Positions 1 to 55,806 of a stretch of 55,806 nucleotides of DNA are shown in pieces. The DNA comes from a virus. Taxonomy: Duplodnaviria > Caudoviricetes. Position numbers and translations under genes: made by a program. The first letter of the stretch is position 1; every line of letters begins with the position of its first letter. The notes under the pieces were generated by a model. It worked only from the letters and a program-made list of their open reading frames with translations. It had not been told where the DNA came from and ran no database searches. The stretch lies in the IMG/VR virus record IMGVR_UViG_3300037780_000011, positions 1-55,806 of that record. One strand, written 5' to 3'.

Positions 1-127
1 GCTTGCGCTAACTGCTCTATCACCAAAGCCAAAAACTCCGAACATCGGAGACCCAAGGACACGGGGCTACAACGTAAACCAGCGTGGTTCCGCTCTCGAC
101 CATCAGATCATCTACGGACGTGCGCGC
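1..127. repeat. 127-nt direct repeat identical to 55680-55806; most likely the assembler overlap of a circular contig
   Basis: The first and last 127 nt are identical, and a gene reads in frame across the junction. Confidence 0.95.
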
Positions 128-2725
128 GTTGGTGGTGCAATCGTGTTCCGTGGAACGACAGGAACGGACAACAAGTTCCTGCATGAAGTAATTGCCTATA
201 CGGGGCATGAGATTGAATCGTTTGATGAGATTTACATTAATGATGAAATTGTCACGCTTGATGGAAGTGGGAATGTAACAAGCCCGTCTCGATACAACGG
301 CTTTGTTCGTATCAAAAAATATCTCGGAACCGCAGATCAAACCGCTGATCCTGACCTCGTTGCAGAAGTGGCTGAGTGGACGAATGATCACAGGTTACGT
401 GGATGTTCTTACCTCTACATTCGCTACTCATTTGACGGTGACGTATTCCCGAACGGGGTTCCGCAGGTCACAGCAACGATCAAAGGAAAGAAGGTTTACG
501 ATCCTCGCTCGGACACAACCGCATGGTCAGACAACCCTGCGCTTTGCTTGCGCGATTACCTCACGAACGGCTACGGGCTGGACGAGGCCGCAGCGAATGT
601 TGATGACACGCTGATTGGCACGGCGGCGGACGTTTGTGACGAAACGGATACAGACGCAGGGACTACACGCTACACCTGTAACGGCAACTTCACGACGCAA
701 GACACGCCATACGACATCCTGAACGACCTGCTAACCTGTATGGGTGGTCTTCTTTGGTATGCACAAGGCAAGTGGCGCATGAAGCCCGCTTACTGGACTG
801 CGCCATCCGTGGAGTTCACGGAAGACGATCTGCGCTCAAGCGTGTCTGTCAAAACGCGACATTCACGCCGTGACAACTTCAACACTGTTAAAGGGACGTT
901 CCGTGGCGAGGAAACGGACTGGCAAGTTACGGACTACCCGGAAGTCACAAACCAAACCTTCATTGACGCTGACAATGGGCAGGAAAGCGTTGTCGATATT
1001 GAACTGCCGTTCACGGATAACTCAATTGAAGCACGTCGCATCTCGCGCATCATCCTTGAGCGCAACCGTCAGCAGTTGACGGTAAGTGCTGCCTTTGGAT
1101 TGCGGGCCTTCCAGGTGCAAGTTGGCGACAACATCCAGCTATCTATTGACAGGTTCGGGTGGGCACAGAAAGAGTTTGAAGTCGTCGCGTGGACCTTCGG
1201 ACTTGCTGAGGGGATGGAACTCCAAGTCCAGATGACTCTTCGTGAAATCAGCGAGAGCGTATTTGACGAGGTGGACGATGGTATCGTTTACGAGCGTGAC
1301 AACACAACACTTGTTTCGGCATTTGAGGCTCAGGCTCCTGGTATCGCATTGGACGCGGAATTGCGGATCATAAACGAGCAAGTCGCTGGCGTTCTGAAGA
1401 TTAACCTGACAGGCGGCGACGCAGGGTTCAGGGATTACTTCGAGGTTGAATACAAACCGTCTAGTGAGTCAGAATACATTTTTGTCGGCAGTGGGACTGA
1501 CAAGAGATTTGAAGTTCCATTCATTCAGGACGGCAACTATGATGTCAGAGCAAGGTCCGTTAGCTACCTTGGGGTCAGAAGCCCATACAACACGATCACG
1601 AATTGGTATGCGTCTGTTTTTGACGCACCACCGTCCAACGTAGATAACTTTACCGGTAATGTCGTCGGGAACTCATTGCACCTCACTTGGAGTCCCGTTT
1701 CCGATCTGGACCTGTCGCATTACAAGATCAGGTATGCAACCGAAACGTCAGGTGCTTCATATCAGAACGCAGTTGATCTGGTTCCGAAAGTGTCTCGCCC
1801 AGGCGTGAGCGTTACTGTTCCTGCAAAGACAGGGACGTATTTTATCAAGGCAATCGACAAACTCGGTATCCCAAGCGCAGCAGCGACAAGTTTTGTCGTA
1901 GTGACAAATATATCACAGGTAGAAAACCTGAATGTTGTTGATACGCTCACGGAACACACAGCGTTTTCCGGTTCAAAGACTGATGTTGTAAGAACGGAGA
2001 ACGGTGGTGATCCGTATATCACTTTGGATACGGATGAAAACTTTGATGATGCAACAGGGGATTTTGACGACCAGTTGGGTCTTTTTGATGGCGGTGGCGA
2101 CAGTGTAGATATTGCCTCATCAGGTATTTATGAGTTCGCAAACTACATTGATCTTGGAGAAAAATACACAAGCAGGGTTCAGGTTGATCTAACGACGATA
2201 TTCTTGGATTACTCTAATACATTTGATTCTGCCCCAGGGTTATTTGACGGTAGGGAGGGTGACTTTGACGGCGACCCTTCTCAGTTTGACAGGACGAGCG
2301 TTCAAGCGCAGGTTTCATACACGGATGATGACCCGTCTGGGGCACCAACCTGGAGTGCGTGGCAAAACATATCGGTGAGCGATATATCTGCCCGTGCTAT
2401 ACGCTTCAGGGTTATCCTGTCTACTCAACTTGGTGATGTCGCACCTGCTGTTACGGAACTCACGGCAACAGTGGATATGCCTGACAGGTTGGAGTCGGAT
2501 GATGACATCACCTACACAGGCTCTAACGTCGTAACATTCCCGGTTGCGTTCAAGGCAACGCCCGCTATCGGGATCGCGGCCACCTTGGCGGACGGTGACA
2601 GGTATGTTATTTCTAGCAAAAGCAGAACCGGGTTCACGATAACGACTTACACGGGCGCATCTGTAAGCACAAACGCAACGACATTCGATTACGTTGCCAA
2701 AGGATACGGTAGAGAGATCGCATGA
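1..2725 (+). CDS. Tail tip / central fibre protein (lambda J-like, with FnIII-like repeats); 3' part of a gene that starts at 55546 and crosses the junction (about 952 aa)
   Basis: Motifs IKGKKVYDPR and SDNPALCLRDYL, FnIII-like segments, position after Dit/hub/NlpC genes. The frame is continuous: 134+142 nt = 92 codons before position 143. Confidence 0.9.
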   Translation, partial: LALTALSPKPKTPNIGDPRTRGYNVNQRGSALDHQIIYGRARVGGAIVFRGTTGTDNKFLHEVIAYTGHEIESFDEIYINDEIVTLDGSGNVTSPSRYNGFVRIKKYLGTADQTADPDLVAEVAEWTNDHRLRGCSYLYIRYSFDGDVFPNGVPQVTATIKGKKVYDPRSDTTAWSDNPALCLRDYLTNGYGLDEAAANVDDTLIGTAADVCDETDTDAGTTRYTCNGNFTTQDTPYDILNDLLTCMGGLLWYAQGKWRMKPAYWTAPSVEFTEDDLRSSVSVKTRHSRRDNFNTVKGTFRGEETDWQVTDYPEVTNQTFIDADNGQESVVDIELPFTDNSIEARRISRIILERNRQQLTVSAAFGLRAFQVQVGDNIQLSIDRFGWAQKEFEVVAWTFGLAEGMELQVQMTLREISESVFDEVDDGIVYERDNTTLVSAFEAQAPGIALDAELRIINEQVAGVLKINLTGGDAGFRDYFEVEYKPSSESEYIFVGSGTDKRFEVPFIQDGNYDVRARSVSYLGVRSPYNTITNWYASVFDAPPSNVDNFTGNVVGNSLHLTWSPVSDLDLSHYKIRYATETSGASYQNAVDLVPKVSRPGVSVTVPAKTGTYFIKAIDKLGIPSAAATSFVVVTNISQVENLNVVDTLTEHTAFSGSKTDVVRTENGGDPYITLDTDENFDDATGDFDDQLGLFDGGGDSVDIASSGIYEFANYIDLGEKYTSRVQVDLTTIFLDYSNTFDSAPGLFDGREGDFDGDPSQFDRTSVQAQVSYTDDDPSGAPTWSAWQNISVSDISARAIRFRVILSTQLGDVAPAVTELTATVDMPDRLESDDDITYTGSNVVTFPVAFKATPAIGIAATLADGDRYVISSKSRTGFTITTYTGASVSTNATTFDYVAKGYGREIA

Positions 2726-3573
2726 GTCAAAACGACTTCAACCTCACAAACCAAGGTTTCCCCGCAATGCGCGCCGATATGAACTCGGCGTTTCAGGCAT
2801 TGGCAAGCAACTCATCCGGCGCGACGGAACCTGGAACGACATACGCCTATCAGTGGTGGTATGATACCGACAATGACATCCTGAAAATGCGTAACGCAGA
2901 TGACGACGCATGGATTAACATTGCATCTTTCGATCAAGCGAGTGACACCTGGTCCCCTTATGTGGGTGCAACAGCGTTAACCGCTACAGGTGCAGAGTTA
3001 AACCTTCTTGATGGAGCGGTAGACCACGCTACAGCCGCGTGGGAGGCGGGCACGGCAACGGAGGCAGGTGTTCCTTCTCCAGCGGACGTTAAGGCGGCTA
3101 TTGATGCGCTTGGTGGAGGTGCAGACTTTTCCTCCGTTGCCGAAGACATCACTCCAGACGCCGACAGCACCCGCGATCTGGGTTCCTCAACAAAAGCATG
3201 GGCGGAAGCGCATGTTGACACTGTAATTTCTACCAACGTATCTGACGGAACCCTCTCCATACCCACCACCCATGTGACTAACGGTTCTGCGAAGGCGTGG
3301 GCTAACCTAAATGGAACAGGGACGATTGCGCTTCAGGATAGTTTTAATGTCTCAAGTGTGACGGACAATGGGACGGGGCTTTATACTTTCACTTTTTCCT
3401 CGGCAATGGATAATGCGAACTATGTTCTTTCCGGCGCAGCGGATACTGGCGCAGCGTTTGCTAATGTGGTTGTGGCCCGCACAAGGCTTGCTGGGAGCCA
3501 ACAAATTGTAACGACAAATGGAACTGCGATTGATCTTTCTCCAACCATAGCTATCCACGGAGACCTCGCATGA
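2722..3573 (+). CDS. Tail fibre / receptor-binding-type protein
   Basis: N-terminus MSQNDFNLTNQGFPAMRADMN is typical of fibre anchors. C-terminal AKAWANLNG...SFNVSSVTDNGTG fibre module. ATGA overlap with J. Confidence 0.75.
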   Translation: MSQNDFNLTNQGFPAMRADMNSAFQALASNSSGATEPGTTYAYQWWYDTDNDILKMRNADDDAWINIASFDQASDTWSPYVGATALTATGAELNLLDGAVDHATAAWEAGTATEAGVPSPADVKAAIDALGGGADFSSVAEDITPDADSTRDLGSSTKAWAEAHVDTVISTNVSDGTLSIPTTHVTNGSAKAWANLNGTGTIALQDSFNVSSVTDNGTGLYTFTFSSAMDNANYVLSGAADTGAAFANVVVARTRLAGSQQIVTTNGTAIDLSPTIAIHGDLA

Positions 3574-4004
3574 CGCACCTCTGGGACCGCCATCTCGACG
3601 CCAAGGCCCGCCTGAAGCCGGTGCAGTCAAAATACAGGGTGATATTTGAAGACCCCGCAAACCCTGACGCGCCTGCTTCTGTGCTTGTGCCTGACCCCAA
3701 CTGGATGGCCGCTGCGCTGGCTGGTGGCGTCCTGCCACCGATTGAGACCTACCTGCGGGATCGGGACGTGCCTGACGGTGAGCCGAAAGAGCATCCGTAT
3801 GCTGAACCTATCGGTCCTATGACCGAGGAAGAGGCTATCGAATACCTGATCCGAAAAGACATCCCGCCTCATATCTGGCGTGATTACCGAGGCAACCGCA
3901 CAATCCTAAAGATCGTTCCTGTATCTGCTATCACGACTGACAGGTCGAACCGCAATGCTTGGCGCGTAGCCCAAGGCCAAACACAAATTGAGGAGGCTGC
4001 ATGA
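3570..4004 (+). CDS. Hypothetical tail-fibre-associated protein
   Basis: ATGA-coupled ORF in the tail operon. Confidence 0.7.
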   Translation: MTHLWDRHLDAKARLKPVQSKYRVIFEDPANPDAPASVLVPDPNWMAAALAGGVLPPIETYLRDRDVPDGEPKEHPYAEPIGPMTEEEAIEYLIRKDIPPHIWRDYRGNRTILKIVPVSAITTDRSNRNAWRVAQGQTQIEEAA

Positions 4005-4429
4005 CCAACTCTTTTATCAATATCGACGGTAAGGTTGTTGATGCTTCCACTGTAACTTTGCCTTTGGATCGCCGCTTCCGCGATGCGTGGGTTCTGAACG
4101 GCAATGTGGTTGAAATAGATCGAGACCTTGCGTTGTCTCAAGCCCGCGACAAGGCGGAAATGGATCGCCTGACTTTTGCGACTCGCGCCGCTCAGGGCGA
4201 GTATCTGACCTTTGAAGAGGCAGCAGCATGGGCGGCTGGCAACAGCGTTCCGGCGGCGGTGCAGGCCGTGCTTGATGCCCTGCCGGAAGACGAACGAGGC
4301 CCCGCGTTGATTGATGTGTTGAGCCGACAGGTCATCAAACGAACCGGCAACCTGATGCCCGCAATCGCCGCAGCGTTTCAGACAGATAACGCAGGTCTTG
4401 ACGCTTTGTTTGGGATTGATGTGCCGTGA
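4001..4429 (+). CDS. Hypothetical tail-fibre-associated protein
   Basis: GAGGAGG RBS and ATGA coupling. Confidence 0.7.
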   Translation: MTNSFINIDGKVVDASTVTLPLDRRFRDAWVLNGNVVEIDRDLALSQARDKAEMDRLTFATRAAQGEYLTFEEAAAWAAGNSVPAAVQAVLDALPEDERGPALIDVLSRQVIKRTGNLMPAIAAAFQTDNAGLDALFGIDVP

Positions 4430-4695
4430 CACGCCTGCCCCCCTATTCCCGCTGGCGTGAAATCAAATCCGTGTTCTCACGTTTGTGGAACGTCATATGG
4501 CACCGTGGCGCCGCTGATATTCCATTGTCGGCACGAGCTTACCTGGAAGACATGCCGCAGATGGACGACATTGATAGGTTCTTCTACTGGCTCAAGAAGG
4601 AAGAGAACCATTGCCGTAACTGGGCTTACGTGGAAGCGTATCGCGCCCGTGAGATCGTCAGGAAGGCGATTGAAAAGGGACTACTTGAGGAGTAA
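4426..4695 (+). CDS. Hypothetical protein
   Basis: GTGA-coupled ORF. Confidence 0.6.
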   Translation: MTRLPPYSRWREIKSVFSRLWNVIWHRGAADIPLSARAYLEDMPQMDDIDRFFYWLKKEENHCRNWAYVEAYRAREIVRKAIEKGLLEE

Positions 4696-4698
4696 GAT

Positions 4699-4941
4699 GT
4701 GGAAGACGTAATAGCCCAATTCTGGAAAGTAATACTAGCTGCGATTGGTGCTATTGCTTGGCTGGTTAGGCTTGAGGCCCGCGCGAACCAGAACACAAGA
4801 GACCTTACGAGGTTGGAATTGCGTATTGAAAAGCAAAGAAAAGAAGACCTTGAGGCTCGCAAAGACGATTGGGGCCGCATGGAAAAGATGATGGACGAAA
4901 TGAGATCGGACATAAAGAAACTCTTAGAGAGAGGAAGTTAA
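4699..4941 (+). CDS. Small membrane protein with coiled coil, possible holin-like lysis protein
   Basis: N-terminal hydrophobic helix (FWKVILAAIGAIAWLV); directly upstream of the endolysin; GAGGAG RBS. Confidence 0.55.
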   Translation: MEDVIAQFWKVILAAIGAIAWLVRLEARANQNTRDLTRLELRIEKQRKEDLEARKDDWGRMEKMMDEMRSDIKKLLERGS

Positions 4942-4943
4942 AG

Positions 4944-5684
4944 ATGACCTACATTCCATCCCACAAAACCAAAATCATGGTCCATTGTCTTGCTACGCCG
5001 CCATCTTGGGGGATTGGAAAAACGGCGCAGGAGATGGTTGACGAGGTTCGCATCTGGCATACTCGTGATAGGGGTTGGCGTGAAATTGCTTATGCCGGAA
5101 TCATTGACTACGAAGGAAATTGGGCACCCGGTCGCGATCTGAACGATGACGAAAACACCTTTGATGATACAGGCGCTGGCGCAACAGGCCACAACTATGA
5201 CACCATTCACCTCGCGCTTGCTGGCGGTCGCTGGCCGGATGGTCGGTGGGGACTGAAAACCGACAGCTTCTACGACCACTTTACGCCGGGACAAGATCGC
5301 ACTTTGCGGGCCAAGATTGACGAAATCAATCATCTTGCTGGTCGTGAACTTGATGTTGTTGGTCACAACGATGTGACGAACCAGAAAGGGTGCCCGTCCT
5401 TCGACGTTAAGAAGTGGCTTGCTGAGAAACCGCGTCAGCGCACGTCCGTTACACAGACCCGCACCATGCGAGGCGCTGCAACGGCGACGACCGGGACAGT
5501 TGGTATGGCTGCTGTAGATGTGGCTCAGAACGTCTTGCAGGAAGCTGACACCGCCCTGCGTCCGTTCGCAGAGCACTTGCCGACCGTCGAGACGATCCTG
5601 TTGATCCTGACTCTTGCCGGTATTGCCCTCGTCGCTTACGCACGGTGGGATGATTGGAAGCGCGGTCACAAGGGACAGTCGTAA
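4944..5684 (+). CDS. Endolysin, N-acetylmuramoyl-L-alanine amidase (T7 lysozyme-like) with a C-terminal membrane segment
   Basis: VHCLAT, WHTRDRGWREIAY and VVGHND...KGCPSFDV zinc-amidase motifs. Start moved to the ATG at 4944. Confidence 0.88.
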   Translation: MTYIPSHKTKIMVHCLATPPSWGIGKTAQEMVDEVRIWHTRDRGWREIAYAGIIDYEGNWAPGRDLNDDENTFDDTGAGATGHNYDTIHLALAGGRWPDGRWGLKTDSFYDHFTPGQDRTLRAKIDEINHLAGRELDVVGHNDVTNQKGCPSFDVKKWLAEKPRQRTSVTQTRTMRGAATATTGTVGMAAVDVAQNVLQEADTALRPFAEHLPTVETILLILTLAGIALVAYARWDDWKRGHKGQS

Positions 5685-5929
5685 TGATCCGTTGGTTCCT
5701 CTCCACTCGTGTCGGGCGTTGGCTGTTCATCGCCTTCTCGATGGTGTCCGTGGTTGCTCTCGCATATCTGCGTGGAAGGTCGGAAGGTCGCAAGCAGGAA
5801 GAAATCCAACACGTTCGTCGCCGCGTAGAGGCGATGCGCGAAGCAAATGAGGTTCGAGATGACGTTCAAAGCCGCAACGATAGTGACGTGCGCGACGATC
5901 TTTCTCGCTGGATGCGTGACAACGACTGA
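5684..5929 (+). CDS. Inner-membrane spanin (Rz-like)
   Basis: N-terminal TM helix then a charged helical periplasmic part; TAATG coupling to the endolysin. Confidence 0.7.
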   Translation: MIRWFLSTRVGRWLFIAFSMVSVVALAYLRGRSEGRKQEEIQHVRRRVEAMREANEVRDDVQSRNDSDVRDDLSRWMRDND

Positions 5930-6050
5930 CTCTTGCGACTGGGCTTTACCTATTCGCCCATCGGTCAATGATGTGTTGACGGATGGCACAGTGCGTCAAC
6001 TGTTGATCCACAATGAAACAGGCGCAAGAAATTGCGGTTGGCGTCCTTGA
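5859..6050 (+). CDS. Outer-membrane spanin lipoprotein (Rz1-like), overlapping the i-spanin
   Basis: Lipobox FLAG-C, short Cys-containing mature part, overlap with the i-spanin 3' end. Start could be 5847 or 5859. Confidence 0.7.
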   Translation: MTFKAATIVTCATIFLAGCVTTTDSCDWALPIRPSVNDVLTDGTVRQLLIHNETGARNCGWRP

Positions 6051-6107
6051 CTTATCCATCCGGGTTCGGTTTACTGTAAAGGACAGCAGACCGAAAAGGA
6101 TACCCCG

Positions 6108-6452
6108 ATGCGTTACCTGTCTCTTGCGGTGATATTGGCCTCTATGCCCGCGTATGGGCAGGATATGCCGGTTGAGTGGCCTGCTGACGAGTGGAGCTTG
6201 GATCAGATCAACGAAGACCACTATCAAGTAACTTTCTATAATTCTGAACCACCATCCAGTGCAGTTTTCCCTAGATCACTCAATATGGAAGACATGGAAG
6301 TTGATTTGAATCTTGAATGGACTTCCGGCCCAGAAATTCTGTATGCCTACCCGCCAGTAGGTTGGATCGCCGACCCACCTTTCATTGTTGTTGACGACGG
6401 CTCTATTGGTTTTATTGACATCATACGTTACGAAGAATGGCAAGGAATGTAA
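6108..6452 (+). CDS. Acidic secreted protein of unknown function
   Basis: Signal-peptide-like N-terminus MRYLSLAVILASMPAYG; RBS AAAGGA. Confidence 0.65.
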   Translation: MRYLSLAVILASMPAYGQDMPVEWPADEWSLDQINEDHYQVTFYNSEPPSSAVFPRSLNMEDMEVDLNLEWTSGPEILYAYPPVGWIADPPFIVVDDGSIGFIDIIRYEEWQGM

Positions 6453-6454
6453 GC

Positions 6455-7573
6455 ATGACACCGGAACAGCAGACAGCACTAGACCTTCAAGAGCAAGGAT
6501 ACACCCGTGCGCAGATCGCGTCTCAAATGGGGATTTCCGAACATGCCGTGAAGCGCCGGTTGGCGGGTGCGCGGAAGTGGCTGGACGGCGACAAGGAGAT
6601 CACAGGAACAGCATCATCTCTTGGCGTGACAGACCCAAGGTCGCTGCGCCTCTACTGGGATAAGAACCACGAATTGCCAGACGGTCGCGTTGTAACTGCC
6701 CTTATCAACAATACGGATACGGAGGAGCAGAAGCAAACACTTGTTGATGTCCTACGCGAAACCCTGACGAACATCCCGAAATACGAACCTGTCCACGTTC
6801 CTCGGACCGAGGACAACCGCCTGACAGTATACCCACTAGTTGACGCCCATTTTGGGATGCGAGCATGGGGCAAAGAAACAGGAGGACCTGATTACGACCT
6901 AGCGCACGCAGAAAGCGACATCAAGATGGCGTTTTCCCGCTTGTGGTCCGATATGCAGGTGACTGACGACGCCCTATTGATCCTTGGCGGTGACACGCTC
7001 CACACGGACGACAACGAAGGACACACGCAGTCACGGTCGCATGTCGTTGATACGGACGGTCGTCTCTACAAGGTCACAGAGGTAGCTATTCGTTCAATCT
7101 GCTGGATCATTGATGGCCTGTTGCAGCGTCACTCAAAGGTCACTGTGCGCGTCCTGCGTGGAAACCATGACCCACACGCCCACATCGCATTGCACTTTGC
7201 TTTGTCAGCGCGTTACGGCGACATTGTTGTTCCGGCAGAGCGTGACATCTACTGGTATCGGCATGGCGTAAGCTTGATCGCTGCCCACCACGGAGACAAG
7301 GGTAACGCGAAAGACCTGTGCATGGTTGTATCTGATACATGCCCTGAGTGGTCAGCAACGCGAGACAGGCACGTTTTCACGGGGCACATCCACCATGACA
7401 GTATCAAGGACTTTCCGGGTGTGAAGTGGTGGTCACTAAAGGCTTTCTGCCCGCCTGATGAATACGGCTCCCGGTTTGGAGGCAAGCGAGCCTTGCAAGG
7501 CATTATCTTTGATGCAAAGCGAGGGTTCAAGACACAGGAAGTAGAGGGGGTTGTTCGGGATGCAACCCCCTGA
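6455..7573 (+). CDS. HTH-fused calcineurin-like metallophosphoesterase
   Basis: N-terminal HTH (RAQIASQMGISEHAVKRRL); DAHFG, GGDTLH, GNHD, HHGD and GHIHH motifs. Confidence 0.85.
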   Translation: MTPEQQTALDLQEQGYTRAQIASQMGISEHAVKRRLAGARKWLDGDKEITGTASSLGVTDPRSLRLYWDKNHELPDGRVVTALINNTDTEEQKQTLVDVLRETLTNIPKYEPVHVPRTEDNRLTVYPLVDAHFGMRAWGKETGGPDYDLAHAESDIKMAFSRLWSDMQVTDDALLILGGDTLHTDDNEGHTQSRSHVVDTDGRLYKVTEVAIRSICWIIDGLLQRHSKVTVRVLRGNHDPHAHIALHFALSARYGDIVVPAERDIYWYRHGVSLIAAHHGDKGNAKDLCMVVSDTCPEWSATRDRHVFTGHIHHDSIKDFPGVKWWSLKAFCPPDEYGSRFGGKRALQGIIFDAKRGFKTQEVEGVVRDATP

Positions 7574-7626
7574 CTGGTATGGTGAGGCGCTAGTGCTGAC
7601 CTTGGCCCTGGTCCTCGTCACCCTTG

Positions 7627-7899
7627 CTATGGTCGGGGTGGTGATGGGGGTTTAGTTCTCTCAGCGGTAATGAAAAAATCACCTACCGGCTCACCATTAA
7701 TTGTAAGACCCTTTATTTTCACCTCAAGGGTGTCCTTATCGAGTCGGTGCATATTGTGGGTGATCCACAAGGTAGACGCTTGAGCCAAGTTCCCGTCTTC
7801 CTTTTGGTATTTCTTGAAGGCGTCAAAAAATCGCCCGCCATAGAAAGCCCCATCGGGGTAATGCGTTTCAACCAGCCAGTTGATTAATTGTTTGAGCAT
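7627..7899 (-). CDS. Hypothetical protein
   Basis: ORF with GAGGAG RBS in a tightly packed minus-strand cluster. Confidence 0.55.
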   Translation of the reverse strand: MLKQLINWLVETHYPDGAFYGGRFFDAFKKYQKEDGNLAQASTLWITHNMHRLDKDTLEVKIKGLTINGEPVGDFFITAERTKPPSPPRP

Positions 7900-7903
7900 C
7901 ACC

Positions 7904-8323
7904 CTACTCCTCTGCCTCCGCGCGGATGGCCGTGGAGATTTCAGCCGCTTCCCGGTCTCGCCCGGAATTTCCCTCAACACGTGCCCATGCAATCTCAGCC
8001 GCCCGCAGCATACCACGCTTTTCCGCCTCTTCCATCATCTTATCCAGCGCCGCGATTGGCACAGTCAGTTTTGTCGCCTCGTTCACAGCGTCTGAGATCA
8101 TCTGGTCAAGGAAGGCGCGGGCGTCGTCGGGGGTGAGGGAAAGGCAGATCTCTTCCGCCTTCTGCCCAGTGTGGGACGTGAACACCGCTGGATAGGAGAG
8201 TTCCCCGCCCTCATCTTTTGTTCGGTAGCGGTTCCAGTGATAGTCGCCCATCGCTTTTGCGACCACCTTATACGCAGCCGCCACCCGTGCGTCGGCTTCG
8301 GCGCGGGGGATCATGTCAGTCAT
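7904..8323 (-). CDS. Hypothetical protein
   Basis: Coupled ORF in the minus-strand cluster. Confidence 0.6.
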   Translation of the reverse strand: MTDMIPRAEADARVAAAYKVVAKAMGDYHWNRYRTKDEGGELSYPAVFTSHTGQKAEEICLSLTPDDARAFLDQMISDAVNEATKLTVPIAALDKMMEEAEKRGMLRAAEIAWARVEGNSGRDREAAEISTAIRAEAEE

Positions 8324-8504
8324 CAATCGTGCCCTCAAATTTACCATCAACGGTCAGACCCAGCAACACATCGCAGTTGTCGTTCAGCACTTGATCGGCG
8401 TCGGACCCATACAGCACAATCTCGTAGCGCCCATCGGGTCCGTCATATGAGCAAAGCCACGGCGTCAGGGCGGGGATGCTTTGTGGTGGGATTAGGTCAT
8501 CCAT
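8316..8504 (-). CDS. Hypothetical protein
   Basis: AGGAG RBS; overlaps its neighbours. Confidence 0.55.
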   Translation of the reverse strand: MDDLIPPQSIPALTPWLCSYDGPDGRYEIVLYGSDADQVLNDNCDVLLGLTVDGKFEGTIDD

Positions 8505-8781
8505 CGGTTTTCTCCTGTAGGGCGGCGCGGGCCTCGGTCAAGCACGGCCCCGTTATGCGGCACCAGTGCGAACCGTCCTCTTCAATCGGCGAAAGGTGTG
8601 TGGCTTCATAGACCATCAAAGCAAGCGCCGCTTTCAGGGCGTCACGCTCTGCGGCGATGGCGCGGAGAACGCCCGGAACCCTGTCAAGGTATTCGCAATC
8701 AACGCGCTCCCCACTGATTTGCAGGGTGTTTACACAATCGGCTATTCTTTTCACCGCTTCCGTTGATGTGTCACTCATCAT
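8497..8781 (-). CDS. Hypothetical protein
   Basis: Coupled ORF. Confidence 0.55.
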   Translation of the reverse strand: MMSDTSTEAVKRIADCVNTLQISGERVDCEYLDRVPGVLRAIAAERDALKAALALMVYEATHLSPIEEDGSHWCRITGPCLTEARAALQEKTDG

Positions 8782-9091
8782 ACTCAATCCCATTCTCTTT
8801 CAGGATGCCCTCTAGGCGCTCGATTTCTTCCGTGGCCCATTCGTAGGCTTGCTGGAGCGCGCTGTCTTCAATCAGAATGGTGTGCGCCACGAGATCGCTG
8901 CGGCCTTGCTTGTCTTCATCAACGCTCATCTTGTTGCGAGTGCCAACGTCGTCCTCACAGAGTTCAAACGCGGCGATCATGTTGCCAGGAAGGTAAACGC
9001 TTTGTTCGTCGTTGGCGGTGATACCAAAACCGAACTTTCGGTTCCCCTCTCCCTCATCAACAATGCGAGTGATATAAACGTCACGAATCAT
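8771..9091 (-). CDS. Hypothetical protein (possible OB/cold-shock-like fold)
   Basis: RBS AAAAGGA; KFGFGIT...SVYLP segment resembles OB-fold proteins. Confidence 0.6.
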   Translation of the reverse strand: MIRDVYITRIVDEGEGNRKFGFGITANDEQSVYLPGNMIAAFELCEDDVGTRNKMSVDEDKQGRSDLVAHTILIEDSALQQAYEWATEEIERLEGILKENGIEYDE

Positions 9092-9160
9092 GATTCAGTC
9101 CTTTTCATGTGGATGCAACTGTGTTAGCAGATGTAAAGCCAGCATACAAGGAGAATGTGA

Positions 9161-9688
9161 ATGGGTAAACGCAGCAGTTTTGAGCGTAGGGCGAACGACT
9201 ACTACCCAACACCGAAGGAGGCCGTCCTTCCGCTTCTACCGCACCTTCCGCCTAACTCTACCTTCGTGGAGCCTTGCGCTGGAGATGGTCGTCTGGTTCG
9301 TCACTTGGAAGAAGAAGGACACAAGTGCCATTACTCGTGTGACATTGAACCTCATGACGTGCGTATCTTCAAAAGGGACGCCTTGGAAATCCCTCACGTT
9401 GCCGCTGATTTCGTTATCACAAATCCGCCGTTCACGCGCTCGATCCTGCACAGCCTTATTGACCATTTCGCACCTATGGCACCGACGTTTTTCCTGATTG
9501 ACGCTAACTGGATGTTCACGAAGCAAGCTGGACCTTACTTGGAACGCTGCAAGAAAATCATTACCATCGGGCGCGTGAAATGGATTGAGGGAACGAACCA
9601 GGCCGGAAAGGATGATTCCTGCTGGTATCTTTTCGGAAGCGAACCCTGCGTTACAGAATTTTACCCTAGAGTTCCCGCAAAGCGATAG
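9161..9688 (+). CDS. Small phage DNA amino-methyltransferase (N6-adenine type)
   Basis: DYYPTP, SAM-binding FVEPCAGDG and catalytic ITNPPF motifs; AAGGAG RBS. Confidence 0.85.
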   Translation: MGKRSSFERRANDYYPTPKEAVLPLLPHLPPNSTFVEPCAGDGRLVRHLEEEGHKCHYSCDIEPHDVRIFKRDALEIPHVAADFVITNPPFTRSILHSLIDHFAPMAPTFFLIDANWMFTKQAGPYLERCKKIITIGRVKWIEGTNQAGKDDSCWYLFGSEPCVTEFYPRVPAKR

Positions 9689-9872
9689 ACAACAGGCCCA
9701 TTGCCTCAATGTAACTGCTGGCGACTGATACACCGACCTCGCCATCTTCGTTCATCATCACGACAACGGCATCCGTCACGCGGTTTTCCTGCGCCAGTTC
9801 TTTCAACTGGTCCAAGAACTCCATGATGCTTTCATGTTGGTCGTCCTGCTTCGGGAACTCAATGACCTTCAC
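9666..9872 (-). CDS. Hypothetical protein
   Basis: Short ORF beginning VKVIEFPK; start uncertain. Confidence 0.5.
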   Translation of the reverse strand: MKVIEFPKQDDQHESIMEFLDQLKELAQENRVTDAVVVMMNEDGEVGVSVASSYIEAMGLLSIALREL

Positions 9873-10147
9873 CCTGACACCTCGATGTTGTGCTTGCGAC
9901 AAACAGAAACGACATCATCAAAGGACAGCAAAAGCTGCTTCGATAAATCCTCGTATGTCATGTCTGGATTCTTCTTGAGTGCGGTTCTGATGCGTTTAGC
10001 ATAACCCGCCATCTTGAACTTCAACGTAGACCGCTTGTTCCCGTATTCGTCATAAATAGACGAATACCCCGTAGGATATTTGATCGGCCTGTTCTTTGAG
10101 AGCCAATCTGCGATAGCGTCTTGTTCTTGTTGAGTAAGTGTCCCCAT
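9869..10147 (-). CDS. Hypothetical protein, possible C-terminal HTH
   Basis: ORF track; TTGACA lies upstream on the minus strand. Confidence 0.55.
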   Translation of the reverse strand: MGTLTQQEQDAIADWLSKNRPIKYPTGYSSIYDEYGNKRSTLKFKMAGYAKRIRTALKKNPDMTYEDLSKQLLLSFDDVVSVCRKHNIEVSG

Positions 10148-10192
10148 GCGGGTTTATTCGCACGGGGATCAGGTGGTGTCAATGGGGGTAGA

Positions 10193-10366
10193 TTAGTCTA
10201 CCAACTCCTCCAACTGCCAAAGCAAATCCTCGATTGCACTGGCTGCGTCAACGCCTTGCCCATATGGGCTACAGTCTGCACCCAGGTCGTCACTGTATGC
10301 AATATAGTGGTCACAGTTCTGGATCGGCGGCTGGATGAAGGATACGATGATCTTGTGGTCAGTCAT
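10193..10366 (-). CDS. Hypothetical 57-aa protein (MTDHKIIVSF...)
   Basis: Read by hand; GGAG RBS; below the ORF-track cutoff. Confidence 0.5.
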   Translation of the reverse strand: MTDHKIIVSFIQPPIQNCDHYIAYSDDLGADCSPYGQGVDAASAIEDLLWQLEELVD

Positions 10367-10509
10367 TTGCTTTTCTCCATCAGGTCCAGTAGTGCCAGGA
10401 TTTCACCTGCGCTCTGGTAGGTTGTGTTGTCGCCGTTCCGTGTGTCGATGCGGATGTTACTGACAATACGGCGGATGCGTTTCAGGATAAGGTGTTGGTC
10501 AGGGGTCAT
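10363..10509 (-). CDS. Hypothetical 48-aa protein (MTPDQHLILK...)
   Basis: Read by hand; ATGA coupling on both sides. Confidence 0.5.
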   Translation of the reverse strand: MTPDQHLILKRIRRIVSNIRIDTRNGDNTTYQSAGEILALLDLMEKSK

Positions 10510-10811
10510 TCCCACTCTCCTTCGTTCGCGGCAAAATCAGTGCAGATGTCCCACATAGCCGCCTCAATGTCTTTGCCGAATTTTTCCTTAGCTTCGGCGG
10601 TCGTGTAAGAAACCGCGTTAACCTCGTATTTGTCCACAACAATGTCCTCAATTTCATACCATACAGGCGATCCAGGAACGCCGTAGTCGTTGCGGACAGG
10701 GTTGCCGGAACACCACGCGCTGATCTCCAGATACCCGTCCTCGTCATAGAGCGAGGCCAGTGCGGGATGATCTTCAGGCGTTCCCGAGTCAATGGTTACG
10801 ATAGTTTGCAT
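10506..10811 (-). CDS. Acidic hypothetical protein
   Basis: AAGGAG RBS. Confidence 0.65.
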   Translation of the reverse strand: MQTIVTIDSGTPEDHPALASLYDEDGYLEISAWCSGNPVRNDYGVPGSPVWYEIEDIVVDKYEVNAVSYTTAEAKEKFGKDIEAAMWDICTDFAANEGEWE

Positions 10812-10880
10812 AATGATTCTCCTTGATTTTCATTACGACCCATGTTAAGCACACGTCAAAGCAGATGTAAAGGAAAAATT

Positions 10881-11159
10881 ATGGGTATCCATATTTGTGT
10901 CCAAACCGTAGACCACAAAGAACATCCTGATTGGGATTTCTGCCGATTCCATGGCGATAGGCAGCTTCCAGATGTCGTAGAAGAAGTAGGTCAGGAAAGG
11001 AACCATATTGAAGAATTTGATTACTTGTATAGGCCATCCTGTCCTCAAAAGTTCTATGAGAGGATGGTAGAAGTTACCGATGGCGCAAACGAAGAACGAT
11101 GGCGGCAGCTACGTGACATCCTAGAAGACGAAAAGTGGTGGCTACGCTACTCATATTGA
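10881..11159 (+). CDS. Hypothetical protein
   Basis: AAGGA RBS before the ATG at 10881. Confidence 0.6.
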   Translation: MGIHICVQTVDHKEHPDWDFCRFHGDRQLPDVVEEVGQERNHIEEFDYLYRPSCPQKFYERMVEVTDGANEERWRQLRDILEDEKWWLRYSY

Positions 11160-11171
11160 AGGATTTTTTTC

Positions 11172-11705
11172 ATGACCCCCGACATCCTCCTCTGGAAATC
11201 AGGCTGCGTGAAACGCTGGCATTGCAACATCGACCATAACCTGCGGGAAAGTGGCGATGACACGGCGTCCCACCAGTGGCGGGTGGCCATGCTGTTGCAG
11301 ATGTTGCATCCTTTGCCGTCCGCTCATCTGTTGGCCTGTGCGCTCACACATGACGTGCCGGAAGTCATCACGGGAGACATGCCAGCGCCCGCAAAGGCAG
11401 GTATGATGGGTGAAGTCATCGAAGCAGCAGAGAGCGAAGTTGCCGCCCATTGGGGTCTTCCCGTGCCGTCTGCAAAGGACAAGCAATGGGTCAAACTGTG
11501 CGACATGCTGGACGCTGTTCTGTGGGTCAAGTCGCGTGCGCCGTATCTGCTTATGGGTGGTGAGTGGGCCAGTAACGTGGATCAAATCCTGATCCTGGCA
11601 AAGGCGCTGGATGTCTATGAGAAGGTCAACGCCCTTTTGAACGGTTCCACAGGGTCAGGGCGCGCGCCTCAACATGGGGGCGTATCTTCGCAGGCAGTTT
11701 CTTGA
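11172..11705 (+). CDS. HD-domain nucleotide phosphohydrolase (YfbR/DatZ-like)
   Basis: RWH...SHQWRVAML...ALTHDVPEVITGDMPAPAK...KLCDMLD pattern. Confidence 0.8.
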   Translation: MTPDILLWKSGCVKRWHCNIDHNLRESGDDTASHQWRVAMLLQMLHPLPSAHLLACALTHDVPEVITGDMPAPAKAGMMGEVIEAAESEVAAHWGLPVPSAKDKQWVKLCDMLDAVLWVKSRAPYLLMGGEWASNVDQILILAKALDVYEKVNALLNGSTGSGRAPQHGGVSSQAVS

Positions 11706-11865
11706 GGGCTTCCTGTCGCGCCTTTTTCGTGGGCTTTCGCAAGACAGCCTCAGCACCCTGATGGATGAAAAATGACGCCCATGATTGTATGGATTCGTCC
11801 TCGTTCTCAAGTGGAACGCGGCCCATCAAAACGTCCTCTAGTCTTTGGCTTGGCTTTTTAGCCAT
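11626..11865 (-). CDS. Hypothetical protein
   Basis: Overlaps the 3' end of the VRR-NUC gene; overlaps the HD gene convergently. Confidence 0.55.
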   Translation of the reverse strand: MAKKPSQRLEDVLMGRVPLENEDESIQSWASFFIHQGAEAVLRKPTKKARQEALKKLPAKIRPHVEARALTLWNRSKGR

Positions 11866-12248
11866 TCCTCAAACGCCCCCATCGCTGCATCCGCGCCAAG
11901 AGCCACACAAACAAAAGCACCGGCTTTCTGCGCCGTCTCAAGGTATTCCAACTGCCCATCCTGCCACTTCGATTTCGTGTGATTCCGGCGTTTCAATTCA
12001 CATACGAAAGCAGGGCATCCAGGGATGATGATGTCGGACGCCCCTTCCGTCATGCCCTCTGATTTCTCACGCGATACTTGCTTGTAGTGTCGTTTTCCCT
12101 CGTTGCGCGGGTGCAGGGCAATACGGCCCCACAATGGCACCTTCCTGACCCTGTTGAAGAAGGTAATCTGCTCTACGGACTCAGACGGACAGTCTCCACG
12201 GAAACTGGTATCGCCGTAGATCGGAACGGGGCAGTCAGTCAGGCGCAC
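11838..12248 (-). CDS. VRR-NUC family nuclease
   Basis: HPRNEG...EGMTEGASDII...FVCELKR...QLEYL motif. Confidence 0.8.
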   Translation of the reverse strand: MRLTDCPVPIYGDTSFRGDCPSESVEQITFFNRVRKVPLWGRIALHPRNEGKRHYKQVSREKSEGMTEGASDIIIPGCPAFVCELKRRNHTKSKWQDGQLEYLETAQKAGAFVCVALGADAAMGAFEEWLKSQAKD

Positions 12249-14028
12249 GATCCGCCTCCTTGTTATATGCGATGACCCTGTAGAACTTCGTGTTAGGGTC
12301 TTTCTGGTATGTCACGGTCTTCGGCATGTCCTGCATGTTTTGCGTTGCAAACACAAGACTCTCCTTGTCGCGTAAGGCGCGCTCGTTCGTCGGGCGCTTC
12401 ATCACCCAAGTCGAGAAAGACCTGTATGGTGTCGTCCAGTCGATACGCCACGTTTCGTTGCCGGACCTTGAAATGTTGTCCGTAACCTTCCAATTCAGAA
12501 CCTCGTCAGTTTGCACATTGGTAGGGTCTTTCTTTAACGCCTTGAAATCCATACGCAATTTTTCATTCGGGTCAACGATCTCCCCACGGCAGTCATGGCA
12601 ATATCGAGCAGCTATGTCGTTGTCGGCACCGCAATGCGGGCACTCCTTGCAGGTCCATCTTCCAGAACACTGGACATATTGACCGTCAGGCTGACGTGAC
12701 AAACCTTGGCAGCGCCGACCGAAATGGGCAGGCATGAATCCATGATCCGTCTGGATACGCTCGCCATCCAGGTCCACGAAATAGCCGTTCTCGTCAATCT
12801 CAAACCCGTCTTCATTCTGACGCGCCTTGAACTCGTTGACAGTTCCACAGGATTCGCATGTCGCGTTGATCGTGATGACCTCACCACCAACAGGACCGGC
12901 GCGAACCTCCGGGCTGAAGATGTCTCCGTCCGGGCAATGACGGTCAATGTTCTCTGCGTAGTCGAGGATCAGGCAGTCATCCTTGCCGTCTGACAGGCGC
13001 AGCCCTCGACCGATGATCTGTTGCAACAGGCCGACGCTTTCTGTGGCACGAAGCATAGCAATGACATCGACATGAGGTGCATCGAACCCGGTCGTCAAGA
13101 CAGACACGTTCACAACATACTTGATCTCCTGCGCCTTAAACCTGTCGATGATACGCTTGCGCTCACTGGCCTTTGTTTCACCTGTTACCAGAGCAGACAG
13201 ACCCGGTGGCAGGGACGCCATGCACTCCTTGGCATGTTGAACCGTCGCTGCAAAAATCATCACGCCCCTACGGTCGCGCGACTGCGCCACAATGTCTGCT
13301 ATGATCGCGGATGTCTTCCTCCCATGCCCATGATACGCTTGGTCCACTTCCTCCTTGTCGAACTGTCCACGACTGTTCAGGGCCATGTGCAGGGTATTGT
13401 AGCCAGAGGCGTTCAACCGACCCATGACGGGTGGTGTCAGATAGCCCTGTTCGATCAGCATACGTGCGCCGATCTCGTAGACCAACTTGGTGAAATACGG
13501 CTCCTGCGTCTGGTGTTCAGGAACGGGCGTATCATCTGGTCTCAGCTTGTAGATGTAGCCTTCCCGCATCCTGTATGGCGTTGCTGTCATCCCCACGACA
13601 CGCAGGTTCGGGTTTTTCTCCCTGATGCTGTCAATGATCGTCTTGATGGTAGGAGTGAGACCGTGCGCTTCATCCAAGATGACCATTGCGAAATCGGCAC
13701 CGAACCTTTGAATCTTGTTCTTGACGGTGATCGGAGTGCCGAACACAACAGGATGGCGCAAGGAAATACCGCCCGCAGACGCGGAAAATATGGATGCTGG
13801 ATTCCCGGTAGCGATGAACTTCTCGCGGTTCTGCGTTACCAACTCCGCACTCGGAGCCAAGCACAAGACACGTTTTCCGCTTGCTTCATGGACCTGCCGT
13901 GCGATGTCAGCTACCAGTAGACTTTTTCCCGCCCCGGTTGCCGCTTCGATCAGGCACGGCTCAGTCGAGCGCCGCACCCATGACATGATGGCGTCAACGG
14001 CTTCTTGTTGGTAGGGGCGAAGGATCAT
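12235..14028 (-). CDS. Superfamily 2 DNA helicase (RadD/YejH-like, C-terminal Zn fingers)
   Basis: LRPYQ, ATGAGKS, DEAH, TATP, LTTGFDAP, QIIGRGLR and several CxxC pairs. Confidence 0.93.
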   Translation of the reverse strand: MILRPYQQEAVDAIMSWVRRSTEPCLIEAATGAGKSLLVADIARQVHEASGKRVLCLAPSAELVTQNREKFIATGNPASIFSASAGGISLRHPVVFGTPITVKNKIQRFGADFAMVILDEAHGLTPTIKTIIDSIREKNPNLRVVGMTATPYRMREGYIYKLRPDDTPVPEHQTQEPYFTKLVYEIGARMLIEQGYLTPPVMGRLNASGYNTLHMALNSRGQFDKEEVDQAYHGHGRKTSAIIADIVAQSRDRRGVMIFAATVQHAKECMASLPPGLSALVTGETKASERKRIIDRFKAQEIKYVVNVSVLTTGFDAPHVDVIAMLRATESVGLLQQIIGRGLRLSDGKDDCLILDYAENIDRHCPDGDIFSPEVRAGPVGGEVITINATCESCGTVNEFKARQNEDGFEIDENGYFVDLDGERIQTDHGFMPAHFGRRCQGLSRQPDGQYVQCSGRWTCKECPHCGADNDIAARYCHDCRGEIVDPNEKLRMDFKALKKDPTNVQTDEVLNWKVTDNISRSGNETWRIDWTTPYRSFSTWVMKRPTNERALRDKESLVFATQNMQDMPKTVTYQKDPNTKFYRVIAYNKEADRAPD

Positions 14029-14654
14029 CTGGGTCTTTCACCATGCTCAAAACGGGCGGAGCGGGCTGCCTTTATTGATTCACCGTGAACGCCTTTAAAT
14101 TGTCCGCTGGTGAATGGAATTGGTATATCTGAAGGGCAGTCGCCACTGTTACAAAAAAGCCTATCCTCATCAAGCCAGTATAGATGATCTCCGAAATGAT
14201 AATCTATAAGCCTTACTTTTTCATTATCACCTGCAGGGCACAGTCCATCGCCACGCGTGCAGTCACAAAATTCTCTAGAGCATGGGCACACTTCAAAACC
14301 TCTAATATCCGTTGCCCAATACCCAGTGTGTTCTGGTGTTCCAAATAGAAGGAGGCATGGATGTCCGCTCATCTTAGTTAGCTGCCAGCACTTCTTTACG
14401 TCATTTTCATATGCTGCATAATGTGTGTAACCTGTGGCCTCATAGCATCCACTTATTAGTGGTTTAACCTCGCCAAACATTTTTATCTGTGGAAACCAAA
14501 AGTCTGGAAGATACCACCCTTCGTCACCTAAATCATAACCTTCAGGTTCGTATTCCCATTTAAGCATGAGATTATCAAACATCACAGCATAACGAGCCTC
14601 TAACCGACTGCGGAAACGATAACCCTTATAGGATGTCTCGATTGCTTTTATCAT
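14025..14654 (-). CDS. PD-(D/E)xK-type nuclease-like phage protein
   Basis: YRFRSRLEARYA...WEYEPEGY...YLPDF...EVK motif; lower GC than its neighbours. Confidence 0.7.
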   Translation of the reverse strand: MIKAIETSYKGYRFRSRLEARYAVMFDNLMLKWEYEPEGYDLGDEGWYLPDFWFPQIKMFGEVKPLISGCYEATGYTHYAAYENDVKKCWQLTKMSGHPCLLLFGTPEHTGYWATDIRGFEVCPCSREFCDCTRGDGLCPAGDNEKVRLIDYHFGDHLYWLDEDRLFCNSGDCPSDIPIPFTSGQFKGVHGESIKAARSARFEHGERPR

Positions 14655-14778
14655 CTTCGTAGTCCTTCCAATCCCTATACCCGTAGGCCCGTGCGGCGGT
14701 ATCCTCGGCTTCTTCGCGTGTCATTCCTGCGTCGTATTCGAGGATTGCGGCGCGTTCTTGTATCAAGTCAGATTCCAT
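14626..14778 (-). CDS. 50-aa hypothetical protein (ERAAILEYDAG family)
   Basis: Read by hand: MESDLIQERAAILEYDAGMTREEAE... Confidence 0.6.
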   Translation of the reverse strand: MESDLIQERAAILEYDAGMTREEAEDTAARAYGYRDWKDYEDDKSNRDIL

Positions 14779-14995
14779 GTAACGCCTCTCGTATCATGAT
14801 TGCGTTTGCGATCATAACATCTTCATCTTGAGTTGTGATACCAAAGTATCTTTTCTCCGCACCCATTCTTATCATGGTTTCATAGCAGTAGCCTGCCATA
14901 CTATGGCAAGACCAAGGGTCAACATGAGACCAATCATTTCCGAATACCTTTTTGTATTCGGACCTTTTATTGCTATACCATTCTTCTGGTTTCAT
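14768..14995 (-). CDS. Hypothetical protein
   Basis: ATGA coupling to the exonuclease stop. Confidence 0.55.
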   Translation of the reverse strand: MKPEEWYSNKRSEYKKVFGNDWSHVDPWSCHSMAGYCYETMIRMGAEKRYFGITTQDEDVMIANAIMIREALHGI

Positions 14996-15846
14996 TTCAA
15001 AACCCAATACTCCGACTCCTTTCCACGCCATTTCTCAAGGTCTGCGTCTGGTAATAGTTCCTTGATCGCCTTCCCATATGAAATAGACCCTGCGCGTTTT
15101 ACCTTCGTCAATTTCCTGTTTCCTATGTCTGCATTACCTCCATCGGACAATTCAACCAGTTCGTCCAATACTTCCTTTTGGCGTTCCTTCGCCCTGTCGA
15201 TTGCCTCCTGCAATTCATCGTATTCCTGCGCCAAAAAGATCGCCCTATTCGTGTTCAGGGTCTTCCGTTTCGGTTGCAGGTGTTCCGGGTTATCCTTTTC
15301 AATCATAAATTGCTCGTAGAACTCCCTGAAAATCGGCAGGTGCTCGGTGAGCCAGTCGTCGTCTTTCTCAACGATGTCCAGCCTAGTCGCGTGTGGTGCC
15401 CATTGATAGAAATACGCTTTGTTACGCCCAGCGCATAACATCTCGATCTGCATTTGTGCGTGGTAGTGTGGCTGTTCTGCAACAGTCTTGTGTTCACCGC
15501 CATTTCTCAGGCGATACGGGCACTTGATCTCAATGATCGCATCGTCACCAACAAGTCCATCTGGTGATGCGCCAAGCCAATCTTCGTATGGGAAGAATCC
15601 ACATTGCTGAACATCCAGAGATGTCTCTATTGCGAACTCGAACGCCGCTCCGTCCTCGTGGAATTTGCCATATTCCGTCGCCACGTTGCCGGTAAACTCG
15701 GTTTCCACGCCATGCCAGGAACGAACCATCGCGCGCATCACGTCATCCGCGTTACGATACGGGTCCAAACCAAGGACAGCGCCAGCATTACTGCCGGTCA
15801 AGCGCCCTTTGCGCGCTGCGAACCATTCTGGGGAGCGTTGTTGCAC
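14992..15846 (-). CDS. YqaJ / lambda-exonuclease-like recombination nuclease
   Basis: QRSPEWFAARKGRLTGS, LGASPDGL and IEIKCP motifs; GAGGAGG before the GTG at 15846. Confidence 0.92.
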   Translation of the reverse strand: MQQRSPEWFAARKGRLTGSNAGAVLGLDPYRNADDVMRAMVRSWHGVETEFTGNVATEYGKFHEDGAAFEFAIETSLDVQQCGFFPYEDWLGASPDGLVGDDAIIEIKCPYRLRNGGEHKTVAEQPHYHAQMQIEMLCAGRNKAYFYQWAPHATRLDIVEKDDDWLTEHLPIFREFYEQFMIEKDNPEHLQPKRKTLNTNRAIFLAQEYDELQEAIDRAKERQKEVLDELVELSDGGNADIGNRKLTKVKRAGSISYGKAIKELLPDADLEKWRGKESEYWVLK

Positions 15847-15862
15847 GGAACCTCCTCTCAAT

Positions 15863-15940
15863 AAAAAACCCACCCCGGTCCTGACTACTCAGGATATGCG
15901 GGCTGCGGTCGGGGTCGAACCCTTCCGGGGTGGGGTAGGT
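15863..15940 (-). other. Branched stem-loop ending in a U-tract (terminator or small structured RNA)
   Basis: CCCACCCCGG/CCGGGGTGGG outer stem, inner hairpins TCCTGA/TCAGGA and GGGT-TCG-ACCC, T-run on the minus strand. Confidence 0.55.
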
Positions 15941-15950
15941 TAAGCCTCAA

Positions 15951-16505
15951 TCACCACGGGATGTCGTCGTCAAGGCTATTGTTCTGCGCAACCGGCTTTG
16001 GAGCCTCCTGCACGTTACCGCCGCTCTTGGCCGCGACCTGCTGGACCCAGTTTCCAACCATTTTGTTCCCATCTTTTCCCATCATGTCATAGACTCCAAG
16101 ACGGAGAACCATAGGTTTCCCCATGAGAGACGATTGCAGGTCTGTATCGGTCGGCTTGCCACCTTTTGCAAGCAGTTTTCCACCTGCGATGGTGTCGATT
16201 GCTGCAAGCATACGTTTTGCGTTGTCACCCTGTTTCTTGCGCTTTTCCGGGTCTTTCTTTTCCGGGTTGTTACCCAGAACCCAAAGTTTCGGAAAGATTT
16301 TTCGGTTCTTGTATGCTTCCGGCTGAAGGACCGTGAAACGCAGAGAGATATACTCCTCCCCGTTATAACTGTCCCATTTAGCCTCGTCGATGCTTGCTAG
16401 AACCTGAGTCCCATCAGGGATAGGTTCAATACTGCCACCAGCAGACTCGTAGCTGGTGGTCGCCTGGACGGTATCACCGTCAGAAAGTCCCCAGAAATCA
16501 CTCAT
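15951..16505 (-). CDS. Putative single-stranded DNA-binding protein (DUF669-like)
   Basis: Acidic C-terminal tail LDDDIPW; sits between the Sak4-like ATPase and the exonuclease. Confidence 0.75.
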   Translation of the reverse strand: MSDFWGLSDGDTVQATTSYESAGGSIEPIPDGTQVLASIDEAKWDSYNGEEYISLRFTVLQPEAYKNRKIFPKLWVLGNNPEKKDPEKRKKQGDNAKRMLAAIDTIAGGKLLAKGGKPTDTDLQSSLMGKPMVLRLGVYDMMGKDGNKMVGNWVQQVAAKSGGNVQEAPKPVAQNNSLDDDIPW

Positions 16506-16525
16506 GGGTGTTCTCCTCGTGTTGC

Positions 16526-17281
16526 TTAGTCAAAACCCGGAACGATACCCACAAGCGGGTTCACGCCCATAGGCACTTCGATAGGCTCGACAATGCCGAA
16601 CCGGTTTTTCGACACGGAAGCCGCCGTCGCGTAAGCGATCAGTTCCCGCGTGCCGTCCGAGATCGCCTTCTTGCGCTCGCCGTCACCAGTGGTGAAGGTC
16701 TGCAAACGCAGGAAACCCACCAGATCGGAATCATCGACATAGGGAGCCATCGACTTGTTACCCAGCCGCAGTTTGTAGCGTGTGTATGGGTCTTGGTCAG
16801 GCAGTTCAATCACTTCCGTGTCTGCGTGCGCCACGAACACGATATGCATACCGCGCTTCTTATTAAGCACTTCACATGCCTTACGAACACGCTGGTGCAT
16901 AGATGCAACAGCAGCAAGACCAGCGCCGTAACCACCGAGCGCCTGGTTTACAGATTTCGGCTGCTTGGGGTCGCTTGCGATGACATCCTCGATGAACATA
17001 CGTTCAAGAGCGGTCACGGAGTCGATAACGAGGGTCTGGTAGCTGTGCTCCTCGCTGATGAGGCCCTTCAACTGTTCCCAGAGGTTATCTACGCTTTTGA
17101 GGATGGGGAACGCATCGGGTCGGCTTTCGGACGGGATGGACTGCAAACCATCTTCTGCACGAATCACGATGGGGTTTGGGAACTGCGCGGCAAGGCTGGT
17201 CTTGCCCATACCGCTGTCCCCGCAAATCGTAGCGATAATCGCACGATCCTGTGGTTTTGCCACAGTGGAGAGAACTGACAT
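16526..17281 (-). CDS. Sak4-like AAA ATPase / ssDNA annealing protein
   Basis: Walker A GDSGMGKT, Walker B TLVIDS, and C-terminal KNRF. Confidence 0.85.
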   Translation of the reverse strand: MSVLSTVAKPQDRAIIATICGDSGMGKTSLAAQFPNPIVIRAEDGLQSIPSESRPDAFPILKSVDNLWEQLKGLISEEHSYQTLVIDSVTALERMFIEDVIASDPKQPKSVNQALGGYGAGLAAVASMHQRVRKACEVLNKKRGMHIVFVAHADTEVIELPDQDPYTRYKLRLGNKSMAPYVDDSDLVGFLRLQTFTTGDGERKKAISDGTRELIAYATAASVSKNRFGIVEPIEVPMGVNPLVGIVPGFD

Positions 17282-17370
17282 CTTGTCTCCTTTCTATCTT
17301 TCCACGAGGTTGTGTATGCCGACGTAAATCTGTATTGTCAACCTACCCGGCAGCAGGTAAGAGAAAAAAC

Positions 17371-17523
17371 ATGACCACAGAAGAAGCCCTCGCAAAGTTT
17401 GGCGGGTCTAGACGTAGACTTGCTGAAGCCCTCGGTATAAGTGTGCAAGCTGTTGCCCAGTGGGGCGCTCAAGTGCCGCCCCTCCGCGTCTACCAGATCA
17501 AGGAACTCCTGAATGAATCATAA
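17371..17523 (+). CDS. Cro-like HTH transcription regulator
   Basis: FGGSRRRLAEALGISVQAVAQWG...VPPLR; divergent from the recombination operon. Confidence 0.85.
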   Translation: MTTEEALAKFGGSRRRLAEALGISVQAVAQWGAQVPPLRVYQIKELLNES

Positions 17524-19756
17524 CGACTTCCGAGACGCTGGTTACCGGGTATTTGGCCTCCTTGGCGCAACAGACCATGACGGCACACCGTTAGACGAAC
17601 GTCTTGCCTACAAGAAGCCCTACTCCGCAGGATGGCAGCACACTCCTGACTGGTCTGACGAACAATGGGATGTGTTCCACCAGATCGGCGCGTTCGACAC
17701 GGGCTATGGTGTCTTGCTGGACACACTCCTTGTCATCGACATTGACGCCCGTAACGGCGGCGTGGAATCCTATGCACGCCTCTTGGACGCCATACCGGAG
17801 ATTTCCGGTGCGGGCCTTATTGTCGAGACGGGTTCCGGCAACGGCTCCAAGCATATCTACTTCAAAGCCCCCGGCTGCGCTCTCGTGCAGCATCTCAACG
17901 ACTATCCCGGCATTGACTTCAAATCGTCCGGTTATGTTGTGGGGCCAGGATCGGCCCATGCCAGCGGGACGCCCTACAGCATCGCCTACGGCTCCCCTGA
18001 CGACATTGACGACGCTCCCGCCGCGCTGGTCGCGCTTCTGGAGAAACCTGAATACCACCGGCACGAATACAAAGGCACGCCTATCGACGTGTCGCAGGAC
18101 GACATCGCCGTCATGCTCAGGCATGTGGACGGTCAGGACGACTACGATCACTGGGTCGAGATCGGCATGTGTGTCCACCACGCAACAGGTGGTGCAGGGT
18201 TTGATCTTTGGAACGACTGGTCACAGGAGTCCACGAAATACAATGCAGACGAGATGCACAAGAAGTGGCACTCGTTCGGAAAATCAGCCAATCCCAAGAC
18301 CATTGGCACACTGATCTATCATGCTGAACAAGGAGGCTGGGAAGGGCGTTCGGTGACGTTCACACCTACCGTTGATTTTGACGAGCCTGTATCCCTGCCG
18401 ACTGACAACGAGATCGACCTTTTGCGGCCTCCTGGCTTCGTTGGGGAACTCGCACAGTGGATTGAATCCCAGTCCCGCCGCCCCCGGGAACGCCTCGCTG
18501 TTGCTGCTGCGCTCACCGCAATGGGGAACGTCGCTGGCCTGCGGTATTATGACGAGCGGGACAACGTCACGTCCAACCTGTTCACCTTCTGCGTTGCCGG
18601 GTCCGGCACTGGCAAGGAAGCCATCCAGCAGGCCATGTCTGAAATCCACACGGTCTCAGGTATTTCTGCCGCCACCCACGGTGCCATCAAGTCCGAACAG
18701 GAGATCATGCGTAACATCGCGCTCCGGCACCAGGCTGCATTTTTCATCGTGGATGAGATCGGCATCTTCCTCCAGAAGATCAAGAACGCGCAGACCCGTG
18801 GTGGCGCGGCCTATCTTGAAGGCGTCATCGGTATCCTGATGTCTGCCTATTCCAAGGCGAACGGGCGTATGCTTATCACGGGGGACTTGAAAGACGACAT
18901 CCGCGCCGAGATCGGCAAAAAGATCGCACAGATCAACCGCAAGAAGGACGAGGGCGAGAAGGTAGACGAATCCATCCTCGCATCTCTTGTCGCCAAGATA
19001 GACGCGCTTGATGAGGGTCTTGTCAGGCCATTTGTATCTGCCATCGGGTTCACAACACCTGTGACGTTTGATGGCTTGGTGGATTTCGAGACGGCAACCA
19101 ACGGGTTCATCGGGCGCTCCCTGATCTTCGAGGAGAAAGAAACCGCCCCCCGCACGAAACGCCGCTTCCGCAAAACCGCCATGCCTTCGTCCATCGCAGA
19201 CCGCCTCAGGGCTATCTACCAAGCCGGTGAGTTCTCGCATGGGTCCGGGGTCGTGGAACTGCCCCAACGCCGCCCTGTGCCCACAGACAGCGCCGCTGAC
19301 GATCTTTTGGATGAGGTGGTCGCGTGGTTTGAAGACCAAGCTATCGAGCAGAAGGCCAAGACAGGCTTGGAATCCCTCTACCTGCGCGCCTACGAGCTTG
19401 TCGCCAAGGTGTCATTCATCCTCGCCATCCCTGAAGGTATTCGCACGGAAGAACACGTCCGCTGGGCCTTCGCACTGGTGAAGCGGGACATCGAATCCAA
19501 GATGCACCTTGTGATGTCCAACACGTCCGACAAGAGCAAATCCCGCATGGCGCTGAACTCTGCCATTGCACACGCCATCGGCGACGAGGGTTTGACCATC
19601 GGGGTGTTGCGGAACAAGCTGTCCCGCAAGTGGAAGAAGGAAGACGTGGAAGCCGCCGTCAAAGACCTCGTGGCGAACGGCCTGGTCACCCAGACCATCG
19701 TCCCCTTCGGGAAAGGTGGCGGTAGAACCACGGAATACCTCGTGTTGGCTTCTTGA
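17513..19756 (+). CDS. Bifunctional primase-polymerase with PriCT-2 and C-terminal P-loop helicase-like (DUF3987-like) domains
   Basis: LVIDIDARNGG, ETGSGNGSKHIYF, YVVGPGSAH; YDHWVEIGM...WNDWSQ...KWHSF; AGSGTGKE and DEIG. Confidence 0.88.
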   Translation: MNHNDFRDAGYRVFGLLGATDHDGTPLDERLAYKKPYSAGWQHTPDWSDEQWDVFHQIGAFDTGYGVLLDTLLVIDIDARNGGVESYARLLDAIPEISGAGLIVETGSGNGSKHIYFKAPGCALVQHLNDYPGIDFKSSGYVVGPGSAHASGTPYSIAYGSPDDIDDAPAALVALLEKPEYHRHEYKGTPIDVSQDDIAVMLRHVDGQDDYDHWVEIGMCVHHATGGAGFDLWNDWSQESTKYNADEMHKKWHSFGKSANPKTIGTLIYHAEQGGWEGRSVTFTPTVDFDEPVSLPTDNEIDLLRPPGFVGELAQWIESQSRRPRERLAVAAALTAMGNVAGLRYYDERDNVTSNLFTFCVAGSGTGKEAIQQAMSEIHTVSGISAATHGAIKSEQEIMRNIALRHQAAFFIVDEIGIFLQKIKNAQTRGGAAYLEGVIGILMSAYSKANGRMLITGDLKDDIRAEIGKKIAQINRKKDEGEKVDESILASLVAKIDALDEGLVRPFVSAIGFTTPVTFDGLVDFETATNGFIGRSLIFEEKETAPRTKRRFRKTAMPSSIADRLRAIYQAGEFSHGSGVVELPQRRPVPTDSAADDLLDEVVAWFEDQAIEQKAKTGLESLYLRAYELVAKVSFILAIPEGIRTEEHVRWAFALVKRDIESKMHLVMSNTSDKSKSRMALNSAIAHAIGDEGLTIGVLRNKLSRKWKKEDVEAAVKDLVANGLVTQTIVPFGKGGGRTTEYLVLAS

Positions 19757-19778
19757 CCAACCTCCATAGGCTACAAGG

Positions 19779-19803
19779 ACCGCCCTTCGGGGCGGTTTTT
19801 TTT
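19779..19803 (+). terminator. Rho-independent terminator
   Basis: ACCGCCC-TTCG-GGGCGGT followed by a T-run. Confidence 0.9.
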
Positions 19804-20210
19804 ATCACTTATGCACCACTTATGCATCACTTACACAGGAAAATCCTTTGTTTTCAAATACATCGTTCACTTATTCACTTATGCAGGATATATTCTTTGA
19901 GACATACCAGCAGACCGTCTGAAACCAAATATTCCACCTATGCAACCACTTACACAGGAAAATTGTTTATAATCAATGACATGGATCAAATATCCATCTA
20001 CACGGGATAGAAAGAAATACACCCTAGAGAACCACCTATCATATACCCTCTTACTCTTATGGGGGGTAAGCACTCAGGAGAAGTAGAGTCAGAATAAGTG
20101 ATTAGATGGTATATTTGGTTTTTATAGAGATATTATACCCTTGTTTCTAAAGGTATGTTAGCGCTAACACCAGTTATGCAGAGTTTGTGTAGATGGTGCA
20201 TAGGTGGTTT
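19804..20210. repeat. AT-rich non-coding region with CAC(T/C)TA(T/C) iterons; candidate replication origin
   Basis: About 7 direct copies in 19805-19960 and inverted copies (ATAAGTGAT, TGCATAGGTGG) near 20095-20206; follows the primase-helicase gene. Confidence 0.6.
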
Positions 20211-20212
20211 CA

Positions 20213-20244
20213 CAAAAGAAAACCCCCGGGTTGTGGCCGGGGGT
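20213..20244 (-). terminator. Terminator for the minus-strand gene cluster
   Basis: CCCCCGG/CCGGGGG stem preceded by an A-run on the plus strand. Confidence 0.65.
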
Positions 20245-20271
20245 CGTTAGTTTGGGGTGTTGGTGGTTTGG

Positions 20272-20625
20272 TTACTGTTGTTCTTGCGAGATCAGTGCTT
20301 CCAAGATAGCGAGGAGCCATGCACGGGCTGGGGTGGCGGCGTGGCCCTCATACTCATTACCCACTTCCACATTTGCCATAGTCGGGGATGAGGTCCAAAA
20401 CCTCATGTTAACGAAGTAACCAGGCAGCACCGCTTCATGCAACGCCTTGGCGGCGTCAAGGGAGCCGTGGTAGGAGCGGTCACACTCAAGAGCGCCCGGT
20501 GTTTGCCCCATGTATTCGTAATTCTTTCCGCCCATTGCGAGATGAAAATCATTACCTGGCCAATAGGATTTCCCACCAGCCTTAACATTGTCCCGCAGTT
20601 GGATCAGTGCTTCTAGTTTGGTCAT
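20272..20625 (-). CDS. Hypothetical protein
   Basis: GAGGAG RBS; SLDAAKALHEAVLPG...TPARAWLLAILEALI motif recurs in phage proteins. Confidence 0.7.
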   Translation of the reverse strand: MTKLEALIQLRDNVKAGGKSYWPGNDFHLAMGGKNYEYMGQTPGALECDRSYHGSLDAAKALHEAVLPGYFVNMRFWTSSPTMANVEVGNEYEGHAATPARAWLLAILEALISQEQQ

Positions 20626-20628
20626 GAT

Positions 20629-20931
20629 CTACTCCTCCCAGATTTCAAAGCAGAACAGGGTGGACGCCGTGGAGAACTCCTGAATGGCCTCCTGAATGTA
20701 GTCGTCCGTGCTGAACCGGGGTGTGCTGTAGGCGTCACGGATCATGGCCTGGAACAGGGAGTTCGAAGGGTCGATCTCCATAATGGCACCGATAGGGACA
20801 CCGGCTTGGCGGGCCTCCATGACCATAGCGGCGGTTTCACCGTATGCGATGCAGGGGTGGGTGTCGCTGTCTTGTGCGTAGGTCGTTGTGGCAGACAGGA
20901 TGATGACGGTGGTCATTAGGGTGCGGGTCAT
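20629..20931 (-). CDS. Secreted helical protein (paralog 1)
   Basis: Signal peptide; C...AAMVMEARQAGVP...AY...F...C. Confidence 0.7.
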   Translation of the reverse strand: MTRTLMTTVIILSATTTYAQDSDTHPCIAYGETAAMVMEARQAGVPIGAIMEIDPSNSLFQAMIRDAYSTPRFSTDDYIQEAIQEFSTASTLFCFEIWEE

Positions 20932-21209
20932 TGCTCGTTCTCCAAGATTAGACAGGTCTCAACAGCTTCATCCCTGAACCTAGAAACTGCCAGTGGGTCT
21001 CCTAAGCGGTAGGAGTAGGCTTGCAGGACGAGGACGGTTGCAGGTGCGTTACCGTCTACGGCGTCGAGCAGGTCTGCTATGGGCACGCTACGCTGGCGTG
21101 CCTGCATGATGTTAGCCGCCAGTTGACCGAATTGCTGGCAGGCGGTCAGCGGGGCGCTCAGAGGCTCTGTTACGGGTGTTAGGGCTAGGAGGATGATAGC
21201 GGGGGTCAT
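20928..21209 (-). CDS. Secreted helical protein (paralog 2)
   Basis: Signal-like N-terminus; C...AANIMQARQRSVP...AY...F...C. Confidence 0.65.
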   Translation of the reverse strand: MTPAIILLALTPVTEPLSAPLTACQQFGQLAANIMQARQRSVPIADLLDAVDGNAPATVLVLQAYSYRLGDPLAVSRFRDEAVETCLILENEQ

Positions 21210-21574
21210 GTCTTGTCTCCGTATTTGGCGATAAGGGCGCGGGCAAGTCCAATAGACCTCCAAGCGCACCAAATGTCATAGTCAATTCCGGCCCCCATTT
21301 TTTCTAACGCCTCAAGCGGATCGGTTTCAGTTGGGGGATGATTTTCAGGAAGGTGCAATGCCAAATGATTGCCGCCGATCATGCACGCCTGCAACCCCTC
21401 CACCAGTTCTGAGATGGCGGCGGTAAGGCATTCCTCGCAGGGCGTGATATGGTCGCACGGGTCACACAATTTTGGCAACATGAAGCACGGCGGGTCACCA
21501 TATTCCGCGCAAGTTTCGCGGCATAGGTTGCGCAGGCCGTCGCTAAATCCGGTTGGGTTTGGCGCTTTTGTCAT
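21206..21574 (-). CDS. Cys-rich hypothetical protein
   Basis: GGAG RBS before MTKAPN; several CxxC-like pairs. Confidence 0.55.
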   Translation of the reverse strand: MTKAPNPTGFSDGLRNLCRETCAEYGDPPCFMLPKLCDPCDHITPCEECLTAAISELVEGLQACMIGGNHLALHLPENHPPTETDPLEALEKMGAGIDYDIWCAWRSIGLARALIAKYGDKT

Positions 21575-21737
21575 GTCGGGGTCTCCATTTTTGTCGTCGG
21601 GGGTCAAAACGGCGGCTCCTCGTTTGGGTAGGTGGGTCTCCAAGGGGTTGGCAGGGGTGGTGGTTCGGCTTGTTTTCGTTGTGGGGGTAGGACGCCCAGT
21701 TGGTTGAGGGCGTCCCGTAGAGGTTTTGGTAAGGTGG

Positions 21738-22004
21738 TCACTTAATCTCCACCACACTATCCACTCGGAACATGCCCCACTTCCCTTTGCTTTCATCGCG
21801 GGGGTCTTCCTCGTTCGGGGACCAGATCGCAATGTAGCCTTCAGGGGTTTTGCGGCCCGTGCCTTTGATGTGGCTAAGGGGTTTGAACAGGCCGTTCTTG
21901 GTGCGCAGGGTGCCATCTTTCTTGACGAAGGATACCGTGGCAAAACGAGTGCCTTTGGCTTTAACCTTTGCACGGACTTCTTGCGGGTCTAGGTAGGTTG
22001 TCAT
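21738..22004 (-). CDS. SH3-like beta-barrel protein
   Basis: FATVSFVKKDGTLRT...WGMFRVDSV pattern; AAGGAG RBS. Confidence 0.65.
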   Translation of the reverse strand: MTTYLDPQEVRAKVKAKGTRFATVSFVKKDGTLRTKNGLFKPLSHIKGTGRKTPEGYIAIWSPNEEDPRDESKGKWGMFRVDSVVEIK

Positions 22005-22192
22005 TGATCATCTCCTTGGTAGGGTGCAACGATGTCGAGTTGCTCTTTTGTGAGGGTGTCCTGAAAGGCCATTTGAAGGTATTTACGAGCGCGGTTGACG
22101 TGGAACTTTTCGCCGGTCCAGTAGTGGATGGCGAGGCACTCGGCAGCATTGTCCAAGTGGTAGGTGGCGGGGTTGTATTTGGGTTCGGTCAT
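22001..22192 (-). CDS. Hypothetical protein
   Basis: GAGGA RBS; ATGA coupling. Confidence 0.55.
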   Translation of the reverse strand: MTEPKYNPATYHLDNAAECLAIHYWTGEKFHVNRARKYLQMAFQDTLTKEQLDIVAPYQGDDQ

Positions 22193-22353
22193 TGGCGGGG
22201 GTTCCTCTTGATCTGATACCCAATCTTTACACCTTGCGGGGTGATTCTGCAAGGGGAATCTTTACTGACGTATTGACACTTTGGATGCAAAATGTCAGGA
22301 TGTGTTTTGAGCGAATACGTAACTGTTTGAAAACACGAAAGTAATTTTAACGC

Positions 22354-22779
22354 ATGTCTGGTAGTGGGATTTTGAAAGCGGCTTACGAGGGGGAAAAAAA
22401 GAAACCTGGTAGACCACCCGGACCTGCAAAAACGACTCGCAGGAATATCCTAGCTGCGCAGAAGATGTTCCAACAGTATGCCGAAGAGGCAATGCTGAAG
22501 ATCGTGGACATCATGCGAGACGATGAAGCGGATCATGCTGTCAGGTTAAAGGCAGCTAATGATTTGCTCAACAGGGCTTACGGGACACCGGTATCGACGC
22601 AGGTGCAGCATAAGATCATTGAGGACGAGCGCGATTCCCCGATTTCTGCTGTGGCCCTCTCATCCGCAGGCACGACAGAACTATTGGCATTAGCCCAGGC
22701 TTTGAGCAAATACGTTGAGGACAAAGAGAATACAATCGACATTACGCCGGAAATGCCGGACGATTATCCTGATAAGTAA
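22354..22779 (+). CDS. terS: Probable terminase small subunit
   Basis: GRPPG...AEEAMLKIVDIMRD...VRLKAANDLLNRAYG and C-terminal IDITPE resemble TerS-type proteins; followed by a repeat cluster. No other TerS candidate precedes terL. Confidence 0.65.
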   Translation: MSGSGILKAAYEGEKKKPGRPPGPAKTTRRNILAAQKMFQQYAEEAMLKIVDIMRDDEADHAVRLKAANDLLNRAYGTPVSTQVQHKIIEDERDSPISAVALSSAGTTELLALAQALSKYVEDKENTIDITPEMPDDYPDK

Positions 22780-22808
22780 TTGATTAGCCTCGATTTATTA
22801 TGTCCCCC

Positions 22809-22960
22809 TGTTTGTCACGTGAGGGGTCTTTACTGTGATTGTCACGTCACCCTAGCTTCGACTGTGATTGTCACGTCGGGGGTATTTACTGTGATTATCA
22901 CGTCGGGGGTTCCCGTGCTGATTATCACGTGGGGGGGTCTGTTTGTCACGTCGGGGGTAT
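22809..22960. repeat. Six degenerate tandem repeats with core TT(G/A)TCACGT, mostly followed by a G-run and T; candidate packaging or terminase-binding sites
   Basis: Copies near 22809, 22833, 22862, 22889, 22918 and 22940; GTGA-N3-TCAC dyad in three copies. Confidence 0.8.
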
Positions 22961-23242
22961 CCAACTACCACACATCCCATACCGTTCCTGATTCGTTCCA
23001 CGCCACGATAGGCGAATCGCCCCAGCGTAGCATGGCGAATCAGGTTCTGGCAAGCACAATTTTGTGTCAAGCGAAATCCTCTCGCCTGGCGTTGCATAGG
23101 CGCAACAATGGTAACGATTTTTTACTATTGTAACAAATCGTTTGGAATCGTCGATTCTCGCCGATTCGGATAAAGACACGAGAGCAAACGGTATCAGCGC
23201 CGATCTGGTGGCGATCTGTTCCTGGCCATCGTTGCTGCCTAC

Positions 23243-23392
23243 TCAGCGCCGATTCAGATCGGCGAGATGCTGTCTGATGGTTTTGATCTGGTATCGGCTG
23301 AGATCGATCATCATCACCAGCTCCTGGTTGAACAACTCACAGATCGGCGATCCTGTTCGCCGATCGATCACAATCCAGCTCGCATCAATCAT
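23243..23392 (-). CDS. 49-aa protein MIDASWIVIDRRTGSPICELFN... in the GATC island
   Basis: Read by hand; AGAGGAGAGA RBS identical to that of the neighbouring gene. Confidence 0.7.
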   Translation of the reverse strand: MIDASWIVIDRRTGSPICELFNQELVMMIDLSRYQIKTIRQHLADLNRR

Positions 23393-23529
23393 CTCAGTCT
23401 CTCCTCTGGTCTGATGGTCTCAGAACAGCCCAGCGCCATCGCTGAGCTGATCACAGATCACCAGAAACGCGAAAACAGCCCAGCGCCGAGGCACCAGGCT
23501 GTTGATCTGTCAGGCTGTCAGAACAGCGA

Positions 23530-24042
23530 TCAGGCTGCCCGCTCCACCAGTTCGGCGATCAGATGCTGCACCATCTCGGCGCTGATCTGGGCATCCCAGC
23601 TGCGATCAGAGCTGACATAGGCGAAACAGCGATCAGCCGAGCAATGCGAAAAATAGGCATCACAGGATCGGCTGAGATGATCACAGATCGCTGATGACAG
23701 CTCGGCGATGCCAAGCTCCTCGGCGCTGATCTCGATCTCGATCTCGCCGATCATATAGGAATCGAGGAGAATCGATCCTGATTTCGGCGATGCATCGTAA
23801 ATATGAGATGGCACCATCTCAGCCCAGGAAATCACGTCCTCGGCGAGCTGATCGAAATCAACAGAGCTGTGATCGATTCCCAGTTCGGCGAGCTGTTCGG
23901 CGAGTCGGCGATCATGATCGCTGCACCAGCTCTCGCCGAGAATATGAGCATAGTTGCCACCAGAATCCTGATGCTCCTCCTCATATTCAACGCGATCAGC
24001 GATCAAGTTGTTGATCTGTTCGATCTGGTTATCTGTCAGCAT
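23530..24042 (-). CDS. Highly acidic protein (35 D/E vs 8 K/R in 170 aa); candidate DNA mimic or anti-defence protein
   Basis: AGAGGAGAGA RBS; composition counted by hand; function is inference. Confidence 0.75.
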   Translation of the reverse strand: MLTDNQIEQINNLIADRVEYEEEHQDSGGNYAHILGESWCSDHDRRLAEQLAELGIDHSSVDFDQLAEDVISWAEMVPSHIYDASPKSGSILLDSYMIGEIEIEISAEELGIAELSSAICDHLSRSCDAYFSHCSADRCFAYVSSDRSWDAQISAEMVQHLIAELVERAA

Positions 24043-24108
24043 GGTTTCTCTCCTCTGGTGCTGATGGTCACATGAAAACAGCCCAGCGATCTGGGCTGTT
24101 CGCTGTGA

Positions 24109-24684
24109 TCACCAGTAGGAGCTTATGGCTTTGAGAGATGGTGACTCGGCGATCATCAGCGCCATCACATCAACGTCAAGTTCCTCGGCGATCCCGAAAT
24201 CAGAGTGGACATACCTAGGCAGCTGATCATCGATCTGATCGGCGACCAGCTCGACTCGATCTCTCAGTTCTCTCAGCATATCCTGAGACCACCGACCAGC
24301 CGATGGACCATCCATCAGCGCGCTGTAAAGCTCGGCGATCAGCTCTCTGGTGCTCTCACTCTCTCTGAGCTTGGCCAGAGCTGTCTCGCCGATCTCGCCG
24401 AGATCATCAGGATCGCCGATCAGAGACCAGTTCACAGCCCAGAGATCGCCATCCTGATACAAGCTGATGCCATCGGCGGTCTCGGCGCTGTTCAACACAT
24501 CCTCCCATGCATCCAAATAGTGCTCATGATCTGGGCCGGTCTCCAAAATCGCCCAATCCTCGGCGCTGATGGTCTCGCCGAACAGCTCTCGCTTGATGGT
24601 CTCGGCGAAAACCTGAGGCACATATTGACCATGATGCGAGTCGACTAGCAGTTCGAATGGGTTTGATTTCGTCAGCATTTCCAT
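24109..24684 (-). CDS. Acidic hypothetical protein
   Basis: AAGGA RBS; DSHHGQYVPQ...GPDHEHYLDAW...LYQDGDLW segment looks like a conserved phage domain. Confidence 0.75.
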   Translation of the reverse strand: MEMLTKSNPFELLVDSHHGQYVPQVFAETIKRELFGETISAEDWAILETGPDHEHYLDAWEDVLNSAETADGISLYQDGDLWAVNWSLIGDPDDLGEIGETALAKLRESESTRELIAELYSALMDGPSAGRWSQDMLRELRDRVELVADQIDDQLPRYVHSDFGIAEELDVDVMALMIAESPSLKAISSYW

Positions 24685-24916
24685 TTCCTTTTCATTAGCG
24701 GATCAATTCCACCATGAGACGGCCCCATGACGGGGCCGTCCTAGCTGGAATCAGCCTAGGCTGACAATGGCCAGCGCCGAAGCCAGAACCGGCGCGATGA
24801 TTGCGAAATCAATCAGAGCTTGAATAAGCATTCTATGTTCCTTCACATGATATAGATGACAAGCGCCGCGGCGAAGATTGCCGCAAGCGCGATGGCGTCA
24901 GTGATTAGGTGGCGGA

Positions 24917-25243
24917 TCATTTGCACTCCCATAATTCGCGCAACGCATCGTCAAGGCCTATCGCGTCATCATAATAGCTTGCGATGTGCGATTCAGACCA
25001 CCAATAACCTTCAACATTTTTTGTTCGCGTGTTGATCCAAATGGTGGGGCCACCATATGCCACCAAGACTCGCGAGCCCAAATACTCGCCCTTGCCACTG
25101 ACGATGTATTCGATATCAAGCGCATCTTGCAAATAATCAAATGCGCTAGCGTATTCCGGTTCATCGCATTCGGTTTTCCAAGACTCGTCGGTTCCGTCAA
25201 TTTGATTGACGATGTATTCGACGTGATTTTTGATATCAGACAT
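24917..25243 (-). CDS. Acidic hypothetical protein (YLGSRVLVAYGGPTIWI family)
   Basis: AAGGA RBS before MSDIKNHV. Confidence 0.7.
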   Translation of the reverse strand: MSDIKNHVEYIVNQIDGTDESWKTECDEPEYASAFDYLQDALDIEYIVSGKGEYLGSRVLVAYGGPTIWINTRTKNVEGYWWSESHIASYYDDAIGLDDALRELWECK

Positions 25244-25649
25244 TGCCTTATCCTTTCCGATACAGTGACACGCCACGGTGCGCCATGATTGCGTCGACGA
25301 TGTCTTTCAACGTAGGTGGTGGTGTTTGGTGTTTCATGGTGTGTGTTCCTGTTGATTTGATGGGCTGTTTGTATCGTGATTCGCATGGGCGGCATAGTGG
25401 CAATTGTGCAACACATCCAGGTTATTTTGCGGGCGGTGTCGATCAGGGGTTGACGGGTCCGTGTTTTGTGAGTTGTCCGAGGTGATTCGGTTGGTGGCCC
25501 GCCTAAGGCCCTCTAAAATTCCCACCCGATTCCGAAGTTGACCTTTACACTATTTTTTTTGCAACAAATCCGATTTTAGTTCTTTACACCCCGCCAACAC
25601 CATGCTAGGGTCACGAGGCGAATAAACCCCGAACCGAAAGGACTACAAC

Positions 25650-25856
25650 ATGATCAACCAGCATCCCGACGCAAATAAGTGGGAATACATCATGCAGAGT
25701 GGAGATAAACACGAATACAACTATCAGGAGCCAGAACCACTTACCTGGAAAGAGATAGAGCAAATTGCCTTCAAAGGTATGCTGATGTTCTACGGACTGG
25801 CTTTCCTTGCTATGGCACCCCTGCTGTTCGTGTTCATCATCAAAAGCGTCTGGTAA
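25650..25856 (+). CDS. Small membrane protein
   Basis: AAAGGA RBS; C-terminal TM helix; first gene of the rightward cluster. Confidence 0.6.
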   Translation: MINQHPDANKWEYIMQSGDKHEYNYQEPEPLTWKEIEQIAFKGMLMFYGLAFLAMAPLLFVFIIKSVW

Positions 25857-25894
25857 TAGGTATAGAATCAACCAAAATAAAAAGGATCAACCCA

Positions 25895-26347
25895 ATGCCA
25901 AAAACCATATTCAAGGAAACCAAGACAGTATGGGTGTTCAGTGACAGCTTGCACGAATACAAGACCCGTGAAGAAGCTGTAACCGCATGGCGAGAAAAGA
26001 TGTCAAGAGAAGCACGGGCTGATCTTTGCTCTGGAAATTGTTTCTGCGCAGAGGAGGCGCGCAAACTGGCGGAAAAGTTGGATGAAATTAAGTCGTCCGA
26101 ACCACATGGACTTGGACAGGTTAGTTATGACGTGTTCCGCGTTAGCGGTAGCAACAAGGAACACAAAAGCCTTGCTAAGGCGGCATTTGAAATAAGGGAA
26201 GAATCAATCAAAAAAAGAATAGATAAGTTTTATCGTCCAACCGGAATCTATGAAATGTATGATTATACCCTTAAAATTGAAATGATGCTTATTTACGAAC
26301 TTGATAAGATCATCGAAGAAACATCCTACACCATCGTAGAAGTGTGA
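25895..26347 (+). CDS. Hypothetical protein
   Basis: AAAGGA RBS. Confidence 0.65.
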   Translation: MPKTIFKETKTVWVFSDSLHEYKTREEAVTAWREKMSREARADLCSGNCFCAEEARKLAEKLDEIKSSEPHGLGQVSYDVFRVSGSNKEHKSLAKAAFEIREESIKKRIDKFYRPTGIYEMYDYTLKIEMMLIYELDKIIEETSYTIVEV

Positions 26348-26374
26348 AAACATCAAAAGAAGGGACCACCACAG

Positions 26375-26686
26375 ATGGCCATGTTCCATGTCTGCAAGTT
26401 CCCGGTCTACGACGGAGAAAATGGTGTAACAGAAAAGACATACATCATCCGGGATGGCCACTATATGGACATCATTCATGACTTTGTTGAATCATGGACG
26501 GTCCTGAAGGTAGAAGACTGGGATCAAGAAGGTTGCCCTGATGTCGTTCTAATGAAGGTAGGATGCCTATGGACCGTGACGCAAATGGATGATGGCCCGG
26601 AAAAGTTGCCGGATGAATACTACCGATTCAAGAACATATACGACAAAAACATACGGCATAAGAGACGATCCCACCCATATCTGTAG
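26375..26686 (+). CDS. Hypothetical protein
   Basis: Leader GGACCACCACAGATG. Confidence 0.6.
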   Translation: MAMFHVCKFPVYDGENGVTEKTYIIRDGHYMDIIHDFVESWTVLKVEDWDQEGCPDVVLMKVGCLWTVTQMDDGPEKLPDEYYRFKNIYDKNIRHKRRSHPYL

Positions 26687-26701
26687 AAAGGACCACCACA
26701 G

Positions 26702-26935
26702 ATGTTCTGGAAAAACAAACCTGAATCAGATTCACCACCGCGCCCAATGGTCGCTACGTTCACCTTCATCTACAAGGACGGCCACCAGGAGGTAGAGGAG
26801 ATTGAGTATGACGAAAATGACTGGCTTAGGCCGGAACCTTGCCTGCTGAAAGGCTTCGTTGAGATCAATGGCGTTTTGGTCAACTCGGACCTCATCGAGC
26901 GAATCACTGTGGAGCATAAGGAGACCAACCCATGA
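26702..26935 (+). CDS. Hypothetical protein
   Basis: Leader GGACCACCACAGATG. Confidence 0.6.
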   Translation: MFWKNKPESDSPPRPMVATFTFIYKDGHQEVEEIEYDENDWLRPEPCLLKGFVEINGVLVNSDLIERITVEHKETNP

Positions 26936-27117
26936 AATTAACCTACGACACCAAACCCGATGAGCGCGAGTGCGTTGCGTATATTAGTGGAGATGGGGGC
27001 CTCGTTATCAAGGAACGCAGAGGGAATCATGTTTACATGGTTTACGATTCCTTCGACCCATCCGACGCCACCCACCGCTTCTACCCCGGCGACAGCATCA
27101 CGATCACGTTTGAGTGA
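26932..27117 (+). CDS. Hypothetical protein
   Basis: AAGGAG RBS; ATGA coupling. Confidence 0.6.
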   Translation: MKLTYDTKPDERECVAYISGDGGLVIKERRGNHVYMVYDSFDPSDATHRFYPGDSITITFE

Positions 27118-27129
27118 GAGGAGCACGGT

Positions 27130-27486
27130 ATGACCACCTACGCAAGCTTCGACTGCTACGAAGGCCACCCAGACTACCTTACGCCAGGTAAACGGTATGA
27201 GGTATTTAATGAGGATTACAGGGGTTTCGATACCATCGACGACAAAGGCGGGGAGATTTATTGCAGGTGGCGCAGAAGCGCGCATATCCATTGTCGCGAC
27301 TGGACCCGCCACGGCGAACCCAAGCAAACTCGATACAACATTCAAGTGCCGGGATATGCGTTTATCGAACACGTCATGGACTACCGAATGGATGGTGACA
27401 TGCTCTACGTGGCTGGCGCGGACTTTGAACACTACTACCGCATGAAACCCGGAGACCTCGTTGCCATTACCGAGATGGAGGATTGA
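27130..27486 (+). CDS. Hypothetical protein
   Basis: GAGGAG RBS. Confidence 0.6.
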   Translation: MTTYASFDCYEGHPDYLTPGKRYEVFNEDYRGFDTIDDKGGEIYCRWRRSAHIHCRDWTRHGEPKQTRYNIQVPGYAFIEHVMDYRMDGDMLYVAGADFEHYYRMKPGDLVAITEMED

Positions 27487-27489
27487 CAG

Positions 27490-28032
27490 ATGACAAATGA
27501 GTATAAGACCCTCCGCGAACTCGACGTGCAGCCGGGGGATGTGGTGTGCGACAAGATCGGTGTTCGAAAAATCATCATAGATATAACCGAGGATGCTGCA
27601 TATTCCACGGGAGGTTATCCGTTGCTTCTGGACAACCCTATCTGGCGCATCGTCTCCCGCGCGTCCGACACCACCAAGCGGGGACGGCCCCGCGCCAGCG
27701 TATCCCCGGATCACGCATGGGAGGTTGATGACACCCCCAAGCTTTGGCGCGACATGACACCCGAGGAAAAGGGCGCGTTGTTGCTGGCGAAGCATGAGGG
27801 GAAGGTCATTGAGTGTTATTTCTTGTCGGGGTGGGTTGAGTGCAATCCAGAATGGTATGAAAATTTCGCCTACCGCGTCCGCCCGGAACCCAATCGGGAG
27901 ACGGTGACTTATACGTGGGAAGAAGATGTGCTAGCAGTTTCCAGCCTTAACATGGAAGGAACCCACCGCATCACCTTTGACCTGATCGACGGCAAGCCCG
28001 ACTGCGACAGCATCAAGATGGAGGAACTTTAA
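27490..28032 (+). CDS. Hypothetical protein
   Basis: GGAGG RBS; KTLRELDVQPGDVV and LWRDMTPEEKGALLLA segments. Confidence 0.65.
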   Translation: MTNEYKTLRELDVQPGDVVCDKIGVRKIIIDITEDAAYSTGGYPLLLDNPIWRIVSRASDTTKRGRPRASVSPDHAWEVDDTPKLWRDMTPEEKGALLLAKHEGKVIECYFLSGWVECNPEWYENFAYRVRPEPNRETVTYTWEEDVLAVSSLNMEGTHRITFDLIDGKPDCDSIKMEEL

Positions 28033-28193
28033 TGACCGACCTTATCAACCCCGCCAACTGGGGCGGCGCACAGTGGGTGCTTTTGTGCCTTGTTACGTTT
28101 GGGCTTGTCAGCAAAAAGGATGAACTACTCATCCAAACACTTGGTGCTGCTCTCATGCTCGCCATCCTCGCATGGGGAGGCTTTTGGGCGTGA
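28032..28193 (+). CDS. 53-aa two-helix membrane protein
   Basis: Read by hand (MTDLINPANWGGAQWVLLC...); coupled to both neighbours. Confidence 0.55.
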   Translation: MTDLINPANWGGAQWVLLCLVTFGLVSKKDELLIQTLGAALMLAILAWGGFWA

Positions 28194-29188
28194 TGCAAAC
28201 CACCTACATCCAACACTGCGGGTCCGACCTTATGGTGGCCAATGCAGCGCGTGTGTCGTTTGATAAGAAGCATGATGAGTTTGACGATGACAAGGACACC
28301 CGCTTGATCCGCTACCTGGCGCGTCATGGACATACCAGTCCCTTCAACCACACGTTCATCACGCTACACGTCAAGGCTCCTGTCTTCGTGGCGCGGCAAA
28401 TGGTAAAGCACCGTTTCATGATTTGGAACGAGGTGTCTAGGCGCTATGTTTCCGAGAGGCCAGAGTTCTATTATCCTGAAGTGTGGAGGATGGCTGCCGA
28501 AGACAAGAAGCAAGGCAGCAGCGAAGTCGCGTTTGACATAGACAAGTCATACCGTGAAAAGTATGGAACCAGACCGGACCAGTCTATCACGAATCGAAAA
28601 CTGACTAACTGGAGGAACGGTGCGAAGAGGAAAGGCATTGAGTTTAACCTTGAATACGATGACATCCCTTGGGTTACTCACTGCCCGATTTTAGGCGTTA
28701 AACTTGACTACGACAGGAAGGGACATGGTAACAATGGCCCGGATTCGCCATCGCTCGACAGAATCAACAATGAGAAAGGATACGTAAAAGGTAACGTCCA
28801 AGTCATATCCAGACTTGCGAACACGATGAAAAATTCTGCTACGCCAGAGCAAATACGGCAATTTTGCTTGAACATGCTTCCGAGATATGGTGTATTCAAC
28901 TCTGGATCAGACACGGTAGAAGATTACTGTGAGGGAGTGGCGGACACTTATGAGCGCCTTATTAAGGAGGGGCTTTGCCCTGAGCAAGCAAGAGGTATCC
29001 TGCCATTGAATCATTACACCCAATGGTATTGGTCTGGAACACTTGGAGCATGGGCAAGCATGTATAACCTTCGTGCAAAACCGGATGCACAGGCTGAAAC
29101 ACGCATGATCGCGGAGCAGGCTGGTTCATTGATTGAGCCGCTGTTTCCGGTAAGTTGGGGTGCTTTGACTGGAGACGCAAAACAATGA
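28193..29188 (+). CDS. thyX: Flavin-dependent thymidylate synthase with an in-frame HNH-type endonuclease-like insertion
   Basis: NAARVSF, HTSPF, VARQMVKHR...NEVSRRY, PEQARGILP and AQAETR motifs; about 120 extra residues at 28535-28906. Confidence 0.92.
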   Translation: MQTTYIQHCGSDLMVANAARVSFDKKHDEFDDDKDTRLIRYLARHGHTSPFNHTFITLHVKAPVFVARQMVKHRFMIWNEVSRRYVSERPEFYYPEVWRMAAEDKKQGSSEVAFDIDKSYREKYGTRPDQSITNRKLTNWRNGAKRKGIEFNLEYDDIPWVTHCPILGVKLDYDRKGHGNNGPDSPSLDRINNEKGYVKGNVQVISRLANTMKNSATPEQIRQFCLNMLPRYGVFNSGSDTVEDYCEGVADTYERLIKEGLCPEQARGILPLNHYTQWYWSGTLGAWASMYNLRAKPDAQAETRMIAEQAGSLIEPLFPVSWGALTGDAKQ

Positions 29189-29388
29189 CCTTCATTGACA
29201 AACTGGCCCGCAGCGAGATCGGGGACGAGATTATCTACCACGAGGGCTTCCACTGTGTTGACCGCGATGGCCACCGCATCCGCGAAGCCAAGGAAGCCTG
29301 GCGCGCGTATGTGAACGGGGATGTCCTGCTCTACCAGCGCCGGGTAGGTGTGGATCATTTGCAGTATTGTGCGCGTGTTATTCGATAA
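29185..29388 (+). CDS. Hypothetical protein
   Basis: ATGA coupling; GDEIIYHEG...LLYQRR. Confidence 0.6.
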   Translation: MTFIDKLARSEIGDEIIYHEGFHCVDRDGHRIREAKEAWRAYVNGDVLLYQRRVGVDHLQYCARVIR

Positions 29389-29400
29389 GGAGATGATGGG

Positions 29401-29739
29401 ATGACCGACAAGAAATGGACGCCGGGGCCCTGGGTTACGGAAATACTTACTGGATGTGACCCAAATGGCGACGAGTGGGAAACAGACATTGAGGTTTCGT
29501 CTACCTGTGGAAAGCACATACACGGCTACGATCTTGGCTACAACGAAGATGTTGATTTAGAAATAAAGGCCAACGCCCACCTAATCGCAGCAGCCCCCGA
29601 CCTCTACGATGCGTTGGAGGCGGCAGAGGAAAGCATTGTGGCGTTCGTGGAAGGCGTGGGCATTTATGGATGTATCGGTGCAAATGACATTCTGGTTCAA
29701 GTGCGCACAGCTATGGCCAAAGCACGAGGTGAGACATGA
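29401..29739 (+). CDS. Hypothetical protein (TPGPW...ANAHLIAAAPDL family)
   Basis: Recurrent phage early-gene motif; AAGGAG RBS. Confidence 0.7.
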   Translation: MTDKKWTPGPWVTEILTGCDPNGDEWETDIEVSSTCGKHIHGYDLGYNEDVDLEIKANAHLIAAAPDLYDALEAAEESIVAFVEGVGIYGCIGANDILVQVRTAMAKARGET

Positions 29740-30020
29740 TCTATTTCCTTGGAGCAATTGCGATTGTAGCGTGGATTTGCCTTGTTGTTTATGCCTTCTT
29801 CCTGATAAATGAAGACAAGTTCAACGCAGGCGGAATCCTGCTGTGTGCTTGGCTTGTTGTGACAATCGTAATCGTGACACTTGGTGTTAACACGGATAAC
29901 GACCAAGGCCCCTGTCTGCGCTATGAGACAGGAACACATTACAACCCTGCAACACGGACCATAGCGCCGTATCGGCGATGCGTAGAGCGCGGTGAATGGA
30001 TTGGAGATACTGGACAATGA
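29736..30020 (+). CDS. Membrane protein with two TM helices
   Basis: Two hydrophobic segments; ATGA coupling. Confidence 0.6.
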   Translation: MIYFLGAIAIVAWICLVVYAFFLINEDKFNAGGILLCAWLVVTIVIVTLGVNTDNDQGPCLRYETGTHYNPATRTIAPYRRCVERGEWIGDTGQ

Positions 30021-30187
30021 CTTCAGAAACACCAAGAACACACCCTGATGTGGTTGCTAAAGAAATGTTACAAGTAGCACAGAAGCACGATTATGGGGTC
30101 ACAGTATTAGAACTGTCTTGGTTAACAGGAATAACAGGGACTCCGGTAATGAAATTGCGGTATTCAGCCATGGACGAATCCAAATGA
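30017..30187 (+). CDS. Hypothetical protein
   Basis: ATGA coupling; GGAG RBS. Confidence 0.5.
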   Translation: MTSETPRTHPDVVAKEMLQVAQKHDYGVTVLELSWLTGITGTPVMKLRYSAMDESK

Positions 30188-30281
30188 CCCGCTTCCTATA
30201 CTGGTTCTACGCCGAGTGCCCCGCATGGTATTCCGTGCCGGTTGTGCTGTTCCTGCTCATGCTGGGTGTGGAGGCGCTTCT

Positions 30282-30422
30282 GTGAACGAACGCGAACGAG
30301 ACGAACGAGACCTGCAAATCCTGCGGGCATTGGATGAAGGTGCAACCCGCGCTGGTGTGGCGCGTGCCTACAGGGTGTCGTTGCAATACATCGCAAAACT
30401 TGTGAGGGAGTCGAGGGGATGA
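30282..30422 (+). CDS. Small HTH protein
   Basis: ERDLQILRAL...TRAGVARAYRVSLQYIAKL; GGAGG before a GTG start. Confidence 0.6.
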   Translation: MNERERDERDLQILRALDEGATRAGVARAYRVSLQYIAKLVRESRG

Positions 30423-30515
30423 ACGCAGACAAAATGCTAATGGGGATGTTTTTCCTATACATGCTCGGCCTCGGCACAGGCATTTCTGTTGGCTATTCGG
30501 TATGGGGGTGGTGAT

Positions 30516-30689
30516 ATGCCTAAAGTAGACATTGACTACGAAACGCTGGACGAAATTATGGTTGTTGGTCTGAAAGACATGCTCAAAACGATGAATGAGA
30601 TATATCGTGAAGAGAAAGACCTAGACGACAAAGAGGACCGCGCAAAATATGTTGACGCTCTGGAACGTGTGTTGAGGCTTTACGAATGA
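30516..30689 (+). CDS. Hypothetical protein
   Basis: MPKVDIDYE...; coupled to the next gene. Confidence 0.5.
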   Translation: MPKVDIDYETLDEIMVVGLKDMLKTMNEIYREEKDLDDKEDRAKYVDALERVLRLYE

Positions 30690-30874
30690 CCCACCTGAAC
30701 GGCAACCGGGAGCGCGTTCTGGAGATGACGCTGGCCAATGACAAGGCCAAGAAAATCGCAGACGAGTTGGGTATTGCGCTATCGACCGTCTACGTCCATC
30801 AGCACGTCCTGCGTAAGCAGGGGCGGCTACCTGCATTGCCGAAGAAGCGGAAAAAGAAGGGGAAGAAGAAATGA
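30686..30874 (+). CDS. Small LuxR-like HTH protein with a basic tail
   Basis: AKKIADELGIALSTVYVH. Confidence 0.7.
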   Translation: MTHLNGNRERVLEMTLANDKAKKIADELGIALSTVYVHQHVLRKQGRLPALPKKRKKKGKKK

Positions 30875-31080
30875 CACAAGAATGGCAACCGATTGAGACG
30901 GCTCCGAAGGATGGGACGTGGGTAGCCGTTGTGGTGGACGACTGCAGACCAGATGTCGCCAGATACGACCAAGGACGCTGGGAAACAATTGCCGACGCCT
31001 TGGATTGGCAAAAATATGGTCATGACGAATGGCCGTTGACCCACTGGATGCCACTACCGGAGCCGCCAAATGCAACTTGA
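30871..31080 (+). CDS. DUF551-like protein
   Basis: WQPIETAPKDGT...THWMPLPEPP. Confidence 0.8.
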   Translation: MTQEWQPIETAPKDGTWVAVVVDDCRPDVARYDQGRWETIADALDWQKYGHDEWPLTHWMPLPEPPNAT

Positions 31081-31574
31081 CCCCAAAGACTACACATCCG
31101 CAGCCTGCGCAGACGCGCTGGTGGAGGGGCTGACCCTGTATGCATTGCAGGCGGCACATGACGTTGCTGATAGCCCGCAGGAGTTCTTCTGGGCCGTCCA
31201 GGGCGCTATTCTGTTGAAGGAGGTGACGGATGCCAACACTTGACGCCATCATCGCCGCCGCCTCCCTGTGGGGGCTTGCGCTTACAGCCGCATGGCTGCT
31301 TGTGCGCTATGTTATGCGGTGGGGCTGGGTTATCCCGGTTACGCTTGTGGTTGTCACGTTGATTTTTGTTACGGCTGCCATGCTGTCGTGAAATTGGAGA
31401 GGGATAAATGATGTTTACATTTGAAGGTTTGTTTTCTGGTCTCGTAGCAACTATTGGAGTGTGCATGTTTTGTATGCTAATGATTTCCTTCGTAAAGATT
31501 TTTGGCAGATCATTCTTGATTAACCTTTTATTTTTTGCGCCAGTATTTTTGATTGCTGCTTGGGTATTCTCCCA

Positions 31575-32096
31575 ATGATCTCCGCAGATGACATCGCCGC
31601 GTTTGAGCGGCCTAAGCTTTTGATCTTAGGTGCAGCACGTCACGGCAAGGACACCGTGGCTGAAATCCTGGCGCGCAAATACGGGTTCCGGTTTACATCG
31701 TCGTCCGAGTTCGTCGGGCGCGAGATCATCTGGGACGATTGGGGTAAACGGTTCTACCCAGACTTCGACGCCATGTTCGCTGACCGGGTGAACCACCGTG
31801 AACTGTGGATGCGGATGATCTCGCTCTACAACACACCGGACAAAACCCGCACCGCACGCACGATGCTGGCACGCGGTTACGATATGTATGTGGGTATGCG
31901 GCGTATGGACGAACTGTCTGCTTCCCGTCACCTGTTTGAATACGTGATCTGGGTCGAGCGCGCTGGTTTCCCACCAGAGACCGGCAGTATGGACATCACG
32001 AAAGAACTGGCGAAGCCGGACTACGTGATCCACAACGGAGGCACGCTGGAAGAACTGGAAGCATCGGTAGACGTTGTTGCGCGCCAAATCATGTGA
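31575..32096 (+). CDS. Deoxynucleoside monophosphate kinase-like P-loop protein
   Basis: LILGAARHGKDTVAEIL and DYVIHNGGTLEEL. Confidence 0.75.
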   Translation: MISADDIAAFERPKLLILGAARHGKDTVAEILARKYGFRFTSSSEFVGREIIWDDWGKRFYPDFDAMFADRVNHRELWMRMISLYNTPDKTRTARTMLARGYDMYVGMRRMDELSASRHLFEYVIWVERAGFPPETGSMDITKELAKPDYVIHNGGTLEELEASVDVVARQIM

Positions 32097-32108
32097 CATA
32101 ATAGCCAC

Positions 32109-33596
32109 ATGCAACTGACACCTGAGCAAATCCTTGAGCACGGACCGGAGGCCCTACAGAAAGTCAGGGCGGAACTTGCGCGTAGGAGCCTGCTGGAGTT
32201 CACACGGCAGGCGTGGCCTATCTTGGAACCGGGTGTCAAGATGAAAGAAGGATGGGCTATCGAGGCCATCTGCGAACATCTTGAAGCGGTTATACGCGGT
32301 GAGATCAAACGCCTCGTCATCAACATTCCGCCTGGAGCAATGAAGTCGCGGCTGACCCGCGTGATGCTTCCTTTACATCTATGGACGCAGAAGCCGTGGT
32401 CACGGGTTATCGGAGCGTCATACGCACTTAGCCTCAGCGAGCGAGACAACTACTATGCACGGACCATCCTGCAAACCGACTGGTATCAGCAGAACTTCGG
32501 TGTCTCGATCTCGTCAGAACAAGGCGCAAAAGTGAACTTCGACAACTCTCACATGGGTGGTCTACGCGCCATGTCGGTTGGCGGTGCAACGACCGGCTTC
32601 CGTGGCGACCTGTTGATCCTTGATGACGCCCACAACGCTTCTGAAGGTGAATCCGACGCTAAGCGATCAGAAGCCGTCCAATGGTTCCTTGAAACATTCC
32701 AGACCCGTGTGAACGACCTAGACAACAGCCCGATTATAGTTGTGGGACAGCGTATCCACGAGGAGGACGTGTATTCCACGGCCATTGAACTCGGATACGA
32801 ACACCTGAACATCCCGATGGAATGGGAAGAAGAGCAGCGCAAGACCACGAGCATCGGCTGGACGGACCCGCGCACTGAGGAAAACGAGTTGATGTGGCCG
32901 GAACGGTTCAGTGCAGAAGCCGTCGAGAGATTAAAAGCGGCGCTCGGCCCATACGCTGCGTCGGCGCAACTACAACAGCGTCCCGTCCCCCGCAAAGGCG
33001 GACTGATCCAAGTGGACAACATCCGCATTATTGATGAGTTGCCAGATGAGAACTTCATCGCCGTGCGAGCATGGGACTTGGCTGGCAGCGAAGGAAAGGG
33101 GGCATACACGGTCGGCACAAGACTCCTGTGGGGAGAGGCAAGCCAGCAGTTTTATGTCGCGGACATCCAGCGCAAGCAGTTGGGCGGTGGTGGCGTGCGA
33201 GACCTGATTCAGCGTATGGCGGATGAAGACGGGATCACCACGAAAATCGTCATACCGCGCGACCCCGGACAGGCCGGTAAGGCCCAGTCGGAAGACATCG
33301 CAGCGCAGTTGCGTGGATACAGCGTCAAGGTCGAAGCACAGTCCGGGTCGAAGGAGTTGCGCGCGGAGCCTTTTGCCTCGCAGGTCGAGATCGGAAAGGT
33401 CAATGTTCTCAATAGGACATGGACGAAAGCATGGCTGGACGAGTTGCGGTTCTTCCCAAAGGGAAAATACAAGGATCAGGTTGACGCAACGGCTTCTGCC
33501 TTTAACGAACTCGCAGCGATGACACGACGCGGCAGGAAGACACCACAGTTGTCGCTGGTTGGCTCCAAACAAGACAATGTTTTCAAAGTGGCATAA
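32109..33596 (+). CDS. terL: Terminase large subunit
   Basis: INIPPGAMKS (Walker A), LLILDDAH (Walker B), RAWDLA and KDQVDA nuclease acidic residues. Confidence 0.95.
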   Translation: MQLTPEQILEHGPEALQKVRAELARRSLLEFTRQAWPILEPGVKMKEGWAIEAICEHLEAVIRGEIKRLVINIPPGAMKSRLTRVMLPLHLWTQKPWSRVIGASYALSLSERDNYYARTILQTDWYQQNFGVSISSEQGAKVNFDNSHMGGLRAMSVGGATTGFRGDLLILDDAHNASEGESDAKRSEAVQWFLETFQTRVNDLDNSPIIVVGQRIHEEDVYSTAIELGYEHLNIPMEWEEEQRKTTSIGWTDPRTEENELMWPERFSAEAVERLKAALGPYAASAQLQQRPVPRKGGLIQVDNIRIIDELPDENFIAVRAWDLAGSEGKGAYTVGTRLLWGEASQQFYVADIQRKQLGGGGVRDLIQRMADEDGITTKIVIPRDPGQAGKAQSEDIAAQLRGYSVKVEAQSGSKELRAEPFASQVEIGKVNVLNRTWTKAWLDELRFFPKGKYKDQVDATASAFNELAAMTRRGRKTPQLSLVGSKQDNVFKVA

Positions 33597-33636
33597 AAGC
33601 CCTATACTACGCGCAACAAGCGCATAGGACTCATAA

Positions 33637-34923
33637 ATGGCACGCCAATTTCAGGAACTCGGGGTAGCGTCGGATTCTCGCCCGGATTGGGGAATCAGGA
33701 ATGACGAGTTCGTTGTCCAGCTTCGTGGGCGACAGGGCATCAAGAAGTATAGGGAGATGGCTGAGAATGACCCCATCATCGGGGCCATCTTGACAGCCCA
33801 GACCATGATGCTGCGGTCTATCGAGTGGCGCGTCGAGGAGGGGTCGGAAACTGCTGTCGAGTTCGTCCGTAGCGTCATGCACGGTATGGACGACAAGTCA
33901 TGGGAGGAGTTCGTCGCAGATGTCCTGACCATGCTCCCATACGGCTTCAGCCTGTTCGAGATGGTTCCGCGACGGGATAGTGATGGCCTTGTCCGTATGA
34001 AAAAACTGGCGTCCCGTGCTGCGTGGACGATTGACAGGTTCGAGACCACGGAAACCGGCGACATCAAGGGCGTGTGGCAGGTTGCAGCGCAGAAGAACGT
34101 CTACATCCCGTATAATAGACTGTTGCATTTCCGCACCACTTCTGCGGCCAACGAGCCTTCAGGCCGTTCTGTGTTACGTTCTGCCTACACTTCATGGCAC
34201 GCCGCGAACAACATCAAGTATTTTGAAGGGGTTGGCATCGAGCGCGAGTTGAACGGTCTGCCTATCTGGTCAATCCCCGGCGAGTGGTTCTCCAGTGACG
34301 CGCCAGACTGGCAAAAGAACTTCATCTCGGAGGCGAAACGTATCGGACGCGACGTGAAGCGCAACGAGCAGGGATTCATTGCTGTCCCGTCAGACCTGTG
34401 GGCCGAAGATGATGGTAAGCTGACCAATTCACCGATGGTCAAGTTTGACCTGATCGCGTCCAAGGGCACCCGTGACATCGACACCGGAAAGGTCATCACT
34501 CGTTACCAGCAGGAAATGGCTATGTCCTGTATGGCTGATTTCGTGATGCTTGGTATGAACGACCGTGGGTCTTTTGCGCTGTCAAAATCCAAGGCTGACC
34601 TGTTCCTGAAGGCGCTGGAAGGTTACGCTGACACGATTTCCGCGCAGTTGAACCGGAAACTGCTGCCCTATCTGTGGGAGTTAAACGGCATGAACAAGGA
34701 TGACATGCCGAAGATCGTGCGTGGCCGGATCGCGCCCGTGGACCTTGAAGAACTCGGCACGTTCATCCAGCGTCTTGCGCTGTCCGGTGTGGACCTGTTC
34801 CCAGACGACCGCCTAGACAAGCACCTGCGCGACGTTGCTGGCCTCCCTGAAGGTGACCCAGACAGGCCGCGCCCTAATGCTGTGGCGCAGGAGGCGGAAG
34901 GTAATGACCCAACCATGGCCTGA
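33637..34923 (+). CDS. Portal protein (DUF935-like)
   Basis: Follows terL; PYGFSLFE, NEPSGRSVLRSAY and GSFALS motifs. Confidence 0.9.
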   Translation: MARQFQELGVASDSRPDWGIRNDEFVVQLRGRQGIKKYREMAENDPIIGAILTAQTMMLRSIEWRVEEGSETAVEFVRSVMHGMDDKSWEEFVADVLTMLPYGFSLFEMVPRRDSDGLVRMKKLASRAAWTIDRFETTETGDIKGVWQVAAQKNVYIPYNRLLHFRTTSAANEPSGRSVLRSAYTSWHAANNIKYFEGVGIERELNGLPIWSIPGEWFSSDAPDWQKNFISEAKRIGRDVKRNEQGFIAVPSDLWAEDDGKLTNSPMVKFDLIASKGTRDIDTGKVITRYQQEMAMSCMADFVMLGMNDRGSFALSKSKADLFLKALEGYADTISAQLNRKLLPYLWELNGMNKDDMPKIVRGRIAPVDLEELGTFIQRLALSGVDLFPDDRLDKHLRDVAGLPEGDPDRPRPNAVAQEAEGNDPTMA

Positions 34924-35641
34924 ACGCCTGTGGCGCACGAATAACGCGGCTGACATAGCCCGTGGGAACGTGCCGGGGTCTACGCCGTTCACGTCCTTTG
35001 GGGAGAAGGTTGTCACGGGATCAGGCGCGAGCATCGTCTGGCAAACTGGTATGCCGACGACTCTTACGGTGCCTGACAACATCCAGCTTACGCTTGTCTC
35101 CACATCGGCAAGCGACACTGGCGACATCGTTATACGCTACCTTGACGGAAACCTGATCGAGCGTCACGAGACAGTGACGTTGAACGGCACAACATCAGTC
35201 ACGACAACGGCAACCGACATTCGCGCTCTTAACAACGCCTATTCCAAGTTCGGCCCGGTTAATGGAACCATCACCATGACGAGTGGTGGAACCACCTACG
35301 GGCGTATGTCCGCTGGTGACATCCAATTCCACACGTCCATGATCCGGGTTCCTGCGAACAAACGCCTGATGCTTACGGGCCTGTATGCAGGTTCGGCGTC
35401 TGGTTCGTCAGACAGCAAGGTTATCGTCAGCCTTGTCACGTCCTTCATCAACGGCGACAGTTTCGCGGAAGACGGGTATCTGCATCCGCTCGCGGCTGTT
35501 GCCATTCAGGACGGTTCTGCAACCTTCCCGAACTTTGGCCCTTTCCCAATTCCTGCTGGCGAATGGGTTGGGTTCCGCGCCAAGTGGGACAAGGCGGCTG
35601 ACATCACAGCAGGTTTCTTCGGGTATTTGGAAAACGCTTGA
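34904..35641 (+). CDS. Beta-rich virion-associated protein
   Basis: GGAGG RBS before the ATG at 34904; Thr/Gly-rich (ETVTLNGTTSVTT). Confidence 0.65.
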   Translation: MTQPWPERLWRTNNAADIARGNVPGSTPFTSFGEKVVTGSGASIVWQTGMPTTLTVPDNIQLTLVSTSASDTGDIVIRYLDGNLIERHETVTLNGTTSVTTTATDIRALNNAYSKFGPVNGTITMTSGGTTYGRMSAGDIQFHTSMIRVPANKRLMLTGLYAGSASGSSDSKVIVSLVTSFINGDSFAEDGYLHPLAAVAIQDGSATFPNFGPFPIPAGEWVGFRAKWDKAADITAGFFGYLENA

Positions 35642-35666
35642 CGAATCGAGTGGGGTGTGGTTAGTA
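35637..35666 (+). promoter_or_regulatory. Promoter of the CTTGACGAATC class (copy 1), upstream of the structured RNA cluster
   Basis: Identical 11-mer at four intergenic sites; TTGACG -35-like hexamer with an overlapping GANTC. Confidence 0.65.
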
Positions 35667-35672
35667 GGCAAA

Positions 35673-36050
35673 TGAGACGCGGCGGGTATCGCAGCCCGTA
35701 AGGAAGAACCCCCGGCCAAAACTTGCGAGGCGCAAGGGGGCTAGACGGAAAAGGTGCGGGAAAGGCCCGCACGCGCAACGCGAAACGCGCCCGTTGACCT
35801 ATACCGCGTCTCAACATATCCGCCTTTCTGGCGGTGTCAGGGACGGAAGTTGTAAGCCCGTAGAGCGTTTCAAACGCCACCTGACACCACCTGAGACGCG
35901 GCCTGTAAGTCGCCTGGATACCGGGTGCGTTAATGGATTGGGCTTAACCCGGTCGGCCCGCGTCTCAACAAGTTCAGGGGGGCCTTCGGGCTTGTTCACG
36001 CTGCTAAAGCTCCACCGGGACGTGACACACGCCCTACCCGGTGGGGCACC
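35673..36050 (+). ncRNA. Cluster of 4-5 structured non-coding elements, four closed by acceptor-like helices
   Basis: TGAGACGCGG...CCGCGTCTCAACA occurs twice; GGTGTCAGG/CCTGACACC; GCTCCACCGGG/CCCGGTGGGGC; many internal hairpins; no credible ORF. Confidence 0.7.
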
Positions 36051-36056
36051 TTCACA

Positions 36057-36085
36057 TTGACCCCCGCATCGCCACCCGTCATAAT
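36057..36085 (+). promoter_or_regulatory. Sigma70-type promoter for the phoH operon
   Basis: TTGACC-N17-CATAAT. Confidence 0.7.
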
Positions 36086-36115
36086 CGCACCAACGCCATG
36101 CGAACAAGGTGAGGT

Positions 36116-36820
36116 ATGACGCAGCAGCGCCCCAAGACCCGCACGACGAAAAGAACAACAACCTACAAAGGCGCAGACAAGGCCAAACCCATAGAAATCC
36201 TACCAAGAAATGAACGCCAGAAGGCGTATCTTGACGCGCTGGTGAAAGCGGATCAGGTTATCGTTTGTGGGCCAGCAGGGACAGGCAAGACTTACGTTGC
36301 AGCGTCCCATGCAGCAAGTCTCTACAATACTAAGCAGATCGACAAGATAATCATTACGCGCCCTCATGTGGAGGTAGGTAAGGGTATCGGTTTCCTGCCA
36401 GGAGACCTGACCGAAAAAGTCCTGCCGTGGGCCTTGCCTGTTCTTGATGTTCTTGAGCAGCACCTTGGTAAGGGCAAGGTCGAGACAGCGATCAAAAATG
36501 GCAATATCGAGATTGTTCCGCTCGCACTGATTCGTGGGCGCAGTTTTGACAATGCACTCATCATCGTAGACGAGGCGCAGAACCTAACCGTTCCAGAGAT
36601 GAAAGCCATGCTGACCCGCGTCGGTGAAAACAGTCAGATCGTGCTGGATGGCGACGTAGAGCAGACGGACCTGAAAGAAACCAGCGGACTTGCGAAAATT
36701 GTGCATCTTGCTAAGAAATACTCCTTGCCAATCCCGGTGATTGAGTTCACTATCGAGGATGTTGTTCGTTCCGACATCTGCAAGCAATGGCTCCAGGTGT
36801 TCAAAGATGAGGGGATATGA
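36116..36820 (+). CDS. phoH: PhoH family ATPase
   Basis: GPAGTGKT, IGFLPGDL, RGRSF, DEAQN and DVVRS. Confidence 0.95.
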   Translation: MTQQRPKTRTTKRTTTYKGADKAKPIEILPRNERQKAYLDALVKADQVIVCGPAGTGKTYVAASHAASLYNTKQIDKIIITRPHVEVGKGIGFLPGDLTEKVLPWALPVLDVLEQHLGKGKVETAIKNGNIEIVPLALIRGRSFDNALIIVDEAQNLTVPEMKAMLTRVGENSQIVLDGDVEQTDLKETSGLAKIVHLAKKYSLPIPVIEFTIEDVVRSDICKQWLQVFKDEGI

Positions 36821-37422
36821 TGCGCGAAATGCAAAGGGTTGCGGCTCTTTTCGTTCACAAAGACGGTCCATATGGCCACATGGATGGAGTTGATTTCTGG
36901 GGCATTGAACAGGACGCAAGAAAGTATGATGGGGGACACCCCGTTGTCGCACACCCACCATGCGCCAGGTGGGGGAAACTCGCCCCTATAAACCACGCCA
37001 GATGGGGAACTCCAATCGGAGAGGATGATGGATGTTTTGAGTCTGCGTTGTCCTCTTTGCGCCGCTGTGGTGGAGTTTTGGAGCATCCGGCTGGTAGTAT
37101 AGCTTACAGGCACTTCAACCTGCAAAAACCAAAAGGTAACTTCTGGAACAAGTGCGGGGATAACGAATGGGTAGGTGAGGTTTATCAGTCCATATATGGA
37201 CACAGGGCAACCAAAAAGACCTGGTTATATTACGTTGGCGACCGCGAGCCGATTGAGTTTACTACTGGGCGCAAGAAAGGAACTCACCAAGTCGGAGGCG
37301 GTGTAAACACGGGACACAATCAGAAACCAAGGCTTCCGTCTTCGGAATCGCATCTTACGCCAATTCTTTTTGCTGAGTATTTGGTTGCTCTTGCGAGACA
37401 TTCAAAAGGAGACAGCAAATGA
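36817..37422 (+). CDS. Compact DNA cytosine methyltransferase-like protein
   Basis: VAALF, VVAHPPC (motif IV-like), VLEHP (motif VI-like), GHRATKKTWL. Confidence 0.65.
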   Translation: MMREMQRVAALFVHKDGPYGHMDGVDFWGIEQDARKYDGGHPVVAHPPCARWGKLAPINHARWGTPIGEDDGCFESALSSLRRCGGVLEHPAGSIAYRHFNLQKPKGNFWNKCGDNEWVGEVYQSIYGHRATKKTWLYYVGDREPIEFTTGRKKGTHQVGGGVNTGHNQKPRLPSSESHLTPILFAEYLVALARHSKGDSK

Positions 37423-37904
37423 CCACCTACATCCAACAAGCCACCCGCACCGAGAGCTTGCAATTCAACGCAGGCAGTCCGCGCTTGCTGCACGCGACAC
37501 TGGGTATCGTGACGGAACTCATGGAATACGAGGATGCCGTTGACGATAACAACGCGCTGGAAGAACTTGGAGACATCTACTGGTATGTCGCTATCGCGGC
37601 GGACGAGTTGGGTCTAACGTTTGACGAGTTAAAGGATCATGGCGCACCAAAAGAACTTTCTTACCATGGGATCGTCGGAGGTCTCTGCGATGTCATGAAG
37701 CGATCCTGCTTCTACGGTGTGCAGACGGACATTCCGCGTTTCACGAAGTATATCGGAACGCTACTGCACTGGCTCGATTGGGCCTGCAAAATGAACGACA
37801 CCACACCGGAAGAACTCATGGCCGCTAATATCGCCAAATTGCGCAAGCGGTTCCCTGAGAAGTTCACCACGCAGGACGCGGTTGCGCGGCGGGATCAGGT
37901 GTAG
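37419..37904 (+). CDS. MazG-like NTP pyrophosphohydrolase
   Basis: LHATLGIVTE...EELGDIYWY...NIAKLRKRFPEKF. Confidence 0.8.
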   Translation: MTTYIQQATRTESLQFNAGSPRLLHATLGIVTELMEYEDAVDDNNALEELGDIYWYVAIAADELGLTFDELKDHGAPKELSYHGIVGGLCDVMKRSCFYGVQTDIPRFTKYIGTLLHWLDWACKMNDTTPEELMAANIAKLRKRFPEKFTTQDAVARRDQV

Positions 37905-37988
37905 AAACCACACAATTTACCACTAGACCCGCGCCTACCTGATTTGGTATTCAGGGGGTTCGTTTAACTCTACATAGAAGGAGATAAC

Positions 37989-39674
37989 ATGGCTGCGTTC
38001 AAGTCAAATCTAAATCCTATGTTCCGAAGCAAGTTTTCGGAAGACATCTTCAACCACAAGTATCGGCACGAAGGCGCTGAGACATGGGCTGCGCTCGCCA
38101 AGACGCTTGTTGATGATGTCATGTCTGCATATGTAACAAAAGAAGACAGGGATGCACTTGAAGAATATATCCGTGACCTGAAGTTTATCCCAGGCGGTCG
38201 CTATCTCTACTATGCTGGCCGCCCAAATAAGTTCTTCAACAACTGCTACCTTTTGCGGGCAGAAGAAGACACTAGGGAAGACTGGGCCAACCTTTCTTGG
38301 AAAGCCGAATCTTGTCTTATGACAGGCGGCGGAATAGGCGTTGATTACTCCGTGTATCGGGCGGAAGGATCGCCAATCCAGAGGACTGGCGGTCAGGCAT
38401 CCGGACCAATCCCAAAGATGAATATGATTAACGAGATTGGTCGCCGCGTAATGCAGGGTGGGTCTCGTCGTTCTGCCATCTATGCTTCTCTAAATTGGAA
38501 GCACGGAGACGTGAGTAAGTTCCTGAAGGCAAAAGACTGGGCTGACATGCCTGTTGGTAGCACAGGGAAGAGTCTATGGGACATCAAGCAGGACGACTTC
38601 AACTTCCCGGCTCCTCTGGACATGACGAACATTTCCGTCAACTACGACACAGAATGGCTGTTGAGTTATTGGCAAACAGGTGATCCGGGTAAGGTTTTTG
38701 AGGAGAATGTCCGTCAAGCACTGAAAACGGCGGAGCCAGGCTTCTCGTTCAACTTCTTCGACAAAGAGCGCGAGACGCTTCGTAATGCCTGCACCGAAGT
38801 TACCTCCGAAGATGATAGCGACGTGTGCAACCTTGGTTCCATCAACTTTGGTCGCGTTGAGAGCATTGACGAGTTGCGCGACATTGTTCGTCTCGCAACA
38901 ATGTTCCTGATTTGCGGGACGCTGAAGGCAAAACTCCCATACGAAAAGGTCTACGAGACCCGAGAGAAAAACCGTCGCCTTGGCCTTGGTTTTATGGGTG
39001 TCCACGAATGGCTCATCAAACGCGGATACGCTTATGAGGTCACACCAGAACTTCACCAGTGGCTGTCTGTCTACAAAGGGGTATCAGACGATGTGAGCAA
39101 GTCGTTTGCTGACCTATTGTCCATCAGCCGTCCTGTGGCGAACAGAGCAATCGCACCTACAGGTTCCATTGGTATTCTTGCTGGAACAAGCACCGGCATT
39201 GAACCCATCTTTGCCGTTGCCTACAAGCGTCGGTATTTGAAAGGCAAGGACCGCTGGGCGTATCAGTATGTCGTGGACAGCGCGGCGCAGGAACTTATTG
39301 ATTTCTACGGTGCCGACCCTGAGAACGTCGAGAGCGCGCTGGATTTGGCAGACAACTACGAACGGCGCATCAAGTTTCAGGCCGATGTTCAGGACTACGT
39401 GGATATGTCCATTTCGTCTACCATCAACCTTCCGGCGTGGGGGGGCAAGCTGAATAATGAGGACACGGTGTCTGACTTTGCAAAGACCTTGGCATCATAC
39501 GCGCACCGGCTTCGCGGGTTTACCTGCTACCCGGATGGTGCTCGTGGCGGTCAACCTCTTACGTCAGTGCCTTACTCAGAGGCTGTTACGAAGTTGGGTG
39601 AAGAGTTCTACGAACACGTCGAGACGCATGATATTTGCGATATTTCTGGCAACGGAGGTTCGTGCGGGGTGTAA
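37989..39674 (+). CDS. nrdJ: Ribonucleotide reductase, class II (B12-dependent) type
   Basis: PGGR, NNC, NACTE (NxCxE), CNLGS, IAPTG, ISSTIN and a C-terminal Cys pair; no beta-subunit gene nearby. Confidence 0.85.
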   Translation: MAAFKSNLNPMFRSKFSEDIFNHKYRHEGAETWAALAKTLVDDVMSAYVTKEDRDALEEYIRDLKFIPGGRYLYYAGRPNKFFNNCYLLRAEEDTREDWANLSWKAESCLMTGGGIGVDYSVYRAEGSPIQRTGGQASGPIPKMNMINEIGRRVMQGGSRRSAIYASLNWKHGDVSKFLKAKDWADMPVGSTGKSLWDIKQDDFNFPAPLDMTNISVNYDTEWLLSYWQTGDPGKVFEENVRQALKTAEPGFSFNFFDKERETLRNACTEVTSEDDSDVCNLGSINFGRVESIDELRDIVRLATMFLICGTLKAKLPYEKVYETREKNRRLGLGFMGVHEWLIKRGYAYEVTPELHQWLSVYKGVSDDVSKSFADLLSISRPVANRAIAPTGSIGILAGTSTGIEPIFAVAYKRRYLKGKDRWAYQYVVDSAAQELIDFYGADPENVESALDLADNYERRIKFQADVQDYVDMSISSTINLPAWGGKLNNEDTVSDFAKTLASYAHRLRGFTCYPDGARGGQPLTSVPYSEAVTKLGEEFYEHVETHDICDISGNGGSCGV

Positions 39675-39680
39675 TTCCCG

Positions 39681-39710
39681 CTTGACGAATCACATCCTTC
39701 GTGGTTGAAG
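39681..39710 (+). promoter_or_regulatory. Promoter of the CTTGACGAATC class (copy 2), upstream of the tRNA
   Basis: Same 11-mer, with GTGGTT 9 nt downstream as in copy 1. Confidence 0.65.
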
Positions 39711-39717
39711 AAATGGT

Positions 39718-39791
39718 GACACGGGACTTGGCTGGGCCATAGACGGATTGCAAATCCTGACACTCGGGTTCGATTCCCGCCCGTGTCTCCA
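39718..39791 (+). tRNA. tRNA-Cys(GCA)-like gene with imperfect D and anticodon arms
   Basis: Acceptor GACACGG/CCGTGTC, U73-CCA, loop TTGCAAA, T-loop GGTTCGATTCC. Confidence 0.7.
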
Positions 39792-39805
39792 TTGAAGGGA
39801 AAAAT

Positions 39806-39970
39806 ATGACGAAAAGGTTTCCATGCGATTACGACCGTGATGAGTTGATCGAGTTGGTCAGGTATCATAGCAATGGGCACAGAGAAAAGGCGATTGAACT
39901 GGACAGAACAAAACAAAGATTGATTGAAGTAAGCAAGGAACTATCCGCGCTGAAGCGTAAGAAGTACTAG
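39806..39970 (+). CDS. 54-aa coiled-coil hypothetical protein
   Basis: Read by hand (MTKRFPCDYDRDEL...); AAGGGA RBS. Confidence 0.5.
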   Translation: MTKRFPCDYDRDELIELVRYHSNGHREKAIELDRTKQRLIEVSKELSALKRKKY

Positions 39971-40045
39971 TCAACCCACCCATTTGCTAACTTGCAGGGC
40001 GCTGTGGTATTAAAGCCACAGCGTCTTTCTTTTTGCAGGTAAGCG

Positions 40046-41545
40046 ATGCCATACGAGCGACTGCCAGCCCGTCTCCGTCAACTGATCCCGTCAGAACGTG
40101 GTCAGGAAATTTTCCGCAACACCGTGAACTCCCAACTGGACGCAGGGCGCTCTGAAGCCGTTGCTATGGCATCCGCATGGGCTGCGCTTCGTCGTGCGGG
40201 GTTCAACCGGGATAATGCGACGGGCAAGTGGGAGCGCAACTCAACCGAGAAATCCAGTGACACCGGCTTGCGTAACAAAATTGACGAGTGGAACGATAAA
40301 TACGCCGACAAGCACGGCAAAATCACTATGGGTATGCTGCGTGACGTGTATGACCGTGGCGTAGGAGCGTATCGAACAAATCCTTCCAGCGTCAGACCGA
40401 ACGTCAAATCGCCTGAGCAATGGGCTATGGCGCGTGTCAACAGCTTTCTCTCAGCAGCCCGTGGTGCAAAGTCGATCAACCACGACAAGGACATCCACGA
40501 TAAGATCAAGAAATCCTCCCCAACAGCATCATCCGTTCACGTCCCGTCCGCCGATTGGGAGCGGACCCGGAAAGAGGATACGTTTAGACCGCCTGCATCT
40601 TCCCGCAACAACGCCCGCCGCGTTCTCCGCTGGAAGGAAAAGTATGGTGATGAAGTAAAAGGCATGACTCAGGTAGGGTGGACCCGCGCCAATCAACTTG
40701 CATCCGGTGAAAACCTGTCACGCGATACAGTTGCCCGCATGTCGGCCTTCGCACGTCACCGCAAGAACGCTGAAGTAGATCCCAAGTTCAAGGACACACC
40801 GTGGAAGGATCGTGGCCACGTAGCGTGGCTGGGATGGGGCGGGACTAGCGGCGTGAACTGGGCCAACTCTGTCATGGACCGCCTGGAAAAACGTCAGATT
40901 GACGACGACAGTTTCACAGAACCAGCAGAGGCCGCTGTCCGCTCGATGGACCTTGGGCTTGAAGGTGAAATCCACGTCCATGATCGCAATGGGCAGGCCG
41001 TCTACATGCCTGGAGAAGACCACGAAGAATACCTTGAACGAATCAGGGAACTTGCAGGAATCAAAGACCACGATGAGCCTGTCAAGGAGGGGTTGCTTGA
41101 AAGGACGATTTCCGCGATAATTGCGACCATTATGCAACACACGCCTGTGTCCAAATCTGTTGAGCAAGCGAAAGTCGTCAAGATGGACGACGAGCAGCGC
41201 ATTGTCTGGGGTTGGGCTTCTGTCGTGACCGAAGACGGCAAGGCTGTAGTCGATACACAAGGCGATGTAATCTCGCCCGAAGAAATGGAGAAGATGGCAA
41301 ACTCGTTCATGCTGGATGTGCGAAAGGCAAAAGCCATGCACGAAGGCGAGCAGATCGGCGAAGTCATCCATTCTATGCCCCTAACCAACGAATTGATGAA
41401 CAGGTTTGGAATCTACTCCGACCGAGAGGGATGGATTATTGCCATGAAAGTTCATGACGATGACACTTGGTCCGAAATGAAGAAGGGCCGTTTCACCGGC
41501 TTTTCCATTGGCGGCAAGGCTGGCTCGCGGGAGGAAATCGAATGA
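40046..41545 (+). CDS. Multidomain prohead protease (C-terminal XkdF-like domain; ChaB-like N-terminus)
   Basis: EQRIVWGWASV...DTQGD...AMHEG...FTGFSIGG; first gene of the head operon. Confidence 0.8.
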   Translation: MPYERLPARLRQLIPSERGQEIFRNTVNSQLDAGRSEAVAMASAWAALRRAGFNRDNATGKWERNSTEKSSDTGLRNKIDEWNDKYADKHGKITMGMLRDVYDRGVGAYRTNPSSVRPNVKSPEQWAMARVNSFLSAARGAKSINHDKDIHDKIKKSSPTASSVHVPSADWERTRKEDTFRPPASSRNNARRVLRWKEKYGDEVKGMTQVGWTRANQLASGENLSRDTVARMSAFARHRKNAEVDPKFKDTPWKDRGHVAWLGWGGTSGVNWANSVMDRLEKRQIDDDSFTEPAEAAVRSMDLGLEGEIHVHDRNGQAVYMPGEDHEEYLERIRELAGIKDHDEPVKEGLLERTISAIIATIMQHTPVSKSVEQAKVVKMDDEQRIVWGWASVVTEDGKAVVDTQGDVISPEEMEKMANSFMLDVRKAKAMHEGEQIGEVIHSMPLTNELMNRFGIYSDREGWIIAMKVHDDDTWSEMKKGRFTGFSIGGKAGSREEIE

Positions 41546-42375
41546 AACCGCACATGCTCAAAAACATTCAACTGGACGAAATCAGCCTCGTTGACGTGCC
41601 CGCGAACAGCGATGCGCGGATCACCCTTTTCAAACGCGGAGACAACATGGACGGAATGACCGACGAACAGAAGGCAAAAATGAAGGAATACATGGACAAG
41701 GGTTATTCCGAGAAGGAAGCCAAAGCCATGTGTATGGGCGAGAAAACCACGAAAGGAGGTCAAAACATGGACCCTCAAGAACTCGCTGTGAAGCTGGAGG
41801 CTCTGGAGGGCCAGGTTGATGACCTGACCAAGCGGGCTGAAGGCGCAGAAGCAGAAGTGGCGGCACTCAAGAAAGCCGCAGACGAAGCCGGTTTTGACGT
41901 TGAGGAAGGCAAGCTGACCAAGCGTGCCGATCCTGAATATGTTGAGATCGACGGTGAGCGCGTCGAAAAGTCGGCAGTTCCGGCACCGATCCTGAAGCGG
42001 ATCGAAGCACAGGAAGCAGAACTGACCAAGATGCGTCAAGAGCGCGAAGAAGTCACCCTCGCAAAGCGCGGCGCAGAAGAACTGCCGAACCTTGCAGGAA
42101 CCGATCTTGCAAAAGGCAAACTGCTGGCCGCTGTTGGTGAAGACGCTGACGTGCTGAAGGCCCTGAAGGCGGCTGACGCAGCAATCAAGAAGCAGATGGA
42201 AGAAATCGGGTCAAACCCGATGGGCGACGAAGCATCTGCCACGTTCCGCCTGAACAAGATGGCAACCGACTATGCCGCAGAGCATAAGGTGCCGTTCGAA
42301 TCTGCATACGCAGAAGTAACCAAAGCCGGTGAAGGCAAGGCCCTGATGGCCGAAGCCCGCGCCGAAGCCAACTGA
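41542..42375 (+). CDS. Capsid scaffolding-type protein
   Basis: LDEISLVDVPAN then a long acidic, helical region; GGAGG RBS; upstream of the capsid genes. Confidence 0.7.
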   Translation: MKPHMLKNIQLDEISLVDVPANSDARITLFKRGDNMDGMTDEQKAKMKEYMDKGYSEKEAKAMCMGEKTTKGGQNMDPQELAVKLEALEGQVDDLTKRAEGAEAEVAALKKAADEAGFDVEEGKLTKRADPEYVEIDGERVEKSAVPAPILKRIEAQEAELTKMRQEREEVTLAKRGAEELPNLAGTDLAKGKLLAAVGEDADVLKALKAADAAIKKQMEEIGSNPMGDEASATFRLNKMATDYAAEHKVPFESAYAEVTKAGEGKALMAEARAEAN

Positions 42376-42386
42376 GGAGAGCGCAA

Positions 42387-42752
42387 ATGGCTACCTACAA
42401 CTCCCAAACTTGCGTCACCCTTGAGGCTGGCGCGGACCTTTCGAGCAACCAGTTTCACTTCGTGACGATGGACTCGGACGGTCAACTCAGCGTCTCGACT
42501 GACGGCGCTGCTTCCATCGGTGTTCTGCTGAACGACCCCGCCGCAGCGGGCCGTGCCGCAGAAGTCTGCATCGGTGGCCTGACCCGCGTTGAGGCAGGTG
42601 GCACTGTTGCTGCTGGCGCGGCTGTCGCATCGAACGCAACAGGCGAGGCCATCACCGCAGGCACCGACGACATCATTCTTGGCACCGCAGTTACTGGCGG
42701 CGCTGATGGTGAAGTCATTTCCATCGTGTTCCAGCCGCGCGGCGCGGCCTGA
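42387..42752 (+). CDS. Capsid decoration/cement protein
   Basis: Small Ala/Gly/Thr-rich protein directly before the MCP. Confidence 0.75.
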   Translation: MATYNSQTCVTLEAGADLSSNQFHFVTMDSDGQLSVSTDGAASIGVLLNDPAAAGRAAEVCIGGLTRVEAGGTVAAGAAVASNATGEAITAGTDDIILGTAVTGGADGEVISIVFQPRGAA

Positions 42753-42770
42753 TAGAGAGGAGTGTGAACA

Positions 42771-43769
42771 ATGACACAACCTACGAACAGCGCCGTTCAT
42801 GTTGACGCGGCCCTGACGAACATCTCGGTTGCGTTCCTTCAGAACGCCAACCACTTCGCGGCAGGTCGGGTTTTCCCGAACGTCCCGGTGTCCAAGCAGT
42901 CGGATCGCTACTTCGTGTTCGACCGTGGTGACTTCAACCGTGACGAAGCAGAAGTTCGCGCACCCGGCACCGAGTCTGCTGGCGGCGGTTACGAACTGGA
43001 CAACACGCCTACCTACTTCGCCAATGTCTACGCCTTCCACCACGATGTGCCGGATCAGGTTCGCTCGAACGCTGACCCTGCCGTTGACGTGGAGCGCGCT
43101 GCTGCTGAACTGGTGATGCACAAGATGCTCATCAAGCGGGAGAAGGTCTGGACCACCAACTTCTTCACTGGCGGCAAGTGGACCAACGACTACGATGGTG
43201 TGGCCTCCTCGGCTGGCACCAACGAAGTCATCCAGTGGTCGGACACCGTTTCGGGCGACCCGATTGGCGACATCCGCACGGCGAAGACCACCATCCTGGA
43301 ATCGACCGGGTTCATGCCGAACAAGCTGGTTCTGACCCAGCCGGTGATGGACGCTCTGGTTGACCACCCGGACATCGTGGACCGCGTGAAATATGCAACC
43401 TCGACCACCGCCAACCCGGCGATGGTGAACGAGCAGACCCTCGCAGCCCTGTTCGGTCTGGACGAGATTGTTGTTTCTCGCGCAATCGAGAACACCGCCG
43501 CCCAAGGTGCAACGGCATCGCACTCGTTCATCGGTGGTAAGAAAGCCCTGCTCTGCTACGCAGCGCCCACGCCGTCGCTGATGACGCCGACTGCTGGCTA
43601 CCAGTTCTCGTGGTCGGGCTTCATGGGTCAAACCAATGCCTTCGGTGTTGCAACCAAGCGGTTCTATCTGGATCATCTGGAAAGCACCCGTGTTGAGGGC
43701 CAAGCCGCCTTTGACATGAAACTGGTTTCGGCTGACATGGGCTACTTCTGGGATACCATCGTCGCGTAA
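42771..43769 (+). CDS. Major capsid protein
   Basis: HVDAALTNISVAF...VFPNVPVSKQSD; strong codon bias; GAGGAG RBS; terminator follows. Confidence 0.9.
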   Translation: MTQPTNSAVHVDAALTNISVAFLQNANHFAAGRVFPNVPVSKQSDRYFVFDRGDFNRDEAEVRAPGTESAGGGYELDNTPTYFANVYAFHHDVPDQVRSNADPAVDVERAAAELVMHKMLIKREKVWTTNFFTGGKWTNDYDGVASSAGTNEVIQWSDTVSGDPIGDIRTAKTTILESTGFMPNKLVLTQPVMDALVDHPDIVDRVKYATSTTANPAMVNEQTLAALFGLDEIVVSRAIENTAAQGATASHSFIGGKKALLCYAAPTPSLMTPTAGYQFSWSGFMGQTNAFGVATKRFYLDHLESTRVEGQAAFDMKLVSADMGYFWDTIVA

Positions 43770-43787
43770 CGACATCAAAAGATCAGG

Positions 43788-43819
43788 AGGGGGCGGCTTT
43801 AGTGCCGCCCTTTTCCTTT
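43788..43819 (+). terminator. Terminator after the MCP (possibly bidirectional)
   Basis: GGGCGGC/GCCGCCC stem followed by TTTT. Confidence 0.75.
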
Positions 43820-44196
43820 CAACACCAAACAATTCCACGGGCGTGTCTCTGTGCTGCAATACCAGTTTCACCATAGCCCTTTGGAGACATAGCAATCTCT
43901 GCCATCTTCAACTGAGACGATCCCGACATAGACATCTTGGGAGGAACAATCCTGTAGTTCCACGTCCTTCGGCACAGAATGATAGTTGTTCCCCACGGGA
44001 TCGGAGCCTCGAAAACATCCCATTCAATGTATGTCAGTTTGTAAAACGTGCCTGACTGAAACTTGAACTCTGGGCGACCGCCAGCGATTGGCTGACCAAA
44101 CGAACCTCGCCAGTCTTCTGGCAAGTCTTTGACCTTCATGCCCTCCTTTAAGGTCACAACGTCTGTCCAGTAATCGTCTTCGTATTGCATGTTCAT
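43819..44196 (-). CDS. Antisense inserted (moron-like) hypothetical protein
   Basis: AAAGGTG RBS; has its own CTTGACGAATC promoter at 44234-44244. Confidence 0.6.
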   Translation of the reverse strand: MNMQYEDDYWTDVVTLKEGMKVKDLPEDWRGSFGQPIAGGRPEFKFQSGTFYKLTYIEWDVFEAPIPWGTTIILCRRTWNYRIVPPKMSMSGSSQLKMAEIAMSPKGYGETGIAAQRHARGIVWC

Positions 44197-44214
44197 CACC
44201 TTTTTCTGTGCGAT

Positions 44215-44244
44215 CCCTACCCCGTCATTGCCTGATTCGTCAAG
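44215..44244 (-). promoter_or_regulatory. Promoter of the CTTGACGAATC class (copy 3)
   Basis: GATTCGTCAAG at 44234-44244 on the plus strand. Confidence 0.6.
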
Positions 44245-44286
44245 AACTTTTATACTGCCCCAAACAAACACTCAGGAGACCTATCA

Positions 44287-44739
44287 ATGGCACGCATCCC
44301 CGAGCGGAAGTTCGACCCCTCCAAGCCCATCTACGCACGCAAGGCGTTCACCGCGAACGGCAACAAGATCGCAGGTGGCCAGCAGTTCGACTGGAAGAAA
44401 CTCGCCGTAGCACAACGCCGCGTTCTGCAAATGTTCGAGGCAGGGTATCTTTATCATGCTGACAGCAAGCCGGTTAATGTTACCGTTGAGGATAAAACTA
44501 CCGTAAAACCAACACCTGAACCGGTTGATGTTACCTTCAAGGATAAGATTGAAGAACTGGCTGAGATTGAGGATAACCCGCTTGAGTCGATGGATTACTA
44601 TGACGAACCCACCGACGAACTCGACGCCATTGACGACATGAAGGAACTCCGCGCGATTGCAGACGCAGAAGGTGCCCCTTACAAGGTGTCAAAGAAAGAC
44701 CAGCGGCAGGCAATCCGTGACAACCGGGCGGACGCATGA
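44287..44739 (+). CDS. Head-associated hypothetical protein
   Basis: AGGAG RBS; position after the MCP. Confidence 0.65.
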   Translation: MARIPERKFDPSKPIYARKAFTANGNKIAGGQQFDWKKLAVAQRRVLQMFEAGYLYHADSKPVNVTVEDKTTVKPTPEPVDVTFKDKIEELAEIEDNPLESMDYYDEPTDELDAIDDMKELRAIADAEGAPYKVSKKDQRQAIRDNRADA

Positions 44740-45191
44740 CAGCCACATACACCGACCCATCTAACTCAAACTCTGATGCCGTCAGGTTCCTGATCGGTGA
44801 TACCGATGTGGACGGGACTAACGACGCTGACCTGACTGATGCTGAGATCGCCTTCGCGCTGACGCAAGCCGAGAATGACATCTACCTTGCAGCGGCCATG
44901 TGCGCTCGCGCTATCGGCGCAAAGTATGCGTCCGATACGGACCAACGCTTTGAGAATGTCTGGTCCAACGGCAGCAGCACGGCAGACAACTACTACAAAC
45001 TGGCTGTCCGGCTGGAATCGCAGTCCAAGAAGTTCGGCAGCAAAGGCTTTGGCGTCCCGCTCGCTGGTGGCATGACTGTTTCCGGTATCCGCGCGAATGA
45101 CGAGAACGACGACCGCGTTCAGCCGAAGTTCAAGCAGGACCAGTTTGCTAACCCGCCGAGCCATTACGATGGTGACAAGTATGGCTATTAA
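44736..45191 (+). CDS. Head-tail adaptor
   Basis: DAVRFLIGDTD...LTDAEI pattern; position. Confidence 0.75.
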   Translation: MTATYTDPSNSNSDAVRFLIGDTDVDGTNDADLTDAEIAFALTQAENDIYLAAAMCARAIGAKYASDTDQRFENVWSNGSSTADNYYKLAVRLESQSKKFGSKGFGVPLAGGMTVSGIRANDENDDRVQPKFKQDQFANPPSHYDGDKYGY

Positions 45192-45732
45192 ACGTGACAG
45201 TGAGGTAGCCAAATACGTCGCCGCCTACCAGCACGAGAACTACCGGCTCGGGGACCGTCGTCGTAAACACATCCTGAAGCACCTTGAGCGCATCGAACGT
45301 GGCTCTCTGCTGGACGTATCCACCGGGCGTGGTGAAGTGCTGATGATGGCAGAGAAGCTTGGGCACGGCCCCGTGCAGGGCACCGAGGCTGTCCCATACC
45401 TCTGTGACGGCAAGCATGTCGTAAACTCTCTTGTCCACGACCTGCCGTTTGACGATGACGCTTTCGATACCGTCACGATGTTCGACGTGATGGAGCATCT
45501 TGTTCCGAGTGACACCGCTCTCGCCTGCAAGGAACTGAAGCGTGTCGCCAAGAAACGTGTTCTACTGACCGTCCATAATGGCCCTTCAAGATTTAACGGT
45601 GTTGACCTCCATGTGAACCGGCGTGAAAACTACGAGGCATGGCATGAAGAACTCGCTGACCACTTCGATGAAAAGGTGATCCGCTGGGGTAGCGAGGGGT
45701 CTATTTCGGAGATGTTTGAGGTCATCCTATGA
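45181..45732 (+). CDS. Class I SAM-dependent methyltransferase
   Basis: SLLDVSTGRG, LPFDDDAFDTVTMFDVMEHL. Confidence 0.85.
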   Translation: MAIKRDSEVAKYVAAYQHENYRLGDRRRKHILKHLERIERGSLLDVSTGRGEVLMMAEKLGHGPVQGTEAVPYLCDGKHVVNSLVHDLPFDDDAFDTVTMFDVMEHLVPSDTALACKELKRVAKKRVLLTVHNGPSRFNGVDLHVNRRENYEAWHEELADHFDEKVIRWGSEGSISEMFEVIL

Positions 45733-45748
45733 AGAGGTCATATTGTGA

Positions 45749-46327
45749 ATGACTACCTGTTATGTCATCGCATCTGGCCCGTCCCTGCAAGGGTTTGACT
45801 TTAATCGCCTTCCTGATGGCTACCGTATAGGTGCCAACAAGTCAGCCTGGATCGCAGACTGTGATGCACTTGTCACGATAGACAAGCGGTTCTGGCGCGG
45901 CTTTCAGGATGAAGTCGTTAAGTTCAAAGGTGACAAATATGTCACAGAACTTGTAGTTGACGATCAGCCAAGGCACGGCGCTCATGTATCAAAACGCGGC
46001 AGGTTTAAAGGTCTGTCAGAATCCCTTGATGAATTGACCGGCACCAATTCCGGGTTTGCCGCCCTGAATATCGCATATCTTCTTGGATACAAGGAGATCG
46101 CGCTACTAGGCTTCGACTTCAAATGGGATGGCGATAAAAGTCATTTCCATGACGGCTACAGGTGGCAGGCACGCAACACGTCAAACATGCTTCCGCGATG
46201 GGCGCGAGAGTTTGACCATACCGTTGAGCAGTTTGCAGCCAAGGGTGTAAACGTGATAAACTTTGTCGGGCCGAACGGTTCAAATGTGACAGCATTTCCG
46301 ACGCGCCCATTGGAGGATTTGATATGA
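45749..46327 (+). CDS. Glycosyltransferase-like protein (MAF/DUF115, GT42-like fold)
   Basis: YVIASGPSL, NSGFAALNIAYLLGYKEIALLGFD, SHFH. Confidence 0.7.
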   Translation: MTTCYVIASGPSLQGFDFNRLPDGYRIGANKSAWIADCDALVTIDKRFWRGFQDEVVKFKGDKYVTELVVDDQPRHGAHVSKRGRFKGLSESLDELTGTNSGFAALNIAYLLGYKEIALLGFDFKWDGDKSHFHDGYRWQARNTSNMLPRWAREFDHTVEQFAAKGVNVINFVGPNGSNVTAFPTRPLEDLI

Positions 46328-46893
46328 CAACCGTATTGACTGTGCTGCGGCGTGGTGGCGATTTCAAAGATGAGCATGTAGAGCGTCTGCGCAAACAGGT
46401 GGAACCCTACACTGATGCCTTCCTGTGTCTTGACGATGAAATCCTTGAGCATGACTGGCCGACATGGTGGCCCAAGATTGAAATGTTCAAAGTCAGCGGC
46501 CCATGCCTCTATTTCGATCTGGACACAACGATTACGGGCGACATCACGCCCATGTTGGAAGCAGCGGAGCAGCATCCTTTCATTGCATTGCGTAACCCAA
46601 GCAAGGGCGTTTCTATCGGCTCCGGTATCATGGCGTGGAATGGCGATATGTCACGGCTCTACGAAAAATTCGCACGTCGCCCTGAACTCTACATGGACAG
46701 GTATCGCAAGATGCCGAAGATCGGAGATCAGGGATTCATCTGGGACAACAACCTTGAACCCGTAACCTATTGGCAAGACCTGTTTCCTGATCAAATCCTC
46801 AGCTACAAGGTGAATTGCAAGCGCACTATGCCCAAGGAAGCGATGGTGGTATATTTCCACGGAAAGCCACGCCCTTGGGACGTTGAGAAATGA
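46324..46893 (+). CDS. GT-A fold glycosyltransferase (GT8-like)
   Basis: WWPKIEMF, LYFDLD (DxD), GDQGFI and VYFHGKPRPW. Confidence 0.8.
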   Translation: MTTVLTVLRRGGDFKDEHVERLRKQVEPYTDAFLCLDDEILEHDWPTWWPKIEMFKVSGPCLYFDLDTTITGDITPMLEAAEQHPFIALRNPSKGVSIGSGIMAWNGDMSRLYEKFARRPELYMDRYRKMPKIGDQGFIWDNNLEPVTYWQDLFPDQILSYKVNCKRTMPKEAMVVYFHGKPRPWDVEK

Positions 46894-47234
46894 GCCTGCA
46901 AAAATCGGTTGACGACCTTGTTGCGAAGCACGGATACGCCGTATCTTTCAGTCGTGCGCAGTCTGGCGGGGCTTACGATCCTGTAACAGGGGATGTTACA
47001 GGTGGCACTACGCTCACGTGGAGCGGTGAAGGTATCTACGCCGATTACATGGAGAACGAAGTCAACGGAACGTCAATCACGAACGACGACCGGAAACTGA
47101 TGCTCAAGGCAACAGGATTGACACGCGCCCCGGAACCCGGTGATCTCGTTGATGACGCATACCAAATCCTGAACGTCCGCACCACGAAATCCGGCTCTAC
47201 TATCATTGGCTATGTCTGTCAGGTCAGGGGGTGA
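46890..47234 (+). CDS. Head closure protein
   Basis: GAYDPVTG...DDRKL...YVCQVR; position. Confidence 0.7.
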   Translation: MSLQKSVDDLVAKHGYAVSFSRAQSGGAYDPVTGDVTGGTTLTWSGEGIYADYMENEVNGTSITNDDRKLMLKATGLTRAPEPGDLVDDAYQILNVRTTKSGSTIIGYVCQVRG

Positions 47235-47237
47235 GGT

Positions 47238-47720
47238 TTGGTTGGTGTAAACGTAACTGTAACAGGAAACACTGTTCAGGCTGAAATTGATCTTATCGAG
47301 TCTGACATTAGGGAACTGAAAAAAGAAGTCCTCACAGGCTTGGCAAGAATAATTTCAGAAAAAAGCCCTGTAGACAGCGGAACATACGCTGTTAGCCATG
47401 AGGTGTCGGCTGGAAGCGGCATAACCGGCGGAACAAGATCAAGAAGCCCAAATGCTAAAAGAGTAAGTAAGGGTGGCGTTGCCCAATATCCAAACGCAAA
47501 ACAACAGGGCTTTCAGAACATGATTGGTGCAATCAACAGCATCAGCATGGATTCAAACAGTTTTGTGATAAGTAATCCAATGGATTATGCAGCACTTATT
47601 GAAGCTGGAGTATATGGTTTGAAAACTGGAGGTAAACCACCTCCCTATGCTTCCGCAATTCGTGAGGCGCCCAGTATCATTGAGCGCGTTGCACAACAGA
47701 TCGCCGCGAGGAACCGCTAA
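47238..47720 (+). CDS. Tail completion protein (HK97 gp10-like)
   Basis: SPVDSG...NPMDYAALIEAG. Confidence 0.7.
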   Translation: MVGVNVTVTGNTVQAEIDLIESDIRELKKEVLTGLARIISEKSPVDSGTYAVSHEVSAGSGITGGTRSRSPNAKRVSKGGVAQYPNAKQQGFQNMIGAINSISMDSNSFVISNPMDYAALIEAGVYGLKTGGKPPPYASAIREAPSIIERVAQQIAARNR

Positions 47721-48127
47721 TGCCCATCATGAACGACATCCGCGCAACGCTTGACGGTGCCTTGGCTGATTTGTCCAACCTACCGCCTATCGCGTTTGAG
47801 AACGCGCCATTCTCGCAGATCGCAGGATCGGCGCACCTGCGCACGTCCCTGTTCCTTACGTCCCGTCGCCCCGCCGTCCGTGGACCCAATCCGCAGCACC
47901 GCTATCAGGGCCTCTACCAGATCACCATTGCCACACCCACCGACATCGGGACGGGTGACGCCTTTGACTACGCTGACACGCTCATGGACGCTTTTGACGG
48001 CTCCACAGACATCATCGGTGACGCCGCCACTGTCTCCATTGAATACGCAGAACTCGGAACGCAGGTGTTTTCTGATCCGTTCTACCTGCTTCCGGTGCAG
48101 GTTGGGTGGTATGTGTATAGTGATTAG
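47720..48127 (+). CDS. Tail terminator protein
   Basis: IAFENAPF...GLYQITI; position before the tail tube gene. Confidence 0.75.
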   Translation: MPIMNDIRATLDGALADLSNLPPIAFENAPFSQIAGSAHLRTSLFLTSRRPAVRGPNPQHRYQGLYQITIATPTDIGTGDAFDYADTLMDAFDGSTDIIGDAATVSIEYAELGTQVFSDPFYLLPVQVGWYVYSD

Positions 48128-48153
48128 AAAGAGGGACGCCGAAGCGCCCCTCT
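48126..48153 (-). terminator. Terminator of the TIGR operon
   Basis: Minus strand AGAGGGGCGC-TTCG-GCGTCCCTCT-TTCT. Confidence 0.75.
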
Positions 48154-48154
48154 G

Positions 48155-48202
48155 AAGTGTGACTCGCGCGCTCTGGTTTACTCATGAAGCGTGGTCACAC
48201 TT
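48155..48202 (-). ncRNA. TIGR-type guide unit 5 (overlaps the tasA stop codon)
   Basis: AAGTGTGA-CCA-CGCTTCATG-AG-TAAA-CCA-GAGCGCGCG-AG-TCACACTT. Confidence 0.85.
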
Positions 48203-48962
48203 TTCTCCAAGCCAAAGTCAAATCCTTCAGCAATTCTTTCGTCATGTAGCGCATGGCGCGGTTGTGGGCGTGTCCTTTTGAGATGTCGCGCGCCAACTCG
48301 TATTCCTTTCGCTTATCATAGATAATACGATACCGTCCAGCGTTTTCATCTTTGCCTTGCGCCTTCAATAGCGGGTCAGCGATATTCCAGAACACCGAAC
48401 GACGCTCCGGGCTGTATCCATGTTCTAGTGCGGCTTCGCCCGCCACACGACGTTGACGACCTCCGTTGATGACAGCAAGCCCAGCCCGCTTCCACACACC
48501 CGCAACGGACGGGTAAACAGACAAGTCTCCGCACTCAGCGACAGTCTTTGCGAGAGCAAGCGCACCGAAACCCTTGATAGATTCCGTGAACGGATAGATC
48601 GGAACCTGCTTGCCAAGTTTCTCAAGTTGACGCTCGTATGACTTGCGTTGCTGTTCAAGCGGATCGCGTGCCATCAGAAGCGGCGCGACAGCCAGAGCCT
48701 CCGGGCCATCATAACCCTTGCCGATTGCGCCATAGAGTTTGGTGGCTTCCTCCTTGCTGCCGCCACAAAGACGCCGAAGGACGGCCTGCGCTTGCAGGGA
48801 CAGCCTGGACTGTGCGCGCACCATGTCCTGACGAAGCCGCCATGTCTCAACGATCTGGATGATAAGGGGATCGGCAAAGCGCCGATCCCCCTCAAAGCGA
48901 GGCTCTCTAACAATGGACTTCTGGCATGGGGTGGCCTCGCTAAACTCAATAAGGTCTTTCAT
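48195..48962 (-). CDS. tasA: TasA-like RNA-guided DNA-binding protein (IS110/Nop-related, no nuclease domain)
   Basis: Coiled-coil segment then IKGFGALALAKTVAECGDLSVYPSVAGVWKRAGLAV and GHAHNRAMRYMTKELL. No N-terminal DEDD RuvC domain and no SG catalytic loop. Flanked by dual-spacer stem-loops; AAGGAG RBS. Confidence 0.8.
   Translation of the reverse strand: MKDLIEFSEATPCQKSIVREPRFEGDRRFADPLIIQIVETWRLRQDMVRAQSRLSLQAQAVLRRLCGGSKEEATKLYGAIGKGYDGPEALAVAPLLMARDPLEQQRKSYERQLEKLGKQVPIYPFTESIKGFGALALAKTVAECGDLSVYPSVAGVWKRAGLAVINGGRQRRVAGEAALEHGYSPERRSVFWNIADPLLKAQGKDENAGRYRIIYDKRKEYELARDISKGHAHNRAMRYMTKELLKDLTLAWRKV
48896..48941 (-). ncRNA. TIGR-type guide unit 4 (inside the tasA coding sequence)
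   Basis: AGCGAGG-CCA-CCCCATGCC-AG-AAGT-CCA-TTGTTAGAG-AG-CCTCGCT. Confidence 0.8.
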
Positions 48963-48983
48963 GTGTATCTCCTTTTATTAACC

Positions 48984-49027
48984 TTGTGACTACGTTTTTT
49001 TGGGTGACTGTCATTAGGTGGTCACAA
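48984..49027 (-). ncRNA. TIGR-type guide unit 3
   Basis: TTGTGA-CCA-CCTAATGAC-AG-TCAC-CCA-AAAAAACGT-AG-TCACAA. Confidence 0.85.
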
Positions 49028-49036
49028 AGTATGGGT

Positions 49037-49107
49037 TTTCAGGGTTTGGTGTGGCTTGAATCCGTTGGTTTCCAATCGGCGGTTGGCTCACTCTCCAAAC
49101 CCTGAAA
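49037..49107 (-). ncRNA. TIGR-type guide unit 2
   Basis: TTTCAGGGTTTGGAGAGTGAG-CCA-ACCGCCGAT-TG-GAAA-CCA-ACGGATTCA-AG-CCACACCAAACCCTGAAA. Confidence 0.85.
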
Positions 49108-49111
49108 CTAT

Positions 49112-49165
49112 TGCGTGGTTGGCTAATTCCTGGCGGATTGCTTCACCCCATTGGCCAACCACGCA
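49112..49165 (-). ncRNA. TIGR-type guide unit 1
   Basis: TGCGTGGTTGG-CCA-ATGGGGTGA-AG-CAAT-CCG-CCAGGAATT-AG-CCAACCACGCA. Confidence 0.85.
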
Positions 49166-49170
49166 GCGGC

Positions 49171-49659
49171 CTAAGCCGCAACTCTGACCGCTTCCAAGTC
49201 GTCCGGTTTGAACGCCTCGGCCACGGTCTGTTTTTCTGTCATCTTCTCGGCAACGATACCGAAGAAGCGCGCCTTGTCGGCCATGTGGTCCGACATCTTG
49301 CTATAGTAGTCGCGTTCATCAACGACTTCTTCCTTCATGGCATCCCCGAGACGCTTACCGGAACGCAAACGCATATCCATGATTGTCAGGCTGTTGATCT
49401 GCGCCAAGACTTTCGCGCGTTCATCCGGCGCTACTGGACGTTCCCAGTTTGCAACAGTCTTGTTCCAGATGTTCTTTCGCTGTCCGCGCTTTGCGTCACC
49501 GATAAGACCATTAACAACGGACCATTCATGCGGCTGCATGACGGCGCGATACAATGCGCGGTCATTTTCCATCATCCGCAACATATTCTCACATGCTTGT
49601 TTGACGCTATCCGCACCATCCCAAGCTGCCTCAATGGCTTCTTTCACGTTCATGCTCAA
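49171..49659 (-). CDS. Uncharacterised helical protein, first gene of the TIGR operon
   Basis: 162-aa ORF; the AGGAG RBS favours the ATG at 49653; between the promoter and guide unit 1. Confidence 0.8.
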   Translation of the reverse strand: MSMNVKEAIEAAWDGADSVKQACENMLRMMENDRALYRAVMQPHEWSVVNGLIGDAKRGQRKNIWNKTVANWERPVAPDERAKVLAQINSLTIMDMRLRSGKRLGDAMKEEVVDERDYYSKMSDHMADKARFFGIVAEKMTEKQTVAEAFKPDDLEAVRVAA

Positions 49660-49681
49660 CTCCTAACGAATCGCAAAGCCA

Positions 49682-49711
49682 CCCAACCACACTCCCAACC
49701 GATTCGTCAAG
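49682..49711 (-). promoter_or_regulatory. Promoter of the CTTGACGAATC class (copy 4), upstream of the TIGR operon
   Basis: Minus strand CTTGACGAATC-N10-GTGGTT. Confidence 0.65.
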
Positions 49712-49789
49712 CGCGAATCACGACGTGTTGTTGCACGGCAACAGTCAACCTGATATTATCGCAACAACGATTTTATCTTGGAGACTGTC

Positions 49790-50704
49790 ATGGCGTTCGC
49801 CCAGGGATCACGTAGCGCATTGGCCGTAGGTGTAGAAGGCACGTTCGGAACGGAAGCCTCCTCCTATGACCTTGTTCCCATCAAGACCCATTCGCTTGAT
49901 CTGACGAAAGAGCGCTTGCAAGGCATGGACATTCAGGCGGACCGTATGCCGCGTGTCAGCCGTCACGGGAACCGCCAAGCCGCAGGGTCCATCGAAGTTG
50001 ACCTCCGCATGGGGAACTACGACGACTTCCTTGAATCGGCCATGCTGTCCACCTTTGACAGCAACGATGAAATGACCATCGGCACTACGCCGAAGTTCCT
50101 GACTATCGAAGATCGCCTCGCGGACATTACGCAGTATCGCCTGTTCACCGGCATGGCTGTATCGACCGCCACGTTCAGCATCGCGCCGAACCAGATGGTC
50201 AACACCACCTTTGAAATGGTCGGCAAGAACGCATCCATCAGCGGCACGCCTAAGTCTGCATCTGCTGCTACCACCAACACCCCATTTGACAGCTATAACG
50301 GCTCTATCTACGAAGGTGGTGTCGGCACGTCTGACCTGATCGAGATTGTCACTTCGGTTGAGTTCAGCATTACCAACTCGTTCGCACCTACTTTCGTGAT
50401 CGGTGACGACACCGCTCCGCAACTTGAATATGGCCGGTCGATCATCGAAGGCACCATGACGGTGTATTTCGAGGATGCGACTCTTATCAACAAGTTTCTC
50501 AACGAGACTGAGAGCGAATTGCAAGTTAGTGTCGCGGAACCCGGTGGGACCAACCCTTACACGTTCTACTTCCCGCGCATCAAATTTAACGGTGCATCAG
50601 TTCCCCTAGCAAACGAACAGTCCCGCACAATTGAACTGCCATTTGAGGCACTCCATGACAGCGTAGAAGGCACCCAGATGCTTCTCACGCGCTCGTCCGC
50701 CTGA
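49790..50704 (+). CDS. Major tail tube protein
   Basis: MAFAQGSRS...RHGNRQAAGSI...FLNETES; GGAG RBS; upstream of the chaperones and tape measure. Confidence 0.9.
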   Translation: MAFAQGSRSALAVGVEGTFGTEASSYDLVPIKTHSLDLTKERLQGMDIQADRMPRVSRHGNRQAAGSIEVDLRMGNYDDFLESAMLSTFDSNDEMTIGTTPKFLTIEDRLADITQYRLFTGMAVSTATFSIAPNQMVNTTFEMVGKNASISGTPKSASAATTNTPFDSYNGSIYEGGVGTSDLIEIVTSVEFSITNSFAPTFVIGDDTAPQLEYGRSIIEGTMTVYFEDATLINKFLNETESELQVSVAEPGGTNPYTFYFPRIKFNGASVPLANEQSRTIELPFEALHDSVEGTQMLLTRSSA

Positions 50705-50793
50705 TCCCGGCGTCGGGATTTCCGGGCGGGCGGTGAAGTCGGGGTCATCGCTCGCCCATCCCTGACATACCCCGTCACCTAAGGAGACCCCCG

Positions 50794-51192
50794 ATGGGCT
50801 TGAATAAAGTCGGTGTCGTCAAGGACACCACGGACGTTGAACTCGTCCACCCGATGAGCGGAGAAGTGCTGACCAACGATGATGGTAGCGCGATGACCAT
50901 TACCGTCTATGGTCCGTATTCCGACTTCTACAAGAAAACCATGCACGCACAACAGAACAAGCGTCTCGCAAAAGCACAGCGCATGGGCGGAAAGATGAAC
51001 CTGACCGCCGAAGAATTGGAAGCGGGTGCTCTGGACCTTCTGGTGAAATGCACCAAGGGCTGGAAGATTACGCTGGATGAAGGCTTGGAGAAATTCTCCG
51101 AGGCGAAAGTCCGCGAAGTCTACACGGAATTGCCTTGGGTGCGTGACCAGGTTGAAGCGGTAATGGGAGACACCCGCGCTTTTTTGGGCTAG
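50794..51192 (+). CDS. Tail assembly chaperone (gpG-like)
   Basis: Position; ends at the slippery sequence T TTT TTG. Confidence 0.85.
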   Translation: MGLNKVGVVKDTTDVELVHPMSGEVLTNDDGSAMTITVYGPYSDFYKKTMHAQQNKRLAKAQRMGGKMNLTAEELEAGALDLLVKCTKGWKITLDEGLEKFSEAKVREVYTELPWVRDQVEAVMGDTRAFLG

Positions 51193-51545
51193 TCCAAAGT
51201 AGGCTTCTCGATTTCGCTGAACACTCGTTCGCACTAAACAAGACGGACAAGAAAGGTGTTTCCTTGCGGGAACACCTTGAGCAAGTCGAGAAGTCTACCG
51301 GCAAGACACCTGAAGAACTCATCGGACCTGAGTTCCCTGACATCGCCGCTCATGTTTGGGCTGCTTTTCTCGACCTCCATAAGGGCCGCTCTTATGGCAT
51401 GTCAGGAGGCAATCCGCTAACATGGTCGGACATAGCCGCATGGTGTAACCTCACGGGAATTGTGTTATCTTCGTGGGAAGTAGACACTATCAAGGCGCTG
51501 GATATGGCGTGGGTCGCGTCAGCCAACGAGCGAGATGACCAATGA
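51180..51545 (+). CDS. Tail assembly chaperone frameshift extension (gpT-like)
   Basis: The -1 frame is open from 51180 to 51545; no good independent RBS and ATG. Confidence 0.75.
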   Translation, partial: FFGLVQSRLLDFAEHSFALNKTDKKGVSLREHLEQVEKSTGKTPEELIGPEFPDIAAHVWAAFLDLHKGRSYGMSGGNPLTWSDIAAWCNLTGIVLSSWEVDTIKALDMAWVASANERDDQ

Positions 51546-53971
51546 GCCTAAGAACGGTCGGGATTGAGTTTGAACTAAAAGGACAGAGGGAGGTTGTTCA
51601 GGGCCTTAAAAATGTTGCCAAGGCTCAGGAGGCTTTAACAAGGGGGATTCGTGTATCAGTAGACGCATCCAACTCCAATGCGAGAAGCCTAGACAGAATC
51701 GCAAGAGAAGCCCTGAAGGCGCAGCGAGAAATGGATAGGCTTGCGAAAGCTCTTTCTCAAGGTCGGATCGCGTCTTCCCAATTTCATGCCGAGACAAATA
51801 AGATAGCCACAAGGCTAAGGTCTATGGGAATGGACCGAGCGCAGTCAGAGGTTACTAGGTATAAGAACGCGCTTCTTCAGGCATCGCAAGGCCAACGTAT
51901 GCTTGCTACTGCAACAGTAGCCGGAACACAGAGATCGGATGCGTTTGAAGCACAGACACGACAAACAACAAATGCACTAAATGAGCAAGCTGCGGCAAAC
52001 CAATTTGCTGGCAGAAGAATGAACGCTATGGGTATGGCAACCCAGCAAGTTGGTTATCAGGTCGGTGACTTCTTGGTGCAGGTGCAATCCGGCACAAACG
52101 CTTTCGTGGCGTTCGGTCAGCAGGCCACGCAGTTGGTTGGTATTCTGCCGCTCATGGCTGACAGTCTTAACGTAAGCACAGGAAGAATGATTTTGATTTC
52201 TTCTGTGCTTGGTATTTTGATTCCCCTTATGACAGCTTTTGGTGCGGCTTTGGCAAGGACGGGTGGTGCGGGAGAAATATTCTCTGAACTCGCTTATGCG
52301 CTTGAGCCTATAAGACCGCTTCTTGATGCTCTCGCAGTCGCAATGTCTACTGTCGCGGAAGTCACCATAAACACAGTTAATCTGCTCGTTAATAACTTGG
52401 ATCGCCTTGTTGTAATGGCGACTGTTGTTGCTGCCTTTTTCGCAGCCAAATGGGTTGCTGCTTTTGTGGCAGCGGGCGGTGTTACTGCCGCTCTTACTGG
52501 CGCTCTCGGGCTTCTCAGGATCGCAATGCTAAGGCTTCCTTTCGTTGGACTCGTGGTTGTGGCGACTGAAATCGTCTATCAGTTTTCACGGTTGGCAAAT
52601 GCGGCTGGTGGACTTGGCGAAGCAATGTCTATGGTTGGCGCTGTCATTGTTGAATTGTGGCAAAGGGCTGGTGTCGCAACGCGAGCCGCTGGTGCCGTGT
52701 TTTCAGAAGTTTTCAACAGTATGAAAGCGAACGCAGCGTCCGCTGTCCAAGAGACACTTACAAGCATTGTCGGGCTTGCAAACACTATTGCCAACGCTTT
52801 TGAGGGTGCGTTTCTAGCAGTTCAGGCAATATGGCAGGCACTGCCCAATGTATTTGCCCGCGTCGGCGCTATGGCCATGAACGCTCTTATAGGCGCAATG
52901 CAGCAAGGATTGACAGCTCTTGTTGGAGTAATGAACGACGTTCTGACTCTTGGCGGTCTCGCACCAGAAATGGCAATACCAGCGCCAGATTTGTCAGGGT
53001 GGCAAGTCACTGTCCCGGAGGCCGCAAACATTGGCGTTGCAATATCTGACGCATTTAATTCCGCATTTGACGACAATCCATTGCAAGTTCCTGATATTGG
53101 GCTTCAGGGGATCATAGACAGATCGCTTGAGGATGCTGATTTTTACAGGGGAGTTGCAGCGGACTTGGCGGAGCAACTGAATATGCCCCTTGAGGCATTG
53201 AATGAACTGCGCCAAGCGATGATTTCAGCAAATGAGGAAGGCCGCAACATTGATGTCAGAGAGTGGTTTGGAGGACTATCTGATGAGGATGCTGGTGGCG
53301 GAACCGGCGGAGGCGCTACAGATGAGGCAAGCAGCGCGCTAGAAGACATGCAAAGACAGTTTGAGAGTCTAGCAGAAACCATAAAATCATCCATGTCTGA
53401 CGCCTTCATGTCTATCGTAGATGGGACAAAAACTGCTGCCGAGGCGTTCAGGGATATGGCCCGGAACATACTCAAGCAACTCTTTGATATTCTCGTTGTC
53501 CAAAGGATAGTAGGTTCTTTCGATAGTCAGACAGGAACCGGAACTGGTTTGGTCGGCGGCATAATGAGGATTTTCGGTTCCGCAAATGGTAATGCCTTTC
53601 AATCTGGTAACGTCATACCATTTGAAAAAGGTTCGGCCCTTTATAGCGGAAACGTCATCCCCTTCGCCAACGGTGGCGTCGTATCCAGTCCGACCATGTT
53701 CCCGATGCGCGGCAACCAAACCGGTCTCATGGGCGAGGCTGGCCCGGAAGCGATCATGCCACTCAAGCGTGGGCGTGACGGTAAACTAGGTGTGCAGGCA
53801 GAAGGTGGTGGCGGTAACGTCGTGGTAAACAATCACTTCCACTTCCAAGCCAACGGTGATGAAAGCGTCAAGAGGATCATCGCACAGGAAGCACCTAAAA
53901 TAGCTAATCTGACACAGCAGCAGATCATCGACCAGCGGAAGCGCGGTGGTGTAATGAAGGCAACATTTTAA
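51542..53971 (+). CDS. Tape measure protein
   Basis: Long Ala/Gly-rich helical ORF; QQVGYQVGDFLVQVQSG and C-terminal GLMGEAGPEAIMPL. Confidence 0.93.
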   Translation: MSLRTVGIEFELKGQREVVQGLKNVAKAQEALTRGIRVSVDASNSNARSLDRIAREALKAQREMDRLAKALSQGRIASSQFHAETNKIATRLRSMGMDRAQSEVTRYKNALLQASQGQRMLATATVAGTQRSDAFEAQTRQTTNALNEQAAANQFAGRRMNAMGMATQQVGYQVGDFLVQVQSGTNAFVAFGQQATQLVGILPLMADSLNVSTGRMILISSVLGILIPLMTAFGAALARTGGAGEIFSELAYALEPIRPLLDALAVAMSTVAEVTINTVNLLVNNLDRLVVMATVVAAFFAAKWVAAFVAAGGVTAALTGALGLLRIAMLRLPFVGLVVVATEIVYQFSRLANAAGGLGEAMSMVGAVIVELWQRAGVATRAAGAVFSEVFNSMKANAASAVQETLTSIVGLANTIANAFEGAFLAVQAIWQALPNVFARVGAMAMNALIGAMQQGLTALVGVMNDVLTLGGLAPEMAIPAPDLSGWQVTVPEAANIGVAISDAFNSAFDDNPLQVPDIGLQGIIDRSLEDADFYRGVAADLAEQLNMPLEALNELRQAMISANEEGRNIDVREWFGGLSDEDAGGGTGGGATDEASSALEDMQRQFESLAETIKSSMSDAFMSIVDGTKTAAEAFRDMARNILKQLFDILVVQRIVGSFDSQTGTGTGLVGGIMRIFGSANGNAFQSGNVIPFEKGSALYSGNVIPFANGGVVSSPTMFPMRGNQTGLMGEAGPEAIMPLKRGRDGKLGVQAEGGGGNVVVNNHFHFQANGDESVKRIIAQEAPKIANLTQQQIIDQRKRGGVMKATF

Positions 53972-54561
53972 TGGCACTCTCCTTCCCTCTTTCCCTACCC
54001 ACGTCCATCGGTATCGAGTCCATCGAACTGCGAGCCATGAACGCTGTTGCTACGAGCGAGTCTCCGTTCACCTACAAGCAGCAAATCCACGCGCATCAAG
54101 GTCAGCGGTGGGAAGCCAGCGTCAATGTGGCGTCTAATATCCGTCGTGACCTTGCAGCCCCGTGGAAAGCTTTTCTTACGTCCCTCAAGGGCCAGCAAGG
54201 CACGTTTCTCCTCGGAGACCCTGACTACGCCACGCCGCGTGGGACGGTATCTGCCTGCACACTGAGTGGGTCTTCCGGTGATGAAAGCGTTACCGTCACG
54301 ATGACAGGTTCTTTGCTTGCTGGCGATTACATTCAACTTGGCACGGGAGCCAGTGCAAAACTGCATCAGGTTCTCGCCGATCTTTCTGGGAACGGCACAC
54401 TGGAAATCTGGCCCGGACTTCGTAGTGACTATACCGATGCGACAGTGACGTTCAACGCGGCAAAAGGTGTGTTTCGGCTCTCCACACCGATGTCGTCTTG
54501 GAGTATTAATAACGCAAGCGCATACGGTATCAGTTTCGAGGCGGTGGAGGCGCTTGTCTGA
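53971..54561 (+). CDS. Distal tail protein (Dit-like)
   Basis: Follows the TMP; SESPFTYKQQ...GQRWEA. Confidence 0.75.
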   Translation: MALSFPLSLPTSIGIESIELRAMNAVATSESPFTYKQQIHAHQGQRWEASVNVASNIRRDLAAPWKAFLTSLKGQQGTFLLGDPDYATPRGTVSACTLSGSSGDESVTVTMTGSLLAGDYIQLGTGASAKLHQVLADLSGNGTLEIWPGLRSDYTDATVTFNAAKGVFRLSTPMSSWSINNASAYGISFEAVEALV

Positions 54562-55124
54562 TGGCATCCCGCGATCTTACGACAGCCGTATCCGATGCTC
54601 TTGATGATGAAATCGTCAAGCCGTTCTTTGCTATTGAGATGCTGTTCGACAGTTCTCCGCTACGTGTCTGGACGGGCGTTGGTGAAGCGACAATTGACGG
54701 AAACGCATATACCGGCACAGGCACGCTTCTCAACGTGTCCTCTATTGAGGAAACGTCTGAGATCGCTGTTCGTGGGGCTACGCTCACCCTTAGCGGTATG
54801 CCAAGCGAAGTCATATCCCTTGCGCTACAGGAGCCATATCAAGGGCGCGTGTGCAAAATCTACTTCGGCGTCGTTGATGGGAACACGTATTCCAATCTCA
54901 CCGAAGTCTTTTCCGGTTACATGGACGAGATGAACATTGAGGAAGGTGCTGACTTTGGCACCATTGAACTCAAGGTTGAGAACAAACTGATTGACCTTGA
55001 GCGAGCGCGCGTTCGCAGGTTCAGCAGCGGTTACCAGAAATCTGTTTATCCTGGAGACAAGGGCTTTGATTTCGTTGAAGACTTGCAGGACAAGGATATT
55101 GTTTGGGGCAGGTCTGTGCAATGA
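54561..55124 (+). CDS. Tail tip / hub protein
   Basis: LRVWTGVG, FSGYMD, YPGDKGFDFVEDLQDKDIVWG. Confidence 0.75.
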   Translation: MASRDLTTAVSDALDDEIVKPFFAIEMLFDSSPLRVWTGVGEATIDGNAYTGTGTLLNVSSIEETSEIAVRGATLTLSGMPSEVISLALQEPYQGRVCKIYFGVVDGNTYSNLTEVFSGYMDEMNIEEGADFGTIELKVENKLIDLERARVRRFSSGYQKSVYPGDKGFDFVEDLQDKDIVWGRSVQ

Positions 55125-55546
55125 ATCCGTTTTTTATAGAAAACGAGCGCATCCCATCTTTCCTGATGTCAGTTAAGGATGAGCCTTGGCAAAGGGGTAT
55201 CTTTGACTGCGTGACGTTCATTAATCTCTACGCGGATGAGGTATTTGATAAGCCATACGCAAATCCTGACGATTACCCGTTCCATGATTTCAAGACGGCT
55301 GTTCGAGCGTGCCGCAGGATCTGCAAAGACAATGGTGTTCGACATTTCAACGAGGTTCTAGACAAGCATTACCACAGGATAGACTTGCCGGAAGAAGGTT
55401 GTATTGTGGCCAAGGAGGACAACGAAGGCATCACTGGATACACATACGGTGTGTGTTATGATGGTTTCGGGTATTTCGCTGGCGATGATGGCCTGCAAAC
55501 GATGGAATTGAACCCGGCAGAAGACCATTACTGGAGTGTTGAGTAA
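55121..55546 (+). CDS. NlpC/P60-like tail tip assembly protein
   Basis: WQRGIFDCVTF; sits between the hub and J genes. Confidence 0.65.
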   Translation: MNPFFIENERIPSFLMSVKDEPWQRGIFDCVTFINLYADEVFDKPYANPDDYPFHDFKTAVRACRRICKDNGVRHFNEVLDKHYHRIDLPEEGCIVAKEDNEGITGYTYGVCYDGFGYFAGDDGLQTMELNPAEDHYWSVE

Positions 55547-55806
55547 TGGGTGCTATTGCGTCAATTATCGGTGCCGCTGTATCAACTCTAGTCGCTGGTC
55601 CAATTGGCGCTATTTCAATCTTCGGGGCTAGTATTACACTAGGTCCGTTTGCATCCTTCCTAGTCCGCGCCGCTATCGGGCTTGCGCTAACTGCTCTATC
55701 ACCAAAGCCAAAAACTCCGAACATCGGAGACCCAAGGACACGGGGCTACAACGTAAACCAGCGTGGTTCCGCTCTCGACCATCAGATCATCTACGGACGT
55801 GCGCGC
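55546..55806 (+). CDS. 5' part of the J-like tail tip gene (continues at position 128)
   Basis: TAATG coupling at 55546; in frame with ORF 143..2725 across the junction. Confidence 0.85.
   Translation, partial: MGAIASIIGAAVSTLVAGPIGAISIFGASITLGPFASFLVRAAIGLALTALSPKPKTPNIGDPRTRGYNVNQRGSALDHQIIYGRAR
55680..55806. repeat. 127-nt copy of bases 1-127
   Basis: Exact identity. Confidence 0.95.

Follow-up and report, generated by a model that had tools for sequence, protein, structure and literature searches.

Genomic setting of the locus

The window analyzed here, meaning the whole stretch of 55,806 bp, is a complete viral record with direct terminal repeats. Between plus-strand genes on either side lie two minus-strand open reading frames, ORF162 and a 255-amino-acid ORF referred to below as tasA (Table 1). 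Together with five guide units, they make up a cassette that spans about 1.5 kb and is encoded on the opposite strand from the tail genes, in the order ORF162, units 1–3, tasA with unit 4 inside it, and unit 5. Relatives of ORF162 were found by tblastn on the same strand and 5′ of the array in 46 of 89 related loci. Searches of Pfam, PHROG, PADLOC and Atlas returned no match for its product, and the predicted model of this protein is all-helical, with no significant fold match.

Table 1. Features of the cassette and its flanks, with positions in the window.
Feature	Position	Strand	Description
Tail-terminator gene	47720-48127	+	PF13554 (E 4e-12), PHROG 179; flanks the locus on one side
Terminator-like hairpin	48153-48130	-	GC-rich hairpin followed by UUUCU; ΔG -19.4 kcal/mol, z -5.8; 3′ of unit 5
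tigRNA unit 5	48202..48155	-	exact pattern; 8-bp stem AAGTGTGA/TCACACTT
tasA (255 aa)	48195..48962	-	coiled coil and Nop-like RNA-binding domain; without nuclease domain
Hairpin in codons 24-33	48864..48892	-	10-12 bp; encodes (E)GDRRFADP(L)
tigRNA unit 4	48941..48896	-	AGCGAGG / CCA-ccccatgcc-AG-aagt-CCA-ttgttagag-AG / CCTCGCT; exact pattern
AAGGAG ribosome-binding site	48974-48969	-	6 nt ahead of ATG 48962
tigRNA unit 3	48981..49030	-	9-bp stem including G-U pairs; exact pattern at 48990-49021; last unit before the ribosome-binding site
tigRNA unit 2	49040..49104	-	10-bp outer stem and inner helix; one-mismatch match at 49055-49086, first box D = TG
tigRNA unit 1	49113..49164	-	10-bp stem; one-mismatch match at 49123-49154, second box C = CCG
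ORF162	49171..49659	-	unknown function; directly 5′ of the array; conserved
Next plus-strand gene	from 49778	+	flanks the locus on the other side

Scanning the minus strand for the sigma-70 consensus across positions 48000–49800 revealed no promoter-like site between ORF162 and tasA, a search that phage or internal promoters could escape. The sole promoter-like site in this region (48349–48322) lies within the coding sequence, 3′ of unit 4, and is at chance level. The terminator-like hairpin after unit 5 was left unflagged by a consensus scan, and no Rfam family was matched across 48000–49300. Given the terminator-like hairpin and the lack of a promoter-like site between ORF162 and tasA, a single transcript would carry units 1–3, the ribosome-binding site, tasA including unit 4, and unit 5. 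Additionally, units 1–3 abut the ribosome-binding site without a gap, which favors one transcript.

The TasA protein

A phmmer search against PDB sequences matched the tasA product to 9mty (E 6e-12). Its AlphaFold2 model (pLDDT 84) consists of a coiled coil and a C-terminal RNA-binding domain only, and the best Foldseek match of this model is again 9mty, "TIGR-TasR in complex with tigRNA and target DNA" (E 5.6e-7, TM 0.61), followed by five TasH entries (9w02/9w04 among them), the IS621 and ISCro4 recombinase complexes, and then Nop5, Nop56 and Prp31. The protein also matches PHROG 4285, which is labelled "transposase" (7e-21), and in Pfam only a sub-threshold match to PF02371, the IS110 C-terminal domain, was obtained. 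With a coiled coil, a Nop-like RNA-binding domain and neither HNH nor RuvC, the protein has the makeup of the TasA type, and its length of 255 residues and absence of a nuclease domain identify it as TasA in the sense of Faure et al. (2025; PMC12045711). According to the TIGR-Tas literature, TasA represses transcription.

The helices of the model begin at residue 27/32, while residues 1–26 are predicted to have no secondary structure, with pLDDT values of 43 and 50 for the first two ten-residue blocks. Residues 26–46 are conserved, and among these, R28, P32, W41 and Q45 are invariant in 26 aligned sequences. At the other end, all proteins of the sub-clade to which the window belongs finish in WR[KQN]V. 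In total, 496 relatives were found at E ≤ 0.001, and among the 120 matches listed, most align over about 89–90% of the query; in the multiple alignment, the unaligned portion of TasA is the N-terminus. A search of species-representative genomes found no relatives.

Guide units of the array

Five units were found on the minus strand, each with the format stem, CCA-N9-AG-N4-CCA-N9-AG, stem. Stem-loop TIGR arrays are characterized by units of two spacers of about 9 nt, each with box C 5′ and box D 3′, in a palindromic stem of 5 bp or longer; accordingly, all five units have two 9-nt spacers, a 4-nt loop and stems of 7–10 bp. Units 3, 4 and 5 match the pattern exactly and are the only exact matches in the window, and a stem of 6 bp or longer flanks all three. 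Across 300 dinucleotide shuffles, exact matches averaged 0.11, and no such stem flanked any of them. When up to one mismatch is allowed, there are 10 matches versus 3.43 expected, five of which cluster at 48163–49154 on one strand, with the other five scattered. A chance origin of the units is excluded. The stems fold as predicted, both alone and within the 321-nt leader (z −6.1), with folds of −27.2 kcal/mol (z −5.1) for unit 1, −28.2 kcal/mol (z −6.0) for unit 2 and −18.6 kcal/mol (z −4.6) for unit 5. The stem of unit 4 comprises 7 bp and an additional box C:G pair. Among the ten half-units, box C is CCA in nine and CCG in one, and box D is AG in nine and TG in one; unit 4 agrees exactly with the consensus of the four other units. 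The first-pass annotation had read these elements as guide units of the TIGR-Tas type, two of which overlap the effector ORF, and the pattern, the stems and the fold matches of TasA bear this out.

The trinucleotide CUU at stem bases has been proposed as a processing mark (Xu et al., 2026; 10.64898/2026.09.09.750476). At this locus, unit 4, unit 5 and the hairpin in codons 24–33 have CUU at their 3′ bases and unit 3 has it at its 5′ base, whereas the stem bases of units 1 and 2 lack it. Since CUU occurs 22 times in 1,061 nt, its presence at the stem bases is a weak hint of processing.

Targets of the spacers were searched for in the phage's own genome with both 9+9 arrangements, gaps of 0–2 and up to four mismatches, and no target was found at two or fewer mismatches, the sole match at that level being an artefact at the locus of unit 3 itself. 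The spacers of unit 4 had no match in the genome even at up to four mismatches, nor did an exact search of viral contigs with spacer A followed by the reverse complement of spacer B give any match. This target arrangement was deduced here from the "8-nt 3′ overhang" and the "C-5 rule" of Faure et al. (2025). For the spacers of unit 5, 14 exact matches were obtained in unrelated viral contigs of 58–70% GC that have nothing but the pattern in common, and these were judged to be due to chance.

Unit 4 within the tasA reading frame

Unit 4 begins with codon 8 of tasA and ends on the first base of codon 23. It had been placed wholly inside the tasA frame, 3′ of the AAGGAG motif and ATG 48962, by the first-pass annotation, and the coordinates on the minus strand confirm this position. 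Upstream of W41, the frame contains no ATG, GTG or TTG other than ATG 48962, and it offers no further start before M47. As the only start ahead of conserved residues 26–46, ATG 48962 must, as read from the sequence, be where translation begins, so that unit 4 is translated. The peptide that it encodes is part of the predicted disordered N-terminal tail. Unit 4 therefore has the attributes of an intragenic tigRNA, lying within a tas ORF, in frame and in a region predicted to be disordered.

A guide that is also translated has to be free of in-frame stop codons, and the earlier suggestion that this constrains spacer evolution holds in kind, though only mildly in degree. Above all, the frame bars T from the final position of each spacer, where it would form TAG with the AG of box D. 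In the frame of unit 4, 46% of random spacer pairs are free of stops.

Spacer turnover in close relatives

It had also been proposed that orthologs be checked for a hypervariable N-terminus in which the pattern of boxes and stems is retained, and in near-identical proteins this is what was found. In proteins that are 91–94% identical, eight or nine of the ten residues encoded by the spacers and loop differ, versus 7–16 of 245 elsewhere. Between the window and P0001, for example, nine of ten residues differ at positions 11–20 and seven of 245 elsewhere. Across six full-length sequences, with the N-terminally truncated P0122 and P0126 left out of the count, all ten columns vary at positions 11–20, versus 26 of 245 elsewhere. 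With residues 11–20 spaced off, the N-terminus reads MKDLIEFSEA TPCQKSIVRE PRF in the window, ...FGEA IYTKMPNTME PRF in P0001, ...FSEA TLSKTPTSHQ PRF in P0123, ...FCEA KNTQIPNEIV PRF in P0125 and ...FSEA DVETKPIIEQ PRF in P0002. The residues at the box positions are compatible with the boxes, with Q/K/T at codon 14 (xAG or xCG), S/P at codon 16 (xCC), I/N/T at codon 17 (Axx) and E/Q/V at codon 20 (xAG or xTG). The one exception is D at codon 11 of P0002, which implies CCG. In a second sub-clade, formed by the P0003 and P0004 clusters, two variable blocks of three residues are split by E-[TSNA]-[HQ], the spacing predicted by an order of spacer, box, loop, box and spacer. Separately, the protein P0132 joins halves that are found in P0003 and P0131.

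Similar replacements are seen in the DNA of related contigs from sequencing runs, none of the 24 listed runs being RNA. A 211-nt contig from run X3, which covers 48781–48991, has 20 differences and two gaps relative to the window. Both gaps fall in spacer or loop, and the 15 of the 20 differences that are listed include seven in spacer B (48905–48913), two in the loop and three in spacer A (48923–48931), with none in a box or stem; the other five could include a change in a box or stem. Spacer B and the loop of this contig translate to the "MPNTME" of P0001. A contig from run X2 has two new spacers in unit 2, with a change at position 49074 that turns the TG of box D into AG; in unit 5, the spacer part is left out or replaced in contigs of the same comparison. 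As in stem-loop arrays, spacers vary among relatives and the boxes and stems are kept. At the level of sequence, these comparisons show that the spacers of unit 4 turn over in a cassette-like manner in close relatives, with its boxes and stems retained.

Independent assortment of spacers A and B was considered as a general rule and rejected, as only one of 149 distinct B spacers in the DNA was found with two unrelated A partners and P0132 is the one example among the proteins. In a comparison of the window's spacers with those of other loci in unit context, there were two one-mismatch matches, both involving unit 2 (to L038 and to L026/27), which by a rough estimate is about the level expected by chance.

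Position of the start codon across related loci

A set of 95 related loci was fetched, consisting of nine viral, 80 metagenomic and six re-fetched viral loci (L091–L096), and L001–L089 were used for all counts. Most of the 78 distinct loci carry similar units adjoining the gene, as detected with a simple scanner. The 78 distinct loci with a W-x-x-RQD motif were sorted by start codon, with five more that lack the motif omitted, and they fall into three classes. In 62, the ATG is 16 codons ahead of W41 and the entire array is in the leader. In eight, including the window, the ATG is 40–42 codons ahead of W41 and is preceded by a motif resembling a ribosome-binding site. The remaining eight have long open frames, and in six of these (L013–15, L016, L019 and L044), 3–10 units are in frame.

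Among the eight loci of the 40–42-codon class, a relaxed scan recovered the embedded unit in four (the window, L012, L021 and L022). In L001, L020 and L023, an embedded unit with variant boxes can be recognized by eye, and in L017 no embedded unit is recognizable. The embedded unit of L001, at 72% identity, has two deviant boxes, GT and CCG, suggesting that embedded units may decay. In the 62-locus class, the last unit of the leader has the flanks GAGG-CCA ... CG-CCTCGC, which are identical to those of unit 4 in the window. The unit at the equivalent position is therefore part of the leader RNA in one clade and of the coding sequence in another. The start codon may have shifted back and forth across guide units within the family. 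As 62 of 78 loci start after the last unit, embedding is not needed for the function of the system.

The hairpin in codons 24–33 and the stem of unit 5

The perfect 10-bp hairpin described by the first-pass annotation after unit 4, at 48866–48890, is present. Its sequence is GGGGATCGGC-gcttt-GCCGATCCCC from 48890 to 48866, and the stem extends to 12 bp (ΔG −23 kcal/mol, z −5.2). The hairpin is kept through compensatory changes in L001 (AGAGGATCTG/CAGATCCTCT), in L012 and in L020/22/23 (GGGTCAGCA/TGCTGACCC), with L017 and L021 showing a weak form of it. Three of its base pairs differ on both sides when L001 is compared with the window, and one of these changes couples R27L with A30S. Folding of four loci with the short start (L002, L006, L028 and L053) showed no such hairpin. 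In L013–16, L019 and L044, the position of the hairpin holds a full unit with a 12–15-bp stem that encodes RF[VIA]DP. The hairpin in codons 24–33 can be read as the stem of a former last unit that has been kept for a reason at the RNA level. Sequestration of the ribosome-binding site by sequence 3′ of the hairpin was rejected, as it is seen in a single minimum-free-energy fold and the complement is not kept in L001 by eye.

At the other end of the gene, the last eight bases of tasA (AAGTGTGA), the end of AAA-GTG-TGA with the stop codon included, form the 5′ stem of unit 5 and pair with TCACACTT, just as the first-pass annotation had proposed. In L001, the same GTGTGA/TCACAC stem is found with different spacers, in a unit that starts 62 nt 3′ of the stop codon. 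Additionally, an inverted repeat resembling the terminator-like hairpin of the window can be seen by eye after the last unit in L001 and L012.

A probable guide and a coding sequence in one message

The locus is probably a phage-encoded stem-loop TIGR-TasA system, with a nuclease-less RNA-guided DNA binder and a unit 4 that is both guide and coding sequence. TasA would act as a Nop-domain RNA-guided DNA binder without a nuclease, and each unit would form a hairpin loop with two 9-nt spacers, each lying between a box C (CCA) and a box D (AG). The same 46 nt would serve as guide unit 4 and encode residues 8–23 of the disordered tail. By analogy with MbTasA, the effect on spacer targets would be transcriptional repression. 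It is quite likely that unit 4 is a working guide, either matured from the tasA transcript or bound on it. Natural variation suggests that the embedded unit acts as a live guide would, in that its spacers have apparently been swapped in genes that are otherwise 91–94% identical, with frame, boxes and stem intact.

How such a guide would affect its own message follows from the geometry of the locus. A cut at either base of the unit 4 stem would sever the ribosome-binding site and codons 1–7 from the remaining ORF, and a TasA dimer bound on unit 4 would sit 21 nt past the start codon. With either event, maturation or binding on the one hand and translation on the other would be alternative fates of one mRNA. 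Given this geometry and a single transcript, it is conceivable, at somewhat less than an even chance, that TasA exerts negative feedback on its own synthesis and that the amounts of protein and guide are tied, as the first-pass annotation had suggested. Cleavage of unit 5 would yield a non-stop mRNA if it took place at the 5′ base of the stem, and an intact mRNA with a 3′ stem-loop if it took place at the 3′ base, where CUU is found. A joint reading that combines these elements is more speculative, and can be offered as a possibility only. Each tasA mRNA would be either translated or made into guide 4, unit 4 would be a switch that senses TasA, and the start codon would have drifted across units. 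Ribosome transit would melt unit 4, and TasA binding or cleavage at the stem bases would silence the message, so that the switch would fix the ratio of protein to guide. On this view, the hypervariability of the encoded peptide would be a side effect of the turnover of guides.

Other explanations of the overlap differ in how unit 4 is made and in whether it is still a guide. Unit 4 could be a real guide that is made apart from the translated mRNA, from an internal or alternative promoter or from separate transcripts, with the overlap reflecting compaction without regulation. Phage genomes are compact, 62 of the 78 related loci do without the overlap, and separate promoters for intragenic tigRNAs are allowed for by Xu et al. 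(2026). However, the only promoter-like site on the minus strand of 48000–49800 is the chance-level one located 3′ of unit 4, and units 1–3 run up to the ribosome-binding site without a gap; independent production is thus considered unlikely. Less probable again is that unit 4 has been captured or is decaying and is no longer a guide, having become a neutral remnant within the coding sequence or a structure that acts purely in cis, for instance as a translational operator. While a disordered tail could accept any sequence, and the two deviant boxes of L001 and the missing unit of L017 would fit with decay, neutral drift cannot swap nine of ten residues while seven of 245 differ elsewhere. The replacements are also compatible with the two copies of box C, the two of box D and the stems, which is the pattern of a working array, and unit 4 itself shows no departure from the consensus of the other four units.

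A further alternative is that translation begins 3′ of unit 4 and that the unit is plain 5′ leader, as it is in the 62 loci whose ATG stands 16 codons ahead of W41, leaving the last unit in the leader. The window has GGG at that position, with no in-frame ATG, GTG or TTG between codon 1 and M47, and a start at M47 would lose the invariant R28, P32, W41 and Q45 together with part of helix 32–65. A downstream start is thus highly improbable, and the preferred reading of unit 4 as a translated, working guide is the one compared below with known systems.

Relation to known guide systems

Guides inside tas genes have already been described in a preprint, and their existence is not new (Xu et al., 2026). 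In that work, intragenic stem-loop tigRNAs were sequenced from pull-downs of BlTasA of Bifidobacterium longum and were reported to fall generally in disordered protein regions; it was suggested that guide maturation is linked to Tas translation, and that intragenic tigRNAs could arise from separate promoters. The embedded unit of the phage locus resembles these in its disordered region and in the CUU at stem bases. The embedded unit of BlTasA, however, is in the wedge loop, whereas those of the phage locus involve the N-terminal tail and the stop codon. Furthermore, hypervariability of the encoded peptide is a feature of the phage locus for which no mention was found in the available text of Xu et al. 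(2026). The locus described here adds an AG box D, a shared stop codon, a conserved hairpin and evidence from natural variation, although the supplementary tables of Xu et al. (2026) or Faure et al. (2025) may already list the contig.

A stem-loop TIGR array with TasA and 13 units has been reported on a contig from the gut of Peromyscus leucopus (Faure et al., 2025). Like the phage locus, it encodes a nuclease-less TasA, and its units are split into sub-arrays around the gene. In contrast to its 13 units, for which the available text describes no gene overlap, the phage locus has five units, two of which overlap the ORF. The nearest functional analogue is the processing of its own mRNA by TnpB, whose omega guide (reRNA) overlaps the 3′ end of tnpB (Nety et al., 2023; PMC10278001). 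In both cases, guide sequence lies within the coding region of the effector, so that making the guide consumes mRNA, or would do so at the phage locus, judging from its geometry. TnpB differs in its unrelated fold and guide architecture, in that the overlap involves the scaffold rather than a variable spacer, and in having one guide per gene.

The box C/D sRNP (Nop5) and the IS110 bridge RNA are similar to the phage locus in having a Nop-like RNA-binding fold and two guide segments anchored by elements resembling boxes C and D. These systems perform RNA methylation or DNA recombination, and to our knowledge there is no description of their guides being embedded in the protein's own ORF. In the TIGR-Tas literature searched, no description of explicit autoregulation via tigRNAs was found, the term occurring only in a reference list. 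As a compact and complete phage cassette, the locus would be well suited for a direct test of the question raised by Xu et al. (2026), namely whether tigRNAs are processed from tas mRNA and whether this controls Tas translation.

The boxes themselves also set the locus apart. The motif sets of TIGRFinder comprise CCA, CGA, CTA or CAA for box C and TG or CG for box D, and the AG box D of the phage locus falls outside the latter. It likewise differs from the TG/CG of the systems of Xu et al. (2026). The conserved G, the pairing partner of the C in box C, is retained in the AG box D. An AG box D is also found in the related loci L012 and L001, suggesting that motif finders restricted to TG/CG may overlook part of the clade.

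Open reading frames that span entire guide arrays

Among the loci related to the window, the long open frames of L013, L014, L015, L044, L019 and L016 contain entire arrays of 3-10 stem-loop units. These frames have 102-182 open codons upstream of W41, a conserved residue of the nuclease-less Tas protein TasA, and their first unit is immediately preceded by an ATG with an RBS-like motif. The spacers vary between these loci, yet the open frame is kept.

In a related population, represented by a contig from sequencing run X2, window positions 48909-49018, which reach from mid-unit 4 into unit 3, give way to a different stretch of 165 letters, a gain of 57 over the window. This points to differences between close relatives in both the number and the content of units. 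Recombination can also possibly occur between half-units, each a 9-nt spacer (A or B) flanked by boxes C and D. One TasA homologue, P0132, joins the spacer-A block of protein P0003 to the spacer-B block of P0131, and spacer B CGAATGTAG is paired with two unrelated A spacers (loci L069 and L089). Such double partnership is rare in the DNA set, being found for 1 of 149 distinct B spacers. Residues 20-24 of P0005, 74% identical to the TasA of the window, have the spacer-B-encoded 'IVRE' in common with the window and a different spacer-A block, possibly reflecting a shared half-guide.

Box D and unit architecture

In the window, AG serves as box D in nine of ten half-units, and it does so likewise in L012 and part of L001. 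In contrast, the box D set of TIGRFinder comprises TG and CG. As AG falls outside this set, motif-based annotation may overlook such loci.

Two units in the window have peculiarities. In unit 3, seven of the nine positions of spacer A (CCTAATGAC) are complementary to the box D and 3' stem of the same unit, so that the spacer target search picks up unit 3 itself as a 'target' with two mismatches. This self-complementarity may reflect coincidence or an alternative fold. Unlike the other units, unit 2 has additional nucleotides separating its outer 10-bp stem from the boxes, and its predicted fold pairs spacers A and B with each other.

The upstream gene and cassette position

ORF162, a conserved partner gene, lies directly 5' of the array and tasA, and tblastn found same-strand relatives in 46 of 89 loci, covering all three tasA start classes. 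ORF162 had no matches in Pfam, PHROG, PADLOC or Atlas, and its predicted model, all-helical with a pLDDT of 86, gave no significant match in a fold search. Its product may serve this TasA clade as an accessory or processing factor.

Cassette placement was compared between the window and L001. The ORF162-array-tasA cassette of the window is flanked by a tail-terminator gene and a plus-strand gene, while homologs of both lie side by side in L001, where the cassette occupies another place, suggesting that it is moron-like and movable.

Coordinates of the features discussed
Feature	Location	Strand
Window units	48155-49164	-
Unit 2	49040-49104	-
Unit 3	48981-49030	-
AG box D, L012	2252-2338	
AG box D, L001	3845-3888	
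Long-frame locus	L013:173-1396	
Long-frame locus	L014:212-1435	
Long-frame locus	L015:339-1562	
ORF162	49171-49659	-
ORF162 relative (example)	L001:2353-2850	
ORF162 relative (example)	L012:624-1151	
ORF162 relative (example)	L016:200-700	
Flanking gene	49778-50704	+
Placement compared, window	47720-50704	
Placement compared, L001	L001:1-3900
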